A stretch of DNA of 64,000 nt, from contig JAGWLG010000006.1 of the NCBI GenBank assembly GCA_028864975.1, positions 63,878-127,877 on the forward strand. The letters are read 5' to 3'. The notes beneath the pieces are model-generated. The model was not told where the DNA came from. It did not search any database and saw only the letters and a program-made list of their open reading frames with translations. Below, piece after piece: positions 1-64,000 of this stretch; position 1 is the first letter of the stretch; each line of letters opens with the position of its first letter. The position numbers and the translations under genes are program-made. The stretch comes from Thermoplasmata archaeon. GTDB lineage: Archaea; Thermoplasmatota; Thermoplasmata; Lutacidiplasmatales; UBA184.

Positions 1-1
1 C

Positions 2-973
2 GTGGACGGGCTGGTCACGCTGGACGAGCGATCGGTCGAGGGCCTGCCGTTGCGACTGCTCACCGTCCAGAAGATGCGGGGCGCCCAGCGCAGCCACTTC
101 CGGTACCCTTTCACGCTCGACGGGGGGATGTTCCGGACATTATCGCCGTGGGCCCCGCCTCCGCTCTCCCGCGTCGTGCTCCCCGAGCCCGAGCCAGCAT
201 CGGCCGCGAGCCCCGCGAACTCGGACGGGCTCTGGCCCGGATGTCGTGGCTATGCGGACTTCTTCGGGACGCTGGCCCCCGGGCGCCTCACGATCATCGA
301 CCAGGAGTCGACCTGCCCCGCCGAGGCCGGGGAGACGATGATCTATCCCATGGTGGCCCACGTACTTGGGCAGGGGGGACAGGCGCTGTTCATCCCGCCC
401 CCCGTGACCTCGCCGACGGAGGTGTGGGAGATGCTGCAGAGCACGGTCCCGCGCGAGCGGCTCGTCGAGCAGCTCAAGATCGTGGTCGGCAAGCTGGAGC
501 CCGCGCTCTTGGACGACCATCTGAGCGCCTTGACGCCGCTGGCCGCAGGTCCGAGCGGCTTAGGGGCGGGCGAGGAGTCCGAGGGGGTTCTGGTGGGAGG
601 ACGGACCCGCTCCCCCTCCACGCTCCGCAGGTTCCTTGGATCGATGGCCGAACGTCCTTCGACCAGCCTGGTCGTGGCGGAACTAGCGGGCATCGAGTCC
701 CTGCTCTCTTCCCTCGAGGGGACCCCCTTGTCGTCCGGCGACCTGCCGGTGGTCCTTCGTCGGGTCCTGCTGCGGCGAGGGATGCATGCGGTCATCCTGG
801 GGGACGGCAACGACTCGCGCTTCCGTGCCCTACGACCCATCGCCCACCGTGAGCTCAGCGTTCGTCTTCACGAAGGTCAGGTCTACGTGTACGGGGTGCG
901 TCCTCGAACGCTCCTCCTAGGACTAAGTCACGGAACGGGGATCTCCCCCTACGAGCTCATTCGGATGGCGTGA
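2..973 (+). CDS. KaiC/RAD55-like (GvpD-like) RecA-fold ATPase-domain protein, 5' truncated by window edge
   Basis: LTVQKMRGAQRSHFRYPFTLDGGMF resembles the KaiC/GvpD 'l.i.KlRG....y.FTl.gG.F' motif. It is followed by a degenerate second RecA-like domain ending VYGVRPRT. The frame is open to the window edge. Confidence 0.6.
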   Translation: MDGLVTLDERSVEGLPLRLLTVQKMRGAQRSHFRYPFTLDGGMFRTLSPWAPPPLSRVVLPEPEPASAASPANSDGLWPGCRGYADFFGTLAPGRLTIIDQESTCPAEAGETMIYPMVAHVLGQGGQALFIPPPVTSPTEVWEMLQSTVPRERLVEQLKIVVGKLEPALLDDHLSALTPLAAGPSGLGAGEESEGVLVGGRTRSPSTLRRFLGSMAERPSTSLVVAELAGIESLLSSLEGTPLSSGDLPVVLRRVLLRRGMHAVILGDGNDSRFRALRPIAHRELSVRLHEGQVYVYGVRPRTLLLGLSHGTGISPYELIRMA

Positions 974-1277
974 GGGGAAACTCGAAACCCACGCGCGGAG
1001 GGGCCCTCGTGGCCGACGACGTCCGTCCGACAGCGCTCGAGTTCGGCCCGTCCCGCTCGCCGCGGACCCGCCTCGGGACGTGCCCTCCCCCTCCCCCATA
1101 CCCCTACCCCTACTCCGCGCGCGCGAACGGGCGGGGGGGGGTTCTGAACCGGACCTCGGCTTCGAGTGTTCACCTCGGCTTAAACGTCCCGGGTCGGGTG
1201 GATGGAGGTAGCGATCGAAGCGAACGTGGAAGAGAAGCCGAACGAAACAACGAGATCAAGAAGGAGATCAAGAGACC

Positions 1278-1424
1278 ATGAGCGCCATGTTGAACCTGGT
1301 GGGACTGCTGACCCTACTGTCGATGAGCGCCGTACTGCTGAACGGGGCGGGGATACCGGTCGGGGCTATCGCCCACGCGACCGCGGGATATCTCCAAGGG
1401 CTCCTCCCGTGGAACCTCCCGTAA
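1278..1424 (+). CDS. small hydrophobic protein, 48 aa (MSAMLNLVGLLTLLSMSAVLLNGAGIPVGAIAHATAGYLQGLLPWNLP)
   Basis: Read manually; it is below the ORF-track cutoff. ATG at 1278, TAA at 1422-1424, AAGGAG SD-like motif upstream, long hydrophobic N-terminal stretch. Confidence 0.4.
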   Translation: MSAMLNLVGLLTLLSMSAVLLNGAGIPVGAIAHATAGYLQGLLPWNLP

Positions 1425-1462
1425 GGGACGCAAGACGGGGTCGACCGGACCGCGCTTCCGGT

Positions 1463-1756
1463 CTATTCGGAGGGCGGGGGAGTGACGGGCTTCGGGGCCC
1501 CCCGAAGCGCCGGGTGTTCCCTGGGGGCTGTTCCCGGAGGCATCCCGCTCGCCCCCTCCACGATGTCGAGGTCCTGCCAGTTCACCCCGACGGTGACGAC
1601 GTGGAACCTGACCTTGAGCGTGTAGTTGGCGAGCTTCCCTACGACCAACCCTTCGGTCCCCTCGACCAAGCCAGGGTTCATGACCGTCAGGTCCTTGGTG
1701 AGACGAACTCGCGTCTCCCCAAACTTGACACGAGCCAGCTCACTTCGATCCTTCAT
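1463..1756 (-). CDS. hypothetical protein (~97 aa, beta-rich, possibly SH3-like)
   Basis: Protein-like composition from MKDRSEL onward (RVRLTKDL...GTEGLVVG...LKVRF...VGVNWQDLDIV). The upstream part of the track ORF overlaps a + strand gene. Confidence 0.5.
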   Translation of the reverse strand: MKDRSELARVKFGETRVRLTKDLTVMNPGLVEGTEGLVVGKLANYTLKVRFHVVTVGVNWQDLDIVEGASGMPPGTAPREHPALRGAPKPVTPPPSE

Positions 1757-1879
1757 GCTCGGGCGGCTGCCTACCTCGCCTTTAACCCTTTCTTCGCCGA
1801 GGGAGGCGGCTCGGTCGAGGATTGCGAGCGCCGAAAGCCCTTTTATGAACCCCCCCTTCGCCGCTCGGGTAGCATCCTT

Positions 1880-2077
1880 ATGACGGAGGCGGTCCGCAGG
1901 ACCGACAAGACGGTCCACCTCCGGATCGACCCGCATGACGAAACCACCACCCTTGAGGACGTCCTCTCCAAGATCACCGAGCTCCAGCGCAAGCACCCCG
2001 ATCGTGAGGTCTTCTTCGACGGGGACGAGTACGCGATCTGCTCCCGCCCCAAGCGTCTCCGTCGTCCCGCACGCTGA
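1880..2077 (+). CDS. small hypothetical protein (65 aa)
   Basis: MTEAVRRTDKTVHLRIDPHDETTTLEDVLSKITELQRKHPDREVFFDGDEYAIC has globular-protein composition and lies directly upstream of tpiA. Confidence 0.55.
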   Translation: MTEAVRRTDKTVHLRIDPHDETTTLEDVLSKITELQRKHPDREVFFDGDEYAICSRPKRLRRPAR

Positions 2078-2774
2078 CCCCACGGCTCCCCTAGGCGCCC
2101 CCCTGCTGCTCCTGAATCTCAAGGCCTACACCGGTTGTCTCGGTCCCGGGGCGATGCGGATGGCCCGGTCGCTGGAGAAGCTCGGGCAGGAGCACCAGGT
2201 GGCCGTGGCCATTGCCGCCGCTGCCCCCGACCTGGGGACGCTCGCCGAAGCGGTCTCCATCCCGGTCCTCGCTCAGCACGCCGACAACCACCCTGCAGGG
2301 GCAAGCACAGGCTGGATGGTCCCGGAGTCGCTCCTCGCCTCCGGGGTCCAGGGCAGCCTGCTCAACCATTCGGAGCATCCCTTGGAACCTCTCGACATGG
2401 CGCTCACGGTGGAGCGGCTCACCGAGGTGGGCCTAACGCCTGTGGTCTGTGCGCGTGAAGAGCAGGAGGCTGCTCTCTTCGCCCAAACGTCACGCCCCCC
2501 ATACTTGGCGGTCGAGCCCCCCGAGCTCATTGGGGGCAAGGTCTCGGTCTCCCGGGCAAGGCCTGACATCATCAGCCATTCGGTGCTTTCCGTCCGCCGT
2601 GCATCGCCCGGCACCCACGTCCTATGCGGCGCGGGAGTGCAGGACGGGGAGGACGTGCGGATCGCCCTCGAGCTGGGAGCGGAGGGGATCCTCGTCGCCA
2701 GCGCGGTAACGACCTCGCCCGACCCTGAGAAAGCGCTGAAGACGCTCCTCTCGGGCTTCAGCGAACGACGCTAG
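2004..2774 (+). CDS. tpiA: triosephosphate isomerase, archaeal type (start uncertain)
   Basis: LLNLKAY (catalytic N/K), LLNHSE (His/Glu), AVEPPELIG (catalytic Glu), GILVASA. The nearest canonical in-frame start is GTG 2004; homology begins near 2100. Confidence 0.9.
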   Translation: MRSSSTGTSTRSAPAPSVSVVPHADPTAPLGAPLLLLNLKAYTGCLGPGAMRMARSLEKLGQEHQVAVAIAAAAPDLGTLAEAVSIPVLAQHADNHPAGASTGWMVPESLLASGVQGSLLNHSEHPLEPLDMALTVERLTEVGLTPVVCAREEQEAALFAQTSRPPYLAVEPPELIGGKVSVSRARPDIISHSVLSVRRASPGTHVLCGAGVQDGEDVRIALELGAEGILVASAVTTSPDPEKALKTLLSGFSERR

Positions 2775-3744
2775 CACGCCTCTTGTCCGGGGCACGGGAC
2801 TCGACGATGGTCCCGGCCGTCCCCTGGAGCGCGTGGGCAAAGTGTTCCGCATCGGTGATCAGGGCCCTCCGCCCGCCGTCGCTGATGAACGAGAGCGCCG
2901 CCTCGACCTTCGGGCGCATACTTCCCTCCCCGAACTCTCCCCCTTCAAGGTACGTACGCAGCTGCGACGCTGCGACACGTCCGAGTCGCCGCTCCCTCGG
3001 GGTTCGGAACCCTATGGAGACATGGTCCACATCGGTCAGGATGGCGAGCTCGTCGGCTCCCAGGGACCGAGCGAGGAGCGCCGCGGTACGGTCCTTGTCG
3101 ATCACCGCCTCCACCCCTTCGAACCGCCCCCCGGCCTTCGCTACGACCGGCACGCCCCCGCCTCCAGCGAGGAGCAGGACCATCCGACGACCGAACCCCT
3201 CTTCCAACATCCGTCGCAGCACCGGTCCTTCTACGATCCGCTGTGGGTGAGGGGATGGGACAACCCGACGCCACCCACCTCGGGCCATGTCGTGGACCAT
3301 CGTCCAGCCCCTCTGCTTGGTCAGCAGTCTGGCCTCGTTGTCCGAGTAGTACCTCCCGATGGGCTTGGTGGGATGCGCGAAAGCCGGGTCCTTCCCGGAA
3401 ACCTCTACCCGTGTCACGACCGGGATCACGGGACGAAGGACCCCGGAGCGGCTCAAGGCGTAGCCGAGCTCCTGCTGGAGGAGGTAGCCGATCCAACCCT
3501 CGGTCGCGGCACCGAGCGCGTCGAGCGGGAGGGGGGCCACCTCCCGCGTGGCCTCCTGTTGGAGCAACAGGTTCCCGACCTGCGGGCCGTTCCCGTGGGT
3601 CAGGATGATCTCGGTGCCTTTCGAGGCCATGCGGGCGAGGGGGGCCACCACGCTCCGGGCGTTCTCCCGCGCCTCCTCCCAGGTCCCCGCCTCGCCCGCC
3701 CGCGAGATGGCGTTCCCCCCGAGGGCCACGACGATGCGGGTCAC
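2758..3744 (-). CDS. arcC: carbamate kinase
   Basis: RIVVALGGNA, THGNGPQVG, PTKPIG, GGWRRVVPSP, GGGGVPV, GVEAVIDKD, GSMRPKVEAA. GTG start at 3744 preceded by GGAGG. Confidence 0.93.
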   Translation of the reverse strand: MTRIVVALGGNAISRAGEAGTWEEARENARSVVAPLARMASKGTEIILTHGNGPQVGNLLLQQEATREVAPLPLDALGAATEGWIGYLLQQELGYALSRSGVLRPVIPVVTRVEVSGKDPAFAHPTKPIGRYYSDNEARLLTKQRGWTMVHDMARGGWRRVVPSPHPQRIVEGPVLRRMLEEGFGRRMVLLLAGGGGVPVVAKAGGRFEGVEAVIDKDRTAALLARSLGADELAILTDVDHVSIGFRTPRERRLGRVAASQLRTYLEGGEFGEGSMRPKVEAALSFISDGGRRALITDAEHFAHALQGTAGTIVESRAPDKRRASVVR

Positions 3745-3780
3745 CCTCTTCCTCCGAGAGCTCCCGCGACCGTCGGGGGG

Positions 3781-3790
3781 GTTAATAAAC
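3781..3790. promoter_or_regulatory. candidate TATA-like element between divergent arcC and purB
   Basis: AT-rich GTTAATAAAC in a 65-bp GC-rich intergenic gap, about 20-35 bp from both starts. Confidence 0.35.
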
Positions 3791-3809
3791 AAGGTCCGTT
3801 CCCGGCGGC

Positions 3810-5192
3810 GTGAAGGGCCCCGAAGAGGACCTGGTCTGTCCCCTGGAGTTCCGTTACGGACCCGAGAAGGTCCGAGCGCTCTTCACTCGCCGTGCGCGAC
3901 TCTCTCGCTGGCTCAGGGTCGAATCGGCTCTCGCCCAGGCCCTCGCGGACGAGAAGCTGATCCCCCCCGACGCCGCCAAGGCGATCGCGCGGGCGGCCAC
4001 CCCAGAGCTCGTCAAGCTCGAGCGCGTGGACGAACTGGAGCGGGAGACCCGCCACGACGTCATGGCCCTCTCTCGTGCGCTCGCCGAGAAGAGCGGCGAG
4101 GGGGCGCGCTGGGTGCACTTCGGGGCGACCTCGAACGACATCCTTGACAGTGCTCTGGGGCTCGAGCTCCAGGAGACCGTTGCGGTCCTCGACACCTACC
4201 TCACCTCGCTCATCGCCGCGCTCCTGGACCAGGGCGAGGCGCATCGAGGGACGGCCATGGTAGGGCGGACGCACGGCCAGCACGCGGTCCCTTTCACGCT
4301 GGGCTACAAGTTGGCCGGCTTTGCGGCCGAGTTCCTCCGGCATCGCACCCGGCTCGGAGAGCTCGCCCCCCGTCTCGCGGTGGGCAAGATGTCCGGGGCG
4401 GTCGGTACGGGCGCCAGCTTCGGTGAGCACGCGTCGGCCGTCGAGGACCGTACGATGAAAGGTCTGGGACTTTCGGCCGAGCCCGCCCCGACGCAGATCG
4501 TGGCGCGCGACCGCCTGGCGGAGCTGGTGAACTGGATCGCCCTGGTTGGCTCGAGCGCGGACCGGCTCGCGACAGAGGTCCGCAACCTCCAGCGGAGCGA
4601 GATCGGGGAGTTGGGCGAACCTTTCGACGAGGTCTCCCAGGTCGGCTCCTCGACCATGGCCCAGAAGCGGAACCCGACGAACGCCGAGAATATCTCGTCC
4701 TTGGCACGGCTCTTGCGGGCCTTCGCAGGGGTCCCCCTTGAGAACATGGTGCAGTGGCATGAGCGGGACCTCGCCAACAGCGCGAACGAACGCATCGTGC
4801 TCCCCCATGCGGTGCTGCTCCTCGCGGAGATGCTGGAACGGCTCACCACCATCGTTCGAGGGCTTCGTGTCGATCCTTCGCGCATGCGAGAGAACCTGGA
4901 GTCGAGCGGCGGCGCGGTGATGGCCGAAGCGCTCCTCCTGGCGATGACGGAGCGGGGGGTGCCCCGGGCGGAGTCGCACGAGGCGGTACGGCAGCTCACG
5001 CGGGCCCTCCCCCACGGGGATGCCCGCGCCCTCCTCGCGCGGGCCCGTGAGAACCAGGCCGTGGCGCGGTGGTTCTCGAAAGGCGAGCTCGAGCGGCTCC
5101 TTGACCCGGAAGCCTACGTGCGGTCCTCCGAGCGGAAGGCCGCCCGCGTCCTGGCCTCTCTACGGAAGGAGCTTGCCCGGCCCTCCCCGTGA
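3810..5192 (+). CDS. purB: adenylosuccinate lyase
   Basis: RHDVMA, VHFGATSNDI, GRTHGQHA, and the fumarase/ASL signature GSSTMAQKRNP. Also WHERDLANSANER. Confidence 0.95.
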   Translation: MKGPEEDLVCPLEFRYGPEKVRALFTRRARLSRWLRVESALAQALADEKLIPPDAAKAIARAATPELVKLERVDELERETRHDVMALSRALAEKSGEGARWVHFGATSNDILDSALGLELQETVAVLDTYLTSLIAALLDQGEAHRGTAMVGRTHGQHAVPFTLGYKLAGFAAEFLRHRTRLGELAPRLAVGKMSGAVGTGASFGEHASAVEDRTMKGLGLSAEPAPTQIVARDRLAELVNWIALVGSSADRLATEVRNLQRSEIGELGEPFDEVSQVGSSTMAQKRNPTNAENISSLARLLRAFAGVPLENMVQWHERDLANSANERIVLPHAVLLLAEMLERLTTIVRGLRVDPSRMRENLESSGGAVMAEALLLAMTERGVPRAESHEAVRQLTRALPHGDARALLARARENQAVARWFSKGELERLLDPEAYVRSSERKAARVLASLRKELARPSP

Positions 5193-5223
5193 GCGGACAG
5201 GTCCGCCCGCGAAGAACGCCGAA

Positions 5224-5487
5224 ATGAAGTGGAGCGCGGAGGTCACCGTCGGCCCGCTGGGGGAGTCGCTCGCGTCAAGACTGGTCGCGACCCTCCTCCC
5301 TGAATCGGGCGACGAAGGAGTTCCTCATACCCGGACCGCGGTCGAGCTCCTTTCTGGAGGCGTCGTCCAGCTACGGTTCCGGGCCGAGACCACATCCGCG
5401 CTGCGCGCGGCGCTCAACGCCCACCTGCGGTGGGTCCAGCTGGCCCTGCGGGTGGACGGGCTCTCCCGCCGCTCTCCGCGGACGTAG
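5224..5487 (+). CDS. pcc1: KEOPS complex subunit Pcc1
   Basis: 87 aa with the motif LRFRAETTSALRAALNAHLRWV (Pcc1 'i.A.d..aLRAa.Ns.lr.i'). Near pfdB, as in the conserved archaeal neighbourhood. Confidence 0.8.
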   Translation: MKWSAEVTVGPLGESLASRLVATLLPESGDEGVPHTRTAVELLSGGVVQLRFRAETTSALRAALNAHLRWVQLALRVDGLSRRSPRT

Positions 5488-5548
5488 AGCCTTCCCCCGC
5501 GTCGGTCCGCGACCTCGGACGAGCGCGGCCTCCGCCCGTTCGCGAGCG

Positions 5549-5926
5549 CTATCGAGAAGGGGTACGGAACGCGGACTCCAGGATGAACAGGATGCCCGCG
5601 ATCACACCGAGGATGGCTCCGATCACCACGATGACGTAGGCTCCGTGGCCCCCCGCAAAGAACCAGGTGATCCCGGAGAGGACGAGAACGACCACGCCCC
5701 CCACGGCCTTGTCCGGTGGCGGATGGGATCGCGCGTACCCCGTAAAGATCAGGATCAGGATACCGAGCACGAAATCGATGATCCCGGAGTAGAGCAGTCC
5801 CACGAGATCGTAGCCGTTCCAGGTGGCGACATCGAGGATCGTCCCGATGAGCGCTCCGAGGAGGACCCCGATGATCACCAACGCTCCGGCGAGGACCCCC
5901 AAGAGCGTCGCCAGGTTGCCGCGCAT
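5549..5926 (-). CDS. small multi-pass membrane protein (about 4 TM)
   Basis: 125 aa, almost entirely hydrophobic Gly-rich helices. Confidence 0.7.
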   Translation of the reverse strand: MRGNLATLLGVLAGALVIIGVLLGALIGTILDVATWNGYDLVGLLYSGIIDFVLGILILIFTGYARSHPPPDKAVGGVVVLVLSGITWFFAGGHGAYVIVVIGAILGVIAGILFILESAFRTPSR

Positions 5927-6033
5927 GACCCTCGACCGCCGACCCGAATGCCCACATCTAGGTTCTGGTCCAAAGGCATGGGAGGCGACGGCCCTCCAAA
6001 TCCTAATTACGGGGGTCCGCTCGAGGCCGCTCG

Positions 6034-6414
6034 ATGGCGATACCCGCGAAGCTCCAGAACGAGATCAAGCAGTTCCAGCGGCTCCAGCAGGAGCTGGCCA
6101 TGCTCGACCAGCAACGGATGCAGCTGGAGATGAAGCTCCGAGAGACCTTGAGCACGCTCGAGGAGCTCAAGTCCGTGCCCGACGACGCTCCCATCTATCG
6201 TCCGGTCGGTGGCCTGCTGGTGAAGGCCACGGGGAAGAAGGAGGTCGAGGACGGCTTGACCGAGGAGAAGGAGACCCTCGAGGTCCGGGTCAAGGGCCAT
6301 GAGCGGAACTTGAACCACCTGCGGGAGCGACTTCAGACCATGCAGAAGGAGCTCACTTCCTCGCTCCAGGCGGCAGGGGTCGCCGTCGACTCCGGCGGCG
6401 AAGAGGCGAGCTAG
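6034..6414 (+). CDS. pfdB: prefoldin subunit beta
   Basis: Coiled-coil protein with LEELKSVPDDAPIYRPVGGLLVK and EEKETLEVRVK. Confidence 0.92.
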   Translation: MAIPAKLQNEIKQFQRLQQELAMLDQQRMQLEMKLRETLSTLEELKSVPDDAPIYRPVGGLLVKATGKKEVEDGLTEEKETLEVRVKGHERNLNHLRERLQTMQKELTSSLQAAGVAVDSGGEEAS

Positions 6415-6470
6415 GGGCGCTCGGCTCGGCGCCCGCGGACCGCCCCCGGGCCTCAGAGGCTCCTCGGACC

Positions 6471-7454
6471 ATGTCTCGTCCCGCGCTGCTCCGCCGGGGC
6501 TCGGGCGTCCGGGTGGTCGCTCCGTCCCGAAGCCTGTCGATCGTGGCCCCAGCGGTACGGGCCATCGCCCTTCGTCGCTACTCGGAGATGGGACTCGAGG
6601 TCTCGTTCGGGCGGCACGTGGAGGAGTCCGACGCCTTCGGATCGACCTCGGTGAAACACCGGGTCGAAGACCTCGTCCGTGCGTTCGAGGACCCTTCCGT
6701 CGAACTCCTTCACACGGTGATCGGGGGCTTCAACGTCAATCAGCTGCTCCGAGAACTGCCCTATCGAACGATCGAACGAAACCCGAAGGCCCTGTGCGGC
6801 TACAGCGACATCACCGCGCTCCAACTCGCGATCCACGCCAAGACCGGTCTCATCAGCTTCAGCGGCCCCCACTATGCGACCTTCGGGATGCTCCGAGGGT
6901 TCGAGTACATCCGGGATCAGTTCCACCGTGCCCTGTTCGACCGGGGCAGCTTTGAGCTGCCAGCCTCGTCGCGATGGAGCGCGGACCCGTGGTACCGCGA
7001 CCAGGTGCATCGGCACTTTCGTGCCAATCGGGGACCCTGGGTCGTCCAGCCCGGGCGTGCCCGAGGGAGGCTGCTGGGCGGCAACCTCTGCACCTTGAAC
7101 TTGCTCCAGGGGACCGAGTTCCTTCCCGACCTCGAAGGTTCCGTCCTGTTCGTCGAGGACTGCGACGACGATGGGACCCCGGTCTACTTTGACCGGAACC
7201 TGCAGTCCGTTCTGCACCTGCCCTCCGCCCGGGGGCTGAGGGGCCTGGTCATCGGACGATTCCAACCTAAGGCGAAGATGACGCGGAAGCTACTGCAGGC
7301 GATCGTCAGGTCAAAGTCCGAACTCGAGGGCCTCCCTGTGGTGGCTGACGTCGACTTCGGCCACACCTACCCGATGTGTACGTTCCCGATCGGAGGTAGG
7401 GTGGAGCTCGAGGCCCGAGGGGGACGCGTGCGGCTCACGCTCAGCGCGACCTGA
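6471..7454 (+). CDS. S66 family peptidase (LD-carboxypeptidase / MccF-like)
   Basis: VVAPS, IGGFN, GYSDITA (Ser), GGNLCTL, LFVED (Glu), DFGHTYP (His). Confidence 0.9.
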   Translation: MSRPALLRRGSGVRVVAPSRSLSIVAPAVRAIALRRYSEMGLEVSFGRHVEESDAFGSTSVKHRVEDLVRAFEDPSVELLHTVIGGFNVNQLLRELPYRTIERNPKALCGYSDITALQLAIHAKTGLISFSGPHYATFGMLRGFEYIRDQFHRALFDRGSFELPASSRWSADPWYRDQVHRHFRANRGPWVVQPGRARGRLLGGNLCTLNLLQGTEFLPDLEGSVLFVEDCDDDGTPVYFDRNLQSVLHLPSARGLRGLVIGRFQPKAKMTRKLLQAIVRSKSELEGLPVVADVDFGHTYPMCTFPIGGRVELEARGGRVRLTLSAT

Positions 7455-7593
7455 CCCGCAGCCTTGACGCGGCTTTGGAGCCGTGAACACTGGGGTAGTG
7501 ACTGGAGCTTGTGCAGGAGGCGGAGGTGGGACAGGGGATGTGGCGGGTCATGCTCGACCCTTCGCCAGTGTGGCGCCGCCTGCGACGAGGCGC

Positions 7594-7884
7594 TTAATCA
7601 GGGAGATCGCGTCGCCAGACCCTGCGATCTGAGGGGGAAAGTCCCGGGCGGCCGGACCATGGTGGTCGGTGGCCGCCGTTCGCCCTCCGTGCGAAGAGGA
7701 ACCCCCTGATTCTGGTCCAAGGGCCTCGAAGGGAGGTCCTGCGATCCGCTGCCTCTACGGGGGGATCCAGCTCCAGCACGTTCGCGAGCCCACCACCGCA
7801 GTATTCGTCGCTCAGGAAGGTCGTGAGCCCATCGTCCATCCGTACGCTTCCGCAGGTCCAGGGACGCCGCGCGTAGTTCGCCAT
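7594..7884 (-). CDS. hypothetical protein (96 aa)
   Basis: ATG preceded by AGGAG/AAGGTG motifs; fills an otherwise empty gap; no recognisable family. Confidence 0.3.
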   Translation of the reverse strand: MANYARRPWTCGSVRMDDGLTTFLSDEYCGGGLANVLELDPPVEAADRRTSLRGPWTRIRGFLFARRANGGHRPPWSGRPGLSPSDRRVWRRDLPD

Positions 7885-7996
7885 GTTCGTGCACCTTAGA
7901 TCTCCTAGGTGCGCGCGGGGTCTTCCACCAGACGCACCGAGGGAGGTCCCGACCCGTGCTCACGACCGGTGAGCCCCGAGAGGACCTACGGGGAGG

Positions 7997-9100
7997 TCAC
8001 TTCTTCCTTTCCGTGAGGACCGTCCCGATGCCCCGCAGCAGGTCCTTGCCCTCAGTGCTGAGTGAGGAGGAGGCGATGCCTCGCTCGGCCTTGGCCACGA
8101 GTTCGCGGATCCGCTTTTCAGAGTAGTCGAAGCTCCCGGCCTCCTCCAACACCGTAAGGGCCTCGTCGAAGGACTCGGGGGAGGCGAGGGCGTTGCCGAG
8201 GACCTTGCTGAGCGCCTCCCGGCCGTCCCGACCGGCGTGGGCCCATCCGTGGACCACGAGGAGAGTGCGCTTACCCTCGTAGAGGTCGTTGGCGCTCTTC
8301 TCCGCCTCTTCTCCAGGGACCTCGCGCGCCCCCAGGATGTCGTCCCTCAGCTGGAACGCGACGCCCAGGTCATCGCCGACGACCTGGAGCATCCTCAGGG
8401 TTGACGTGGAGGCACCGCCCAGGATGGCTCCCATCCTCAGCGGGGAAGAGACCGTGTACACGGCGCTCTTCAGACGGTGGACCGTGAGGACGTCCTGCTC
8501 GCGGACCTTCTGGACCGGGCGGACGCCGTTCAGAACGTCCAACACTTGTCCGAAGGCCGTCGCACGGGTCATCTTCCGGTACTCCTCGAGCAAGGACCGC
8601 ACGCGCCCGTCGGGGCAGCGGCACGAGAGGAACAGGTCCATCGTCGAAGGTTCCAGAAGGTCGCCGAGGGTGATCGCCATGGCTTCGCCGAAGTCGGCGT
8701 CGCTTCCGGACAGCCGACGCGATCCATGGAGCTTGGCGAGCGACACGTGGAGGGTCGGCCCCCCTCGTCGGGTCTCCCCGTGGTCCATGATGTCATCGTG
8801 AATGAGCATCCAGCTCTGGAAGGCCTCGAGCGCGGCGGCGGCAGGGAGCGCTTTGCGGAGCTCCCGACCACCCGCGAGATGGTACCCGGCGAGCAGGAGA
8901 CACGCACGGAATCGCTTGCCGCCCCGGAGCGTGAACTCCTCGACGGCGTCGACGAAGAGCGGTAGGTCCGGGTGAAGCCTTCGCGCCTCCTTCCGCAGCG
9001 CCCGGAAGTGCTGGCGGAGCAGCCCCTCAACGGGCTTGCGCATCGCCAGGAGCTGACCCACGTCCAAGCTTTTCCACCCCCCGGCCGCCTCGACCGCCAC
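7997..9100 (-). CDS. idsA: polyprenyl synthetase (geranylgeranyl diphosphate synthase)
   Basis: RGGKRFR, FARM LIHDDIMD..ETRRG, GQVLD, KSAVYT, SARM FQLRDDIL, DLYEGKRT. Confidence 0.9.
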   Translation of the reverse strand: MAVEAAGGWKSLDVGQLLAMRKPVEGLLRQHFRALRKEARRLHPDLPLFVDAVEEFTLRGGKRFRACLLLAGYHLAGGRELRKALPAAAALEAFQSWMLIHDDIMDHGETRRGGPTLHVSLAKLHGSRRLSGSDADFGEAMAITLGDLLEPSTMDLFLSCRCPDGRVRSLLEEYRKMTRATAFGQVLDVLNGVRPVQKVREQDVLTVHRLKSAVYTVSSPLRMGAILGGASTSTLRMLQVVGDDLGVAFQLRDDILGAREVPGEEAEKSANDLYEGKRTLLVVHGWAHAGRDGREALSKVLGNALASPESFDEALTVLEEAGSFDYSEKRIRELVAKAERGIASSSLSTEGKDLLRGIGTVLTERKK

Positions 9101-9133
9101 CCTCTAATAAAGGGAGCCCGACACCGGAGCTCG

Positions 9134-10159
9134 ATGGCCTCTCGTCGGTTCGCGACGCTGGTCGACGCGGTGGCCCGGGCGTTCGGCCAGGAGGGGAACC
9201 AGCTCAAGGAGACCCCGGAGGCGATCTATCTTCGTTCCTCCGACGGACTCGTCTACGCCTTCTTCGAGGAAGCGCAGCGACTGTCGCCCGCGCTGATCAA
9301 AAAGCTCGTCGCTTCGATGGGCGAGGACATGTCGCGCCTCGTCGTCCTTTCGCTCGGACCCCTCCCTCCCGATTCGATGGCGCTCTTCGAACAGGCGGGG
9401 AGCTCGGTGGTGGCGGGGGACCGGTTCCAACGGCTTCTCGAGGGATTGGAACTGAGCGGCTACGGGGACCTGAGCGGACCCTCGCCGCCCGTCAAGGAGG
9501 AGACCCCGCGACGCGTACTTCCGACCGCGGACCGCCTGGACCAGCTGATGGAGCGGGGACGTCTGTGGATGGGGTGGGACGTCCCCGCCATCGCGCTGCG
9601 CTTCTTCGACGAGGCGACCCGTTTGAAGCCGGAGTTCGCCCCGGCGCTCCTGGGGAGAGGGATGGCCTTGATCGCCCTGGGCGCGGCGGACTCGGCAGAG
9701 TCCTCGTTCGAGCGGGTCCTCTCCCAATCCCCTGGGGACGAGGAGGCTCGGGTCGGGCTCGCCCGTGTGACGGGTCTGCGGGGAGATCCCGAAGGGGAGG
9801 TCGACGAGCTCCTGGCGCTCCTCAAGGAGAACCCGGGGCGGACCCGCGTGCGCGCTCATCTGCTCGCGGCCCTCGCTCCTCTCGGACGATGGAAGGAGAT
9901 GCGCTCGCATGTGGACGAGTTCCTCAGGGTGGTCCCTCAGGACCCCTACCTTCACGCGTTGAACGCCCTCTGTCTGGAACGGCTTTCGGACAAGGACGGC
10001 GCGGTGCGGGAACGTCGAGCGGCCGAGGTACTAGGCATGACCCCCCAGCTCTGGCAACGCCTCCGGGCGAGCGTCGAGCCCGCGGCGACCGCCCCGAGGG
10101 GAGCGAAGGGCCCCAAGGGGGACGCTCGGGCCCGGTCGTCCTCTTCCGCCAAGCGGTGA
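9134..10159 (+). CDS. TPR-repeat protein with N-terminal alpha/beta (restriction-endonuclease-like) domain
   Basis: C-terminal TPR-like helices (ALRFFDEATRLKPEFAPALLGRGMAL, AESSFERVLSQSPGDEEARVGLA). The N-terminus ends in SSVVAGDRFQRLL, resembling the end of Mrr-like domains. Confidence 0.7.
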   Translation: MASRRFATLVDAVARAFGQEGNQLKETPEAIYLRSSDGLVYAFFEEAQRLSPALIKKLVASMGEDMSRLVVLSLGPLPPDSMALFEQAGSSVVAGDRFQRLLEGLELSGYGDLSGPSPPVKEETPRRVLPTADRLDQLMERGRLWMGWDVPAIALRFFDEATRLKPEFAPALLGRGMALIALGAADSAESSFERVLSQSPGDEEARVGLARVTGLRGDPEGEVDELLALLKENPGRTRVRAHLLAALAPLGRWKEMRSHVDEFLRVVPQDPYLHALNALCLERLSDKDGAVRERRAAEVLGMTPQLWQRLRASVEPAATAPRGAKGPKGDARARSSSSAKR

Positions 10160-10208
10160 GAAGCGAGAAAAGGGGTCGCGGCTGCGCGCCCCACCCCCGT
10201 GGGTCCCC

Positions 10209-11168
10209 ATGCGCGTGGTCTCCTTCCTACCCAGTGCGACCGAGATCGTCTACGCTCTCGGGAAGGGGGACCAGCTGGTCGGACGGAGCCACGAGTGCGA
10301 CCATCCCCCGGAGGCGACCGGGCTTCCCGTGGTCATGAAGGCCCGCGAACCGATGGGTCATCTCTCGTCGCGGGAGATCGACGAGAAGGTCGGGGCACGG
10401 CTCGAGTCCCATGAAGAGCTCTACGAGATCGACGAGGGCCTCCTCGCCAGGCTTTCGCCGGACGTGATCCTGACGCAGGAGCTCTGTCGGGTGTGCTCGA
10501 TCACCCCAAAGGGACTCGCCGATGCGCTTGAGAAGCTCGAGCGCAAGCCGCGGGTCGTGGTCCTCGCCCCCACCCGACTCGCCCATGTGATGAAAGATGT
10601 CGAGACCGTCGCGCGAGAGCTCGGGGTGCCGGACCGCGGGACCGCGATGGTGGCGGAGCTCGAACGCAAGCTCGCCTCCGCGGCGGGACACGAGCGCGCA
10701 AGGCCCACTTCGGGCGAGGAGGGCACCCGACCGCGCGTGGCGGTCCTCGAATGGCTCGACCCGCCGATCGTGGCCGGGCTCTGGGTACCAGACATGATCC
10801 GAAAGGCCGGGGGCCTGCCGGTCCTGGCCAAAGCCGGGGCCCCGGGGGGCCGGACCACCTGGGACTCCCTTCGAGGCGCGGGCGCGGACCTGCTGGTCGC
10901 CGCCCCCTGCGCCTACCCTCTCGAGCGGACCCTAGGGGAGTTGCGTGGTCCCCGACCGCATCCGCTCGAGGACCTGCATCCCCCCCGAGGGGTCTGGGCG
11001 GCCGACGAGGCTTTCTTCTCTCGCCCCGGTCCCCGGTTGGTGGAAGGGGTCGAGCTGCTCTCGGACCTGGTGCACGGTCAGGGGAGGCCGCGTCGGTCCT
11101 TCGAAGGTCGGGCGGTCCCGGCGTTCAAAGCCCCCCTGCCCCCCTACCGCATCCCCACGCGAAGGTGA
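10209..11168 (+). CDS. cobalamin/Fe-siderophore-type periplasmic binding protein (BtuF-like)
   Basis: RVVSFLPSATEIVYALG, LVGRSHECDHP, PDVILTQELCRVC, FSRPGPRLVEGVELL. Confidence 0.82.
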   Translation: MRVVSFLPSATEIVYALGKGDQLVGRSHECDHPPEATGLPVVMKAREPMGHLSSREIDEKVGARLESHEELYEIDEGLLARLSPDVILTQELCRVCSITPKGLADALEKLERKPRVVVLAPTRLAHVMKDVETVARELGVPDRGTAMVAELERKLASAAGHERARPTSGEEGTRPRVAVLEWLDPPIVAGLWVPDMIRKAGGLPVLAKAGAPGGRTTWDSLRGAGADLLVAAPCAYPLERTLGELRGPRPHPLEDLHPPRGVWAADEAFFSRPGPRLVEGVELLSDLVHGQGRPRRSFEGRAVPAFKAPLPPYRIPTRR

Positions 11169-11177
11169 GTCAGACCG

Positions 11178-11897
11178 ATGAGCGGATGGACCTCCTCCAG
11201 CTTCCTCTACCAGCCCCCCATCTCGTCGCCCCACCCGGTCATGGGACCCCGGGCAAGGTTCTCTCGGCTCGAGCTCCAACACATCGCGATCGCCTTCGTC
11301 GTCCTGACCGCCGACCTCGTCCTCATCCTGCTCCGCGACGCCTACTATCCGGGGATCCCCCGAGCCGACCTGATCTCGGCCGCCTTCGGGGCCGCGGTGG
11401 CGGCGCCCCTTGCCGCGGCCACCGGGTTCGTGGCCCACGAGATGGCCCACAAGTTCTCCGCTCAGCACCGCGGTCTCTGGGCCGAGTTCCGGATGTCCCC
11501 GCAGGGCTTGCTCATGTCGTTCATCTTCTCCGCCCTCCTGGGCTTCCTCTTCGCCACCCCGGGCGCGACGATGATCGGGGGGCGAGGCACGATGGAAGAG
11601 GCCGGGATCACCAGCCTCGCAGGACCGGGGACGAACCTTGCGGAGGCGGCAGGGTTCGCCGGGGTCGCGATCCTTCTGGCGAGGTTCCACGAGTGGTTCT
11701 GGGCGCCGCTCATCGCCTACGTGGCCTTCATCAACGTCATCTTCGCCGCCTTCAACCTGCTTCCGTTGGGTCCGCTCGACGGCAAGAAGGTCCTGGCGTG
11801 GAACAAGGGCATCTGGGTCCTGGCCCTTGCCGGGGCCGTCGCCATGGGCGTGTTCGCCTACCTCTACCTCTTCCCTTGGACGACCGGACCCGGCTGA
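11178..11897 (+). CDS. site-2 protease family (M50) membrane metallopeptidase
   Basis: HEMAH zinc motif, SLAGPGTNL, FNLLPLGPLDG; multiple TM helices. Confidence 0.88.
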   Translation: MSGWTSSSFLYQPPISSPHPVMGPRARFSRLELQHIAIAFVVLTADLVLILLRDAYYPGIPRADLISAAFGAAVAAPLAAATGFVAHEMAHKFSAQHRGLWAEFRMSPQGLLMSFIFSALLGFLFATPGATMIGGRGTMEEAGITSLAGPGTNLAEAAGFAGVAILLARFHEWFWAPLIAYVAFINVIFAAFNLLPLGPLDGKKVLAWNKGIWVLALAGAVAMGVFAYLYLFPWTTGPG

Positions 11898-11912
11898 GCG
11901 AAGGGTGCGAGC

Positions 11913-12869
11913 GTGACCGTCCAAGAGCTCGGGAACGGACGTCTTCTCGTGGACCTGGGCTTCCAGGACCTCGAAGGGGTGATCGGGAGCTACCTCCTCC
12001 CGGAAGAGGAGGGATGGGCCCTCGTAGAGGTGGGACCCACCACCTGCGAAGCCCGTCTCCTTCAGGGTTTGCGGGAAGCCGGGGTCGAACCGCGCGACGT
12101 GCGCGATGTCTTGGTGACCCACATCCACCTCGACCATGCTGGGGGAGCGGGGCTGCTCGCGGACCATCTGCCGCGCGCAACCTTCCACATCCATGAGGTC
12201 GGGGTTCCCCACATGATCGACCCCCGCCGGCTGCAGGAGAGCGCCCGTCGAGCATGGGGGCCCGCGTCGGACCAGCTGTGGGGAGAGATCCGCCCTCTCC
12301 CCGCCACGCGGATCCACGCGCTCAAGGGGGGCGAGCGGATCATGCTCGCCCACGGGAAGGCCCTCCATGTCCTGCCCGCCCCCGGCCACGCACGTCATCA
12401 CCTGGCCTTCTTCGATGCCCTCACCCAGACGGTCTTCACGGGGGACGGAGCGGGGGTGCTCGTCCCCGGGGCCCGGCACATCCGGCCGGCCATGCCTCCT
12501 CCGGACCTCGACATCGAGCAGCTCCTCCACAGCTTGCAAGCAATGGCGGATACGAGCCCGCAGAAGCTCGCGTTCAGTCACTACGGGGTGTTCGACCACG
12601 CCCAGGACCGCCTGAAGGAGGCCGGGCAGGCCGTCGAGCGCTGGAGAGATGTGGCCCTGGCGGCGGCTCGGAAGGAGCCTACGGTGGCCCACGTGACGCA
12701 TGCCCTCGAGGACGAGGAGCAACGACGCTCGCGCGAGGAAGGCGAACCGAGCGACCTCGCCTCGCGTTCGCAGGCCATCAGCGGACTGGAGATGGCCGCG
12801 ATGGGGCTCCTGCGCTACTTCGAGAGGTCGGGGCTGCTTCCCCCCAAACCCCCGCACGGGAACGCGTGA
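11913..12869 (+). CDS. MBL-fold metallo-hydrolase
   Basis: THIHLDHAGG (HxHxDH), PGHARHH, FTGD, FSHYG. Confidence 0.88.
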   Translation: MTVQELGNGRLLVDLGFQDLEGVIGSYLLPEEEGWALVEVGPTTCEARLLQGLREAGVEPRDVRDVLVTHIHLDHAGGAGLLADHLPRATFHIHEVGVPHMIDPRRLQESARRAWGPASDQLWGEIRPLPATRIHALKGGERIMLAHGKALHVLPAPGHARHHLAFFDALTQTVFTGDGAGVLVPGARHIRPAMPPPDLDIEQLLHSLQAMADTSPQKLAFSHYGVFDHAQDRLKEAGQAVERWRDVALAAARKEPTVAHVTHALEDEEQRRSREEGEPSDLASRSQAISGLEMAAMGLLRYFERSGLLPPKPPHGNA

Positions 12870-14161
12870 GCGCGGTGCGGGAGCTCAGCGACTCGGCCCG
12901 AACGAGGGCGGTCGGTTCCCTCGTCGCCTCGCGCGCGGTCTACGCCTACAACTGGTACGTCATCGGCCCGATCCAAGGCACGATCGCGATGGGACTGGGC
13001 GTGAGCTTCGGCGAGGTCTCGCTCTACCTCTGGGCGTTCTTGGTCGGGGCCGGCATCTTCCAGATCCCCGCGGGGATCGCCTCCCTCCGATGGGGCGCTC
13101 GTCGCACCTCGCTCTTCGGCATCGCGCTGATGTCCGTCGGAGCGGTCGTCAGCGCTTTCACGACCTCGCCCGACGTCTTCTTCGTCGCTCGGCTCGGTGT
13201 GGGGGTCGGTGCGGCGTTCTTCTTCTCTCCGGGGATTGGGCTGATCGCGAGGTACTACACGACCGGAGGTCGTGGGTTCGGGATCGGGCTCTTCAACGGG
13301 GCGTTCAGCCTCGGCGCCGCTACCGCCGTCCTCCTCACCGTGATCCTGGAAGGGATCCTGGGATGGCAGGGGGCCCTGCTCGTTGCGGGGGCGGGGATGG
13401 CGCTCGTCAGCCTCGAGAACGCTCTCGCCCTACCTGCGCTCTCCGAGCCTTCCCTTCGCTTCGACGTCGCGGTGGCACGCGCGAAGGAGGTCCTGTCCTG
13501 CCGCTACCTCTGGCTTTTGGCGCTGGCGCTCGCAGGGTTCTGGGCGAGCAATTTCGCCGTGGCGCAGTACCTGGTCCCTTGGGCGACCCAGTGGGCGGGG
13601 ATGAAGGCGCCGACGGCGGGCGCCCTGGACGCTCTGCTCATCGCCACGTCCCTCATCGGAGGGCCCCTCGGGGGGAGCCTGGCGGAGAAGGGTCGGCACC
13701 CTGCCCGACTCCTCGCGGCGTCCGCAGGAGCCACGGGGCTCGCGGTGGCCGCCCTTCCCTTCATCCCTGCGTTAAGCTCCCTCCTCCTCTGGCCGCTGGC
13801 CGTGGCGGGAGGGATCGTGTCGGGGATGGCCTTCGGGGTCCTCTACTACATGGGGACCCTTGCCCCGATCGCCCGAGGCGAGAACGTGCCCCTCGCGGTC
13901 GGGCTGATCAACAGCCTCCAAGTCTTTCTGGGGGCGTTCGTGGTCCTCGGCCTTGGCCACGAGCTCTTTGGATCGCAGTCCCGGTCCGGGTATGCCACAG
14001 GCTGGGTCCTGTTCGGAGCGCTCACGCTGATCCCCCTCGCGCTCCTCCTCTGGGCGAGGGTCGAGACCGCGACCCCCGAGGGGGTCAGCTCGGGGCTGGG
14101 GTCCGTTTCGGCCGTGGCGGAAGTGGGACCCTCCGCTCCTCTTTCACCCGGTTCAAAATGA
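12866..14161 (+). CDS. MFS transporter
   Basis: GTG start overlaps the upstream TGA. About 12 TM helices with MFS-like motifs (LRWGARR, GGSLAEK). Confidence 0.85.
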   Translation: MSAVRELSDSARTRAVGSLVASRAVYAYNWYVIGPIQGTIAMGLGVSFGEVSLYLWAFLVGAGIFQIPAGIASLRWGARRTSLFGIALMSVGAVVSAFTTSPDVFFVARLGVGVGAAFFFSPGIGLIARYYTTGGRGFGIGLFNGAFSLGAATAVLLTVILEGILGWQGALLVAGAGMALVSLENALALPALSEPSLRFDVAVARAKEVLSCRYLWLLALALAGFWASNFAVAQYLVPWATQWAGMKAPTAGALDALLIATSLIGGPLGGSLAEKGRHPARLLAASAGATGLAVAALPFIPALSSLLLWPLAVAGGIVSGMAFGVLYYMGTLAPIARGENVPLAVGLINSLQVFLGAFVVLGLGHELFGSQSRSGYATGWVLFGALTLIPLALLLWARVETATPEGVSSGLGSVSAVAEVGPSAPLSPGSK

Positions 14162-14567
14162 CCTGGGTGTTCGTCCGCTCGATGTTCGGGTCCTGCAAAG
14201 CATGCTTGACCCATCGGTCCAGGTCACGACGGTCCCGGAAGCGGGCGATCACGAGGGCATCGTAGTCCCCGGTGACATCGTACACCGCGTAGGCATGGTC
14301 GTCCTTGGCCAGCCGCTCCTCCACTTCGCGGAGCCGACCCTTGGAGACCCTTATCCCGACCACGGCGTGCAGGTCCCATCCTAGGGGCTCGTCCTCGAGC
14401 AGGGGAACATACCCTCGGATCAGACCCTCGTGCTCCATGGCCTCGATGCGGTGGCTCACCGTCGTGGGGGAGACGTTGAGCCGGCGCGCGAGCTCCCGAT
14501 GACTGCGTCGGGCGTCCACGTTGAGCTCCTCGAGCAGGGTCCTGTCCAGGGCGTCGAGGTCGGTCAT
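14085..14567 (-). CDS. Lrp/AsnC family transcriptional regulator
   Basis: LDALDRTLLEELNVDARRSHRELARRLNVSPTTVSHRI HTH; RAM domain VYDVTGDYD; GGAGG SD. Confidence 0.92.
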   Translation of the reverse strand: MTDLDALDRTLLEELNVDARRSHRELARRLNVSPTTVSHRIEAMEHEGLIRGYVPLLEDEPLGWDLHAVVGIRVSKGRLREVEERLAKDDHAYAVYDVTGDYDALVIARFRDRRDLDRWVKHALQDPNIERTNTQVILNRVKEERRVPLPPRPKRTPAPS

Positions 14568-14596
14568 TTGTCCTCCATCCAGATAAACCACATGCC

Positions 14597-14606
14597 TATT
14601 TTATAG
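14597..14606. promoter_or_regulatory. TATA box in the Lrp/glnA divergent region (TATAAAA on the minus strand)
   Basis: TATTTTATAG lies about 30 bp upstream of the Lrp ATG, which fits archaeal TATA spacing. Confidence 0.5.
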
Positions 14607-14801
14607 AATGCAGAGGGATCCATGAACAAACGTCCACTCACGCCACGGCAGGGTTGAAGTAAAGGTCCGCCGTCGGAGCTTCGAGGACCGCGGCATGGGG
14701 AGGACGGGAGGACTCGGGCAGAGGGCGGAGGTCGTCGTTGGGACGGCCGAAGCCCAGCTTCAGGGGCCGACCCGCATTCTCCGTGGCGCGGGGAGGCAGA
14801 A

Positions 14802-16268
14802 GTGATCGCATCGACCACAGTACCGGCGGGCGCAACGGCAGAGACGATCATCGACAAGCTGAAGGCGGAGGAGGTCCGATGGCTGGACCTCCAGTTCGTG
14901 GACCTGACGGGTCTGCTCCAGCACGTGACGACCCCCGCGAACATGCTCGAGGCCCGCCACTTCTCCGAGGGCATCCCCAAGCTCGACGGCTCGTCCATCC
15001 GGGGCTTCACGGACATCCACGAGTCCGATATGCGGCTCGAGCCGCAGACGAAGACGCTTCGAGCGCTCCCCTGGTACAATCCCCCTCACAAGACCTACAG
15101 GATGGTCTGCAACATATGGGAGGGGTACCGCCACGAGCGGTTCTCCCGGGACCCGCGCTACGCGGCGGAGCGAGCGGAGCAACAGGCCAAGGACCAGGGG
15201 TTCGACATCTCCTTCTGGGGCCCCGAGCTCGAGTTCTTCATCTTCGACAAGGTCCAGATCGACCCCTCGCCCCTGGGCACGACCCAGCCGGGGTCGGGGA
15301 ACGGCTACAAGATCGAATCGTCGGAAGCTCCCTGGACGAGCGGGGGTTTCAACCTCCTACCCTTCCCCCTGAAGGGGGGGTACTACGCGGCTCCTCCACG
15401 GGACGGGCTCGCCGACCTCCGGAACGAGATCTGCTTCATGCTGGAGGACTACTTCGGCATCAAGGTCGAAGCGCACCACCACGAGGTCGCGACCGCGGGC
15501 CAGTGCGAAGTGAACATCCGCTTCGCCCCGCTGGTCGACATGGCGGACAACATCATGACCATGAAGATGGTCATCAAGCGCGTCGCGCAGCAGTACAACA
15601 AGGTCGCGACGTTCATGCCCAAGCCGCTCTTCGGCGACAACGGCAGCGGCATGCACACGCACCAAAGCCTGTGGAAGGACGGTCACAACACCTTCTACGA
15701 CGCGAGCGAGCCCTACGCCGAGGTCTCGCAGACCTGCCGGTACTACATCGGTGGGCTGATGGAGCACTCCCGAGCGCTCACGGCGATCACCAACCCCACC
15801 ACGAACTCCTACCGTCGGCTCGTCCCCGGCTACGAGGCCCCCGTCTTCATCGCCTGGGCCCGGGGCAACCGCTCCGCGAACTGCCGAGTGCCGGTCTACG
15901 AGAAGACCGTGGAGAAAGCGAAGCGCGTGGAGTTCCGTACCCCCGACCCCTCCTGCAACATCTATCTCGCCCTCGCCGCGATGCAGGCGGCGGGGCTCGA
16001 CGGGGTCAAGCGCAAGATCGACCCCGGGAACCCCGTGGACGAGGACATCTACCACCTTACGAAGCACCGACGGACCGAGCTCGGCGTCCGCGAGCTCCCC
16101 GGCTCGCTCAACGAGGCCCTGGACTCGCTCGAGAGCGACCACGACTTCCTGTCGTCGGTGTTCCCGAAGGATCTGTTCGAGCACTACTACACCCTGAAGC
16201 GCAGGGAGGCGCTCGAGGTCTCGTTGCGGCCGACGCCGCTCGAGTTCTCGATGTACCTCGACGCGTAG
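14802..16268 (+). CDS. glnA: glutamine synthetase type I
   Basis: LDGSSIRGF, GPELEFF, HHHEVA, TFMPKPLFGDNGSGMHTHQS, NSYRRLVPGYEAP, RVEFRTPD. Confidence 0.97.
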   Translation: MIASTTVPAGATAETIIDKLKAEEVRWLDLQFVDLTGLLQHVTTPANMLEARHFSEGIPKLDGSSIRGFTDIHESDMRLEPQTKTLRALPWYNPPHKTYRMVCNIWEGYRHERFSRDPRYAAERAEQQAKDQGFDISFWGPELEFFIFDKVQIDPSPLGTTQPGSGNGYKIESSEAPWTSGGFNLLPFPLKGGYYAAPPRDGLADLRNEICFMLEDYFGIKVEAHHHEVATAGQCEVNIRFAPLVDMADNIMTMKMVIKRVAQQYNKVATFMPKPLFGDNGSGMHTHQSLWKDGHNTFYDASEPYAEVSQTCRYYIGGLMEHSRALTAITNPTTNSYRRLVPGYEAPVFIAWARGNRSANCRVPVYEKTVEKAKRVEFRTPDPSCNIYLALAAMQAAGLDGVKRKIDPGNPVDEDIYHLTKHRRTELGVRELPGSLNEALDSLESDHDFLSSVFPKDLFEHYYTLKRREALEVSLRPTPLEFSMYLDA

Positions 16269-16406
16269 GCCTCCGCCCGGGTGGCCCGGGAGGAAGAAGT
16301 CCTCCCGGGCCACGATCAGACTTGGTGTGTCGCCCTCGGCGCCTCCGCTTTCGGCGAGGGTCGGTGTGCCGCGGTGCGGTCCAGCTCTCTCTGGAGATGA
16401 CCCGCC

Positions 16407-17873
16407 CTAGATCTCGACCACATTGAGCAGGTTCGTCGGCCTCCCTTCGAGGGGATAACCCGCGGTCAGGACCACACGGTCGCCGCGCGCCAAGTGCAGC
16501 TCCTCGATACCCGCGGTCCGCGCCGCCTCCCGGAGACCGTCCAACGGAAGCTTCGCGGGGACCCCTCGAGACCGGACCCCCCAGAGGAGACCGACCGCGG
16601 CCTGCGTCGCGGCCTGGGAAGTGAGCACGAGCAGGGGAGGTTTCGGGCGCAGTCGGGCGACCAGCCGAGCGGTCCGCCCGGAGTGCGTGGGGACGACGAT
16701 CGCTCGGGCCCCGATCCGAGCCGCAAGACGTACGGCGGCTTCCGCGACCGCGCCCTCCTCTCCGTGAAGCTCGGACCCCGCCAGTTCCCCTTCCTTGCCG
16801 AGGAACGACCCTCCGGGGGACCGCCAGAGGGCGGGCTCCGTCGCCTCCGCGATCTCCGCGAGGAACCGGACGGCCTCCTGGGGATGTTCACCCACCGCGG
16901 TCTCTTCCGAAAGCATGAGAGCGTCGGCGCCATCCAGGACAGCGTTCGCGACGTCGGTCGCCTCCGCGCGGGTCGGTCGCGGCGCCTTGACCATGCTGAG
17001 GAGCATCTGGGTCGCGACCACGCAGGGCTTGGCCGCCCGCCTCGCGGCCGTGACGAGCTCCTTTTGGACCATGGCCAGGCTGGCGAGGGGTACCTCGATC
17101 CCCAGGTCGCCCCGAGCGACCATGATCCCGTCCGACTCCTCGAGGATCCCCACCTGGTTGCGGAGCGCTTCCGCCCGCTCGATCTTGGCGAGCAGGTAGG
17201 GAGGGCGGTCGGGGGCCAGGTTCTTCAAGTGCGCCCGGGCCAGTCTGAGGTCCGCGGCCGAGGCCACGAACGAGAGGGCGACCCAGTCGACCTCTTCCTC
17301 CACCGCGAGCTTCAGGTCCTGAAGGTCCTTCTTGCCCAGGACTTCCGAGCGCAGGGTCGATCCGGGGAAGTAGACTCCTTGGTGGGAGGAGATGTTTCCC
17401 CCTTGCACGACCCGCACCACGGCTCGGGTCTTGTCGACCTCTTCGACGAGGAGCTCCAGGGCGGCATCGCCGAGCAGGACCTGTTGACGAGGCCGAAGGA
17501 CCTTCAGGAAGCCTTCGACGTCCACCGGCAGGGCGGGAGGGTCCGAGGGTCCCTTCGATTCTCGCAGTTCGATCTTCTCCCCAGCCGAGAGGGTCCAGAC
17601 CTCCGGGCGGAGCTCTCCCAGCCGGTGCTTCGGCCCTTGGAGGTCCGCGACCAGGGTCACCGAACGCCCGACAGCGCTGGCCACCTTCCGAGCGCGCTCG
17701 ACGATCAGCCGGTGCTGGTCGTCGTCCCCATGCGAGAAGTTGATACGGAACGCGTCGGCGCCCGCCGCCAAGAGACCCCGGATCGCTTCCTCCGAAAGCG
17801 TGGCGGGCCCAATGGTGGCAAGGATCCTGGTCCGGGGCACGGCGGGGAGACGGGCGTCTCCCGTTTGAAACAT
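16407..17873 (-). CDS. pyk: pyruvate kinase
   Basis: RTRILATIGPA, RINFSHG, DLQGPK, AKIE, IMVARGDLG, TQMLLSM, PTRAEATDVANAVLDGADALMLSEETAVG. Confidence 0.96.
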   Translation of the reverse strand: MFQTGDARLPAVPRTRILATIGPATLSEEAIRGLLAAGADAFRINFSHGDDDQHRLIVERARKVASAVGRSVTLVADLQGPKHRLGELRPEVWTLSAGEKIELRESKGPSDPPALPVDVEGFLKVLRPRQQVLLGDAALELLVEEVDKTRAVVRVVQGGNISSHQGVYFPGSTLRSEVLGKKDLQDLKLAVEEEVDWVALSFVASAADLRLARAHLKNLAPDRPPYLLAKIERAEALRNQVGILEESDGIMVARGDLGIEVPLASLAMVQKELVTAARRAAKPCVVATQMLLSMVKAPRPTRAEATDVANAVLDGADALMLSEETAVGEHPQEAVRFLAEIAEATEPALWRSPGGSFLGKEGELAGSELHGEEGAVAEAAVRLAARIGARAIVVPTHSGRTARLVARLRPKPPLLVLTSQAATQAAVGLLWGVRSRGVPAKLPLDGLREAARTAGIEELHLARGDRVVLTAGYPLEGRPTNLLNVVEI

Positions 17874-17941
17874 TGTGAGCGCACTCAGGTCGATTGGGAC
17901 CGTCTCCGAGGGAGAGGTTCGGGGGGGAGAGCCCCCCGTTT

Positions 17942-18808
17942 TCAGAGGTAGACCGAAACGCTGCCGACGGCGAACCGCTCCAGGTTCGCGAGATAGCGCC
18001 GAGGCACCCGGCCCGACGGCGGGTCCATCTCCCCGCCACGCGCGCTCGTGAGCTGGCGGGAGAGCGCTTCCTTGACCGGTAGGAACGTCTCGGAGACCCA
18101 CTCCGGGGCATTGAGCAGGAGCTTCGCCCGCGCGAGGGGGGACGGGTCGGTCTCTCCGGAGGCCTCGAAGGCCGCCACGGCCGAGAAGTAGAGGTTCTCG
18201 GCCTTCCAACTGGACGGGTAGACCGCGATCTGGCCGGAGCGCTCGAACGCCTCCGAGGCCTGCAGGAAGTGGAGACGACGCGCCACAGGGTCCTGGGCGG
18301 TCAGGCCGAGCAGGAGGTTGCCCTGCCCCTGGAACCAGGGCGCAAAGCCCGAGAGCTGGCAGAGCAGGAGCCGGGGGACGACGGCCCGACGGACCTCCCG
18401 CCACTCCCCCCGAAAGAGGTGGACCCAGGCCAGCGTGAGGAGCGTGTCGTACCACCAGAACTGGTTGCGTTGGGTCCGGAGCAGGCCGGGGTCGATCTCC
18501 TGCATCGCTTCGTCATAGAACCCGAGGTCGAGCAGGGCACGGCCCTCGAGGCTCTTCGCCGCCCACCAGATGAACGGCAACTTCGGCGCATGCATCAGGA
18601 GCGTCCTAGCCCCGATGAGCGCCTGCCCCGGGTTCCCGCTCATCAACGCCTCCTCGTAGGCGCCGAGCCGGAGGTCGATCGAGGAGCCTTCGGAGAGGTA
18701 CTCGGCGGCCCCGACCTCCTCCCCCAAGGCCGCAATGGCGCGCTCGCGGTGGCCCAGCGACAACTGGACCCGGACCTCACCGTCGATATTGTGGGAACTC
18801 ACGGCCAT
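17942..18808 (-). CDS. all-helical / TPR-like hypothetical protein (288 aa)
   Basis: Repeated helical hairpin pattern (GRALLDLGFYDEAM, AWVHLFRGEWREV, GNLLLGL..LHFLQASEAF). ATG follows an AT-richer promoter-like stretch. Confidence 0.55.
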   Translation of the reverse strand: MAVSSHNIDGEVRVQLSLGHRERAIAALGEEVGAAEYLSEGSSIDLRLGAYEEALMSGNPGQALIGARTLLMHAPKLPFIWWAAKSLEGRALLDLGFYDEAMQEIDPGLLRTQRNQFWWYDTLLTLAWVHLFRGEWREVRRAVVPRLLLCQLSGFAPWFQGQGNLLLGLTAQDPVARRLHFLQASEAFERSGQIAVYPSSWKAENLYFSAVAAFEASGETDPSPLARAKLLLNAPEWVSETFLPVKEALSRQLTSARGGEMDPPSGRVPRRYLANLERFAVGSVSVYL

Positions 18809-19015
18809 AGAACGGAGCCCCGGGACCTCGGCCCCGGAGTCCTCGAGATAGATATGCGCCCAAATGCGTATAAGCCCTTTCCGGCGGGCCGCTTCGTCGC
18901 TCGGAGCCCAGAGGGCTCCCGGACTGAGGAGGCCGTCGGCTCCGTGGGGGACCTCGCGGAGGAGTTCGGTCGCGTGAGGTAGGCTTTTCTGCTCGCCCGC
19001 TCGTCGTCCAGCTCG

Positions 19016-20704
19016 ATGGTCCACCCCGGTTTGCGGGTCGGGGACCTGGTGGAACTGATCGACCACCAGGAGGTCCTCCTCCCGGACTTCCAGCGCGGCT
19101 ACGTCTGGCGGCGGCCCCAGATCCTGAAGTTCCTGGACTCGCTCTACCGGGGGTACCCGATCGGCCAGGTCCTCCTCTGGATCCCCCCCCAGTCCTCTGC
19201 CGAGGGAGACGGAGCCCAGCAGGGCCGACCGCTCGGGACGACCCCCGGTCAGGTGGCGGGATCGACCATCTTCGCCTCGGCCGAGCGGGCCGAGAGGGTC
19301 CAAGGGACCCGGTCCACCGCCCGGGCCGCGCCCCCCCAGTTCGTGCTGGACGGCCAGCAACGGCTCACCACGCTCTACCGCATCCTTCGTGGCGATGAGG
19401 GGTCCCGGGTCAGGTTCCACGCCGCCGACGAGATGTTCATGGGGGAGACGGCCGCGTCGGGCAAGGACCCCCTCTGGGTGTCCGTGGGGGACATCCTAGG
19501 ATCGGGACGAGGACTCTCCAAAGCGCTCTCCCGACTTCAGAAGGAGCTCAAGCTGGCTCCGGATGACGCGGCCTTCGAGCGATACCAAGCGAACCTCCAG
19601 CGCCTCGCGCTGGTGCGGGAGCGGGTCCTCCCCGTCGATGTCGTCCGTCTCGCCGACCCGGAGCAGGTGGCGGAGCTCTTCGTCCGCATCAACTCTGGGA
19701 CGCCGCTCCGAAGGGCAGAGCTGGCCCTTGCCCAGCTGGCGTGGCGCTGGCCGGGGGCGCTCGTGGTCCGTCTCGGGGACGCGCTCGAGGAGTTCGTCGA
19801 GGCCGGCTTCGACTTCTCCGCCCCCTTCCTCATGCGCTGCTTCGTCTCGGTGGCGACCGGGCAGCCCAGCCTCTCCAACCTGGAGTCGCTCTGGAAGCTC
19901 AACGAGATCACTCTCTCGAAGAACTGGGAGAAGGCCCACAACGGCCTTCGGAGCACCGTCGCCTTCGTCCAGGAGGTCGCGCGGCTCCCGACAGGAGACG
20001 ACCTCCCTTCGCTCAACACGCTGGTCCCGATGACCACGCTCTTCGCGAAGAGCATCCGGCTCGATGCCGCTCAGACCCAGCAGCTCCTCTACTGGTTCCT
20101 CGTCGCAGGCGCCTTCGGGCGCTACGGCACGAACGTCGAAGCCCGGTTGGGCGAGGACCTTCGTGCGATCTACACCCAGACCCCCCTGAAGAGCCTCCTG
20201 GAGAACCTGGAGAGGTCTACGGCCGCCCCCGCGGCCGTGCCACCGGCCGAGCTCGAGGGACGCGGGGTAGGCTCCGGAGTCTATCTCCTCATGGCGAGCT
20301 TGCTACGGATGAAGGGGGTCCAGGACTGGTTCCCGCCCTCGGTCGGGGGACGGCCGCCCTCGCCCGCCCGGGGAGAACGCGACCTGGTGGTCCAGCCCAT
20401 CTTCAGCCGAAAGCAGCTCCAGGACGCAGGAGCGGACCCCGAGCTAAGCGAGGAGATGGCGAACCAGCTGCTCCTCCCGCACCGACCCCCCTCCAAGTGG
20501 GCGCAGCTCAATCCGGAGGACCTCCTCGGGAAGGCGACCGCACAACAGATCCGCGACCAGTGGGTCCCCGAGTCGAAGATGCTCTGGGTGGCACCGCGCG
20601 CAAAAGAGTTCCTCGAGGCGAGGAGGGTGATCCTGGCCAAGGCGTTCACCTTGTCGCTCGAGGCGCTGCACGCCGGGCGCCCGGCGTTCTCTCAGGGCCC
20701 GTGA
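19016..20704 (+). CDS. DUF262 (GmrS/ParB-like) domain protein, GmrSD-like, with degenerate C-terminal HNH-type domain
   Basis: LPDFQRGYVW, LDSLYRGYPIG, VLDGQQRLTTL, LFVRINSG. The C-terminal region has VQPIFS...MANQLLL...FLEARR. Confidence 0.85.
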   Translation: MVHPGLRVGDLVELIDHQEVLLPDFQRGYVWRRPQILKFLDSLYRGYPIGQVLLWIPPQSSAEGDGAQQGRPLGTTPGQVAGSTIFASAERAERVQGTRSTARAAPPQFVLDGQQRLTTLYRILRGDEGSRVRFHAADEMFMGETAASGKDPLWVSVGDILGSGRGLSKALSRLQKELKLAPDDAAFERYQANLQRLALVRERVLPVDVVRLADPEQVAELFVRINSGTPLRRAELALAQLAWRWPGALVVRLGDALEEFVEAGFDFSAPFLMRCFVSVATGQPSLSNLESLWKLNEITLSKNWEKAHNGLRSTVAFVQEVARLPTGDDLPSLNTLVPMTTLFAKSIRLDAAQTQQLLYWFLVAGAFGRYGTNVEARLGEDLRAIYTQTPLKSLLENLERSTAAPAAVPPAELEGRGVGSGVYLLMASLLRMKGVQDWFPPSVGGRPPSPARGERDLVVQPIFSRKQLQDAGADPELSEEMANQLLLPHRPPSKWAQLNPEDLLGKATAQQIRDQWVPESKMLWVAPRAKEFLEARRVILAKAFTLSLEALHAGRPAFSQGP

Positions 20705-20852
20705 GATCGCACTCTGCCTGCCACCCCTGGGTTCGTCCCTGACCCGAAGGGCCCGGAGTGCCGGAATTCGCCACTATCGAGGAACGACGCCCATACGCCC
20801 ATATAGGGGCGAATGCTACGATATGACGTGCAACGCTGGAGGGTAGCATAGC

Positions 20853-21641
20853 ATGGAGGTGGGCGTCCCCCCCTCATGCCCCCTGCCTGCGGGCCCTCTG
20901 AGCGAGCTCTTCAAGGGAAGGCGGAGCGAGCCCGAACAGCAGGCGCTCCGCGAGGAGATGCGCCACCGCCTCCACCCGATCACGTGCAGGATCTGCCGAC
21001 AGGAGCTCGCGTACTTCCGCGACGTCGGAAGGTTCCCGCTCGAAGAGCGCGACGTTCAGGGCGCGTACCTGGCAGGACGCGGCTACCGCTCGCTGCTGAC
21101 CATCTGGTGGGGCCGGGTCGCGGACCACCTGGCGGGCGACCTCAAGGAGATGCCGGCGGTCTCGAGCTACTACCGGCACATGTCGTTCCATCTCGGGGTA
21201 CGGACGGAGCGCGAGGGGACCGACGAAGACGGGACGACCAGCATGCTGGCACGTTCCGGAGGGTTCGCGACCGCTCCTCCCGATACGCCTTCTCCCACCC
21301 CAGCCTCGGTCGCGACCGCTTCAAAGCCCTCATTCCCCACGTTCATCCCGGTCCCGGTTCCGGAGCCCGCGCAATCGCCGGCGTGGTCCACGGCGCGGGT
21401 CGAGGTGCCCCTGGGCGAGCCGTCGGTGCTCCGAATGGCCCGCACGATGGTCAAGTTGACCGAGCTCGCAGAGCGCCGTGTTCCTGCCCCAAGGACGGCC
21501 GCCTCGAAGCTCACGGCCTCCTCCTCAGAAGTGCTGGGTCGGGCGGCCGGAACCTCGGCCTCCACGGGGGGGTACGCGATCGGTGCTGCGAACATCGCTC
21601 CTGACTTGAGGAAGAAGCGCGCACCGCCTCGGTCGGCATAG
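20853..21641 (+). CDS. hypothetical protein with CxxC...HxxxH putative Zn/HTH module and low-complexity tail
   Basis: CRIC at the N-terminus, SSYYRHMSFH about 60 aa later; AT-rich promoter-like upstream region. Confidence 0.55.
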   Translation: MEVGVPPSCPLPAGPLSELFKGRRSEPEQQALREEMRHRLHPITCRICRQELAYFRDVGRFPLEERDVQGAYLAGRGYRSLLTIWWGRVADHLAGDLKEMPAVSSYYRHMSFHLGVRTEREGTDEDGTTSMLARSGGFATAPPDTPSPTPASVATASKPSFPTFIPVPVPEPAQSPAWSTARVEVPLGEPSVLRMARTMVKLTELAERRVPAPRTAASKLTASSSEVLGRAAGTSASTGGYAIGAANIAPDLRKKRAPPRSA

Positions 21642-21708
21642 CGACCTCCGGGCTTGGCTAGGAAGTGACCCGAGCCTCGGGCGAGAGCGGGCAGGTCCCG
21701 CCCACCGG

Positions 21709-21921
21709 CTACTTTCCGCGCTTGGGAGGCGTGGCAGGGACGTGGTAGACCGTTCCGGTCCGGTCCATTTGGGCGGCGAGACGGCGGACCTCCTTCTCCA
21801 ATCCCGCGAGGAGGGCCTCTGCGTGGGCGTGGTCCGTGCAGTGTCCCCCGCTCTTGGCGGCACACTCCTTGTACGCCCGACGAAGTTCTTCCAACGAGAT
21901 CGCCCCGACCACTGCCGCCAT
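21709..21921 (-). CDS. small hypothetical protein (70 aa)
   Basis: MAAVVGAISLEELRRAYKECAAKSGGHCTDHAHAEALLAGLEKEVRRL; co-oriented downstream of the AKR gene. Confidence 0.5.
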   Translation of the reverse strand: MAAVVGAISLEELRRAYKECAAKSGGHCTDHAHAEALLAGLEKEVRRLAAQMDRTGTVYHVPATPPKRGK

Positions 21922-21947
21922 TGATGGGGCGGAAGCGGAGAAGGATT

Positions 21948-22775
21948 TCAACTCGACGCCTGGGCCGGCTTCGAGAAGACCCTGGAGACCGCCTCGCGCT
22001 CCTCCTCGTCGAACCAAGGGGGGGATCCGGACGCGGCGTTCTCGGTGGGACGACCCACGACGGAGGTCGCGGGAAGCACCACGTCCACCCTGGGGTCGGA
22101 GAGGACCCACTTGAGCAGGACCTGCGCCCAGGTCGCGACCCCCTTCGGGCGCAACCGCTCCATGAGGTCGCGAGGGGGCACCTGGTGAAGGAGGTCGCCG
22201 GTCCCGAGGGGCTTCATGACCAGCACTCCGAGACCGAGTTCCTCGGCTAGGGGGAGCAACCGGTCCGCGGCCTCTCGGTCCCGGGCATTGTAGGGGACCT
22301 GGACCGTATCGATCTTTCCGGAGGACATGAGGTCGGCAAGGTCCCCAAAGGCCTCTCTCCGATAGTGCGTCGCGCCGACCCACGAGACTTGCCCCGTAGA
22401 GCGGAGCTCCAACAGTTTGGGCAGGACTTCCGCTTGTCGAGAGAGGTTGTGGATCTGGTACAGGTCGACCTGGCCCTGGAAGAACCGGAGGGCCGACGCG
22501 ATCTGCTCGTCCCGTTCGCCCTCCACCTTGGCCCAGACCTTCGTGGCCACGAACGCCTCCTTTCGATGGTGGCCAAGCGCCTCGCCGAGGACCCTTTCTG
22601 CCTCACCGTACATCGGCGACGAGTCGAAGAGGCGGGTCCCCGCCCGAAGGGCCTCGGAGACCAACTGGTGGCGTACGCGCTCTGCGGGGTCACCCCGGAC
22701 GTCGAACGTCTTCCAGGTCCCCATCCCAACGACGGGGAGGGAGGGCCCTCGGGAGCCCAACCGGCGCATCTCCAT
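21948..22775 (-). CDS. aldo/keto reductase
   Basis: VVGMGTW, FDSSPMYG, FVATKVW, DLYQIHN, VQVPYN, VMKPLG. Confidence 0.92.
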   Translation of the reverse strand: MEMRRLGSRGPSLPVVGMGTWKTFDVRGDPAERVRHQLVSEALRAGTRLFDSSPMYGEAERVLGEALGHHRKEAFVATKVWAKVEGERDEQIASALRFFQGQVDLYQIHNLSRQAEVLPKLLELRSTGQVSWVGATHYRREAFGDLADLMSSGKIDTVQVPYNARDREAADRLLPLAEELGLGVLVMKPLGTGDLLHQVPPRDLMERLRPKGVATWAQVLLKWVLSDPRVDVVLPATSVVGRPTENAASGSPPWFDEEEREAVSRVFSKPAQASS

Positions 22776-22819
22776 GGTCGCTTCGACGGGAGCGGCCGTG
22801 CCTTAAGGAGGCACGAGCG

Positions 22820-25774
22820 CTAGTTCGGAGGGCCGTAGCCATCGTACGCTTCGGAGCCCGGAGCCCAGGTGGTGGGAGCAGGAGCAGCGTAGGGCGCGCT
22901 TTCATTGTACGCGCCAACGAAACCCGAGGCCGGAGGCATCGAGGAGCGCCGACGGCGACGACGCCAGATTACGGCAGCGGCAACGCCTCCGGCGCCGATC
23001 ATCGAGAGCGCCACCAGGTAGATCCATCCGATACCTCCCAAAGTCCAGGACGACGACGAGCTCGAGGCTGGGGCGACGGTGATCCCGACGTTCGCCCTCG
23101 CGCGCTCCCCGAAGCTGTCGCGGACCTCGACCTGCACGACGAAGCTCCCGGTCGTGGCGTAGCTGTGGGAAGCCGTAGGGCCGGTGGTGGTCAGCGCCTG
23201 CCCGTCCCCAAAGGTCCAGGCATAGGAGAGGTAGGCTCCGCTTCCTCCCGAGGCCGAGGCGACCAACGCGACCGTCTCGCCCACCGACACACTCGTGGAC
23301 GGAGAGACGGAGACGGTCACCGTCAGGGCGGGAACCCCCACGGGGCCGAGCACATCTACCGCGACCGGGGAGGAGGTCGAGACGTTCCCCCGCGAATCGG
23401 TCACGGTTACGGTCGCGTTGAAGTGCCCCATGGTCGTGAACACGTGGTCCACCACGCGAGAGGAGCCGCTCACGTTCACAATCGACCCGTCGCCAAAGGC
23501 GAACGAGAGCGTGCTGTAGATCTCCGAGCCGCCGGAGGGTGCGGCAGTGAAGGCGGCGGAGAGGGCTTCCGGCCCTGTCGAGACGTTCGTGCTGAGCGAG
23601 ACGGCAAGGGGAGAGGGCGCGGAGACGTTGACCACGTCCGACCACACGGCCCGACCCGCGGGAAGTGCCGAGTCGTTCACCCAGGCTCGGATAATGTAGG
23701 ACCCCGTCGCGGCGAAGCTGTCCGAGGCGGCGAAGGCACGTGAGCTTTGGGCCGAAGATGCGTAATGGCCATCACCGAACCGCACGGCGAAATGGAAGGG
23801 CGCGAGCCCCCCGGTCGCGTTGAGGTGCACCTGCACGTTGACGGGGACCACCCCCGCGGGCGGGGTTGCCGTTCCCGAGAGAGTGAGCGGCGGCACCGAG
23901 ACGTGGACGACCACGGAGGAGGTGCCTCCCCCGGAGCGCGAATCGTTGACCCAGAGCCACGCCGTGTAGTTGCCCGGGATCGCGTAGATGTAGGTGGGGT
24001 CGCGAACCACGGCGCTCCCCCCGTCGCCGAACTTCCACACGAAGCTGTACGCGGGTACTCCCCCCGAGGCGGTCGCGTTGAAGGCGACGCTGAGCGGGGC
24101 GGGACCTGAGGTGGGTGTGGCGGTGGCGAGGACGCTGACGGGGGTCACGCCGAGCGTGATCGTAACGGAGGAGGTGACCCCCTTTGTGACGCTGGCGATC
24201 GCCGAGCCCGAACCCAGGGTCGGGTCCGAGGCGGTCGCCTGGTAGCTCCCGGGCACGAGGGCCGAGTAGAGGACCGTTCCGCTCGCCGAAGTACGAGATG
24301 GAAGGCCACCCACGCTCACGAAGGCGTTCGGGACGGCGGCGCCCGCTATGGTCTGGACCGATACCGAGAGGTTCCCATCCGCGTTGTTTACGAGGGGGAC
24401 CTGTCCAAAGGTCGTGGTGAGGGCCTGGCCACCGCGGGCGTCGCCCCATACCGCCGCGGCCGTTCCCCAGGGCGTGATGATCGACCAGATGAAGTCGCCG
24501 GGCCAGAAGCTCGAACCCGTCCCCACGATGGCGTTCGAGAGCGGCCGCACCGCGCTCCACGTCGCCCCGTTGTCCGGGCTGTCGACCTCGTAGACGTTCC
24601 AACCGCTCGTCGAAACGGCCGCCCGGGTGTCCAGCCAGACCGCTTCGAGCTCCCCCGTGGAAGGGTCGCCCATGACCGTGGGGGTCTGGAAGTTCGTTCC
24701 CGAGGGCACGGTGCCCGAGAGGAGGACCGGAGAGGACCAGGTCGCCCCGAGGTCCGTGCTCTGGACGAACTCGACCCCGCTCGAGTCCACGTAGTCCAGG
24801 TCGAGGGTGGCGTGGGCCCCCCACGCCACTTCCCAGGAGATGCCTGCATTCGAGCACCCCGAGGGAGAGCTCCCCTGGGTCCAGGAGTTGCCCGTGTTCG
24901 TCGAAACGGTCACGAAGCAGCCGGAGGCCCCGGTCGAGTCTCCCGCGTCGGCGACCGCCCAGAGGGTGTCGTTGTAGGCGAGGGCATTGATCGGGATGCC
25001 GTTAGCGCCCTGAACGTAGACGATCTTGGGAGGGGCCATCCGCGAACCGCCCCAGACGGTGCCCATCCAGACGTTCCCGCTGGAGTCGTCCACCACCTGG
25101 AAGACGGTCCCGTTGGGCGTGGTCGAGAGCCAGTCCCGGTCGAGGAACTGTCCGCTCCCCGCGGCGGTGCACGGGATGTCGTTCAAGGGGCTTCCAGAAT
25201 GGGTGCCGTTCCCCCACATCGGAACGAGGCGGTCGTCCGAGGTGAACCCCGACCCGCAGGAGCCCGGGCTCGAACCGAACCCGAGCCATATCGTACCGTT
25301 AGGGGAGAGGCCCCCGCTCGTCACGTCGTACTCGAAGGAGGAGCCCGCGATCGCGGGGATCAGGCTCGCCCCAAAGGTCGACCCGCTGTCGTTGGAGAAG
25401 GAGAACCCTGCGGGCCCGACCGGGTTCTGGGGCATCCCTTGTTCCTCCCAGTCGACCTCGAGGGTGCCGTATCGATTGACAGCCACCGTAGGCTCCCCCG
25501 CCGGCTGCGGGGCCACCCGGCTCACCGCGATATTGGCCGGAAGGGAGGGGAGCGACCTTCCTGGGGCCAGCTCGTGCGAGAGGACCTCTCGGACGATCGT
25601 GGACGAGGCCACCCTCGGGCTCGGGGCGATCGAGTGGACCAGTCCGTGCACCGGGACGGCTGGGGGGGTCCCCCGGGCCATCGGCTCTCCCGCCCAGGAG
25701 CCCGCGACGAGGGAAGCGAGGACCACAGCGCAGACGAGCTCACGGCCCCACCCACCCGTCCTAGGGTTCGACAT
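22820..25774 (-). CDS. cell-surface protein: signal peptide, Asp-box (BNR) beta-propeller, carboxypeptidase-regulatory-like domain, about 4 PKD domains, C-terminal TM anchor
   Basis: Asp boxes SNDSGSTF, STNTGNSW, STDLGATW, SPDNGATW. PKD motifs WKFGDG, RFGDG, AFGDG, WTFGDG. TM helix followed by RRRRRR. Confidence 0.85.
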   Translation of the reverse strand: MSNPRTGGWGRELVCAVVLASLVAGSWAGEPMARGTPPAVPVHGLVHSIAPSPRVASSTIVREVLSHELAPGRSLPSLPANIAVSRVAPQPAGEPTVAVNRYGTLEVDWEEQGMPQNPVGPAGFSFSNDSGSTFGASLIPAIAGSSFEYDVTSGGLSPNGTIWLGFGSSPGSCGSGFTSDDRLVPMWGNGTHSGSPLNDIPCTAAGSGQFLDRDWLSTTPNGTVFQVVDDSSGNVWMGTVWGGSRMAPPKIVYVQGANGIPINALAYNDTLWAVADAGDSTGASGCFVTVSTNTGNSWTQGSSPSGCSNAGISWEVAWGAHATLDLDYVDSSGVEFVQSTDLGATWSSPVLLSGTVPSGTNFQTPTVMGDPSTGELEAVWLDTRAAVSTSGWNVYEVDSPDNGATWSAVRPLSNAIVGTGSSFWPGDFIWSIITPWGTAAAVWGDARGGQALTTTFGQVPLVNNADGNLSVSVQTIAGAAVPNAFVSVGGLPSRTSASGTVLYSALVPGSYQATASDPTLGSGSAIASVTKGVTSSVTITLGVTPVSVLATATPTSGPAPLSVAFNATASGGVPAYSFVWKFGDGGSAVVRDPTYIYAIPGNYTAWLWVNDSRSGGGTSSVVVHVSVPPLTLSGTATPPAGVVPVNVQVHLNATGGLAPFHFAVRFGDGHYASSAQSSRAFAASDSFAATGSYIIRAWVNDSALPAGRAVWSDVVNVSAPSPLAVSLSTNVSTGPEALSAAFTAAPSGGSEIYSTLSFAFGDGSIVNVSGSSRVVDHVFTTMGHFNATVTVTDSRGNVSTSSPVAVDVLGPVGVPALTVTVSVSPSTSVSVGETVALVASASGGSGAYLSYAWTFGDGQALTTTGPTASHSYATTGSFVVQVEVRDSFGERARANVGITVAPASSSSSSWTLGGIGWIYLVALSMIGAGGVAAAVIWRRRRRRSSMPPASGFVGAYNESAPYAAPAPTTWAPGSEAYDGYGPPN

Positions 25775-26002
25775 GCGGCGACCTAACACGGACCCGGTCC
25801 TCTCGTATTTCCGTCTATCGAACGATGGGACGCCCTTCATTTCCCGCCGACCACCACCTCCGCGAAGGCGACCGTGGTCCGGGAGTCGAAGGGCCTTGCC
25901 CCTCGCCAAGCAGGACTTCACTAATCCCTGGGAGGCGGGGGGGCGCAGAGGACTACGCCTCCACCCGGCCGCTTTTTGTGCCCCTCGGTCCACCTGGAGG
26001 CG

Positions 26003-26368
26003 ATGACGATCCCCCTCTCCGACCTGCCGAAGGTGATCATCCTCGAGCCCGGGCGAGGGGTCCGGATGGACGTCAAGATGGAGACCTCCTCCTGCGAGAT
26101 CGAAGTGCGGCTCGACAAGGAGGGACCGGGACGCAGCGTGGTGCTTATGCTGGGGCACAAGAACGGGCAGGTCGTCCAACGGGTCCGGGTCGCCGGCAGC
26201 TCCAAGGTCCTCTTCGACCCCGAATCGCCGGGGGAGTACGTCTTCCTCCTCACGAACCCCATGTCGGAAGCCGCCGTGGTCCACTGGGAGGTGCGTCCGC
26301 TCGGCACGGCCGGCGCGGCTTCCCCGAAGCGCCCCGCCCGCAAGGAGTACGACCCCGCGTTCCGTTGA
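26003..26368 (+). CDS. small beta-sandwich protein, possibly GOLD/emp24-like
   Basis: GGAGG SD. FDPESPGEYVFLLTNPMS resembles the GOLD 'f.a...G.Y.f.f.N..S' motif. Confidence 0.55.
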   Translation: MTIPLSDLPKVIILEPGRGVRMDVKMETSSCEIEVRLDKEGPGRSVVLMLGHKNGQVVQRVRVAGSSKVLFDPESPGEYVFLLTNPMSEAAVVHWEVRPLGTAGAASPKRPARKEYDPAFR

Positions 26369-26382
26369 ACGGTGCGAAAGCG

Positions 26383-27012
26383 CTACCGTTCGCCTTCGAG
26401 CGAGGTCATGACGTCGCCGCGGGTGATGATCCCCACGAGGTGGCCACCGGCCATCACCGGCAAGCGCTGGACGTGCTTGACCAGCATCCACCGAAGGGCG
26501 GAGTCCAAGGACGCGTCTTCGGTGATGGTGACCGCCGGGGAGGTCATCGCCTCTTGGACCCGGAGCCGCTCCAACATCCCCCTCCACCGGGCCCGACGCA
26601 CTTGCCGATCCTGCGAGGGAGCCTCGAGCACGTGGTCGATGATCTCCGAAGCAACGGAGAGCCCACCGTGTTCGGCCAGCGTGCGGAGGATGTCCTTCTC
26701 GCTCAGGACCCCCTCGAGATGCACCCCCTTGACCACGGGGACGCCCGAGATCCCGTGATAGCGAAGCAGCCGGGCGACGGAGTCGAGGCGGGCATCCGTA
26801 CCGGTGGTCACCAGGTTCGTGGTCATGACGTCGCGGACGATGGGAGAGCGCGCACGGCCGACCTCTTTCCCTTGACTGACCGGGATGGAGCCACGAGGAG
26901 GGGGCGCCGGAGCGGCCGACAGTCCCCTTGAGGGGGTGGGATGAGCGGGGACCGACCCGATGGGCGGAACCGGGATCGGCAGCGTGGCGCGGGCGGCGGT
27001 CTCAGCGGGCAT
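26383..27012 (-). CDS. CBS domain-pair protein
   Basis: VRDVMTTNLV, ISGVPVV..GVLSEKDI, VQEAMTSPAV, RLPVMAGGHLVGIITRGDV. Pro-rich N-terminus. Confidence 0.85.
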   Translation of the reverse strand: MPAETAARATLPIPVPPIGSVPAHPTPSRGLSAAPAPPPRGSIPVSQGKEVGRARSPIVRDVMTTNLVTTGTDARLDSVARLLRYHGISGVPVVKGVHLEGVLSEKDILRTLAEHGGLSVASEIIDHVLEAPSQDRQVRRARWRGMLERLRVQEAMTSPAVTITEDASLDSALRWMLVKHVQRLPVMAGGHLVGIITRGDVMTSLEGER

Positions 27013-27163
27013 GCTCTCCCACGGGGCGTTCGAGGCCCCGAAACTCCTCGAGAAGCAGATGCGCCGAGCGCGAGATAGCGCGGGCGTGTGGCGCGGTTGA
27101 CAGGTGCGACGGGACGCGGACTTTAAACTCCCCCGGCGTTGGGCAGATCTGAGGCGTGAAGGC

Positions 27164-27631
27164 ATGGCGAACCCGCGCGTGACGATGGAAACGACGATGG
27201 GAACGATCGAGGCCGAGCTGTTCGTGGACAAGGCCCCGAAGACCGCGGCCAACTTCCGGACCCTCATCGAGAAGGGGTTCTACAACGGGCTCGGTTTCCA
27301 CCGGGTCATTGACGGCTTCATGATCCAGGGGGGTTGCCCCAAGGGGACGGGGACCGGCGGCCCCGGGTACAACATCCCCGACGAGTTCGGCCCTGGGCTC
27401 AAGCACGACGGCCCCGGGGTCCTCTCGATGGCCAATGCCGGGCCGAACACGGGGGGAAGCCAGTTCTTCATCACGCTCGCGGCAACCCCGTGGCTCGATG
27501 GCAAGCACGCCATCTTCGCCAAGGTGACCAAGGGGCTCGACGTGGTCCAGAAGATCGGCAAGACCCCCGTGGACGGCTCGGACCGACCTCGCACACCTGT
27601 GAAGATGAACAAGGTCACGGTCAGCGCGTAG
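27164..27631 (+). CDS. ppiA: cyclophilin-type peptidyl-prolyl cis-trans isomerase
   Basis: [48 protein letters not shown]. Confidence 0.95.
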
Positions 27632-27648
27632 CGCGTACCCCCCGCTGG

Positions 27649-27957
27649 CTACAGCTCCTCCAAGAGCTTCCGCACCGCCTGCAGGTCCGCGTCGATCCGG
27701 CGGCAGGTCTCCTCCTCGTCCCCCAGTCGGAGGTCCGGCCGCTTCTCGTGGATCCAGCGGTAGACGCCCGGCCCGTCGAGGTCCTTCACCCATCGGAGCA
27801 GCGCCCACTTCGAGCTCTTCGCCAGCTTCCCGTAGCGCCCGAGCAGCTCGGAGACGCGGTCGCGCACCGAGATCTCCCCCTTCATCCAGGCGTCGAGCCG
27901 GGCCTGGTCGAGCTCCCGAACCCAGCCCTGGAGGATGCGCTCGCTGCCTCCGGGCAT
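27649..27957 (-). CDS. hypothetical protein (102 aa, helical)
   Basis: Clean ORF between two + strand genes with globular-protein composition. Confidence 0.6.
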   Translation of the reverse strand: MPGGSERILQGWVRELDQARLDAWMKGEISVRDRVSELLGRYGKLAKSSKWALLRWVKDLDGPGVYRWIHEKRPDLRLGDEEETCRRIDADLQAVRKLLEEL

Positions 27958-28041
27958 GCCGGGACCTCTGGAGGGCCGGCTCTTGAGCGTTCGCCTGACC
28001 GGTGCGGGGAGCGTGAAATACTGTCCTCACGTCCGCCGACC

Positions 28042-28482
28042 ATGCCCCAGCAAGGAGAGAACGCCCCCGAGTTCAGCGCGAAGGACAGCGACGGCAGGGA
28101 CTTCCGACTCACCGATTTCCGAGGCAAGCAGCGCGTGGTTCTCTACTTCTTCCCGGCGTGCTTCACCCCTGGATGCGATATCGAGGCGGGGAAGTTCCGG
28201 GACGAGTTCCCCCGGTTCCAGGGAAAGGACGTGCAGGTGATCGGCGTCTCGAACGACGCACCGGACGTGGCCAAGAGGTTCCGTGAGCACTTCCGTCTCC
28301 CCTTCCCCGTCCTTCCCGACCCCGAAGGGAAGGTCATTGGGCTCTATGGGGTGGCGGGCATGGGAGGGCGCGCGCGGCGCGTCTCGTTCCTGATCGGTAC
28401 TGACGGGAAGATCGAGGAGGTCGTCGACAGTCGGCTCCCCGGGCCGCACATCGAGAAGCACCTTCGCCTCGTCGGAGGCTGA
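28042..28482 (+). CDS. bcp: peroxiredoxin, BCP/PrxQ-like
   Basis: APEFSAKDSDG, VVLYFFPACFTPGC (PxxxTxxC), VIGVS, FPVLPDP, ARRVSFLIG. Confidence 0.9.
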   Translation: MPQQGENAPEFSAKDSDGRDFRLTDFRGKQRVVLYFFPACFTPGCDIEAGKFRDEFPRFQGKDVQVIGVSNDAPDVAKRFREHFRLPFPVLPDPEGKVIGLYGVAGMGGRARRVSFLIGTDGKIEEVVDSRLPGPHIEKHLRLVGG

Positions 28483-28503
28483 GGGCGCGCGGCCACGCCC
28501 CGG

Positions 28504-29124
28504 CTAAAGGTGGAAGGGCGCCCCGCACTGGGGGCAGGCCTTGGCCGTAACGTCGACCAGGCTGCCGCAGTACTTGCAGGGGATCCTGACGATCTCCCGG
28601 ACGACCTCACGCACCACGGTCACGGGCCCGTCGTGCCCGGTCATCGAATGGCCTCCGCCGCGGGGCAGGATCGGGGCGATCCGAGCGAGGGCGTTCTCCT
28701 TCGCACGGTAGACCTGCTGGAAGACCGTGCTCGGGTCGTCCACGTAGTAGCTGAAGCTCCCGACACAGACCGCACGGAGGCCGTTCGGCTCTTCGCGCAG
28801 GTCGAGCAGGCCGGAGGTCAGGTAGTAGTCCCGAACAAAGTCGACCTCGCTCTCCGGATCGATGAAGTAGGTGGCGTTCGGGTCCTTCCCGAGGATCAGG
28901 ACCTTCCGGCGGGCAAAGCAACACCCTCGGGCGGTCACGATGAGGAGGCCGGGCTGGAACACGGCGTGGCCCTGCAGGTCCCCCCGGCGGGCCTGGTACA
29001 TCCCCACTAGCACGTCCTCCCCTCGGGAGAACTCCCCCTGAAGGTCCCCGACGCTCTTCTCGGTCCCCAGAGGCAAGAAATCCGAGCGGTCGTCGTTGAC
29101 GCCGGGGTGAGCCACCAGCCGCAT
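28504..29124 (-). CDS. PH/GRAM-like domain plus C-terminal zinc-ribbon protein
   Basis: C-terminal CKYCG...CPQCGAP. The central GLLIVTARGCCF...YVDDPSTV pattern resembles PH-like folds. Confidence 0.65.
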   Translation of the reverse strand: MRLVAHPGVNDDRSDFLPLGTEKSVGDLQGEFSRGEDVLVGMYQARRGDLQGHAVFQPGLLIVTARGCCFARRKVLILGKDPNATYFIDPESEVDFVRDYYLTSGLLDLREEPNGLRAVCVGSFSYYVDDPSTVFQQVYRAKENALARIAPILPRGGGHSMTGHDGPVTVVREVVREIVRIPCKYCGSLVDVTAKACPQCGAPFHL

Positions 29125-29141
29125 CCGATCCTTCCCGAGAC

Positions 29142-29741
29142 CTAGGAGAGGTGGCCCTTCTTCTGGGCGATGCTCCGCGCGAGGGAACCGAAGGCATCCC
29201 CCACCTGGTCACCGGTCTTGGCGCTGGTCTGGAAGATCGGGCTCTCCCCGAAGGCCCCGGAGGACATGCCCCGGAGCTTCTGGCGTACCTCCTCGAGGGT
29301 GAAGGTCGCAGGGAGGTCGCTCTTGTTGACGACGAACACGGCAGGGAAGTTCCCGAGCACCTCCTCCGCCGACCTCAGCCAGCCCGAGAGGGAGTCCAGG
29401 GTCTCGGATCGCGTGCCGTCGCACACCAGGAGGACCCCGTCGGCCTCCTGGTAGTACGCGGTGTAGATCGAGTCGAACCGCTCCTGCCCGATGATGTCCC
29501 AGATCTGGAGCCGGACCTCAAGAGGGCCCTTCGGCGTCTCGAGCTTCTCGACACGGGCCGTAACGTTCGTCCCCAGCGTCTCGACGTAGTGGGGGTCGAA
29601 CATCGAGAAGACGTACTGCGAGATCAGGCTCGTCTTGCCCACGGCGCCGTCGCCCAGGAGGATCAGCTTGGCCATGACGCGACGGGGCTTCCCGCCGGTG
29701 CCTGTCGACCCGCGCGTCGCCCCCCCCTTCCCCTGGGCCAT
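29142..29741 (-). CDS. Rab-like small GTPase (Ras superfamily)
   Basis: G1 GDGAVGKT, G2 YVETLG, G3 WDIIGQE, G4 NKSD, G5 TSAK. Confidence 0.93.
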   Translation of the reverse strand: MAQGKGGATRGSTGTGGKPRRVMAKLILLGDGAVGKTSLISQYVFSMFDPHYVETLGTNVTARVEKLETPKGPLEVRLQIWDIIGQERFDSIYTAYYQEADGVLLVCDGTRSETLDSLSGWLRSAEEVLGNFPAVFVVNKSDLPATFTLEEVRQKLRGMSSGAFGESPIFQTSAKTGDQVGDAFGSLARSIAQKKGHLS

Positions 29742-29763
29742 GAGGTCCCCTCACCGCTGCGAC

Positions 29764-30783
29764 CTACGGGGGGCTATAGACCTTGAGCGTGCGCAGGAGC
29801 AACGCCCGGTCACCGGAGCCGATGCCCCCGGAGGGCGTGCAGGCGAAGAGTGCCCCCTTGCCCTCGGCGAGGAGCTCCCCGATGATCGAGAGGAAGTTCC
29901 GCGTCGGCTCCACCCCATTGGCCGAGAGCAACATGGGGAGGTCCGAGAGAAGCACGACCCCGCTGGGGACGCGCTTGATGAACTCGTCGACCGTGTTGAG
30001 CATCGCCGGAAGGTTCCCGGCCTCGAGCGAAAGCAACCCTAGGCCCTCCCCCTGGACCAGGTCGTAGACCCGCACGTGGGAGAGGTCGCGGCGGGAGCGG
30101 AGCTCCTTGCCGTGCTCGGCGGTGATCGCGAGGCCCCCGCGGCGACGAGCTTCGCTCGCGAACAACGTGAGGGCGTCCACCCCGCCACCCGACTCGAGAA
30201 GGAGGGCCCCGGACAGGACGTGGGTCCCGCGACCCTTGGGCGCTTCGACGGGTACCCCGGGTCCGGGCAGTGGCGCGACCCCCCCCTCGGTGGGCGTGGC
30301 GGCGAGGATCCAGCGCAACTCCAGCACGGCCCGGTCGGGTCCGTCACTCTCGGCGAGCAGCTTTCCCACGACCCGCCGCTGGAGCAGTTCGGAGACCGCG
30401 CCCACCAGGAAACCGCGGGTGAACTCCATTCGTGTCTCCCGCGAGGCCCCGCTCGCGGCCTCCGCGACCCTGGAGAGCTCGAGAAGGAGGTGGTCATCCC
30501 CGGACTCGCGGGTCTTGATCTTGGCCAGCCCGATCTGAGCGGACATCGCCGGGATGACCTCGCCCAGCTCCTTCGCGTCCCGCACCTCGACCTGGCTCTG
30601 AAGGACCTGCCCCGCCCCGCAGCGTGCGCCGAAGGCCTGGACCACCTCCGCGACCTTGTCCTCGCGAAGGTAGAGACGAAGCGTGTTCTTGAGGAAAGCG
30701 AGGTCGCGGCTCGGTAGCGCGAGATAGTTCGCCCGGACGGGCCCCTTCTCCCCGGCTGGCACCACGCCCACGACCGACCTCAC
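29764..30783 (-). CDS. V4R-like N-terminal domain plus DUF835-like (inactive RecA/KaiC-fold) C-terminal domain
   Basis: N-terminus VQAFGARCG...AQIGLAKI...FTRGFLVGAVSELLQRRV fits V4R/HNOX/Bet3-type spacing. C-terminus GLAITAE...LLNTVDEFIK..GVVLLSDLPMLLSANG fits DUF835. Confidence 0.65.
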   Translation of the reverse strand: MRSVVGVVPAGEKGPVRANYLALPSRDLAFLKNTLRLYLREDKVAEVVQAFGARCGAGQVLQSQVEVRDAKELGEVIPAMSAQIGLAKIKTRESGDDHLLLELSRVAEAASGASRETRMEFTRGFLVGAVSELLQRRVVGKLLAESDGPDRAVLELRWILAATPTEGGVAPLPGPGVPVEAPKGRGTHVLSGALLLESGGGVDALTLFASEARRRGGLAITAEHGKELRSRRDLSHVRVYDLVQGEGLGLLSLEAGNLPAMLNTVDEFIKRVPSGVVLLSDLPMLLSANGVEPTRNFLSIIGELLAEGKGALFACTPSGGIGSGDRALLLRTLKVYSPP

Positions 30784-30850
30784 CTCCCCATCGAGCCCCG
30801 CACCTCAGATGAAAGTATCGCGCCCGCCCCGAGCGCCCCCGGGCTCGTGG

Positions 30851-32347
30851 TCAGCGCAGATGGGCGTCGGCCAGGTAGGCCAGGACCTTCTCCGCGGAAG
30901 CTTCCACGCTCGCGCCGGCCGTGTCGACGATGAGGTCGGCATGGGCGGGAGGTTCGAAGGGGTCGTTGATCCCAACCATCCTTGGGATGAGCCCCTGCGC
31001 GGCCCTCCGGTACAGGCCCTTCGTGTCCCTCTTCTGGCATTCTTCGAGGGGGCATCGGAGCCAGACCTCGACGAAGCGCTCGCCGCCGTTCGTCCGCGCC
31101 GCCTTCCGAGCGGCTTCGTGAGGCGTGCTCATCGGGACCAGCGTGGCGGCCCCGTTCTCTGCCAGCAGATGCGCGAGATGTCCCAAGCGTGCCGCGCGCC
31201 GCTCACGATCGGCCCGGGTGTGTTCGGCCGAGGTCTTGATCAATCGACGCGTCTCGGAGCCGTCCAGCACCTCCGCCCGCCATCCCTCGGCCCGTAGACC
31301 CTCCGCGACGGCCTTGGCGACGGTGGATTTGCCAGAGGAAGGGAGCCCCTCGACCCAGACGACGAAGCCCAGGCCCTCCTCGGCCCTCGCCGAGCGCCGC
31401 ACGCCGTGAGGTGCTGAAGGCCGCTGGACCGAGACGGATTGACCCACCCCGTCGGGAGTGGTGGGGCCGGCCACCCGGGCGTTCGCCGGTAGGTTCCGGA
31501 CGACCCGAACGACCAGCAGTCCTACCGTGCCGACGGCCAGGAAGAGGACCACCCAACCTATCTGCTGGCTGACCCGCGTGACCGCGACGAACAGGCCGAA
31601 GGCGATGAACGCGGTGTTCGTGAACGCGACGACCCGCAGGAAGCGACCGCGCGACAGGGAGCGGAACGCGAAGATCCCGAGAGGCACCCCGACGATCACC
31701 GGTAGGGCCAGGAGCGGCACCAACGAAAGCGACGCGGTGGTGAAGAGGGCCTTCTGCGGGACCAACAGCGTGAAGGTCAGGTACGATACCGTCGTGAGGC
31801 TGGTCTCTGCGACACGGATCTGCGCCAGCGTGCACCGGAACTCGTTCTTCCCAAGGTTCTGGTTGGTCCAAAAGGCCGCGAGCGGCGGGCCCGAGATGGT
31901 CGTGAGCGCGTAGAGGAACCCGATCCCTGTCCCTAGCCAAGGACCCCACTTCTGCTCCTGACGCACCGGGCGACGGACCCCCAGGATCTGGAGCATGGTG
32001 AAAGGTAGCAACGTCGAAAAGACGATGATCCGCACGGTCGGAGTCGAGAGGGAGGTCAGCGCGAACGTCCCGAGCGCCACTCCCGGGGCGATCCCCAGGA
32101 TCACGGGCAGCGCCCGTCGCCAAGTGAGGACCAGCATCTCCCGCTCCCGGTAGAGGAGCGAGAGGTTGACCCCGAGCTCGATCAGGACGAGGGCGGGGTA
32201 GAGCAGGGTCGGGTCCGCGAACAGGACCGCGACCGGGGTGAAGAGCGTCGAGAACCCGTAGCCCACCGCTCCGTTGGTCACGGCGGCCGCCAGGGCCATG
32301 ACCACGAGCACGAGGAGCGCGAGAGGGTCTGACCAGAGGTTGGTCAT
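30851..32347 (-). CDS. sulfite exporter TauE/SafE - adenylyl-sulfate kinase (CysC) fusion protein
   Basis: The N-terminal ~300 aa have about 8 TM and the TauE motifs GAVGYG and TTISGPP. The C-terminus has GLPSSGKST, EVWLRCPLEEC, RDTKGLY, GINDPFEPP. Single continuous frame. Confidence 0.88.
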   Translation of the reverse strand: MTNLWSDPLALLVLVVMALAAAVTNGAVGYGFSTLFTPVAVLFADPTLLYPALVLIELGVNLSLLYREREMLVLTWRRALPVILGIAPGVALGTFALTSLSTPTVRIIVFSTLLPFTMLQILGVRRPVRQEQKWGPWLGTGIGFLYALTTISGPPLAAFWTNQNLGKNEFRCTLAQIRVAETSLTTVSYLTFTLLVPQKALFTTASLSLVPLLALPVIVGVPLGIFAFRSLSRGRFLRVVAFTNTAFIAFGLFVAVTRVSQQIGWVVLFLAVGTVGLLVVRVVRNLPANARVAGPTTPDGVGQSVSVQRPSAPHGVRRSARAEEGLGFVVWVEGLPSSGKSTVAKAVAEGLRAEGWRAEVLDGSETRRLIKTSAEHTRADRERRAARLGHLAHLLAENGAATLVPMSTPHEAARKAARTNGGERFVEVWLRCPLEECQKRDTKGLYRRAAQGLIPRMVGINDPFEPPAHADLIVDTAGASVEASAEKVLAYLADAHLR

Positions 32348-32462
32348 TCGAAGCTGGGGTCACGCGGGTCCCGGTACCTATCAATCTATGGGTCCACACG
32401 GACTGCTTCCGTGCGCTCGCGCGCCCCCGATGCCCCCGGCCCAGAGGACGGTGGGGTCGATC

Positions 32463-35450
32463 TCAGTCCTTGAGCTTCTTGATGTCGATGTCGAAGGCCT
32501 TGAGGCGGGTGCGATGGCGGTAGTATCCCGATAGCAGAGCGTCCACGTAGCTCCTCAAGTGCGGGAGGGACGCGGTGGTCCCGTCCCACTCGATGAGCGA
32601 CTCGTGCCAGGCCTTCTCCATGTCCTCGAGCGCGACCGCGACCTGTCGCAGCACCTCCTTGGTGTTCCGTCCGGAGAGCACGACGGCGGCGACGAGCCGG
32701 TGCCCGCGAACGATGTGCAGTTTCATGCTCGCGAAGTCGAGAACGTTCAAGTGACCGCCCTCCGGGATGAAGGAGCGCTCGACGAACCCTTCCACCGCCT
32801 GGAGCATCCCCGTCACCACCTCGGGCTCGAGGTCCGCCCGAGCGGTGCGTGAGGCGTGCCAGACCAGCTTGCCCCCCTTGTACACGAGGAAGATCTCCTC
32901 GACGCGTGAGGGATTCGAACTGCGAAGGACGTACAGGACGAGGACGGCGGCGACCACGGCGATCCCTACGTACGGTAGCAACGTCTGCCAGAGGGGTGGG
33001 GAGGGGGGGCTCCCCACGGTCCCCGAGTAGTTCTTGAGAACGTAGATCACGATGGAGTACGAGACCGTGGGCAACCCCTGGGAAGCGATGGTGGCATTGA
33101 TCGTGCAGTTGGTGTGGGACCCGACGCTCGGGGGGAGCGTGAACGTGATGTTCGCCCCACCCCCGTGGAACGTCGTACCACTTGCGAGGGTGATCGCGAC
33201 GTAGTTGCTCGGGGGCCATGACAGACCGAGCACGACGGTGCCGGAAGGGACGGCGGTGGAGCCGCCGGAGGAGGTCACGTGACGGATCGAGAGGTTCACG
33301 GTCACCGACGCACCCGGCGGGGGCTGGGATGGGGTGGCCGACATCGCGACGGTCACGATGATGTCCGGGTTGAGGGGACGCAGCCAGTAGGCGTGCGTCC
33401 AGCTTCCCGTGTTGTTGATGGTCACTGCTTCGTAGGTCCGGGCGAACCCCGGAAGCGTGAAGGTCACGTTGTAGGTGAGCCCGGGGACCAGTGTCATGTT
33501 GAAAGTCCCGGCCCCGTTGGTCGAGTTGGTGATGCTGTACCGGGGAGGGGTCGAATTGGCAAAGACCTGGACCCCCACGAGGCGGTCCCTGTAGCCAAGG
33601 ATGCCGACCGTGCCGTTAAAGTTCGGGACCTGTCCGCTCGGGTTCGGGAGGAAGAAGTCCATCGAGGCAGGGGCCCAACCCATGGTGAAGGAGGCGTTCG
33701 TCTCGTTGAGGAAGCCGCTCCGATTGGCGGTGACGTCGTAGGACCCCGCAGGGAGCGACAGCGAGAAGCTCCCGTCGGCGAGCGTGGTCGTGTTGCTCCA
33801 GTTTCGAGGCGAACCCAGCCCCTCCGCGACCACGTGGACCCCTGCAATAGGGGACGGGTGGACAGCGCCGGAAGGCCCCAGAGGGACCTGATAGACGTAG
33901 CCCGAGAGGGAAGCGTTCGCGGGGACGACCCGGCTGCCTCCCAGGACCCACGCCTGGCTCCCTCCGGTGCTCGTCGCCGTCACGTTCCAGCTGAACGCTC
34001 CCGTCTGCGCGAACGGGGCCAAGTTCCCGGAGTAGTTCCCAGAGAGGACGGTCCCGTTCGAGACCGTTCCGGACCTGAAGGGCAAGGAGGCCGTCGAGGG
34101 AAGCCCGCCGCCAGGTGCCTGGTAGGTGACGGAGACCGAAGCGATCCCGAACCCTCCACCCTCGGTCGCGTTCCCCCAAGCGGACCAGAGGTGCCCCGCC
34201 CGAACGAGCGAAGGGATCCCGGCCGATCTCAGGGTCGGCGCAGGAGCAGGGGAAGCCCCTCCGAACGCTTGAGCGCGGAGCGTCGCCCCGGCGGACGAGA
34301 CTCCGCCTAGCAACCAAAGGGCCTGAGGCGCGGGGCCGGTCGGGCTGAACGTGGTCTCGGAGGACGGGCCGAAGGGGGGGGCCGCCAAGGCGCTCCACCG
34401 GTAACTGGTGAGGTTGAGGGACCAGAGGTCGCCCAGCCGGGTCGAGGTCCCGTTCAGGCCACCGTAGAGCAGTGCATCCCCGGTTCCGGGAACCCACCCC
34501 ATCGCCGCCTGCTCACGGCCTCCCGGGGGCACCGAGAGGAGGGTATCGTTGGTCCAGTTCGACCATCGGGTCGTCGGCCATGAGAGGTTCCAGGTCTCCT
34601 CCGTCTGTGGGAGGTTCGCGTTCGCGATGCCCCCAAAAATGGCCACGCCCTTCGTGGTCGCAGCGGACCCTGGATAGAAGACATCGCGAGGAGCTCGCAC
34701 CGTGTGGACCTGGGTCCAGGCGAGGGTCGACACGGAGTAGGTCCAAGTGTCGTTGAGCGACGTGACATACCCTTCTCCTCCGAAGATCAGCAGCTGGTCT
34801 CCCGAGGGGTCGGACCCGAAGGCCATCCCCCCCCGCGCCGGTGGTGAGGCGCCTACGACGTTGACCGGCCTCCACGTCAAGTTCTGAGGATAGAACCACC
34901 AGGTATCGCTGTCGAAGTTCCCGGGAGAAGCGCGGCCGCCGAAGAGGACAAAGATCCCGGCGCCGCTGTCCCAGATCAGGGCCGCATCGCTGCGGACCGA
35001 TGGGGCCCGATCGAGGGCGACCCGGTGCAGGGTCTGGTTCGCGTACCAGACAGCCCACGTGTCGTTGAGCGGGGTCGGGGTCCCGACCGTCCCCGTGAAT
35101 CCCCCGAAAACGAGCGTCAGCCCGTCCTTTGGGTCGTTAGCGACCGCGGCACCGGCCCTTGGAGGCATGGACGCGGGCAGGCTCGCTGACCACCAGCTGA
35201 TCGCCGAGACCCCGCTGCCAGTGCCCTTGGGAGACGCCGGCGGCGCTGCCGCGCTCAGGACGAGGTCGGGAGCCGGCACCGCATGCTGGGGCGGAAGAGG
35301 AGATGCGAATGGGGCGGGACTCTCGGACGAGGACAAGCCCAGCGGTGCCTGCGGACCTGCATGGGCCGCCAAGGGGACTCCTAGCAGGGGAACCCCTGCG
35401 GGTAGGAGAAGCGCGGAGAGGACCGCGACTCGGAGCCCCTCGGTTCTCAC
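32463..35450 (-). CDS. single-pass surface protein: Kelch beta-propeller, carboxypeptidase-regulatory-like (Ig) domains, TM, cytoplasmic longin/roadblock-like domain
   Basis: Six Kelch-like repeats (LVFGG..NDTW, VLFGG..SDTW, LIFGG..NDTW, AIFGG..EETW, LLYGG..GDLW, WLLGG). TM LLPYVGIAVVAAVLVLYVL. Tail VEEIFLVYKGGKLVWH...VVTGMLQAVEGFVERSF. GTG start at 35450. Confidence 0.85.
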   Translation of the reverse strand: MRTEGLRVAVLSALLLPAGVPLLGVPLAAHAGPQAPLGLSSSESPAPFASPLPPQHAVPAPDLVLSAAAPPASPKGTGSGVSAISWWSASLPASMPPRAGAAVANDPKDGLTLVFGGFTGTVGTPTPLNDTWAVWYANQTLHRVALDRAPSVRSDAALIWDSGAGIFVLFGGRASPGNFDSDTWWFYPQNLTWRPVNVVGASPPARGGMAFGSDPSGDQLLIFGGEGYVTSLNDTWTYSVSTLAWTQVHTVRAPRDVFYPGSAATTKGVAIFGGIANANLPQTEETWNLSWPTTRWSNWTNDTLLSVPPGGREQAAMGWVPGTGDALLYGGLNGTSTRLGDLWSLNLTSYRWSALAAPPFGPSSETTFSPTGPAPQALWLLGGVSSAGATLRAQAFGGASPAPAPTLRSAGIPSLVRAGHLWSAWGNATEGGGFGIASVSVTYQAPGGGLPSTASLPFRSGTVSNGTVLSGNYSGNLAPFAQTGAFSWNVTATSTGGSQAWVLGGSRVVPANASLSGYVYQVPLGPSGAVHPSPIAGVHVVAEGLGSPRNWSNTTTLADGSFSLSLPAGSYDVTANRSGFLNETNASFTMGWAPASMDFFLPNPSGQVPNFNGTVGILGYRDRLVGVQVFANSTPPRYSITNSTNGAGTFNMTLVPGLTYNVTFTLPGFARTYEAVTINNTGSWTHAYWLRPLNPDIIVTVAMSATPSQPPPGASVTVNLSIRHVTSSGGSTAVPSGTVVLGLSWPPSNYVAITLASGTTFHGGGANITFTLPPSVGSHTNCTINATIASQGLPTVSYSIVIYVLKNYSGTVGSPPSPPLWQTLLPYVGIAVVAAVLVLYVLRSSNPSRVEEIFLVYKGGKLVWHASRTARADLEPEVVTGMLQAVEGFVERSFIPEGGHLNVLDFASMKLHIVRGHRLVAAVVLSGRNTKEVLRQVAVALEDMEKAWHESLIEWDGTTASLPHLRSYVDALLSGYYRHRTRLKAFDIDIKKLKD

Positions 35451-35502
35451 CCACCGGGAATGCACGTTGGACCTTCGCTCCCCCCAACAGCTCTGGAGGG
35501 CC

Positions 35503-37818
35503 CTACGGTCCGTTGACGTTCGTGATCTGAGCATCCGCGGTCTCGACCTGCGTGACGGTCGAACCGTTCGGCTCCAAAATCGTTACCGTCACGCTGTAAG
35601 GACCCGACCAGGCGAAGAGGTGGGTGGTCCAGCCCCCGGTCGCATTCCCGCAGACGAGGGCATCCCATGCGGTCCCGGCAAGGCCCTGGCATGTGGCGTG
35701 GTCGAAGACGGAGCGCGGGAAGCCGTGCCGGAGCGGGACCCCGATGTGGAGCAGCTCGCAGGTGAGGTTCGCGTAGGTGCACCCGTGCTGCCGCTTCCCG
35801 TTGGGGTTCGGGCCCGAGAAGGACCAGCTCACGCTGGTCGCGTTGGCGGAGGCCGGGAAGACCGAGGCATCGTAGGTCACGAGGAAGCCGCCCGCCAGTA
35901 CCAGTCCCAAGGATTGCCCCAGTCGAACGAACCGCACGGCATCGTGGCAGCCATGGTGTCGGAACGTCCAGCCGAACGATTGGCTGTAGAACGGGGTCGT
36001 GAACGAGACGGCGAACGACGTGCCATGCCCCGCTCCCGTACTGTGCAGGGTCAGCTTCGCGAACTCATCGTCCAGGTCCGGAGCCCGCGTGGCGTTCCAG
36101 GGAAGCACCAGCACCCCGGTCCCCACGGTGGAGGATCCCGAGTTCTGCCGGGTCACGTTCAGCCAGAACTGAGGGTGCGCATGGCAGGGAGGGTCGTCCG
36201 AAGATAGGACCCAGGAGAGACCTGAGCCTCCCCGGCCATCGCAGTCCTTCGGTCCCACGTTGGTCGGGAGGAGACCCCCATGGTCGGACGAACGGCCGTG
36301 GTCGGAGAAGCTCAGGATCGTGAGATTGACCCAATCGCCGGGGTTGCCCCCCACCGCGAGGGTCACGTTGACCAGGTAGCAGGCGAAGGCTCCTCCGCAG
36401 ACCGGGTCGGAGCCACCGCCGCCGCCCCCTCCGCCGGGGGACGAAACGCTGACGTTCCCGGTCGCGGCGGCGAAGTACCCGGACGAATCGGAGACGACGA
36501 GCGTCACCGAATAGACCCCGGAGGCCGCGTAAACGTGGGATACGTTCGCCCCGCTACCGCTGACCCCGTCGCCGAAGTTCCAGGTGAAGGAGACGAGGGG
36601 AGCGCTCGGGTCCGTGCTCGTGCTGGTGAAGCTCACGGCCTGCCCGGTGACAGGCGCCGGGGGCGTGAAGTTGAAGCTCGCGGTCGGGCCTCCGCCGCTC
36701 GGCGGGGCGCCGCCGTTCGTGACGAATCCCCAGGCCACGCCTGCCGGGGCACCCGTGACCGCGAAGGTGAGGTCCACCGAGGAGTCCGGAGGAAGGATCG
36801 CGGACTGGCCGTTCGTGGACGAAAGTACCTGGGTCCAGTTCGCCCCGGTGCTCGAGATGGCCGACAGGAGCTGCCCTTGGGTCGCGGGGAGCGTTCCCAC
36901 TCCGCTCGCGAGCGAGAGCCAGGAGAGCACGTGCACCCCTTGCCAGAGCAGACGAAGCACCACAGGCTCCGTCCCGGAACCCAGCGCCGACCCGATCGGC
37001 AGAACCAGGTCCGAGAAGTACTCGCGCGGAGCGATGAACCCCAAGGTGGTGAAACCTCCGGTGCTCGGGTCCTGGACCTGGACCGTGATCCCGCTCGGGC
37101 TACCTGCGGCAGAGTAGGAGGGGTCCACCGCCGACCGTAGCACGACCAGGTCCTGAGCAGCGTTCGGAACGTTACCGAACGCCGCGAGCAGCGAGCCCCC
37201 GGTCGTCTCGGAAAGGTAGGTCGAGCTGGACGTGGAGGCGTTGGCGGTCGGGTCCTGCAGGAGGGAGGTCACGTTGGCGCCGGTGCCATCATGGGCCGAG
37301 GGCACGCTCTGGAAGTTCGTGGAGGAGTAGACCGTGAGCGAGCCTTCCTCGGCAAGGGCGGTGCTGCCTGCCGGTGCCACGCTCTCGAGCGCGACGGAAT
37401 CCAGGGCGGTGGAGTACCCAGCGCCCTGGTCCACCTGGAGCTGCACCCGGTTCGCGGACACGGTGATCGGCTGCTGAAGGAGATAGGCATCGACCAGCGC
37501 GGTCGCTCCCGGGCTCGCATACTGCTCCGCGAGGATGCTGTCGTCGGTCTGCCAAGCGTTTCCGGACGGAACCTCGAGGAACGGGCTCCCGTTAGGGTCG
37601 TTCTGAGCCGTGCCCGGAGCGCCGCCTTGGGGAGAGCTCCCGCCCGCGGGAGGAGCGGGCAGGAGCGGCGCGGCGCTGTGGCGAGGGAACACCGAACCTG
37701 CGGCCCCGAAGGAGGGAGGCGCGAACGCGGGGACCGCGAGGACACCCGCGAGGACCGCGACGCAGCCCACGAGGAGCCACGGTCGGACGACTAGGGCCTT
37801 CGCTGATGATGACTGCAT
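35503..37818 (-). CDS. secreted PKD-domain protein
   Basis: Signal peptide; PKD motif PTASF...SFTWNFGDG...VSHVYAASGVYSVTLVV; Cys-rich C-terminal region. Confidence 0.8.
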   Translation of the reverse strand: MQSSSAKALVVRPWLLVGCVAVLAGVLAVPAFAPPSFGAAGSVFPRHSAAPLLPAPPAGGSSPQGGAPGTAQNDPNGSPFLEVPSGNAWQTDDSILAEQYASPGATALVDAYLLQQPITVSANRVQLQVDQGAGYSTALDSVALESVAPAGSTALAEEGSLTVYSSTNFQSVPSAHDGTGANVTSLLQDPTANASTSSSTYLSETTGGSLLAAFGNVPNAAQDLVVLRSAVDPSYSAAGSPSGITVQVQDPSTGGFTTLGFIAPREYFSDLVLPIGSALGSGTEPVVLRLLWQGVHVLSWLSLASGVGTLPATQGQLLSAISSTGANWTQVLSSTNGQSAILPPDSSVDLTFAVTGAPAGVAWGFVTNGGAPPSGGGPTASFNFTPPAPVTGQAVSFTSTSTDPSAPLVSFTWNFGDGVSGSGANVSHVYAASGVYSVTLVVSDSSGYFAAATGNVSVSSPGGGGGGGGSDPVCGGAFACYLVNVTLAVGGNPGDWVNLTILSFSDHGRSSDHGGLLPTNVGPKDCDGRGGSGLSWVLSSDDPPCHAHPQFWLNVTRQNSGSSTVGTGVLVLPWNATRAPDLDDEFAKLTLHSTGAGHGTSFAVSFTTPFYSQSFGWTFRHHGCHDAVRFVRLGQSLGLVLAGGFLVTYDASVFPASANATSVSWSFSGPNPNGKRQHGCTYANLTCELLHIGVPLRHGFPRSVFDHATCQGLAGTAWDALVCGNATGGWTTHLFAWSGPYSVTVTILEPNGSTVTQVETADAQITNVNGP

Positions 37819-37959
37819 GTCGCCCTCCCCTCCCCGGAGGACGGACCGTGTTCACGGTCTGATTGATATAGTGTAACATGGCCTATTTAGGCGTATCCGT
37901 CCCCCTCGAGAGGAGGGTGTAGACATGCGTATAAGCGCGGGACGAAGGAGCGCTTCCAG

Positions 37960-38553
37960 CTAGGGCGAGGTGAGGCTCTCGGGAACCTCGAGCGCGCAGC
38001 CGGCCGCGTCCATGCGTCGAGAAAGCTCCTTCACGAACCCTTCGCGGTCCTTCGGCGACAGGAAGAGCGGGACCTGATCCGTATGGACGAGCAATCCGCG
38101 GTGAAAGGTGTAGACGGAGTCGAACTTCCCTATGCTGGGGGACCACCTTCTCGACCGCCACCCCCAAGAGCCGAAGAACCCGATCGGCGAGAGGTCCCGA
38201 AGCGAGACCGCTTCGACCCGGCGTATGGAGGAGAGCGGCAGGCGTCGCCATCCGAAGATCCGCCAGGCGCTTAGCCGGTCTGAGTCAATGCTGTAGCTCA
38301 CCGAGAGCTCCCGCACCAGGTACAGGGCGATGACCGCTGCGAGGAACCCTACGAAGGGAGGGGCGGCCCCGAGTCGCGGGAACTCGAAGACCACGACCAG
38401 CAGAACGACCACGTACAGGACCGGCACCACCGGGTCCCGCACAGGCCCGCAACGGTAGGTGGGCAACGCGCGCCCTGGGGTCCCGGACGCGCGGAGGGGC
38501 GTAGGTGCCGGGGACGCGGCCTTCGCCTCCCCTTCTCCCGTGGCCCCGCCCAT
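37960..38553 (-). CDS. membrane protein with bacterial-PH-like domain
   Basis: Two TM helices, then SYSIDSDRL..WRIFGWRRLPLSSIRRV...LFLSPKDREGFVKEL (bPH pattern). Confidence 0.62.
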   Translation of the reverse strand: MGGATGEGEAKAASPAPTPLRASGTPGRALPTYRCGPVRDPVVPVLYVVVLLVVVFEFPRLGAAPPFVGFLAAVIALYLVRELSVSYSIDSDRLSAWRIFGWRRLPLSSIRRVEAVSLRDLSPIGFFGSWGWRSRRWSPSIGKFDSVYTFHRGLLVHTDQVPLFLSPKDREGFVKELSRRMDAAGCALEVPESLTSP

Positions 38554-38611
38554 GCCCGCCTCCAGAAGGTGGGCCTACTACTAGGCTAGCCTCGGAGCTC
38601 GGCAACGACGG

Positions 38612-39943
38612 CTAGAGTCGCAGAACAAGACATGCTCCCGTGATGGCGAAGGAGAGGGCCGAGATCGGTACCCCGTAGCGCATGAACTCCTTCAGGGGGA
38701 CGCGAACGCCCCCGCGTTCCGCCTGGTTCGCGATGATGAGGTTGCTGGCGGCTCCGAGGAGCGTGAGATTCCCCGCCAGCGTGCTGCCTGCCGCAAGGGT
38801 GACCCAAGCGAGGGAGCTTCCCGGACCGTACCCCAGCCCCTGGAGCGTGGGGATCGTCAACGCGACCCAAGGGACGTTCGAGAAGACTTGACTTCCCAGC
38901 GCGGAGGAGAAGAGGATCGATCCGACGCCGAGGGGAGTGACAGATCCCCCCGGACCTGCGGCGGGGACGGGAAAGAATGTCGTCAATCGGCCCACCACGC
39001 CCGCGTTCACCTCCCCGGTCATGACCACGAAAAGCCCCACGAGCAGCAACAGGGTCCCCCAGTCGATGCGGGTCAACATCCGACTTCGCGCCGGTTGGAC
39101 CAGGAGCAGGAGGGTCGCGCCGGTCGCGACCACCACGTCGATGGAGATCGAGGGGAAGACCCCGAGCGCATCGCCGACATCGATGAAGAGCAGAGCCGAC
39201 ATCGTCGCAGGGAAGATGGCGAGAACGGGGTAGGCACGAAGCCTTCGGCCCCAGCCACCGCGGGGGAGCAGCGGGTAAGGTCCCTTAGGGAGGGGAGCGG
39301 GAAGTCCGGGGTGCTCAGGACGCAGCTGAGGGCCGAACCAGTGTCGCAGAAGGTACCCGCATGCGACCAGGGAGATCACCACGGGAACGAGGAGGTATCG
39401 GAGGAACGTGACGAACGGCGCGGACATCCCCGAGGAAAGCGCGATGAGGAGGTTCTGCGGATTGCCCATGGGCGTCAGAGCGCTCCCCACGGTGACCGCG
39501 TAGGCGAGGGTGAGGAGGAGCGGGAGCGGTCGGGTCCCCAGCCGCTTCGAGAGGTGGAGCAGCAGGGGCACCATGAGGATGACAAAGGCGTCGTTCACCA
39601 CGACCGTAGAGATCAGACCGAACCCCACGAACAACAACGGGACCAGGTCCTCGGGCCGCTCCGCCTTCGAGACGATCCAACGGGCCAGGTGGCTCATCGC
39701 CCCCGCGCGGTCCAGCGCGACCGCGAACACGAACATCGAGAAGAGGAACGCCAGGATCGGGAGGTTGATCGCCCGTTCGGCCTGCAGGGGGGTGAGGACC
39801 CCCAAGACCACGAGCGCGACGGCGCCGCCCAAGAACAGGAACGGGACCAGTTCGCTCCGCCCGATGAGCTGGCGGAAGACGACCGCCGCGTAGAGGGCGA
39901 TGAGCACGACCAGGGCCGCCAAGAAATCGAACCCGGTGCTCAT
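38612..39943 (-). CDS. ArsB/NhaD/SLC13 (IT superfamily) anion permease
   Basis: VVVNDA, GSALTPMGNPQNL, SNVP, GNLTLLGAASNLI; 11-12 TM. Confidence 0.86.
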   Translation of the reverse strand: MSTGFDFLAALVVLIALYAAVVFRQLIGRSELVPFLFLGGAVALVVLGVLTPLQAERAINLPILAFLFSMFVFAVALDRAGAMSHLARWIVSKAERPEDLVPLLFVGFGLISTVVVNDAFVILMVPLLLHLSKRLGTRPLPLLLTLAYAVTVGSALTPMGNPQNLLIALSSGMSAPFVTFLRYLLVPVVISLVACGYLLRHWFGPQLRPEHPGLPAPLPKGPYPLLPRGGWGRRLRAYPVLAIFPATMSALLFIDVGDALGVFPSISIDVVVATGATLLLLVQPARSRMLTRIDWGTLLLLVGLFVVMTGEVNAGVVGRLTTFFPVPAAGPGGSVTPLGVGSILFSSALGSQVFSNVPWVALTIPTLQGLGYGPGSSLAWVTLAAGSTLAGNLTLLGAASNLIIANQAERGGVRVPLKEFMRYGVPISALSFAITGACLVLRL

Positions 39944-39982
39944 GGAACGGGGTGCTCCCTCCCGCTCCGGTCGACCGGCGCC

Positions 39983-41767
39983 CTAGGCCGCAGCCTCGTA
40001 GTAGTACTCCCCCTTGGACCGCTGTTCACGGTCCAGAACGGAGCCTTCCTTGTTGATCCGGGGCCGGTGGCTCTCCTCGTCCCGCCGGAACGTCACCTCG
40101 ATGTCCTCCAGGAGCTCGTTCATGCCTTGACGCATGGTGAACGGTCCGTCGCCCCTGGCGCGGTGCTTCTCCGCGTCCTCGGCCTTGAAGGTCATGAGCG
40201 AGTCCGCGACGAGGTCCAGGAAATAGACGTCATGGTCGACGACCAGGGCCGTGGTCCCCTCGCGTTCCACGAGACGCTTGATGAGCCGAGCGATGTTCAT
40301 TCGTTGGTCGGAGTCCAGGTACGCCGACGGCTCGTCCAGGAGGTAGAGCGTCGCCGGCCGACCCATGCAGAGCGCGATCGCCGCCAGTTGCAGCTCCCCT
40401 CCGGAGAGCTCGGTCAAAGGGACCTCGAGCACGCCTCCGAGGCGGAGGGCCGGTACGAGCTCCTTCTGGAAGAGCTCGCCGTTGAATCCGCCCCCGGCCG
40501 AGAGCGACTCCACGCGCTCCTTTAGGGTCCAATCCCCCGTCGCGCGAAGGTACTGGGGCTTGTAGGCGACCGACACCCCCGCCGGGGGTGTCCCTTGTGA
40601 GGGGACCTCAACGCCGGCGAGCATCTTCACGAAGGTCGTCTTGCCCGTCGAATTGGGGCCGACGACTCCCACCACCTCCCCCTTGTGGAGGCTTCCGCCG
40701 CTCACCGAGAGATGGAACAGAGGGAAATCCTTCTCGAGCGCCCCAAAGCGGACCCTCTCGACACGGTGTGCGGCGGGCTTCGGGGGATGCGTCGTGAAGA
40801 CGATCGGCTCGGTCCGGAAGCGGACGTTCTCGTCCTGGAGGTAGCCCTGCAGGTAGGTGTTGATGGCCGTCCGCATCGGCATGGGGCGCGTGATCACGCC
40901 GAAGGCGGCTTCCTCACCATACACCAGGTGCGCCTGGTCCGCGAGATAGTCCAGCAGCGCAAGGTCGTGCTCCACCACCACGACGCTAGCTCGGTCCCCG
41001 AGAGCTCGGATGATGCGGGCGACGCGCAGCCGGTGGACAATGTCGAGGTAGTTGGAAGGCTCGTCCAGCAGGTAGAGGTCCGCGGTCGTCGCCAGCGTCC
41101 TGGCGAGAGAGGCCAGCTGGAGCTCGCCTCCCGAGAGGTCTTTGAGCGGCACCTCCTCCCTCCCCTTGAGGCCGGTCTCGTCGAGGACCTTCCCGGTGTC
41201 CCCTTTGGCCTCGTCGACGAACTGCCCTACGCTCCGCGATCCCGATTCCTCGGCGAGCGTGTCCACGTACTGGGGTTTGATGACGGTCCGGAGCTCGCCC
41301 TTCGAGAGCTTGAGGAAGTGGGGCTGGAGCTCGGTGCCGCGGTAGCGCCGGATGACCTCCTCCCACGCCGGAGGTTCCTCGTAGCGGCCCAGATTGGGTT
41401 GCTCCACGCCCGAGATGACCCGTAGCGCGGTGGACTTGCCGATGCCGTTGGGACCGATCATCCCCACGACCCCTTTGGGGCGAGGGACCGGGAGCCGGTA
41501 GAGCCGGAAGGAGTTGAGCCCGTAGCGGTGGACCATCTCGGCTTCGGCCGCCTCCGGCGTGTTCAGGATCTTGATCGCGGTGAAAGGACACTTGTGGACG
41601 CAGATCCCGCACCCGATGCACAACGTCTCGGAGATCACGGGCTTCCCACCCTCGCCCCAGACGATGCATTCCTGTCCCATCCGCACCGGGGGGCAGTAGG
41701 CTTGACACTCCCCCTGGCACTGCTTCGGATGACAGCGATCGGTGAGCAGGACCGCGATGCGCGCCAT
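39983..41767 (-). CDS. ribosome recycling ATPase ABCE1/Rli1
   Basis: N-terminal 2x[4Fe-4S] Cys motifs (CHPKQCQGEC..CP, CIGCGICVHKCP). Two ABC domains (GPNGIGKST, LSGGELQ, GPNSTGKTT). C-terminal YYY. Confidence 0.97.
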   Translation of the reverse strand: MARIAVLLTDRCHPKQCQGECQAYCPPVRMGQECIVWGEGGKPVISETLCIGCGICVHKCPFTAIKILNTPEAAEAEMVHRYGLNSFRLYRLPVPRPKGVVGMIGPNGIGKSTALRVISGVEQPNLGRYEEPPAWEEVIRRYRGTELQPHFLKLSKGELRTVIKPQYVDTLAEESGSRSVGQFVDEAKGDTGKVLDETGLKGREEVPLKDLSGGELQLASLARTLATTADLYLLDEPSNYLDIVHRLRVARIIRALGDRASVVVVEHDLALLDYLADQAHLVYGEEAAFGVITRPMPMRTAINTYLQGYLQDENVRFRTEPIVFTTHPPKPAAHRVERVRFGALEKDFPLFHLSVSGGSLHKGEVVGVVGPNSTGKTTFVKMLAGVEVPSQGTPPAGVSVAYKPQYLRATGDWTLKERVESLSAGGGFNGELFQKELVPALRLGGVLEVPLTELSGGELQLAAIALCMGRPATLYLLDEPSAYLDSDQRMNIARLIKRLVEREGTTALVVDHDVYFLDLVADSLMTFKAEDAEKHRARGDGPFTMRQGMNELLEDIEVTFRRDEESHRPRINKEGSVLDREQRSKGEYYYEAAA

Positions 41768-41788
41768 GACGACCCCCGGGACGGCCTC

Positions 41789-42703
41789 TCAGGCGGTACC
41801 CTTACGGGCCCCCGCACGGAGCTCGCCCAAAGAGGCTCGGTGCTCGGCCCGCACGTCGTACTTGTGGATGGATTCCTCGCTCTGGGTCTCGGCGAAGACC
41901 TCGACCCCATCCGGGAGCTCGGGGAAACGCTCCGCCGCGAGGGTCAGGAGGGAACGGATCACGTCCTCGACGAAGCGTGGCTTGCGGTGCGCATTGAGCA
42001 CCAGCGTTCCCTCGTCCCCGCGCTTCAGGATCGCGTAGGTGGGGGAGCTCTGGGCCTCCTCGATGACGTCCAGGAGGCGATCAGCCTCGACCTCCACTTC
42101 CTCGGGGAGCACCAAGGTCAACCGGGAGCGGTTCCGCTGGTTGTGGGTGATCATGGGTAGCGCATCGAACCTGGCCTCTCGAAGCTCGGGGAACTCCTCC
42201 GCGAGCGCATTTCGGCAGGTCTCCATGGCACAGGGACAGGCGGTCATCCCGACCCCCTCGGCACCGATGGCCTTCCGCAGTCGAGGCGTTCCGTTCCCCC
42301 TCGAGGCCCAGGCCTGTCCGAAGAGCCGATAGTCCTCGAGCGACAAGCGGTCCCCCGAGATGCCTCGCTGACGAAAGTACTCGGCCTCGGCCCGGACCTC
42401 GGCCTCCCGAGCGTACTCATGGCGCTTCAGGAGCTCCGCCGCGATCCGAACGCAGGTGGCCTCGAGCGAGGGCGAGGGCCGGATCACCGTGGAGTCCACC
42501 GCTTCCGCGAGGATCTGCGCGTTCCGCGAGAGGTCCGAGCCCTTGCGGCTCTCCGGAATATCGACATAGACCTCCAGCGAGGCGGCCAGCGTCTGCGTGC
42601 GGTCCGGCCGGTGGATCACCAGCGGCTTCCGCACGCCCGTGATCCCCACCTTTCCGAGCGCCAGGCGCGGGATCGCCGGGGGCATGGCGTGAATGTCCTT
42701 CAC
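41789..42703 (-). CDS. mptA: GTP cyclohydrolase MptA (FolE2/DUF198 family)
   Basis: KVGITGVRKP, KGSDLSR, GMTACPCA, THNQR, PRFVEDVIR, ESIHKYD. GTG start at 42703. Confidence 0.9.
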   Translation of the reverse strand: MKDIHAMPPAIPRLALGKVGITGVRKPLVIHRPDRTQTLAASLEVYVDIPESRKGSDLSRNAQILAEAVDSTVIRPSPSLEATCVRIAAELLKRHEYAREAEVRAEAEYFRQRGISGDRLSLEDYRLFGQAWASRGNGTPRLRKAIGAEGVGMTACPCAMETCRNALAEEFPELREARFDALPMITHNQRNRSRLTLVLPEEVEVEADRLLDVIEEAQSSPTYAILKRGDEGTLVLNAHRKPRFVEDVIRSLLTLAAERFPELPDGVEVFAETQSEESIHKYDVRAEHRASLGELRAGARKGTA

Positions 42704-42821
42704 GTGCGAGCCGATACCGCGCCCCTCAAAAGGCTCCCCACGACGAGCCTGTCGAGAAGAGATCACCGGCGACCGCTCTCGTCAGCGCATCCCTAAATAC
42801 GCTCGGTCGGCTGTGCCGTAC

Positions 42822-43247
42822 ATGACCGCCGAAGGGGCCTCACCGGTGGGGGACGTGTCCGCCTCTACGAGCGCGAGCCCTGCGGGAGCGCCACCCGCCA
42901 CCGCTCCATCCCCTGCGGGCTCGCCCCCGGCCCCCGGAAGCCGGCAGGAGAAGGAGCTGCTGATCAAGAAGGCCCTCAAGAAGATCTACGACCCCGAGAT
43001 CCCGATGAACATCGTGGACCTGGGACTCATCTACGGGTACGAATGGTCCGACGACACTCACGTCACGGTCCGCATGACGATGACCGGACCCGGATGCCCT
43101 GTCGCCGGTATCCTTGCCGAGGAGGTCAAGAGCGGGGCCGAGACCGTTCCCGGCATCGCCGAGGCCAAGGTCGATGTGGTCTGGGAACCCCCCTGGGGAC
43201 CGGAGAAGATGAGCGACTTCGCCAAGCGCCAGTTCGGGTACCTCTAG
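42822..43247 (+). CDS. Fe-S cluster assembly factor (DUF59/SufT/MIP18-like)
   Basis: LKKIYDPEIPMNIVDLGLIY, MTMTGPGCP, VWEPPWGPEKMS. Confidence 0.9.
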   Translation: MTAEGASPVGDVSASTSASPAGAPPATAPSPAGSPPAPGSRQEKELLIKKALKKIYDPEIPMNIVDLGLIYGYEWSDDTHVTVRMTMTGPGCPVAGILAEEVKSGAETVPGIAEAKVDVVWEPPWGPEKMSDFAKRQFGYL

Positions 43248-43629
43248 GCCCGAGAGCTGGCCCCGCGGCTTCCCGAGTCCCGCGGGGGTCGCGCAGGGGC
43301 GCGCAAGTTCTGACAGCGACATGTGATTGATGAGCGAGCGGTCGCATCTTTTGTTCAGAGCACCCAGGCCCCATCGCCCGCGAACCCTTCGTTGTATCTC
43401 GTTGAACAGTTCTATCGTCAGGTCCCGCGACGATTTCGGGACCTGAGCATGGATGCCGCGCGGGTGACCTGCGTACGGCCCGATCCGCTCCCTCCGCAGA
43501 GACATCCTCGCCGGACCTGGGATGCTCTCGGCCACGGCGGGCCTGACCCAAAGGACACTGCAAGCGTTGTTGGAGTCTAGGGGCGGCGGGCCTAGTCCTG
43601 GCTTCGTGGTCCCGCGCCTCCCGGGACCC

Positions 43630-44346
43630 ATGAGCGGGGCATCCACCTATCGGATCCTTGCGGCCTCTCCCCCTCCGCCCCGATGGCCCCGGGCCGCGAG
43701 AGGCGCCGTCCTTGCCGTCGGACTTCTCTTGATGCTGGTGGTCGCTCCCGTGATCTCTTCGATCCCGGTGAAAGGTGCGGACGGCGTGGCGAGGGTCGTC
43801 GGCGGAGGCGGCCTGGTGATCGAGTTCTCTTCGCCGCCGCTGGACCGGCTGCCCCATCTCTTTCCCGGGACCTCTGCCACGCAGGAGCTGCTGATGCCTG
43901 AGGCTAAGGGCGGTCGCGCATGCCTGTCGAACTGCACATCGGGCCTCGTTGTCAACTGGACCTCTTCCGTGCCGACAGAACTGAACCTGTACTGGTGCGG
44001 AGTCCAGAGCCCCTGCATCCGAGGACACCTGGCCTGGACAGCCACGGGGTCAGGGACGGCCGGAGAGGTCACGTTCACAGGGAACATTGGCGACAACTAC
44101 CTGGTCACCACCTCGAAGAATGCTAGCGTCGGATGGGGGATGCCGAACTGGGCCCTGGGTTCCGTGATCTTCATTCTGGGATCGCTCGTCTTCCTCGCAG
44201 GTGTGGCTGCGCTCGCCCTTGCGCGCTCCACGCCGAAGGAAGACCCCTCCTCCTGGGCACGCCTCCCGCGGCCGTATGCCCCCATTCTCAAGCCGCCCCC
44301 AGCAGCCCGGAGCCCTGCTCCGGTGGGGCCACCAGCGAGCCCCTGA
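43630..44346 (+). CDS. membrane-anchored hypothetical protein (N- and C-terminal TM, extracellular beta domain)
   Basis: Hydrophobic helices at both ends with paired Cys in between; Pro-rich tail. Confidence 0.55.
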   Translation: MSGASTYRILAASPPPPRWPRAARGAVLAVGLLLMLVVAPVISSIPVKGADGVARVVGGGGLVIEFSSPPLDRLPHLFPGTSATQELLMPEAKGGRACLSNCTSGLVVNWTSSVPTELNLYWCGVQSPCIRGHLAWTATGSGTAGEVTFTGNIGDNYLVTTSKNASVGWGMPNWALGSVIFILGSLVFLAGVAALALARSTPKEDPSSWARLPRPYAPILKPPPAARSPAPVGPPASP

Positions 44347-44375
44347 CCGTTCCGACTAGAACCGGTGGTCCGTCC

Positions 44376-46130
44376 TTAGAAGAGCGTCCGCTGGCCCCTA
44401 CGCGACGTCCTCCTCTTCGACGTGCTCGCCTCCGCCTCCTCGTCTCCTGAGGAAGGGGCTGCTGGTCTTTCCTCATGCAGCAGGTTCCTGACCGAAGCGT
44501 GGTCCTCCTCGACCTGCAGGAGATAGGCAAGGTCGCGCGCGTCGAGAGTGAGCTCACGAGCGAGGTGCACGAGCTCCCGGTGGTGGGTCTCGGCCTTCTC
44601 GACCGACACGTCGGAGGGGCTCTCACGGAAGGTCCGCTCGAGGAGTGGGAGCATCGCCTCCCGCGCCTTCCTCCGGGAGAGGTGGTCGTAGCGACCGATC
44701 TTCGCACAGAGGGCGTCGCGCGCCTGACGCTGTCCTCGGCTACCGCCCATACCGGCCAGGAATCGAGGGAACTCGGTCGGAGGGACCGAGGAGGCGGGGG
44801 GAGGTCCCTGAGGGTGCAGGGCGAGCGCGACCCCACCCGTCATCATCTCCGTGGCGTAGCTCCAAAGGGTCCAGATCCGCCATCGGTTGGCACGACCCAG
44901 ATGCCGCTGGGCCCGCGCGAGCATGTCGAACGCCTCCGCGAGCTCGACCGGCGTGCGGGCATGGTGCGGGAGGTTCTCCTCGATCCAAGGAAGAAGGTCG
45001 TCCGGGGAGGCGTCCAGCCCGTCCAGCACCTCTCCCGTCCGCCAGAACCTGGGGGAACCGAGGATGCGTGCGACCGCCTCGAACAGGTTGGCCTGGATGT
45101 CCCTCCAGCCCAGGACCTGGTCCGCCTCGAGGCCCGGTGGAAGAACGTGTTGCTCTTTGAGGGCGTGGAGCGTTCCCGCGAGCTCCAGGTCGTTGAGCGC
45201 GGCCCGCAGGTCCCCGCGGACATGGCGAGCGATCGTGTCGATGGACGTCCCAGGAACCCCCATCCTTTCCGCCACGCTCACCCGGTGGAGATGAGAGCGA
45301 AGGACGTCGTCCCGTAAGGGGTAGAACCGGACCCTCGCGACCCCCGTTCGGAAGACCACGCTCGCTCGTGAGAGGGCGCGAGGGTCCGTGGCCGTGAGCA
45401 CCAACGGCTGCCGCGTCTCTCGGACCAGTTCCGCTACGGCCGCGAGCCCACCGCGGTCCGTCCGGTCCGACCTCTTGACCTCCGGCTGCCAGTCGGCGAT
45501 GTCCTGCAGGACCGGCCTCCTCTTGCCCAGGTTCCCTCGGGGGGCGGTCGTGGGCACGTCGGAGAAACTTGCGTACGGGCCCGGCTCCTCCCCTTCCTTG
45601 AGGCCCCAGGCCTCGTTGAGTGCTTTCACCTCCCGATACCTCCCCTTCACGAACTCCCGGAAGGAGGGAGGTGTGCGGGGGGTTCGAACCTTCGACTCCT
45701 CAGCCGGGCCTCCTCGCCCTGGAATGCAATCGACGTCATCGAGGAGGATGAGGTTCCGTCCTCCCTGCGCGGTCGAGAGGTATCGGCCATCCTCCGTGAA
45801 CGTGTTCGTCAGCGACGCCCGGCCGGCGACCTGCTGTAAGGCCTCTCGGTTGCGCGCGTCCGAAGCGCTCATCTCGATGAGGCCCCAGCCGTACTCTTCG
45901 GCGAGCGCCCTCGCGGCCGAGGTCTTCCCGGTCCCCGGGGCCCCCTCGATCAGGGCGGCGCGGACCTTCGGCGGACGAGGCGTGGCGAGCCAGGACTCGG
46001 CGAAACGGCGCAACCGCTGCACCGCGTCAGGCTGCCCGACGACCTCTCGGAGGGTGCGGGGCCTCCACCGCTCCACGAGCAGCGTCGCTCGAGGGGGAGC
46101 GGGGACCTGCGATGGCTCGGTCTCGAACAA
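44376..46130 (-). CDS. rfcL: replication factor C large subunit (with ~80-aa insertion)
   Basis: [14 protein letters not shown], Walker [18 protein letters not shown], Walker [28 protein letters not shown]. Confidence 0.92.
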
Positions 46131-46171
46131 GGATCACCACGAGCGGGCTCCGCATATGACGGCGAAGGAGG

Positions 46172-46244
46172 AGCCGCCAGGGAGGCTCGAACTCCCGACC
46201 TGCTGATTACAAATCAGCCGCTCTACCGACTGAGCTATGGCGGC
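46172..46244 (-). tRNA. tRNA-Thr(TGT)
   Basis: Reverse complement GCCGCCATAGCTCAGTCGGTAGAGCGGCTGATTTGTAATCAGCAGGTCGGGAGTTCGAGCCTCCCTGGCGGCT forms a full cloverleaf with anticodon TGT; no intron; CCA not encoded. Confidence 0.97.
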
Positions 46245-46382
46245 GCGTTCGTTCCGTGTGCGGCTCTGGGCCCCTCCCGGGCGCGCGAAGAGGGACCCCG
46301 GCTTATCTATTTGGAGGGGGGCGCGGCCCCAGGGAGAAGCTCCCACCAAAGGCTTGAAAGCGACGGGAGGTACGTCTCGTCG

Positions 46383-48143
46383 ATGAGAAGCTCCGGTCCG
46401 AGACCCGTCCGTGCCCCGAGAGGGACCCGTCGCACGTGCAAGGGGTGGTCGCAGGAGGCCGCGCTCCGTCTCCTCATGAACAACCTGGACCCCGAGGTGG
46501 CTCGGGACCCCGACCACCTGATCGTCTACGGGGGGCGGGGGAAGGCGGCGCGGAGCTGGGACGACTTCGACCGTATCGTTTCCACGCTACGCGAGCTCCG
46601 CAACGACGAGACGCTCATCGTCCAGTCGGGCAAGCCGGTCGCGGTCTTCCCGACCCACCCGGAGGCCCCTCGGGTCCTGATCGCCAATGCGCTGGTCGTG
46701 CCCCGCTGGGCGACGGACGAGGTCTTCTGGGACCTGGAGTCGCGCGGGCTCACGATGTACGGACAGATGACCGCGGGAAGCTGGATCTACATCGGCAGCC
46801 AGGGGATCCTCCAGGGCACCTACGAGACCCTGGCCTCGCTGGCCCGGACCGAGTTCCATGCCCCGACCCTCGCCGGCCGATGGATGCTCTCGAGCGGGCT
46901 GGGAGAGATGGGCGGGGCCCAGCCGCTCGCGGCGACCATGTTGGACGGGGTCGCCCTCCTCGTCGACGTCGATCCTCGGGCCGTGGACCGCAGGCTCTCG
47001 AAGGGGTACCTGGACGTCCAGGCCCGCTCGCTCGACGAGGCGCTCGAGCTCAAGGACCAAGCGGTCCGTGACCGCCGTCCCCGGTCCATCGGGCTTGTCG
47101 CCAACGCGGCGGACGTCTACCCTGAGCTCGTGCGCAGAGGCATCGTTCCCGACATCGTGAGCGATCAGACGGCCGCCCACGACATTTCGGTCGGGTACAT
47201 CCCGAACCATTTCACCCTCGAGGAGGCTACGAGGCTTCGTCAGGCGTCCCCCGAGCGCTACCGCGCCGAGGTGTACCGGTCCATCGTCGAGGAGGCCCGG
47301 GCGATCCTGGCCTTCCAGTCGGAGGGTTCGAGATGCTTCGATTACGGGAACAACTTCCGTACTCGCGCCAAGGAGGGGGGCCTCCCCGAAGCCTTTCGCA
47401 TCGAGGGGTACGTGCCCCGGTACATCCGCCCCCTGTTCGCGATCGGGAGCGGACCCTTCCGATGGGTGGCGCTCTCGGGCGACCCCAAGGACATCTACCG
47501 CATCGATGAAGTTGTGCTCAAGGAGTTCCGGCACGATGAGGACCTGTGCCGATGGATCCGTCTGGCCCACGAGCGGGTGCAGTTCCAGGGTCTTCCCGCG
47601 CGCATCTGCTACATGCGCTACGGCGATCGAGAGAAGTTCGGCGTGATGGTGAACCGCCTGGTCCGGCGTGGCGAGGTGAGCGCTCCGGTGGCGATCGGGC
47701 GCGACCACCACGACACCGGGGCGGTCGCGTCCCCGTTCCGGGAGACGGAGAACATGCGCGACGGGTCTGAGGCGATCGCGGACTGGCCGGTCCTGAACGC
47801 GCTGCTCAATGCCTCGTGCGGGGCGAGCTGGGTCTCGGTGCACCATGGCGGAGGCGTGGGGATCGGGAACTCGATCCACGCGGGGCTCGTCATCGTCGCA
47901 GATGGGTCGCTCGAAGCCGAGCGACGGATCCGCCGGGTGCTCAACGCCGACCCCGGGATGGGCGTCGTGCGACACGCGGACGCGGGGTACGCGGCCTCGC
48001 TTCGGACGGCGAAGGGGGCACGCTTCCGACTTCTCAGCCCTCCCACCTTGGCCCCCGACAGCCAAGGCACGGACCGAGCGTGTCCCGTCCCGGTGGTACG
48101 GGTGGCCGATCGAAGGCGAGCGACGCGCCGCCTACCTCGCTGA
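46383..48143 (+). CDS. hutU: urocanate hydratase
   Basis: [72 protein letters not shown]. Confidence 0.97.
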
Positions 48144-48557
48144 CCCGCCCCTGCGGGAGCGGCGAACCTCATCGGCCTCGGCCTGCATCAGAGAGACGAT
48201 CGCGCGGCGGAAGAGCGCGCTCTGATTGATCTCGCGGTGGCTCTGGAGGAACGTGTCCTCGTCCGACGTGATCGTGAGGTTCTTGCGGACCATGCCATCG
48301 TTCTCTACGGTAGAGAGTTCGGGCAGCTCGAGCCGGCGGGCGCGGGCGCGCCGAGGGGGCAGGAAGACCCCGACTTCCTCACGACCGCAGCTCTGACAGA
48401 GGAACGCTCCAGGAAAGCGCCGGACCGCCCTTGCCCGCGGGGTCCGCTGACCGCAGATTGTACAGAAACCGAACGACGGGGGCCGGCCCGGCCGGCGCGC
48501 GGACACCGCCCCTGAGCGCGGGAGGGCGCCATCCGGGCTTCGAAAACGCCCGCTCAT
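48132..48557 (-). CDS. zinc-finger plus ribbon-helix-helix-like DNA-binding protein
   Basis: CTICG...CQSCG at the N-terminus. [32 protein letters not shown] fits an RHH strand-helix-helix pattern. Confidence 0.6.
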
Positions 48558-48618
48558 TCGTGCAATGATGACGATTTCGTGGTGATAAAGGCTTGGCCGG
48601 AAAGCTCGTTTGCACGAA
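48557..48618. promoter_or_regulatory. 9-bp inverted repeat TTCGTGCAA-N44-TTGCACGAA in AT-rich divergent intergenic region
   Basis: Arms at 48557-48565 and 48610-48618 are exact reverse complements and abut the start codon of the RHH-like gene. Confidence 0.4.
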
Positions 48619-48772
48619 AATAATCCAAGAGTTGTGGCCTAGCTCATCGTAGCTTTCGTCCTTTCTCCCCGAGGAGACCCCGCGACCTCCCTCCGTTGCA
48701 GCGGAACCGTCTGAACCGGTTCGGGTGAACGAACGACCAACCTTTACTTGCGCGCCCTTTCTCTGCTCCCGG

Positions 48773-49369
48773 ATGCATCCTCGTTCGAACTCGTTCGGAG
48801 CCTCCCCGGTGGGGTACGAGCATCCGCTTCGCGGGTCGAACCTTCCGAAGCATTTCGTCGTAACAGGGTTCGTGGTCGACCACGAGCGCCACCGTGTGTT
48901 GCTGCTCTTCCATCGCAAGCTTCAGCGCTGGCTACCCCCGGGGGGCCATGTGGAGGCCACGGAGGACCCGCTGCGCGCGCTGCTCCGCGAGGTGCGGGAA
49001 GAGACCGGACTTCTCGTACGACCGGACCTCTCCCCCGAGGTCGGAGAGGAACCCGGGGTCCTTCCGATGCCGCTGCCTCATCACGTCCAAGTCGAGAGCA
49101 TCGACGGGGAGCATGAGCACATCGACCTGGTCTACCGCTGCCAGGTCATTGGGGGGGAGATGCGCTCCAACGCCGAATCCGAAGCGCTTCGCTGGTTCTC
49201 GCTGGAGGACCTGCATCGCTTCCCCGTCGGCCCCAACGTTCGTCAGCATGCTACGACGTTCCTGAGCGAGCGTCCGGCAGGGGCTCGCGCTCCCCGCAAG
49301 GTCCGGAAGGATCACGGGCGCTCGAGGCGAGGACCGGCCCGACGCAGGACCTCGAGGTCGGTGGGGTAG
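48773..49369 (+). CDS. Nudix hydrolase
   Basis: WLPPGGHVEATEDPLRALLREVREETGL Nudix box; HEHIDLVY. Confidence 0.86.
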   Translation: MHPRSNSFGASPVGYEHPLRGSNLPKHFVVTGFVVDHERHRVLLLFHRKLQRWLPPGGHVEATEDPLRALLREVREETGLLVRPDLSPEVGEEPGVLPMPLPHHVQVESIDGEHEHIDLVYRCQVIGGEMRSNAESEALRWFSLEDLHRFPVGPNVRQHATTFLSERPAGARAPRKVRKDHGRSRRGPARRRTSRSVG

Positions 49370-49815
49370 GGGACCCGGACCTTGGCCTCGGTGAGCGAGA
49401 CCCACTCGAGGCGGTCGAACGTCTGGGCGTGGTCCCGGATCGGACCTTCAGGCAGCCCGGCGTGGGGGCTCCGCATCAGATAGTAGAAGACGATCTTGAA
49501 CACGTTCAGGTCCTTCGACGGGTCGTAGAAGCGGTAGGTGATCTCTCCCAGCTCTTCGATGATCTCCACGCCTTGGAGCGCGGTCTCCTCCCGAACTTCC
49601 CGAAGCGCGCAGACCGAGAGCGACTCCCCGGCGTCGACGTGACCCTTGGGGAGGCACCAGCGGTCCTCCCCTTCCTCGTGCAACAGCAGGATGCACGGTT
49701 CGCTCGGGTGCTGGACCACGCCCCCCGCGGCGATCTCCGCCACGATCGGCCGGTCGGGTCGGTAGTCCCGGTTCCGCTTCCCGGACTCCGCCACATCCCC
49801 CACGGGACGTCGCAT
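49312..49815 (-). CDS. Nudix hydrolase (Ap4A-hydrolase-like)
   Basis: AAGGVV, WCLPKGHVDAGESLSVCALREVREETAL, KIVFYYLM. Confidence 0.86.
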   Translation of the reverse strand: MRRPVGDVAESGKRNRDYRPDRPIVAEIAAGGVVQHPSEPCILLLHEEGEDRWCLPKGHVDAGESLSVCALREVREETALQGVEIIEELGEITYRFYDPSKDLNVFKIVFYYLMRSPHAGLPEGPIRDHAQTFDRLEWVSLTEAKVRVPYPTDLEVLRRAGPRLERP

Positions 49816-49899
49816 CGACGGAGGAAGATAATCCTGCTGAGGGTCTTCGGTCGTCGCGCGACGACAGGTATATCGACCCGACCTTCTCGGCCCTTCCTC

Positions 49900-51504
49900 A
49901 TGCTGGAGGGCTCCGAGGACTACCATGACCTCCCATCGCTTCTGCGCGGGAAGGCCCGCAAGAACGGGGAGAAGGTCGCCATTCGGTTCCCCGGCCATGA
50001 GCTCAGCTACGCCGACCTCCTCCGCCAGGCGGAGCGGGCGGCCGGTGGGCTCGCCGAACGGGGCCTCCGTCATGGCGAGAAGATCGCCTTCCTTCTCTAC
50101 AACGCCCCCGAGTTCCTGACGACGTGGTACGGGGCCAACCTCCTTGGCGCCGTGATGGTCCCGCTCAACACCGCGCTCAAGGGCGAGCTTCTTCGCTACG
50201 AGCTCGAGGACTGCGATGCCCGGTTCTTGCTGGTCGACCGTCGGCTCCACGAGGAGTTCGCCAAGGTCGCCGGCTCGGTCAAGCTGGACCGGGTGATCGT
50301 CTTCGACCCCGCGGGCGAGTACGCCGAGCTACCGGCGGGGACCGAGGCGTTCCCCGACCTCCTCACGGCGCGAGGGGTCCCCTCAGAGGCCGTCCCTCCA
50401 ACACCCGTGGAGCCCGCCTCCATCATGTACACCTCAGGGACCACGGGTCCTCCCAAGGGGGTGGTCATCCCCCACGAAAAGTACCTCTCGACCGCCAAGG
50501 CGATCTCCGGCCGCAGCGACCTCAACCCCTCGAGCGTCCTCTTCAGCGAGCTCCCGCTCTTCCATTGCAATGCCCAGGAGATGACGATGCACACGGCGCT
50601 GCTCAACGACCTGACGGCAGCCTATGCGGAATGGTTCAAGGCGTCGAACTACTGGGAGGTCGCGCGAGAGCTCCACGCGACGCACGTGAGCCTGCTCATT
50701 GCGATGATCAACATCCTCTACAAGCAGCCGGAGAAACCCTCCGATCGGGAGCACGGGGTCCGGGTCGCCCTGACCGCGGGAACCTCGAAGGACATCTGGC
50801 CCCTTTTCGAGCAGCGCTTCGGGCTCCGGGTGATCGAGCTCTACGGGATGACCGAGTGCGGCTGCACGACCATCATGAACCCTCCGGACCACGTTCGCGT
50901 GGGGTCCGTCGGGCTCCCCCTGGACTTCGTCGAGGCGGAAGTGGTCGACGAGAACGATCGGCCGGTTCCTCCTCGGACCAAGGGCGAGCTGCTGGTGCGT
51001 CCAAAGCGGCCGTTCACGATGATGCTCGAGTACTACAAGAAGCCCGAGAAGACGGTCGAGGCCTGGCGGAACCTTTGGTTCCACACCGGTGACTTCGTCT
51101 GGAAGGACGAGGACGGCTACTTCTACTTCGTAGAGCGGAAGAAGGACGTCATTCGTCGTCGCGGCGAGAACATCGCGCCCTACGACGTCGAGAAGGCCCT
51201 CAACACCCATCCCGCGGTCTTCGAGAGCGTCGTGGTCGGGGTGCCCTCTCCTTTGGGCGAGGAGGACGTCAAGGCCTACGTCCTGTTGAAGCCCGGGGCG
51301 AACGTGGACCCTGCGGAGCTCTTCCGGCACACGGCGGCCGCCCTGCCCTTCTTCATGGTCCCGCAGTTCATCGAGTTCGTCGACGAGATTCCCAAGACGG
51401 CGAACCAGAAGGCCCAGAGGTACCTGCTTCGCTCGCATCCCCACGGGCCACGCAACTACGACCGCGACAAGCTCGGGGTCCAGGTCGCCCGCCCTGCCCG
51501 GTGA
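49900..51504 (+). CDS. AMP-dependent acyl-CoA ligase (CaiC-like)
   Basis: YTSGTTGPPKG, LPLFH, YGMTE, WFHTGD, FVERKKDVIRRRGENI, PKTANQK. Confidence 0.9.
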   Translation: MLEGSEDYHDLPSLLRGKARKNGEKVAIRFPGHELSYADLLRQAERAAGGLAERGLRHGEKIAFLLYNAPEFLTTWYGANLLGAVMVPLNTALKGELLRYELEDCDARFLLVDRRLHEEFAKVAGSVKLDRVIVFDPAGEYAELPAGTEAFPDLLTARGVPSEAVPPTPVEPASIMYTSGTTGPPKGVVIPHEKYLSTAKAISGRSDLNPSSVLFSELPLFHCNAQEMTMHTALLNDLTAAYAEWFKASNYWEVARELHATHVSLLIAMINILYKQPEKPSDREHGVRVALTAGTSKDIWPLFEQRFGLRVIELYGMTECGCTTIMNPPDHVRVGSVGLPLDFVEAEVVDENDRPVPPRTKGELLVRPKRPFTMMLEYYKKPEKTVEAWRNLWFHTGDFVWKDEDGYFYFVERKKDVIRRRGENIAPYDVEKALNTHPAVFESVVVGVPSPLGEEDVKAYVLLKPGANVDPAELFRHTAAALPFFMVPQFIEFVDEIPKTANQKAQRYLLRSHPHGPRNYDRDKLGVQVARPAR

Positions 51505-51507
51505 ACG

Positions 51508-51966
51508 GTGAGGGGGGACGTGGTCACCGGCTTCCCCCCTCCTTCCGCGCCGAGGGGTCCCCCCCGGGTGCTCCTCGACACGAACGCGCTCTTCCTACCG
51601 TTCACGCGGGGCTTCCCGTTGGAGCGGGAGATCTTCCGTTTGATGGAGGGCGCACGGATCGAAGTGCCCCAGAGCGTGCTCGGAGAGCTCGACCGCCTCG
51701 TCGGCCGGGGTCGCGCCCAAGCGAGGGCGGCCCGCGCCTATGCCGAGAGGTTTCCCGTCGTGCTGACCGACCTGAAGGGAGACGCCGCCCTGGAGACCCT
51801 AGCGAGGGACCTCGGCGCGGTGATCGTGACGGCCGATCGAGAGCTTCGCCGCCGCCTTTACGCGAAGGGGATGAAGGTCCTCTTCCCCCGGGGGGAGAAG
51901 CACCTCGCCTTCGCCCAAGGACCGCGTCCGAAGAGAACAGGACGGGCGGGGCTCAGTCCACGCTGA
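51508..51966 (+). CDS. PIN domain protein (Fcf1/Utp23-like)
   Basis: VLLDTNAL, VPQSVLGEL, GDAAL, IVTADRELRRRL. Confidence 0.8.
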   Translation: MRGDVVTGFPPPSAPRGPPRVLLDTNALFLPFTRGFPLEREIFRLMEGARIEVPQSVLGELDRLVGRGRAQARAARAYAERFPVVLTDLKGDAALETLARDLGAVIVTADRELRRRLYAKGMKVLFPRGEKHLAFAQGPRPKRTGRAGLSPR

Positions 51967-52813
51967 AACAGCGTTCCAACGTCGAGTAGAGGAGGGCCTG
52001 ACCTCCAGGACGCGGCAAGGCCGGCCGGTCCAGCCCCGAGTCCAGGAGGGTCCACGTGTTGTCCGCGCGGACCCCCCGTGGGGAGATCACGAACTGGAAG
52101 TGGTCGAGGGCGCTCGCCGTGGGAGCATCGCTCATCGACACAAACCAGGGCAGGCCGCAGGAGAGGTTCAGCGCCGCGAGCAAGAGGCGCAAGGCCCGGA
52201 TACGTTGTTCGGAGGTGCTGTTGCGCATGAGCAGCAGGGTCCGGCCCGTAGGGTTCGTCAGGAGGCGGGTCACCAAGGTCTCCGCGGCCGCCAACGTGAG
52301 ACAGCGACGGAGGCCTTGGGTCAGGGATCCCAGACCCACGGAGGACGAGAGCGGGACCGACAGGGCATCGATGTCGCCCACGGCGTTGGGCTGCTTCGTG
52401 TCGAAGTCCCGGATCGCCTGTTCGAGCCGCTCCATCGTCAGGGTTCCATTCTTGAGCGAGGCGAGGGGGGCGATGACCGTGTGGTTCGCGAAAGTTGGCC
52501 GGCCCATCTCGTCATCGGGCCCGCGCCCCACCACGGAAAAGAGGACCTCCTGCAGCGACGGCGCCGGATGGACCATCACCAGGCTCACCTTGCCCTCCTG
52601 GAGGCTCTCCCCCCGGATCGGCGTGTAGAACCCCTGGAGGCGTTCGTCGTAGAAGGAGAGGTTCAGACCGCGCGAGACCGACTTGATGTCGTACCCCTTC
52701 CCCGGGGTCACCCCGTAGACCCAATGGTCGAGCTTGACCTCGGAGCCCTCCCCGGAGGAAGAAGGCCCGAGAGACCCGGTCGGTGACGCCCCTGCGGAGG
52801 GAGGTGTGTCCAT
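51953..52813 (-). CDS. GTPase-associated protein, GAP1-N / uDENN(longin)-like N-terminal domain
   Basis: LDHWVYG..GYDIKSVS...DDEMGRPTFANHTVI resembles the 'D..GR....H' motif of GAP1-N/DENN-like domains. Lies 18 bp downstream of a GTPase gene. Confidence 0.55.
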   Translation of the reverse strand: MDTPPSAGASPTGSLGPSSSGEGSEVKLDHWVYGVTPGKGYDIKSVSRGLNLSFYDERLQGFYTPIRGESLQEGKVSLVMVHPAPSLQEVLFSVVGRGPDDEMGRPTFANHTVIAPLASLKNGTLTMERLEQAIRDFDTKQPNAVGDIDALSVPLSSSVGLGSLTQGLRRCLTLAAAETLVTRLLTNPTGRTLLLMRNSTSEQRIRALRLLLAALNLSCGLPWFVSMSDAPTASALDHFQFVISPRGVRADNTWTLLDSGLDRPALPRPGGQALLYSTLERCFSVD

Positions 52814-52831
52814 GGCGCCTCTTCGAGGACC

Positions 52832-53833
52832 TCAAACGGCCCGAAGCTGGTCGCGCTCGTTCACGGAATCCGGGACCTTGTGCGCGATGTCGCGGAAGTG
52901 CTCGATGAACGCGACGTACTCGTCGTAGGAGTAGTCCGGTTCGGCCGCTCCCAAGGCGCTGGCATCCTTCACCACGATCTGGGAGCGACCGACGGGGGTC
53001 ATCCCTCCCTCCGCGGTCTGGGTCTTGATCCAACTGAAGAAGTACGCGGCCTGGTCGAAGCTGACCCCGGCGACCTTCCCTCCCCGAAGCTGCGCCAGGG
53101 TCTGGGGGAGGAAGACCCGGAGGATCGCTTCGGCGTAGTCCCGGCGTGCCTTCTCCTTATCGGCCGGCGGGATCCCTTTGTGGAGCCCGAGCTTCGCCAT
53201 CACGTCGTCGGAGAGCTGGTCGTGCTTGGTGAGCACGATCGCGGGATAGATGAGCGGGAGGCCCTCGGCGAGCCCCTGGGTCTTCAACCGCTGGTATTCT
53301 TGCACCTTGTAGGTCTGGAAGTTCACGGCGAGCTTCGCGACCTCCGTGTCGTACCGGAGCATCTGCTTGTACTGGGGGGAGTCGTGCTGGAGCGTCATCT
53401 TGCTGCAATCGACCAGGATGACCACGACCATGCTCTTCAGCAGCTGCTGGATGATCGGACTGGAAGCGACACCGCTCTCGATGAACTCCTGGACATCTTC
53501 TCCTGAGACGTCGTAGGCCCCGAACTGGAGCACGGAGAACGGGTTCAACCACTTCGTCGGGGGGACCCAGCGCGGGAGCTTCCCCATCACGGTGCGCCGG
53601 TAGCCGAAAAGGAACTCGACCTGCGTGATCTCATCCTTGAGGGTCGCGCTCGGGAACTGGCCCGAGGCCATCCCCTCGTAGATCGAGCTCATGAACTTGA
53701 GCGAGGAGGGCGGCGCATGGAATCGGAAGGTGTCCACCACCTGCGTCCCATACCTCACCTGGGCCGCGTAGAGCAATCCCAAGAACGTCGTCTTCCCCGA
53801 AGCACGGTCGCCTAGGATGGCCGCCGGACACAT
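52832..53833 (-). CDS. TRAFAC-class GTPase (double-GTPase-system-like)
   Basis: G1 GDRASGKT, G2 PSAT, G3 YDVSGE, G4 TKHD. Confidence 0.85.
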   Translation of the reverse strand: MCPAAILGDRASGKTTFLGLLYAAQVRYGTQVVDTFRFHAPPSSLKFMSSIYEGMASGQFPSATLKDEITQVEFLFGYRRTVMGKLPRWVPPTKWLNPFSVLQFGAYDVSGEDVQEFIESGVASSPIIQQLLKSMVVVILVDCSKMTLQHDSPQYKQMLRYDTEVAKLAVNFQTYKVQEYQRLKTQGLAEGLPLIYPAIVLTKHDQLSDDVMAKLGLHKGIPPADKEKARRDYAEAILRVFLPQTLAQLRGGKVAGVSFDQAAYFFSWIKTQTAEGGMTPVGRSQIVVKDASALGAAEPDYSYDEYVAFIEHFRDIAHKVPDSVNERDQLRAV

Positions 53834-53940
53834 GCGGTCGGCGATTCGGGGGTCCGTCTTAATGGTTGGGAGCCTGCGAGCCTACCGAACCTCGCCCGTT
53901 CCGCGAGGTCCCAAATACGGGCCCCGCCTCGGGCCGACGG

Positions 53941-54846
53941 GTGTCCAGCACGATCATCGTCGGGGCCGAAGGCTCCGGTCGGACCTTCTTCTCCGCGCTT
54001 CTCTACTCGTCCCTCGTCCGGTACGGTGGGGAAGTGGGGGATGCCTTCCGGTTCCACGCTCGCCCCGAGTCCCTCGCCGCGTTGGGGACGCTTTACGAGT
54101 CGGTTCGGGCCGGTGAGGCCCCCCGATGGCCCGACTCGGCCAACGCTCCTCTCGTCCTCGACCTCCAGTTTCCCGGTCACTCGCCCAGGGGGCTCCTCGC
54201 CCACCTTCATCGGGACCGCGATGCGCAGGCCTCCTCGGGCACGGCCCTGCTGCTCGAGCGGTGCTCCACCGATGAGGTCGCCCGCTTCGTCGCCTCGGGA
54301 GGGGCGCTCACCTCGCTCGGACAGGCGCTCCTGGAAGGAGGCGCGCTCGTGGTCCTGCTGGACGGCTCCGGCCTCAAGATCGACCCGGGCACGTCCCAGC
54401 CCCTGGCCCACCCGTGGGACCCCGTGCTGAGCGGTCTTCTTCGAGCCCTCAAGCTCGCCGTACGGGACCACCCGGGAGCCAGCAAGGGTCCGATCACACC
54501 CCTGCTGGTGGTGACGAAGTACGACCTCGTCCCTGACAAGGTTCGAGCGACCCTGCTGCCGAACGGGGGGACGATGGAGGGCTGGACCGAAGAGTCTCGG
54601 GTCGTGGCCGCCAGGGAGCTCCTTTCCCGATACCTGCCGCAGAGCCGTGCGGAATGGACCTCGGGGATGCCCGCGGGCCTCCAGCTCTCCCCGCCCGTGG
54701 CCTTCATCAGCTGGGTGCGGCCCGATGGAGGTTCCGGGCCCGCGGCCCGGCTGAAAGGTCATGACACGCCGGCGCGGGGATGGGAACCCGACTTCCCCTA
54801 TTTGGAATACCGCGATCTCATCGAGCGCCTGCGGCGGCTTGGCTGA
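53941..54846 (+). CDS. degenerate paralogue of the neighbouring GTPase (probable pseudo-GTPase); alternative ATG start at 53866
   Basis: G1 GAEGSGRT, G4 TKYD. Shares RYG..V.D.FRFHA.P.SL, F.SW and EPD..Y.EY with 52832-53833. Confidence 0.75.
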   Translation: MSSTIIVGAEGSGRTFFSALLYSSLVRYGGEVGDAFRFHARPESLAALGTLYESVRAGEAPRWPDSANAPLVLDLQFPGHSPRGLLAHLHRDRDAQASSGTALLLERCSTDEVARFVASGGALTSLGQALLEGGALVVLLDGSGLKIDPGTSQPLAHPWDPVLSGLLRALKLAVRDHPGASKGPITPLLVVTKYDLVPDKVRATLLPNGGTMEGWTEESRVVAARELLSRYLPQSRAEWTSGMPAGLQLSPPVAFISWVRPDGGSGPAARLKGHDTPARGWEPDFPYLEYRDLIERLRRLG

Positions 54847-57694
54847 CGGGGTCCCCCTGCGCGAGATCCCCCCTCGGTGTCGCACGGTACGAGATGCCGG
54901 TCGCAGAACCGGAAAGTGCGACCTGGCGCTCGACATGCCATGAGGTCAGGTCCCACGGTCCGAGGAACGGCTGCGCGTCCTCTCCGTGTCCCGTCAGCCG
55001 GTTCAGCTCGACCTCGAGGTATTCGCCGTCGGTCTCGATCTCGGGGGTCAACGCTTGTTCGTTCTCGGAGGCCTGGAGCAAGGAGACCAGGAGCATCGGT
55101 CCGGAAGGCTTGGTCCATCCCACCTTGCGGAAGAGCTCGCGCGCCTCCTTGGCCTTGGGGTCCGTGAGCAGGCCCATGAGGGCGCGGTAGGTGGGGCCGT
55201 CCCGCACCTCGGCGGCCGGACGGCCGAGGCGACCCTGGCCTTTCTTGCTTCGGAGCACCTGCAACCAGGCGTCAGCTGTTGTGAGGTCGGCGCGCGCCCA
55301 GACGTCCCCGGCGACGCCCGGGGCAACGCCGCCACTCGGGCCGACTCCAGGCGCCGTGGCGAAGGAGGACGCGGTACCCACCGCCTGCTGCTCCGCTTCG
55401 AGCGCGTAGAAGCCCCCGCCGGAGTCCTTTCGAATGTGCACGGTGAGCAGAGTATCGGAGGAGGCATCGTGCCAACGCAGGACGACGTACCGGTCGAGGT
55501 CCACGTCGTACGCAAAGAGCTCCCGAAGCGCGGCGGCGACCTTCGGAGCCTCGGAGCCTCGGGAAAGGTCCGACAACCGCTCCAGCGGAACGCCCGAGGC
55601 CCCTGCGGGGTGAGACTCCAGGTCGTCCACGAAGGCTTGGGCGACCTTCGCCCGCGTCCGTCCGGAGGGTGAGCGAGCGCTCATCCACTCCGGTTCGGAG
55701 AAGGCGACGTAGATCATCCCTACGAAGAAGACGACCACGATGACGTAGGCCGGGACGTAGGTCAGGAGACGCTGGGCGCTGATGGTGGCCGACCAGGTCG
55801 CCCCCTGCGCCAGGTCGACCAGAAAGCGCGCCTCCGTCCCAGCCCAGATCGCGAAGACGGAGAGGTAGAGCAGGGAGGCGGCCCACGTGGTCCGACGCGA
55901 CCCTCCGAGGTTCCAGGTCGAGAAGGCGGCCCATCCGAAGAAGATCGTCAGCGACAGGAGCGCGAGGAAGGCGACCACCGCGACTAGGCTGAGCCCTCCC
56001 CCGATGACGAACGAGCTTGGGGTCCCGAAGAGGGACCCGGCGACGAGGTCTGCGACCGCCCGAGAGATCTCCGCGAGACCGAGCACGAAAAGGTAGGAGG
56101 CCACACGGACGGTCGGGAGGGCGAGGACTCGATCCGGTGCGTTCTGCTTCCGGAAGCGAGAGAAGAGCAGCCCCCCCCACTCCGCCAGTGGATACAGGCA
56201 GAGCACCAGGGCAGGGGGACCCAACACCGCCGCGGGGACCGCAAGGGATTCGAGAGGTGTGAGCAGGTGGCCGTGGAAGGCCGAGTACACGCCCACGAAG
56301 GTGATCGACTCGGCGACCACGAATGTGGCGAAGAGCACCAAGAGGACTGGGAGCGCGCGGACCAGGGCCCGTGCCGTGAGCGCGGACGTGGCGTTGCCCA
56401 TCCGAGCCAGCAGGGAGAGCCCCTCCTCCGCGTCGGAAGAGGGGGCGAAGACGCCGCGGAAGGCGGGACCGACCGTGGCCGAGGGGGACGCGGAGGTCCC
56501 CTGGCGGGCTCGCTCGAACCATCCCTGGGCGATGTCCCGGAGCAGCTTCCTCATCCTTTCGGGGTCTTGGAGGTGCCCACGCAAGATCGGGACCAGCGTG
56601 CTGAGGTGCGAGGCCGCGCGCGCGAGCTGGGGTGCGGGAACGTCCGCGACCTGCTCCTCGAGGGAGCGCCAGGGGACCTCGTTGAGCGTTCGAACGGCAT
56701 CGATCAAGGGGGTGCCTTCGACGATGTCGACCAAGAGCAGGCGACGAACGTCCGGAAGGTCCTCCTGGGCCGCTGTCCGATAGGGAGAGGGAGCGGGGGA
56801 AGCCGCTGGGGAGACTACGGGGGCCACCGAGGGAGGGCGGGCCGCGACCGGGGCCACGGGACGTACGGTGACGACGGGGGCTGGGATCAGGCGGACGGTG
56901 GGACCGGAGCCGGTGGTCGTCGGAGGGCCTCTTGGGGTGCTCCAGCTCGAGGTTGGGGGCGCGGGACCGGGTCCTCCGACAGGACGGACGCCTTGTGGCA
57001 TGGTCGGCGGAGGGGCCCACGTGGCGACCGGGGGAGGGACCTGACGGGTCGGGACCGCGAACGGAGGAGGACGACCTCCTGATGGAAGCAACGGAGTGCG
57101 CACGTAGGGAGAGGGGCCCATGGGGGGCGGGGGCTCCGCGGGAGCCCGGTCGGCCCGGGCGGCCCGGCGCGAGACCCATGTGCCGACCCCGATGCCCAGG
57201 ACCGCCGCGATCATCGCCCCCAAGAGGAGCAAACTGACGTCCGAAGGAGGGCCAGGAGGAGGTGTCGCCTGGATGACCTGCGACGCGGACGCGTGGGCTA
57301 ACGCACCATCGCTGGCGTAGAGCTGGACCACGTAGGTACCAGGAGACGTGTAGTTGTGGTGGGCGACCGTCCCTGTTCCGACCGACCCGTCGCCGAACGC
57401 CCAAGAGAACTGGTAGGGGGGGACCCCTCCCGAGACCTCCGCCATGAAGGTCTCGTTGAGGGGAGCAGCTCCCTGGAACGAGGAGACGGAGAAGTTCACC
57501 ACGAACTGGGGTGCGATGGACACAGGGCCCTGCAGAGGGATCTCGCTGCGGGTCCCCGCCCAAGGTGCCCGCGAGGGCGCTGCGCCCGGGCTGGCCGAGG
57601 GAGCGAACACCGGGAGGGACAGCAGGGGGATAAGCGCGAGCAGGAGAAGCAGCGAGGCGACTCGAAGCGAGCGCCCCTGCCGACGCCGCACCAT
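54818..57694 (-). CDS. membrane protein: signal peptide, PKD domain, TM, Pro-rich linker, about 6 further TM helices, soluble C-terminal domain
   Basis: PKD motif VSGGVPPYQFSWAFGDG...HHNYTSPGTY; hydrophobic segments counted by eye; ATG at 57694. Confidence 0.8.
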   Translation of the reverse strand: MVRRRQGRSLRVASLLLLLALIPLLSLPVFAPSASPGAAPSRAPWAGTRSEIPLQGPVSIAPQFVVNFSVSSFQGAAPLNETFMAEVSGGVPPYQFSWAFGDGSVGTGTVAHHNYTSPGTYVVQLYASDGALAHASASQVIQATPPPGPPSDVSLLLLGAMIAAVLGIGVGTWVSRRAARADRAPAEPPPPMGPSPYVRTPLLPSGGRPPPFAVPTRQVPPPVATWAPPPTMPQGVRPVGGPGPAPPTSSWSTPRGPPTTTGSGPTVRLIPAPVVTVRPVAPVAARPPSVAPVVSPAASPAPSPYRTAAQEDLPDVRRLLLVDIVEGTPLIDAVRTLNEVPWRSLEEQVADVPAPQLARAASHLSTLVPILRGHLQDPERMRKLLRDIAQGWFERARQGTSASPSATVGPAFRGVFAPSSDAEEGLSLLARMGNATSALTARALVRALPVLLVLFATFVVAESITFVGVYSAFHGHLLTPLESLAVPAAVLGPPALVLCLYPLAEWGGLLFSRFRKQNAPDRVLALPTVRVASYLFVLGLAEISRAVADLVAGSLFGTPSSFVIGGGLSLVAVVAFLALLSLTIFFGWAAFSTWNLGGSRRTTWAASLLYLSVFAIWAGTEARFLVDLAQGATWSATISAQRLLTYVPAYVIVVVFFVGMIYVAFSEPEWMSARSPSGRTRAKVAQAFVDDLESHPAGASGVPLERLSDLSRGSEAPKVAAALRELFAYDVDLDRYVVLRWHDASSDTLLTVHIRKDSGGGFYALEAEQQAVGTASSFATAPGVGPSGGVAPGVAGDVWARADLTTADAWLQVLRSKKGQGRLGRPAAEVRDGPTYRALMGLLTDPKAKEARELFRKVGWTKPSGPMLLVSLLQASENEQALTPEIETDGEYLEVELNRLTGHGEDAQPFLGPWDLTSWHVERQVALSGSATGISYRATPRGDLAQGDPVSQAAAGAR

Positions 57695-57850
57695 CGTTCT
57701 CCGAGACAGAGAAGCTGCCTGATAATACCGGCTTGAACCGGAAGGAACCCGGGGCAGGTCGGGTTCCACGAAGACGCAGCTTGGTCCCCCACCAAGCCTA
57801 TATCGGGAACCCTTGTCGGCCCCTCCCGGCGAGGGCGACCGCGGAGGCCC

Positions 57851-59029
57851 GTGACCGACGAAGACCTGTTGCTGGACGACGCGAAGGAGGCCTTTGGGGC
57901 CGGCGTCGTGGGTCCCTGCGACATCTGCGGCGTCCGCCAGGCCGTGATCGTCCTTTCGAAGGAACGCTTCAAGCTCTGCGTCCTGGACTTCCTTAACAAG
58001 AGCTGGATCAAGACCGCCTCGCCTCCGGCCGCTCACACCGCCCCCTTCCACTCAACGACGGTCTTCCTGCCCACGCGGGCCGTGCCGGGGGGCACGGTGC
58101 CCGTCATCGTCCTCTCTCCCAACAAGGAGATCAAGCACCCGAGCGCCCTGGTGGTGCCCGAGGTCTACGGGCTCACGACCCAGGTGATCGAGGCCGGGGT
58201 CCGCCTTGCTCACGAGGGATACGAGGTGGCGATCCCCGACTTCGTCCGGATCCACGGGATGAACCTCTGGACGTGGGGGAAGCTGAGAGCCTCGAAGGTC
58301 CTCCTGGACGGGGTCCACATCTCCCAGTCGTCCCGGGGTCGGGCCTATCGCATCTTGGAGGACTGCAGGAAGTACCTGCTCACGAGGCCGCTGGTCAACC
58401 CTGAACGCCAAGCGGTCGTGGGCCTCTCCTACGGGGGGTCCCTCGCCTTGGGGTATGCGGCACAGACCCCAGGCCTGGCGGGGGTCGCCGTGGCCTACCC
58501 CTACATGATCCATCCGGAGAGCTGGCTGCAATACATCCGCTGTCCGGTGTTCGTGGTGGCGGGGGGGTCCGATCCCAAGGCCGGCACGGCCCTCGACGCC
58601 CTTCATCTCGCTGCGGGGCGCTATGGCATCAATCTCGGGACCATGGTCGTCCCAGGAGCTGGGCATCACTTCCTGAGTCGCGTGCACTCTGGCTACTCCG
58701 CTCCGGAGGCCGAGAAAGCGTGGACCCGGATGATGGCGTTCATGGGACATTGCCTCGCTCCCCCGGTACCGAAGGCCCCGCCCAGGCCGCCGGTCCCTCC
58801 CTCTGTCGTGGCGGCCAAGCCGGCGGCTGCCCCGAAGCCGGCGCCAGTCCCCCCTGCTCCCGTGAGCGCACCGCTCTCTCCACCACCCGCGGCGCCGCCC
58901 GCGAGCCCTCTTCCTGCCTCACCACCGCCGCCCTCGCCGACCCCGTCTCCTCGGCCAACCTCCGGGGCCCCACCGCCCCCGACCCCGAAGGGTGCGCGAG
59001 GTCGTGGGTCGAGACCGGCGGCGGCCTGA
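57851..59029 (+). CDS. dienelactone hydrolase family alpha/beta hydrolase with N-terminal Cys cluster and Pro-rich tail
   Basis: VPEVYG, nucleophile elbow GLSYGG, GGSDP, GAGHHF; N-terminal CDIC...C. Confidence 0.8.
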   Translation: MTDEDLLLDDAKEAFGAGVVGPCDICGVRQAVIVLSKERFKLCVLDFLNKSWIKTASPPAAHTAPFHSTTVFLPTRAVPGGTVPVIVLSPNKEIKHPSALVVPEVYGLTTQVIEAGVRLAHEGYEVAIPDFVRIHGMNLWTWGKLRASKVLLDGVHISQSSRGRAYRILEDCRKYLLTRPLVNPERQAVVGLSYGGSLALGYAAQTPGLAGVAVAYPYMIHPESWLQYIRCPVFVVAGGSDPKAGTALDALHLAAGRYGINLGTMVVPGAGHHFLSRVHSGYSAPEAEKAWTRMMAFMGHCLAPPVPKAPPRPPVPPSVVAAKPAAAPKPAPVPPAPVSAPLSPPPAAPPASPLPASPPPPSPTPSPRPTSGAPPPPTPKGARGRGSRPAAA

Positions 59030-59063
59030 GGGCCCCCCGCGGGAGTTGTTTCTCCCGGCCGTG

Positions 59064-60065
59064 TTACTTTCGAAGGCCGAACGCTTCGGAGAAACGTCGC
59101 ATCGAGCCGGCCACAACGGAAGGCGGGAGCCCTCCGAAGTCGAAGATCCCGAGGAGGTCGGTCACGCCGGCCTTCTCGATCGCCGCGACCTTCGGGACCA
59201 GCTGCGACCCCTCACCGATCAAGACCAGGCCACGACGGTCGAGCCCGTCGACCGTGGCCATGTCCGGGGCTTCCGAGATGCGCGCCTCGTAGTTGGAGCT
59301 CCCGGTGGCGATCCGCGAGTCCAGGTAGCGCTGCAGCGCCGCCCGCGCTCCCGCGGTCCGGGACCCGACAAAGACATGGAAGGCTGCGGCGACGCGGCCC
59401 GCTGCCCCGCCGTTGGGGAGCTGAGCCCGGTACTCCCGGATGTTCCTCGCCAGCTCGTCCAGGCCTGCGACGGAAGCGTAGGGGATGAGCGCGACCGGAA
59501 GCCCCCGTTTGGACACGAACGGGAGTGCTTCGCGACGCTGGGCGGCCATCCACAGAGGGGGGTGAGGTTGCTGCACGGGCCGCACGTTCAGGGTCACAGT
59601 CGCTCCCGGGTGGACCGAGACTGCGAGCGGCTCCCCCCGGAGCGCGGCCACGAACTCGGGGAGGGCGGCATCGAACCGGTCACGACGCTGGCCCGGAGTG
59701 AGCCCGAAACCCTCGAGCTCCTGCGGGATGTACCCGGCGCCGACCCCGATCTCGAGACGGCCGCCGGATAGTCGGTCGACGAGGGCGTACTGCTCAGCAA
59801 GCTCTCGAGGCTGATGGAACGGAAGGACGGCCACCATGACGCCGAGGCGGACCCTGCGGGTCTCCCTCGCGGCCGCCGCAAGCCAGACGGGAGGGGCCGG
59901 GAGCACCCCGCCGTGGTGGAAGTGATGCTCCGCTACCCAGAACGTCTCGAAACCGTCCCGGTCCGCTTCACGAACCTGCCCGAGGGCCTCTTCGTACCGG
60001 TCCGCCCGGTGGCCGGTGCGAAGCTCCGTATCGTCGTCAAGGACGCTGAAGACCGAGAAGCGCAC
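59064..60065 (-). CDS. LLM-class flavin-dependent oxidoreductase (luciferase-like)
   Basis: GFETFWVAEHHF, LAEQYALVDRLSGGRLEIGVGAGY, PVQQPHPPLW. GTG start at 60065. Confidence 0.88.
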   Translation of the reverse strand: MRFSVFSVLDDDTELRTGHRADRYEEALGQVREADRDGFETFWVAEHHFHHGGVLPAPPVWLAAAARETRRVRLGVMVAVLPFHQPRELAEQYALVDRLSGGRLEIGVGAGYIPQELEGFGLTPGQRRDRFDAALPEFVAALRGEPLAVSVHPGATVTLNVRPVQQPHPPLWMAAQRREALPFVSKRGLPVALIPYASVAGLDELARNIREYRAQLPNGGAAGRVAAAFHVFVGSRTAGARAALQRYLDSRIATGSSNYEARISEAPDMATVDGLDRRGLVLIGEGSQLVPKVAAIEKAGVTDLLGIFDFGGLPPSVVAGSMRRFSEAFGLRK

Positions 60066-60144
60066 GCCCCAGCACCCCGGCAGAGATATACGAGGGTTAG
60101 CGTGCGGATGAGGGCCCCTGGGACCGAGCGGAGGAGGACTGACG

Positions 60145-61401
60145 ATGGGCGCGCCTTGGCGCTCCGGCTCCTCGTTCTCGTTCCGAAAGCTTGCGATCGG
60201 GGTCCTCCTGTTCAACGCGTCAGGGGGGATCCTCTACGCGATCCTCCCGCTCTTCGAGTTCGAAAGGCCCGGCGGAGGCGCCTTTCTCGCGACCCTGATC
60301 GTGGGGGTTCCCCTCATCGCCTCCACCCTGGGGACGTTCTTCTGGGGAGCTCTCTCGGACCACTGGGGTAGGCGACGCGAGCTCCTGGCCACAGGGGTGC
60401 TCGCCCAATCGGTCCTCTTCCTCCTGTTCCCGTTCCTCACCCCTTGGGGGCTCCTTTCGGTCAGGATCCTTCAGGCGTTCCTGGGGTCGAGCGTCGCGCT
60501 GGCGACGGCGGTGGCCACAGAGGACCCCTCCCGGACCGCGGGGTCTGGCCTCGGTAGCCTCTCGCTCTGGGGCTCCCTCGGCTCCGTGGTGGGGACCGCG
60601 GCCGGCCTGCCCTTCATCACCGTACCGCAGTTCACGCTCCACTCCACCTCCGCTATGCTCCTCTTCGTCCTGTTGGGAGCCTTCTCCGCGGTCTCGGTCC
60701 TCTTCCTCCTGGGGACCGGAGAGCTCCCACGGAGGCGGTCGATGGTTCGTCGGAAGGACCTCCTACACTTCCGCGACGGGCGGACCATTCTCCTCCTCTG
60801 CGTCGCCACCGCCGTGGTCGGCGGAGCGAACTACGTGGTCTACACGCTCTTCCCGCTCTGGGTCCGGTGGGAGCTAGCGCCCCAGCATTTCTGGGGTCCG
60901 GCCGTGAGCGCGACCGAGGACCTTGCCATCCTCTCCATCGGTGCCTCGATGGGGGGAGTCCTGGTCTCCCTGTGGGCCGGGCGGGCGGCGGAGGACGGCA
61001 GGGACCGACGTTGGCTCTACGTCGTCGCCCCCGTTCTCTATTGCTTGCTGTGGCTGGGCCTGGCCTTCATCCACTACTACCCTGTGGACTTCCTGATCTG
61101 GGCTGTCCCGGGCTACGTCCTGCTCTCCATTCCGATCCTGCGTGAGATCGCCGGGCGGACCGACCCCGAGGAGCGTGGTCGGGCCGTCGGGCTCTGGAAC
61201 GCGTCCTTCAGCTCCGGGGGGCTCGTGGGGACCCTCGTCGCTGGACTGGCGTACTCTGGGCCTCCTTCCTTCGCACGGCTCTTCGTTCTGGCAGCCGCCG
61301 TCGATCTTGCGGCTTCCGTGGGATTCGTGAGCATTCCGACGAGCGGTTCTGGCTCCCAAGGGACGGCCGCCGGACCGGCGACTCCACCCCAAGACGCATA
61401 A
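60145..61401 (+). CDS. MFS transporter
   Basis: Motif A WGALSDHWGRRR, ERGRAVGLWN; about 12 TM. Confidence 0.86.
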   Translation: MGAPWRSGSSFSFRKLAIGVLLFNASGGILYAILPLFEFERPGGGAFLATLIVGVPLIASTLGTFFWGALSDHWGRRRELLATGVLAQSVLFLLFPFLTPWGLLSVRILQAFLGSSVALATAVATEDPSRTAGSGLGSLSLWGSLGSVVGTAAGLPFITVPQFTLHSTSAMLLFVLLGAFSAVSVLFLLGTGELPRRRSMVRRKDLLHFRDGRTILLLCVATAVVGGANYVVYTLFPLWVRWELAPQHFWGPAVSATEDLAILSIGASMGGVLVSLWAGRAAEDGRDRRWLYVVAPVLYCLLWLGLAFIHYYPVDFLIWAVPGYVLLSIPILREIAGRTDPEERGRAVGLWNASFSSGGLVGTLVAGLAYSGPPSFARLFVLAAAVDLAASVGFVSIPTSGSGSQGTAAGPATPPQDA

Positions 61402-61424
61402 GCGACCGCGCTCCACGGTGCCCC

Positions 61425-62246
61425 ATGCGGATCCCTTGTCGGAGGGTCTCAGAGGGCAGGGCCCAAGGTCCGGTGGCGCTGAGCACGGCCCCCCTCTCCT
61501 TCCTGGGGGAGATCGACCCCGCCACGGGGAAGGTCGACAACTCGGCCAGCGAGCTCAACGGTCAGAGCGTGCGCGGGCAGGTCCTGGTCTTCCCCATGGC
61601 GCGAGGAAGTACGGTCGGACCCTACGTGATCTACGGAGCAGGAAAGCGTGGAGTGGGACCCGTCGCCATGGTCGTGAAGGAGGCCGATGCCATCGTGGCC
61701 TCTGCTGCGGTCATTGCCAAGATCCCCTGCGTCGACCACATCGACATCGATCTCTTCCGCCAGGGGGAGCAGGTCGAGGTGGATGCCACGGGGGGTTCGG
61801 TCGTTCTCTCGGACGTCAAAGAGACCCGAGTGGTGACCGCGATCCTCCAGGACTCGAACCGGAAGATCCTCCTGCTCAAGCGCTCGAGCAAGGTGGGCTC
61901 CTACGCCGGGCGATGGGCTGGTGTCAGTGGATACCTCGAACGGGTGGCTCCTCTGGAGCAAGCGTACAAGGAAGTCGAGGAAGAGGTCGGGATCCGCCGG
62001 GATCGTCTGACCCTCGTTCGCGAAGCGACCCCGGTCTACGCCCGTCACGAGAAGGAAGTGTTCGTGGTACAGCCCTTTTTGTTCCGAGTTCAGGGGCCGA
62101 AGGTCCAACTGGACTGGGAACATACCGAGTACGAATGGGTAGACCCAGGGGAGATCCGCCGACGGGAGACCGTACCGAAGCTACTCGAGGTCTGGCACGC
62201 TCTCGAGGGCTCGGAGGCCCGTGGCAAGGCGGCTCCCGCTCCGTAA
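61425..62246 (+). CDS. DUF126 (aconitase X swivel / phosphomevalonate dehydratase small subunit-like) - Nudix hydrolase fusion
   Basis: N-terminus LSFLGEIDPATGKV..GQSVRGQVLVFPMARGSTVGPYVIY. C-terminus WAGVSGYLE...AYKEVEEEVGI, LDWEHTEYEWV. Confidence 0.88.
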   Translation: MRIPCRRVSEGRAQGPVALSTAPLSFLGEIDPATGKVDNSASELNGQSVRGQVLVFPMARGSTVGPYVIYGAGKRGVGPVAMVVKEADAIVASAAVIAKIPCVDHIDIDLFRQGEQVEVDATGGSVVLSDVKETRVVTAILQDSNRKILLLKRSSKVGSYAGRWAGVSGYLERVAPLEQAYKEVEEEVGIRRDRLTLVREATPVYARHEKEVFVVQPFLFRVQGPKVQLDWEHTEYEWVDPGEIRRRETVPKLLEVWHALEGSEARGKAAPAP

Positions 62247-62304
62247 GGCCCCCAGCGGAGGCGCATCGCTCCCTTCATAGCAAGGTCCCGGTCCGGGAGT
62301 CTAA

Positions 62305-62376
62305 GGGCGCGTAGATCAGCGGAAGATCGCCTGATTTGCAATCAGGAGGTCTCGGGTTCAAATCCCGACGCGTCCA
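62305..62376 (+). tRNA. tRNA-Ala(TGC)
   Basis: GGGCGCGTAGATCAGCGGAAGATCGCCTGATTTGCAATCAGGAGGTCTCGGGTTCAAATCCCGACGCGTCCA: cloverleaf, anticodon TGC, G3.U70 Ala identity pair. Confidence 0.96.
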
Positions 62377-64000
62377 TACTATCCTAAGTTTAGATACGGC
62401 ACTTTTCATATAAGTGGACGTCCATCACTCTCTCATGGGACGCCGAAAGACCTGCCCTGGCCACGCTCTCTTGGAGGACCCTCAGGTCCGCCGGTGGTAC
62501 GAGGACCTAGGCCAGGCGGCCCTCTCGACAGCCAACGTCCGCCTCGGCAGACTGGGGAATTTCTGCGAAGCTGCCAAGAAGAGCCCGAAGGCACTTCTCG
62601 CCCTATCCGAGGCCGCTCGACTGGCGGTCCTACAGGATTTCATCCAGGCTGAGCAGCGACGTGGGATGGCAGGATCGTACATCCGATCGACCAGGACCGC
62701 AGTCGCCTCCTACTTCGCATTTGCCGGGAAGAAGCTCTCACGCCTCCCTAAGATTCGGGATGCCTACGGTCGCCCGACTCTCGAGAACGAGATCCTGCCG
62801 TCGCAGGAGGAGCTATCTCGCATCTTCCGCGCGGCAACCCTGCGAGACCGCGCGGCTGCCGCCTTGGTGGCGCATTCGGGGCTGCGCCTCGAGACCCTGG
62901 GGAATTACCGTGGGACGGACGGACTACGTCTTCGGGACTTCCCAGAGCTCCTGATCGAAGGGAAGAAGGTCACAGGACCGACCTCGGGAACCACTGTTTC
63001 GTTCGAGAAGACCCCCACCCTCGTTGTGGTCCGCCCGGGACTCGACAACGAGGGGGGCAGGCTCTCCAAGGCGGGCCATCGCTACATCACGTTCCTCTCT
63101 GAGGAAGGCTGCCGCTACCTCGCCGAGTACCTCGAATCTCGCCTTCGTGAGAGCGCTGCTCAGACGCCGAGCGGGAAGACGTTCAGCGTCCCTGGGGAGG
63201 TTATGTCTCCCGACACCGACGTCATTCATCCCAACGGGCAGGGGCGGGCTCTGGTCAGGGACGATAAGGGTGAGATTGTGCGTGCCCCCGGAGGGCTCGC
63301 TGCCGTAAAGATGTTCGTCACGACCATCAACGCTGGGGACGGAATCCGTAACGCGATCCGAGGCTCGGGTTTCCAATTCAGGCCCTATGCCCTGCGCGAG
63401 TACTGGGAGACTCAGATGGCCACCGCAGAGAACCGTGGCAAGATTGCCCATCGGTTCGTGCTATACATGGGGGGCCACACGGGGGACATCTCTGCCCGTT
63501 ACTCCACAAACCGGGCCCATCTTCCCCCGAGCCTCGTCGAGGAACTTCGGGGGGCCTACCAGCGGTCCGAGCCCTTCCTCTCGACGATCCCGACGAAGAA
63601 CGACACGGCCCAGGCTGTGAACTCCACCCGGATCCTCCTGCTCGGCCTCAAGTATACCGAGGAGGAACTGGCTAAAGTTGACCTCGAGAACCTGACGACC
63701 GCTCAGCTTCAAGAGCTTGTCGCGAAGAAGCTGACTCAGCCTCCTGTCACAACATCCCCGCCTACGGCTCCAAACCCCATGAAGAAGCACAGGGTGGTTC
63801 ACCCCACCGAGGTCAGCAAGTATCTCGATCAGGGTTGGGTCCCGCTGATGAAGCTCAGCGAGACTGAGATTGTGCTCAGCCCACCGGCAGCTTGAGTAGT
63901 CGGTGCCACCCGACGATCTTCGCGGCGTACTCTCGTGTGGGAATGTCGTCGGGCTCCGTTGAGAGGATGATTCTCAACGGGTGCGTTGGAGGCAGGAACT
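62377..64000 (+). mobile_element. probable left end of an integrated element (provirus/ICE/plasmid) at tRNA-Ala
   Basis: Integrase starts 58 bp after the tRNA 3' end; AT-rich junction. The other att site is not in the window. Confidence 0.65.
62435..63895 (+). CDS. tyrosine recombinase / site-specific integrase
   Basis: SAM-like N-terminal region; catalytic pattern HSGLR (R), SKAG (K), YALR (H/YxxR), MGGH, ARY (Y). GTG 62414 is an alternative start. Confidence 0.9.
   Translation: MGRRKTCPGHALLEDPQVRRWYEDLGQAALSTANVRLGRLGNFCEAAKKSPKALLALSEAARLAVLQDFIQAEQRRGMAGSYIRSTRTAVASYFAFAGKKLSRLPKIRDAYGRPTLENEILPSQEELSRIFRAATLRDRAAAALVAHSGLRLETLGNYRGTDGLRLRDFPELLIEGKKVTGPTSGTTVSFEKTPTLVVVRPGLDNEGGRLSKAGHRYITFLSEEGCRYLAEYLESRLRESAAQTPSGKTFSVPGEVMSPDTDVIHPNGQGRALVRDDKGEIVRAPGGLAAVKMFVTTINAGDGIRNAIRGSGFQFRPYALREYWETQMATAENRGKIAHRFVLYMGGHTGDISARYSTNRAHLPPSLVEELRGAYQRSEPFLSTIPTKNDTAQAVNSTRILLLGLKYTEEELAKVDLENLTTAQLQELVAKKLTQPPVTTSPPTAPNPMKKHRVVHPTEVSKYLDQGWVPLMKLSETEIVLSPPAA

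Follow-up and report, generated by a model that had tools for sequence, protein, structure and literature searches.

GTPase-centric systems that combine DO-GTPases with GAP1-N2-type proteins were described computationally by Kaur, Burroughs, Iyer and Aravind (eLife 2020; PMC7159879) and are represented in Pfam by PF19975/PF19993, PF20013, and PF20014. In that study, DO-GTPases were defined by a Walker B glutamate, two paralogous GTPase copies were found within one neighborhood in 38% of the systems, and the GAP1 gene was located directly downstream of the DO-GTPase gene or fused to it. GAP1 proteins were reported to comprise three domains in the order N-M-C and frequently to carry variable domains at the C-terminus; GAP1-N2 systems were described as often located near the membrane and equipped with extracellular domains, and a small number of archaeal examples was included (PMC7159879). 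The literature that we searched contains no experiments on any DO-GTPase/GAP1 system, and the conflict role of this family is therefore itself a prediction.

We analyzed a four-gene cassette in a 64,000-nucleotide stretch of DNA (the window) from an uncultured soil archaeon of the Thermoplasmata, comprising the GTPase genes A and B and the genes X and M. With high confidence, we assign this cassette to the GAP1-N2-type double-GTPase (DO-GTPase) systems, as a divergent archaeal branch of minimal composition. The whole explanation developed below, including mechanism and role, is given an even chance.

Gene arrangement of the cassette

The original prediction described four tightly packed genes, in which A is co-oriented with a longin/DENN-like gene 18 bp away, B diverges from A at a distance of about 100 bp, and the stop codons of B and M overlap. 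ORF calls on the window confirmed this arrangement in every detail. X (51953–52813, 286 aa), A (52832–53833, 333 aa), and M (54818–57694, 958 aa) are encoded on the minus strand, and B (53941–54846) on the plus strand, with 301 aa counted from the GTG codon at 53941, its likely start; the longest B ORF begins at TTG 53866. X lies downstream of A on the same strand with a gap of 18 bp, the ATG of A is separated by 107 bp from the GTG of the divergent B gene, and the convergent 3′ ends of B and M overlap by 29 bp. Direct reading of the divergent A/B intergenic region (53834–53940) revealed two A/T-rich TATA-like elements, CTTAATGG (approximately 53857–53864) and CAAATAC (approximately 53912–53918). 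Each lies at a distance of approximately 23–30 nt from the start codon of one of the two genes, and they may represent promoters of leaderless transcripts.

A gene-neighborhood survey within the Thermoplasmata, as had been proposed, showed that the cassette genes are found together in related genomes: in approximately 20 loci from several families, A, X, and B are neighbors of one another and of a gene whose product carries the MC domain of M. The gene order within the cassette varies among these loci, with the A-then-X order kept in nearly all of them and A and B adjacent in the window and in most loci examined. The locus is flanked by housekeeping and metabolic genes and is syntenic in all three other genomes of the genus. 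The recurrence across these loci, together with the synteny in the genus, demonstrates that the four-gene linkage is not due to chance.

A conserved GTPase is paired with a degenerate paralog

A possesses a G1 motif (GDRASGKT), a switch-I-like FPSAT motif, a G3 motif (YDVSGE), a VDCS motif, and a G4 motif (TKHD), of which G1, G3, and G4 are conserved across 27 orthologs. The pattern YD[VI][SA]GE, which supplies the Walker B glutamate that defines DO-GTPases, does not vary among members of the A family and is lost in B. In Pfam searches, A scored 27.6 bits against DO-GTPase2 (cut-off 27) and 25.1 bits against DO-GTPase1 (cut-off 27), with the best stretch covering only about the first 70 residues, and B scored 11.6 bits against DO-GTPase. 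The A profile was further aligned with canonical archaeal DO-GTPases, a set of three archaeal proteins passing Pfam DO-GTPase, with an hhalign value of 98.9% (E 3e-17, 248 columns). These matches substantiate the proposed link to bacterial double-GTPase systems and identify A as a DO-GTPase (PF19975/PF19993) that is predicted to be catalytically intact.

B shares 29% identity with A. Its P-loop, GAEGSGRT, has Arg in place of Lys, and DxxGE is lost, while the guanine-specificity motif TKYD is retained. Across 21 B orthologs, the Walker A Lys is often replaced by Leu, Arg, or Thr, G3 is lost, and [ST]KxD is retained. As judged from these motifs, B is an ancient degenerate paralog of A and a predicted pseudo-GTPase, in agreement with the earlier proposal that an active GTPase is accompanied by an inactive copy. 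Within the genus, A is 91% identical, the highest value in the region, and B 48–52%. B and M thus diverge much faster than A (48–58% versus 91%), although their divergence is no greater than that of some flanking hypothetical ORFs.

The loss of the catalytic motifs in B and the poor conservation of B and M within the genus could indicate that the four genes are chance neighbors or decaying remnants without joint function. However, four intact ORFs are found here and in approximately 20 loci of several families despite the rearranged order, the 21 B orthologs maintain their full length, G4, and C-terminal motifs, and the AF2 models of X and the MC domain are confident. This reading is already contradicted by the conservation data, and we consider its probability negligible.

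X is a probable minimal GAP1-type protein with a predicted longin/DENN-like fold

X and its 44 relatives produced no Pfam hits, DENN families included, and none of these 45 family members matched Pfam GAP1-N2 or GAP1-M at E ≤ 1. In a profile comparison with archaeal GAP1-N2 proteins, the hhalign value reached 90.7% (E 1.2e-6, 177 columns), with a GAP1 profile of three sequences only. The alignment is collinear, placing residues 24–215 of X on GAP1 residues 3–194, across N2 (6–97) and M (155–219), and the Atlas look-alikes of X are GAP1-N2 clusters at 0.95. X ends after the M-equivalent lobe and contains neither GAP1-C nor a fused variable domain; fused proteins of greater length were seen in distant relatives only. 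Profile evidence thus characterizes X as a probable minimal GAP1-type protein with equivalents of GAP1-N2 and GAP1-M only, consistent with the GAP1-N-like nature previously suggested for it.

The AF2 model of X (pLDDT 88) comprises a predicted longin-like N-domain, followed by a DENN-core-like α/β domain, and ends with a single helix (residues 273–284) after this lobe. In Foldseek and structural Z comparisons, the best matches covering both halves are TagF, DENND1A/B, and longin domains, which supports the anticipated longin/DENN-like fold at the level of the model. The highest-ranking match over both halves is the type VI secretion repressor TagF (PDB 9t0n, 6iz8, 2qnu; Foldseek E 2.9e-6; Z 9.3, 226 residues at 4.6 Å). 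In contrast to TagF, with which it shares 7–10% sequence identity, X is surrounded by GTPase and metabolic genes and not by a type VI secretion cluster; TagF is not known to have a GTPase partner.

The two-lobed fold, consisting of a longin/uDENN lobe and an α/β core, is also shared with DENND1A/B–Rab35 (PDB 6ekk/3tw8), FLCN–FNIP, and C9orf72–SMCR8. The X model superimposes on DENND1A with Z 8.2 (rmsd 5.6 Å, 222 residues), on DENND10 with Z 7.2, and on a Loki longin domain with Z 8.8, and the Foldseek probability is 0.98–0.99 for DENND1A/B (0.99 for DENND1B). A GTPase is the genetic partner in both cases, and the pairing of X with a predicted heterodimeric GTPase recalls Rag–FLCN. However, X exhibits no sequence similarity to the eukaryotic regulators that is detectable with the Pfam models and no evident dDENN helical lobe, and its partners are DO-GTPases rather than Rab, Arf, or Rag. 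MglA/MglB and the Asgard Rag-like/roadblock–longin pairs (PDB 6hjm, 8yqg, 9m28) likewise combine a prokaryotic GTPase with a partner of the longin/roadblock superfamily, and the longin half of X matches these structures with Z 5.7–8.8. In those pairs, the partner is one small domain that acts on a Ras-like GTPase, whereas X adds a DENN-core-like lobe, and the cassette GTPases of approximately 330 aa belong to a different family.

In the longin half of X, a loop containing Arg105, Asp101, and His111 is nearly invariant, which renders a GAP-type (arginine-finger) role somewhat likelier than a GEF role. Since the longin-DENN proteins FLCN and SMCR8 are GAPs, the DENN-like fold alone does not imply GEF activity.

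M combines constant domains with a variable N-terminus

Based on hydropathy, the positive-inside pattern, and an alignment that included 15 partners encoded elsewhere, at other loci, M consists of a signal/TM1 segment, a PKD ectodomain, TM2, a Pro-rich linker, a helical MN domain, six TM helices, and the MC domain. TM1 (residues 12–30) and TM2 (residues 153–171), assigned by hydropathy, enclose the PKD domain (residues 75–136; 57287–57472, minus strand), which is predicted to be extracellular and matches Pfam PF18911 with 37.8 bits (cut-off 27, 2e-9) and PF00801 with 36.2 bits (cut-off 23.5, 6e-9). With this domain and its 2 + 6 hydrophobic helices, M in this genome is the PKD-containing, membrane-spanning protein that had been predicted. 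The six-helix block (residues 443–665; 55700–56368, minus strand), delineated by hydropathy and alignment, occupies the place of a soluble RWGG..SRV.GGRL segment in other M homologs.

The MC domain (residues 677–958, approximately 270 aa; 54821–55666, minus strand) is common to all partner proteins, with BLASTP identities of 29–36% to those in other loci. In its AF2 model (pLDDT 80.7), a disordered linker connects two sub-domains. No convincing fold match was found in the PDB (best Z 5.2), the first sub-domain being weakly winged-helix-like (Z approximately 3.8), and a profile comparison of MC with the C-terminal regions of GAP1 showed no relationship (hhalign 0.5%). An M homolog from another locus (L017) had no look-alike in the Atlas.

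The PKD domain and TM block are kept throughout the four sampled genomes that represent the genus. The PKD domain was found in the three other genomes with 43–45% identity and at no other locus examined; it is among the least conserved regions of M, exceeded in divergence only by the Pro-rich linker, for which tblastn yielded no match within the genus. Among 18 M-family partners, several strong TM segments are present only in the M of the window, while 12 have none and five have a single weak segment. None of the nine partners from outside the genus that were scanned against Pfam gave a PKD match, and partners in other loci carry other N-terminal modules. M is thus best described from its alignments as a set of constant, family-specific MN and MC domains, predicted to be cytoplasmic, behind a variable N-terminus.

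These observations bear on the proposal that M is an outside-in receptor, in which the PKD domain senses an extracellular ligand, the signal is relayed by the membrane block to a heterodimer of A and B, and X serves as a DENN-type GEF. The predicted topology, with PKD outside and MN/MC inside, the retention of the PKD domain and TM block throughout the genus, the frequent membrane proximity and extracellular domains of GAP1-N2 systems, and the DENN-like fold predicted for X would all suit such a receptor. However, the PKD/TM part is confined to the genus among the sampled loci, and the originally predicted PKD sensor can thus not be how the system works in general. Since these elements are absent from most M partners, the receptor part is rather a lineage-specific add-on. 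Given also the low conservation of the PKD region and the ambiguity of a DENN-like fold with regard to GEF activity, we regard this receptor model as unlikely.

Comparison with GAP1-N2 systems and distribution

Like the GAP1-N2/DO-GTPase systems, the cassette encodes a TRAFAC-type GTPase bearing DxxGE, contains a second, paralogous GTPase gene, and has a gene of GAP1 type immediately downstream of a GTPase gene. Membrane-proximal components that carry extracellular β-sandwich domains and the occurrence of up to three copies per genome are further common features. It differs from them in the short X that escapes the Pfam GAP1 models, in GTPases without a Zn-ribbon or TM extension, and in the clear degeneration of one GTPase. 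The FNIII-repeat protein, tubulin, HSP70, and kinase themes are likewise absent; no fn3 match was obtained in the scans of cassette proteins and flanking genes, and M contains one PKD domain, another β-sandwich. Furthermore, the fourth protein, M, with its MN and MC domains, is family-specific and lacks an equivalent among the systems published so far. The proposed archaeal module is not categorically new: it is a divergent variant of the purely computational systems of Kaur et al. (2020).

X is distributed patchily, in 34 of 301 genomes of the class and 13 of 89 genera, and individual genomes hold two to three paralogous cassettes. The gene contexts of the cassette differ between genera. In the second cassette of the present genome, an SPFH/flotillin-like gene occurs instead of a membrane-anchored M, and an SPFH gene lies upstream of A in this cassette and in eight other loci. 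A membrane link is suggested by the TM/PKD part of M here and by the SPFH gene in those cassettes. Distant members of the X family are fused to TIR, AAA+, or HerA-like ATPases, a nucleotide cyclase is present in one relative of M, and one locus adjoins a canonical DO-GTPase2/GAP1-N2 pair. Along with the patchy occurrence of X, the paralogous cassettes, and the fast divergence of B and M relative to A, these fusions and this neighborhood hint at a conflict role. PADLOC returned no match, and the core cassette contains no recognizable effector or toxin domain.

Proposed mechanism and possible role

In the explanation that we favor, A and B would pair asymmetrically, as one live and one dead GTPase, and this dimer would function as a GTP-dependent switch; X would bind the dimer and set the nucleotide state of A. 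The constant MN and MC domains of M may dock on the switch, with the variable N-terminus determining its input or location. In this genus, M would bring the switch to the membrane, on the inner side of the PKD ectodomain; in the second cassette, the membrane link would instead come from the SPFH/flotillin-like protein. By analogy with the function predicted for the family, the cassette might participate in membrane-proximal surveillance or conflict; this is the least certain part of the explanation, and we advance it tentatively, at somewhat less than even likelihood.

The same switch could instead serve a housekeeping role in membrane or envelope organization or remodeling, such as SPFH microdomains or surface-protein placement, rather than immunity. 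The strong conservation of A and the synteny of the locus among housekeeping genes suit such a switch and argue against a conflict role; the absence of an effector domain and of a PADLOC match and the SPFH/flotillin-like gene, which belongs to the cassette in one clade and in the second copy here, are also consistent with it. Moreover, regulation is the typical function of longin/DENN and roadblock proteins that partner with GTPases. However, the patchy spread and variable contexts argue against a core housekeeping function, which would be more uniform, and the multiple paralogous cassettes per genome and the TIR and nucleotide cyclase fusions of distant relatives point in the same direction. 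We consider a housekeeping role doubtful, albeit conceivable.

A broader evolutionary interpretation, which we regard as very unlikely, is that the GAP1 N2+M module is the prokaryotic homolog of the eukaryotic longin-DENN proteins. The cassette would then be a non-Asgard archaeal counterpart of Rag/FLCN-type membrane signaling, wired in this genus to an extracellular PKD receptor. If this were true, archaeal Rag/FLCN-like signaling outside the Asgard lineage would consist of a heterodimer of a live and a dead GTPase, a regulator with a DENN fold, and a tether to the membrane.

Organization of the four-gene cassette

The assignment of the cassette as a divergent, minimal GAP1-N2-type DO-GTPase system with a new fourth component is well supported. 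Since the G+C content of the window is 65–70%, spurious ORFs are abundant. The four ORFs claimed by the original prediction are real and were each confirmed. X, a GAP1-type protein of 286 aa, is encoded at 51953–52813 on the minus strand, and A, an intact DO-GTPase of 333 aa, at 52832–53833 on the same strand, ending 18 bp before the start of X. B, a degenerate paralogue of A, is located on the plus strand and ends at 54846. The longest ORF of B begins at TTG 53866, and a second candidate start is GTG 53941. Given that the B orthologues start a few residues ahead of the P-loop and that an A/T-rich element lies about 23 nt upstream of GTG 53941, B probably starts at this codon and comprises 301 aa; the divergent region between A and B would then probably span 107 bp. 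The fourth protein, M (958 aa; 54818–57694, minus strand), overlaps the 3′ end of B by 29 bp. The cassette is flanked by ordinary metabolic genes, encoding urocanase, NUDIX, AMP-forming ligase, dienelactone hydrolase, luciferase-like monooxygenase, and MFS transporter proteins. A putative ORF of 162 aa (51501–51989, plus strand), which lacks a Pfam match and is 46–54% conserved within the window's genus, converges on the 3′ end of X, with an overlap of 37 bp. Searches of Pfam, NCBIfam, and PADLOC with A, B, X, and M returned nothing beyond marginal DO-GTPase matches and a PKD domain.

An intact GTPase and a predicted pseudo-GTPase

A scores 27.6 bits against the Pfam model DO-GTPase2 (cut-off 27) and 25.1 bits against DO-GTPase1, and the highest-scoring stretch is confined to the N-terminal 70 residues. 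An hhalign comparison between a profile of 19 A-family proteins and three archaeal proteins passing the Pfam DO-GTPase models spanned the whole domain, with a probability of 98.9% and an E-value of 3e-17 over 248 columns. The A profile found no related solved structure among the PDB sequences. The motifs were surveyed across 27 A and 21 B sequences in a single alignment. In A, GxRAxGK[TS]T, FPxAT, YD[VI][SA]GE, VDCS, and [STA]KxD are invariant or nearly so, and the Glu following DxxG occupies the position of Gln61 in Ras. Kaur et al. (eLife 2020, PMC7159879) defined the DO-GTPases by this residue, their "conserved glutamate in the Walker B motif". In the B sequences, the Walker A Lys is often replaced by Leu, Arg, or Thr (the window's B has Arg), and both DxxGE and the switch-I Thr are missing. 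The loss of these catalytic motifs, together with the retention of [ST]KxD and the full length, indicates that B is, by its sequence, an ancient and maintained pseudo-GTPase.

X resembles a minimal GAP1 protein with a predicted longin/DENN-like fold

X and 44 relatives matched no Pfam model, including GAP1, DENN, and longin. The confident AlphaFold2 model of X, built on 41 sequences (pLDDT 88, pTM 0.86), consists of an N-lobe with the order β-β-β-α…β-β-β-α-α and an α/β C-lobe. A Foldseek search of the PDB matched this model to TagF (9t0n, E 2.9e-6), a chain of the FLCN–FNIP2 complex (6ulg_N, E 5.6e-4), and DENND1B and DENND1A (E ~1e-3, probability 0.98–0.99). VIA-align, which is independent of Foldseek, aligned it with TagF (Z 9.3, 226 aa), a Lokiarchaeal longin domain (Z 8.8), DENND1A (Z 8.2, 222 aa), and DENND10 (Z 7.2). 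Many more longin and roadblock domains also matched the N-lobe. In the ESM-Atlas, X neighbours clusters with GAP1-N2 (0.95, 208/256 features).

For comparison with GAP1, three canonical archaeal GAP1-N2/GAP1-M proteins from one metagenomic locus and two genomes of the class were used, all of which are encoded directly downstream of a DO-GTPase. The X profile matched the GAP1 profile, which holds these 3 sequences only, with 90.7% and an E-value of 1.2e-6 in hhalign; the match to a single GAP1 sequence reached only 26.6%. A homologue search with a canonical GAP1-N2 protein retrieved the query itself alone, leaving the GAP1 profile at three sequences. The alignment is collinear, pairing residues 24–215 of X with 3–194 of GAP1, and covers GAP1-N2 (6–97) and much of GAP1-M (155–219). 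Both families share a 'D..GR.....H' loop, in which Asp101, Arg105, and His111 of X are nearly invariant, even in members at 13–25% identity. The collinear profile match over N2 and M and the shared loop identify X, at the level of sequence profiles, as a minimal GAP1 composed of N2 and M without GAP1-C. According to the model, the N2 and M regions of GAP1 would form a longin plus DENN-core-like module. Because of the conserved Arg in the longin loop, we consider a GAP-type role of X, of the kind that FLCN, SMCR8, and NPRL2 have, somewhat more likely than a GEF role.

Longin and DENN are unmentioned in Kaur et al. (PMC7159879), besides which no paper in the literature searched names GAP1-N1 or GAP1-N2; DO-GTPase otherwise appeared in just two papers, in passing and without experiments. 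Searches for a TagF–DENN link gave mostly unrelated papers, and those for a TagF–longin link gave unrelated work only.

Domain architecture of M and links to the membrane

An alignment of 16 partners divides M into a variable N-terminus, a conserved helical domain (MN), and a C-terminal domain (MC). MN carries the signature 'FL..DP.ERFD...LN ... RVK.E.DDP ... WYRRS'. The first part of MC reads 'AQA.LDDL...PL.RLSELA...' and is followed by a disordered linker, and the second reads 'W...W..L......RL..PP......Y..L...........F....W...P.......LL........TD.EYLE.EL'. The MC model has a pLDDT of 80.7; fold searches of the PDB gave nothing above Z 5.2 and no convincing match, and the first MC sub-domain is weakly winged-helix-like. 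MC bears no relation to the C-terminal regions of GAP1, and an Atlas search with the M homologue of locus L017 produced no usable match. The M partners of two distant loci, L020 and L021, were rejected as MC proteins because the MC domain is absent from them.

In the window's genus, M contains a signal/TM1 segment (residues 12–30), the Pfam PKD domain (75–136), TM2 (153–171), a linker with 26% proline between TM2 and MN, and six TM helices (443–665) between MN and MC, which replace a soluble segment of the other homologues. Placement of PKD outside and of MN and MC inside would fit the positive-inside pattern. This TM block is kept in three orthologues of the same genus (51–63% identity). Among the 18 M-family partners examined, strong TM segments in number were predicted only in the window's M; five have a single weak segment and 12 have none. 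The PKD-receptor model of the original prediction may thus hold in the window's genus, but it is not general. Among the other N-termini are a charged coil, a CxxC zinc ribbon (L018), and a class III nucleotide cyclase in a protein with a C-terminal DUF835 (L016).

The window's genome, a MAG of 124 contigs and 89.6% completeness, contains a second, paralogous cassette on contig C83 (L012:5300–11488). There, an SPFH/Band_7 gene (7402–8226) is followed in order by A′, X′, and B′, with A′ sharing 67% identity with A and X′ sharing 42% with X; an M-like gene, transcribed divergently from the SPFH gene, encodes a 699-aa protein without TM segments. The SPFH/Band-7 (flotillin-like) gene of this cassette directly precedes A, as such a gene also does in eight further loci belonging to the A>X>B clade; the window cassette has no SPFH gene upstream. 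With M anchored by TM/PKD in the window and an SPFH gene in C83, the two paralogous cassettes appear to reach the membrane by different routes. Such different links within one genome suggest that the system needs to be close to the membrane.

Fusions and neighbours among distant relatives

Distant X-family members are fused to other domains, as X-AAA+ (RuvB-like)-DUF835, HerA/DUF87-like ATPase-X, and TIR-X. The HerA/DUF87-like fusion genes are still placed after an A-like GTPase, as in L020 (3659–8785), L038, L039, and L041. The HerA-like half was ruled out as an A homologue (BLASTP E 0.18), indicating that the fusion joins a different NTPase to X. Just upstream on the other strand in L020 are a Roadblock/LC7 gene and a GvpD-like P-loop gene. 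In L019 (884–4154), a TIR-X fusion (P0110, 451 aa) precedes a 631-aa TrkA_N/RyR-domain protein; the contig is short (4.3 kb) and shows no GTPase. The third cassette of genome G003 (L016:5993–16221) consists of A followed by X-AAA+ (RuvB-like), and about 5 kb away a 974-aa protein combines a class III nucleotide cyclase, an MC-like region, and DUF835. DUF835 is thus found fused to both X-family and M-family proteins. The JGI metagenome contig L018 encodes, within positions 1–3647, a canonical β-propeller-DO-GTPase2 protein of 679 aa together with an 837-aa GAP1-N2/GAP1-M protein; an M>A>X>B cassette is situated about 1.7 kb away, which places two systems of the same superfamily side by side.

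Conservation, spread, and possible roles

Matches to A are almost always paired, 1–2 kb apart (41 relatives). About 30 loci were retrieved, and the four window proteins served to type their ORFs; in about 20 of these loci, which span several families, A, X, and B are co-located with a protein sharing the C-terminal ~270 aa of M. The commonest orders are A>X>B> <M and B>A>X> <M, with 3′ ends that recurrently converge on M and often overlap. In relatives further removed, either the order X>A>B is retained or A precedes an NTPase-X fusion. The locus, including its flanks, is syntenic in three other genomes of the window's genus. Within this genus, identity is 91% for A, 74–82% for X, 48–52% for B, and 47–58% for M, with 57–85% for the flanking enzymes and 40–54% for two flanking hypothetical ORFs. 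Within a sample of 301 genomes and 89 genera of the class, X was found in 34 genomes and 13 genera. The X family is tiny; at 50% identity, 85 representatives cover it in a set of 1.84 billion proteins. All named records but one derive from MAGs of uncultured Thermoplasmata, recovered from soil, groundwater, and sediment. The sole X-family match outside Thermoplasmata records, on a 2.2-kb contig of a 'Deltaproteobacteria' groundwater MAG (L084, JACPFH010000714.1), is probably mis-binned.

The patchy spread and multiple paralogous copies, the fast evolution of B and M, and the TIR, cyclase, and ATPase fusions among relatives point to a role in conflict, as do the kinship with predicted conflict systems and the canonical system adjoining the cassette in L018; we hold this reading tentatively, at somewhat below even chances. 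The stable synteny amid metabolic genes, the high conservation of A, the SPFH association, and the lack of an effector or PADLOC match would instead fit a housekeeping function, which we consider somewhat less likely.

In either role, A and B may form an asymmetric dimer that acts as a switch, with X as its GAP1/DENN-like regulator. M would serve as an adaptor that binds the switch through its constant domains, while its variable N-terminus would set the input or place.

Implications for DO-GTPase systems

DO-GTPase/GAP1 systems have so far been computational predictions, mostly bacterial, and the literature searched reported no experiments on them. The archaeal branch is the simplest form seen, with four small genes and no fused effectors, and therefore offers a good entry point for biochemistry, providing a live/dead GTPase pair, a regulator, and an adaptor. 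The link between GAP1 and longin/DENN is absent from the papers naming GAP1-N1 or GAP1-N2 in the literature searched. The predicted longin/DENN/TagF-like fold of X would tie a prokaryotic GTPase system to the regulator fold of the eukaryotic Rab, Arf, and Rag GTPases.
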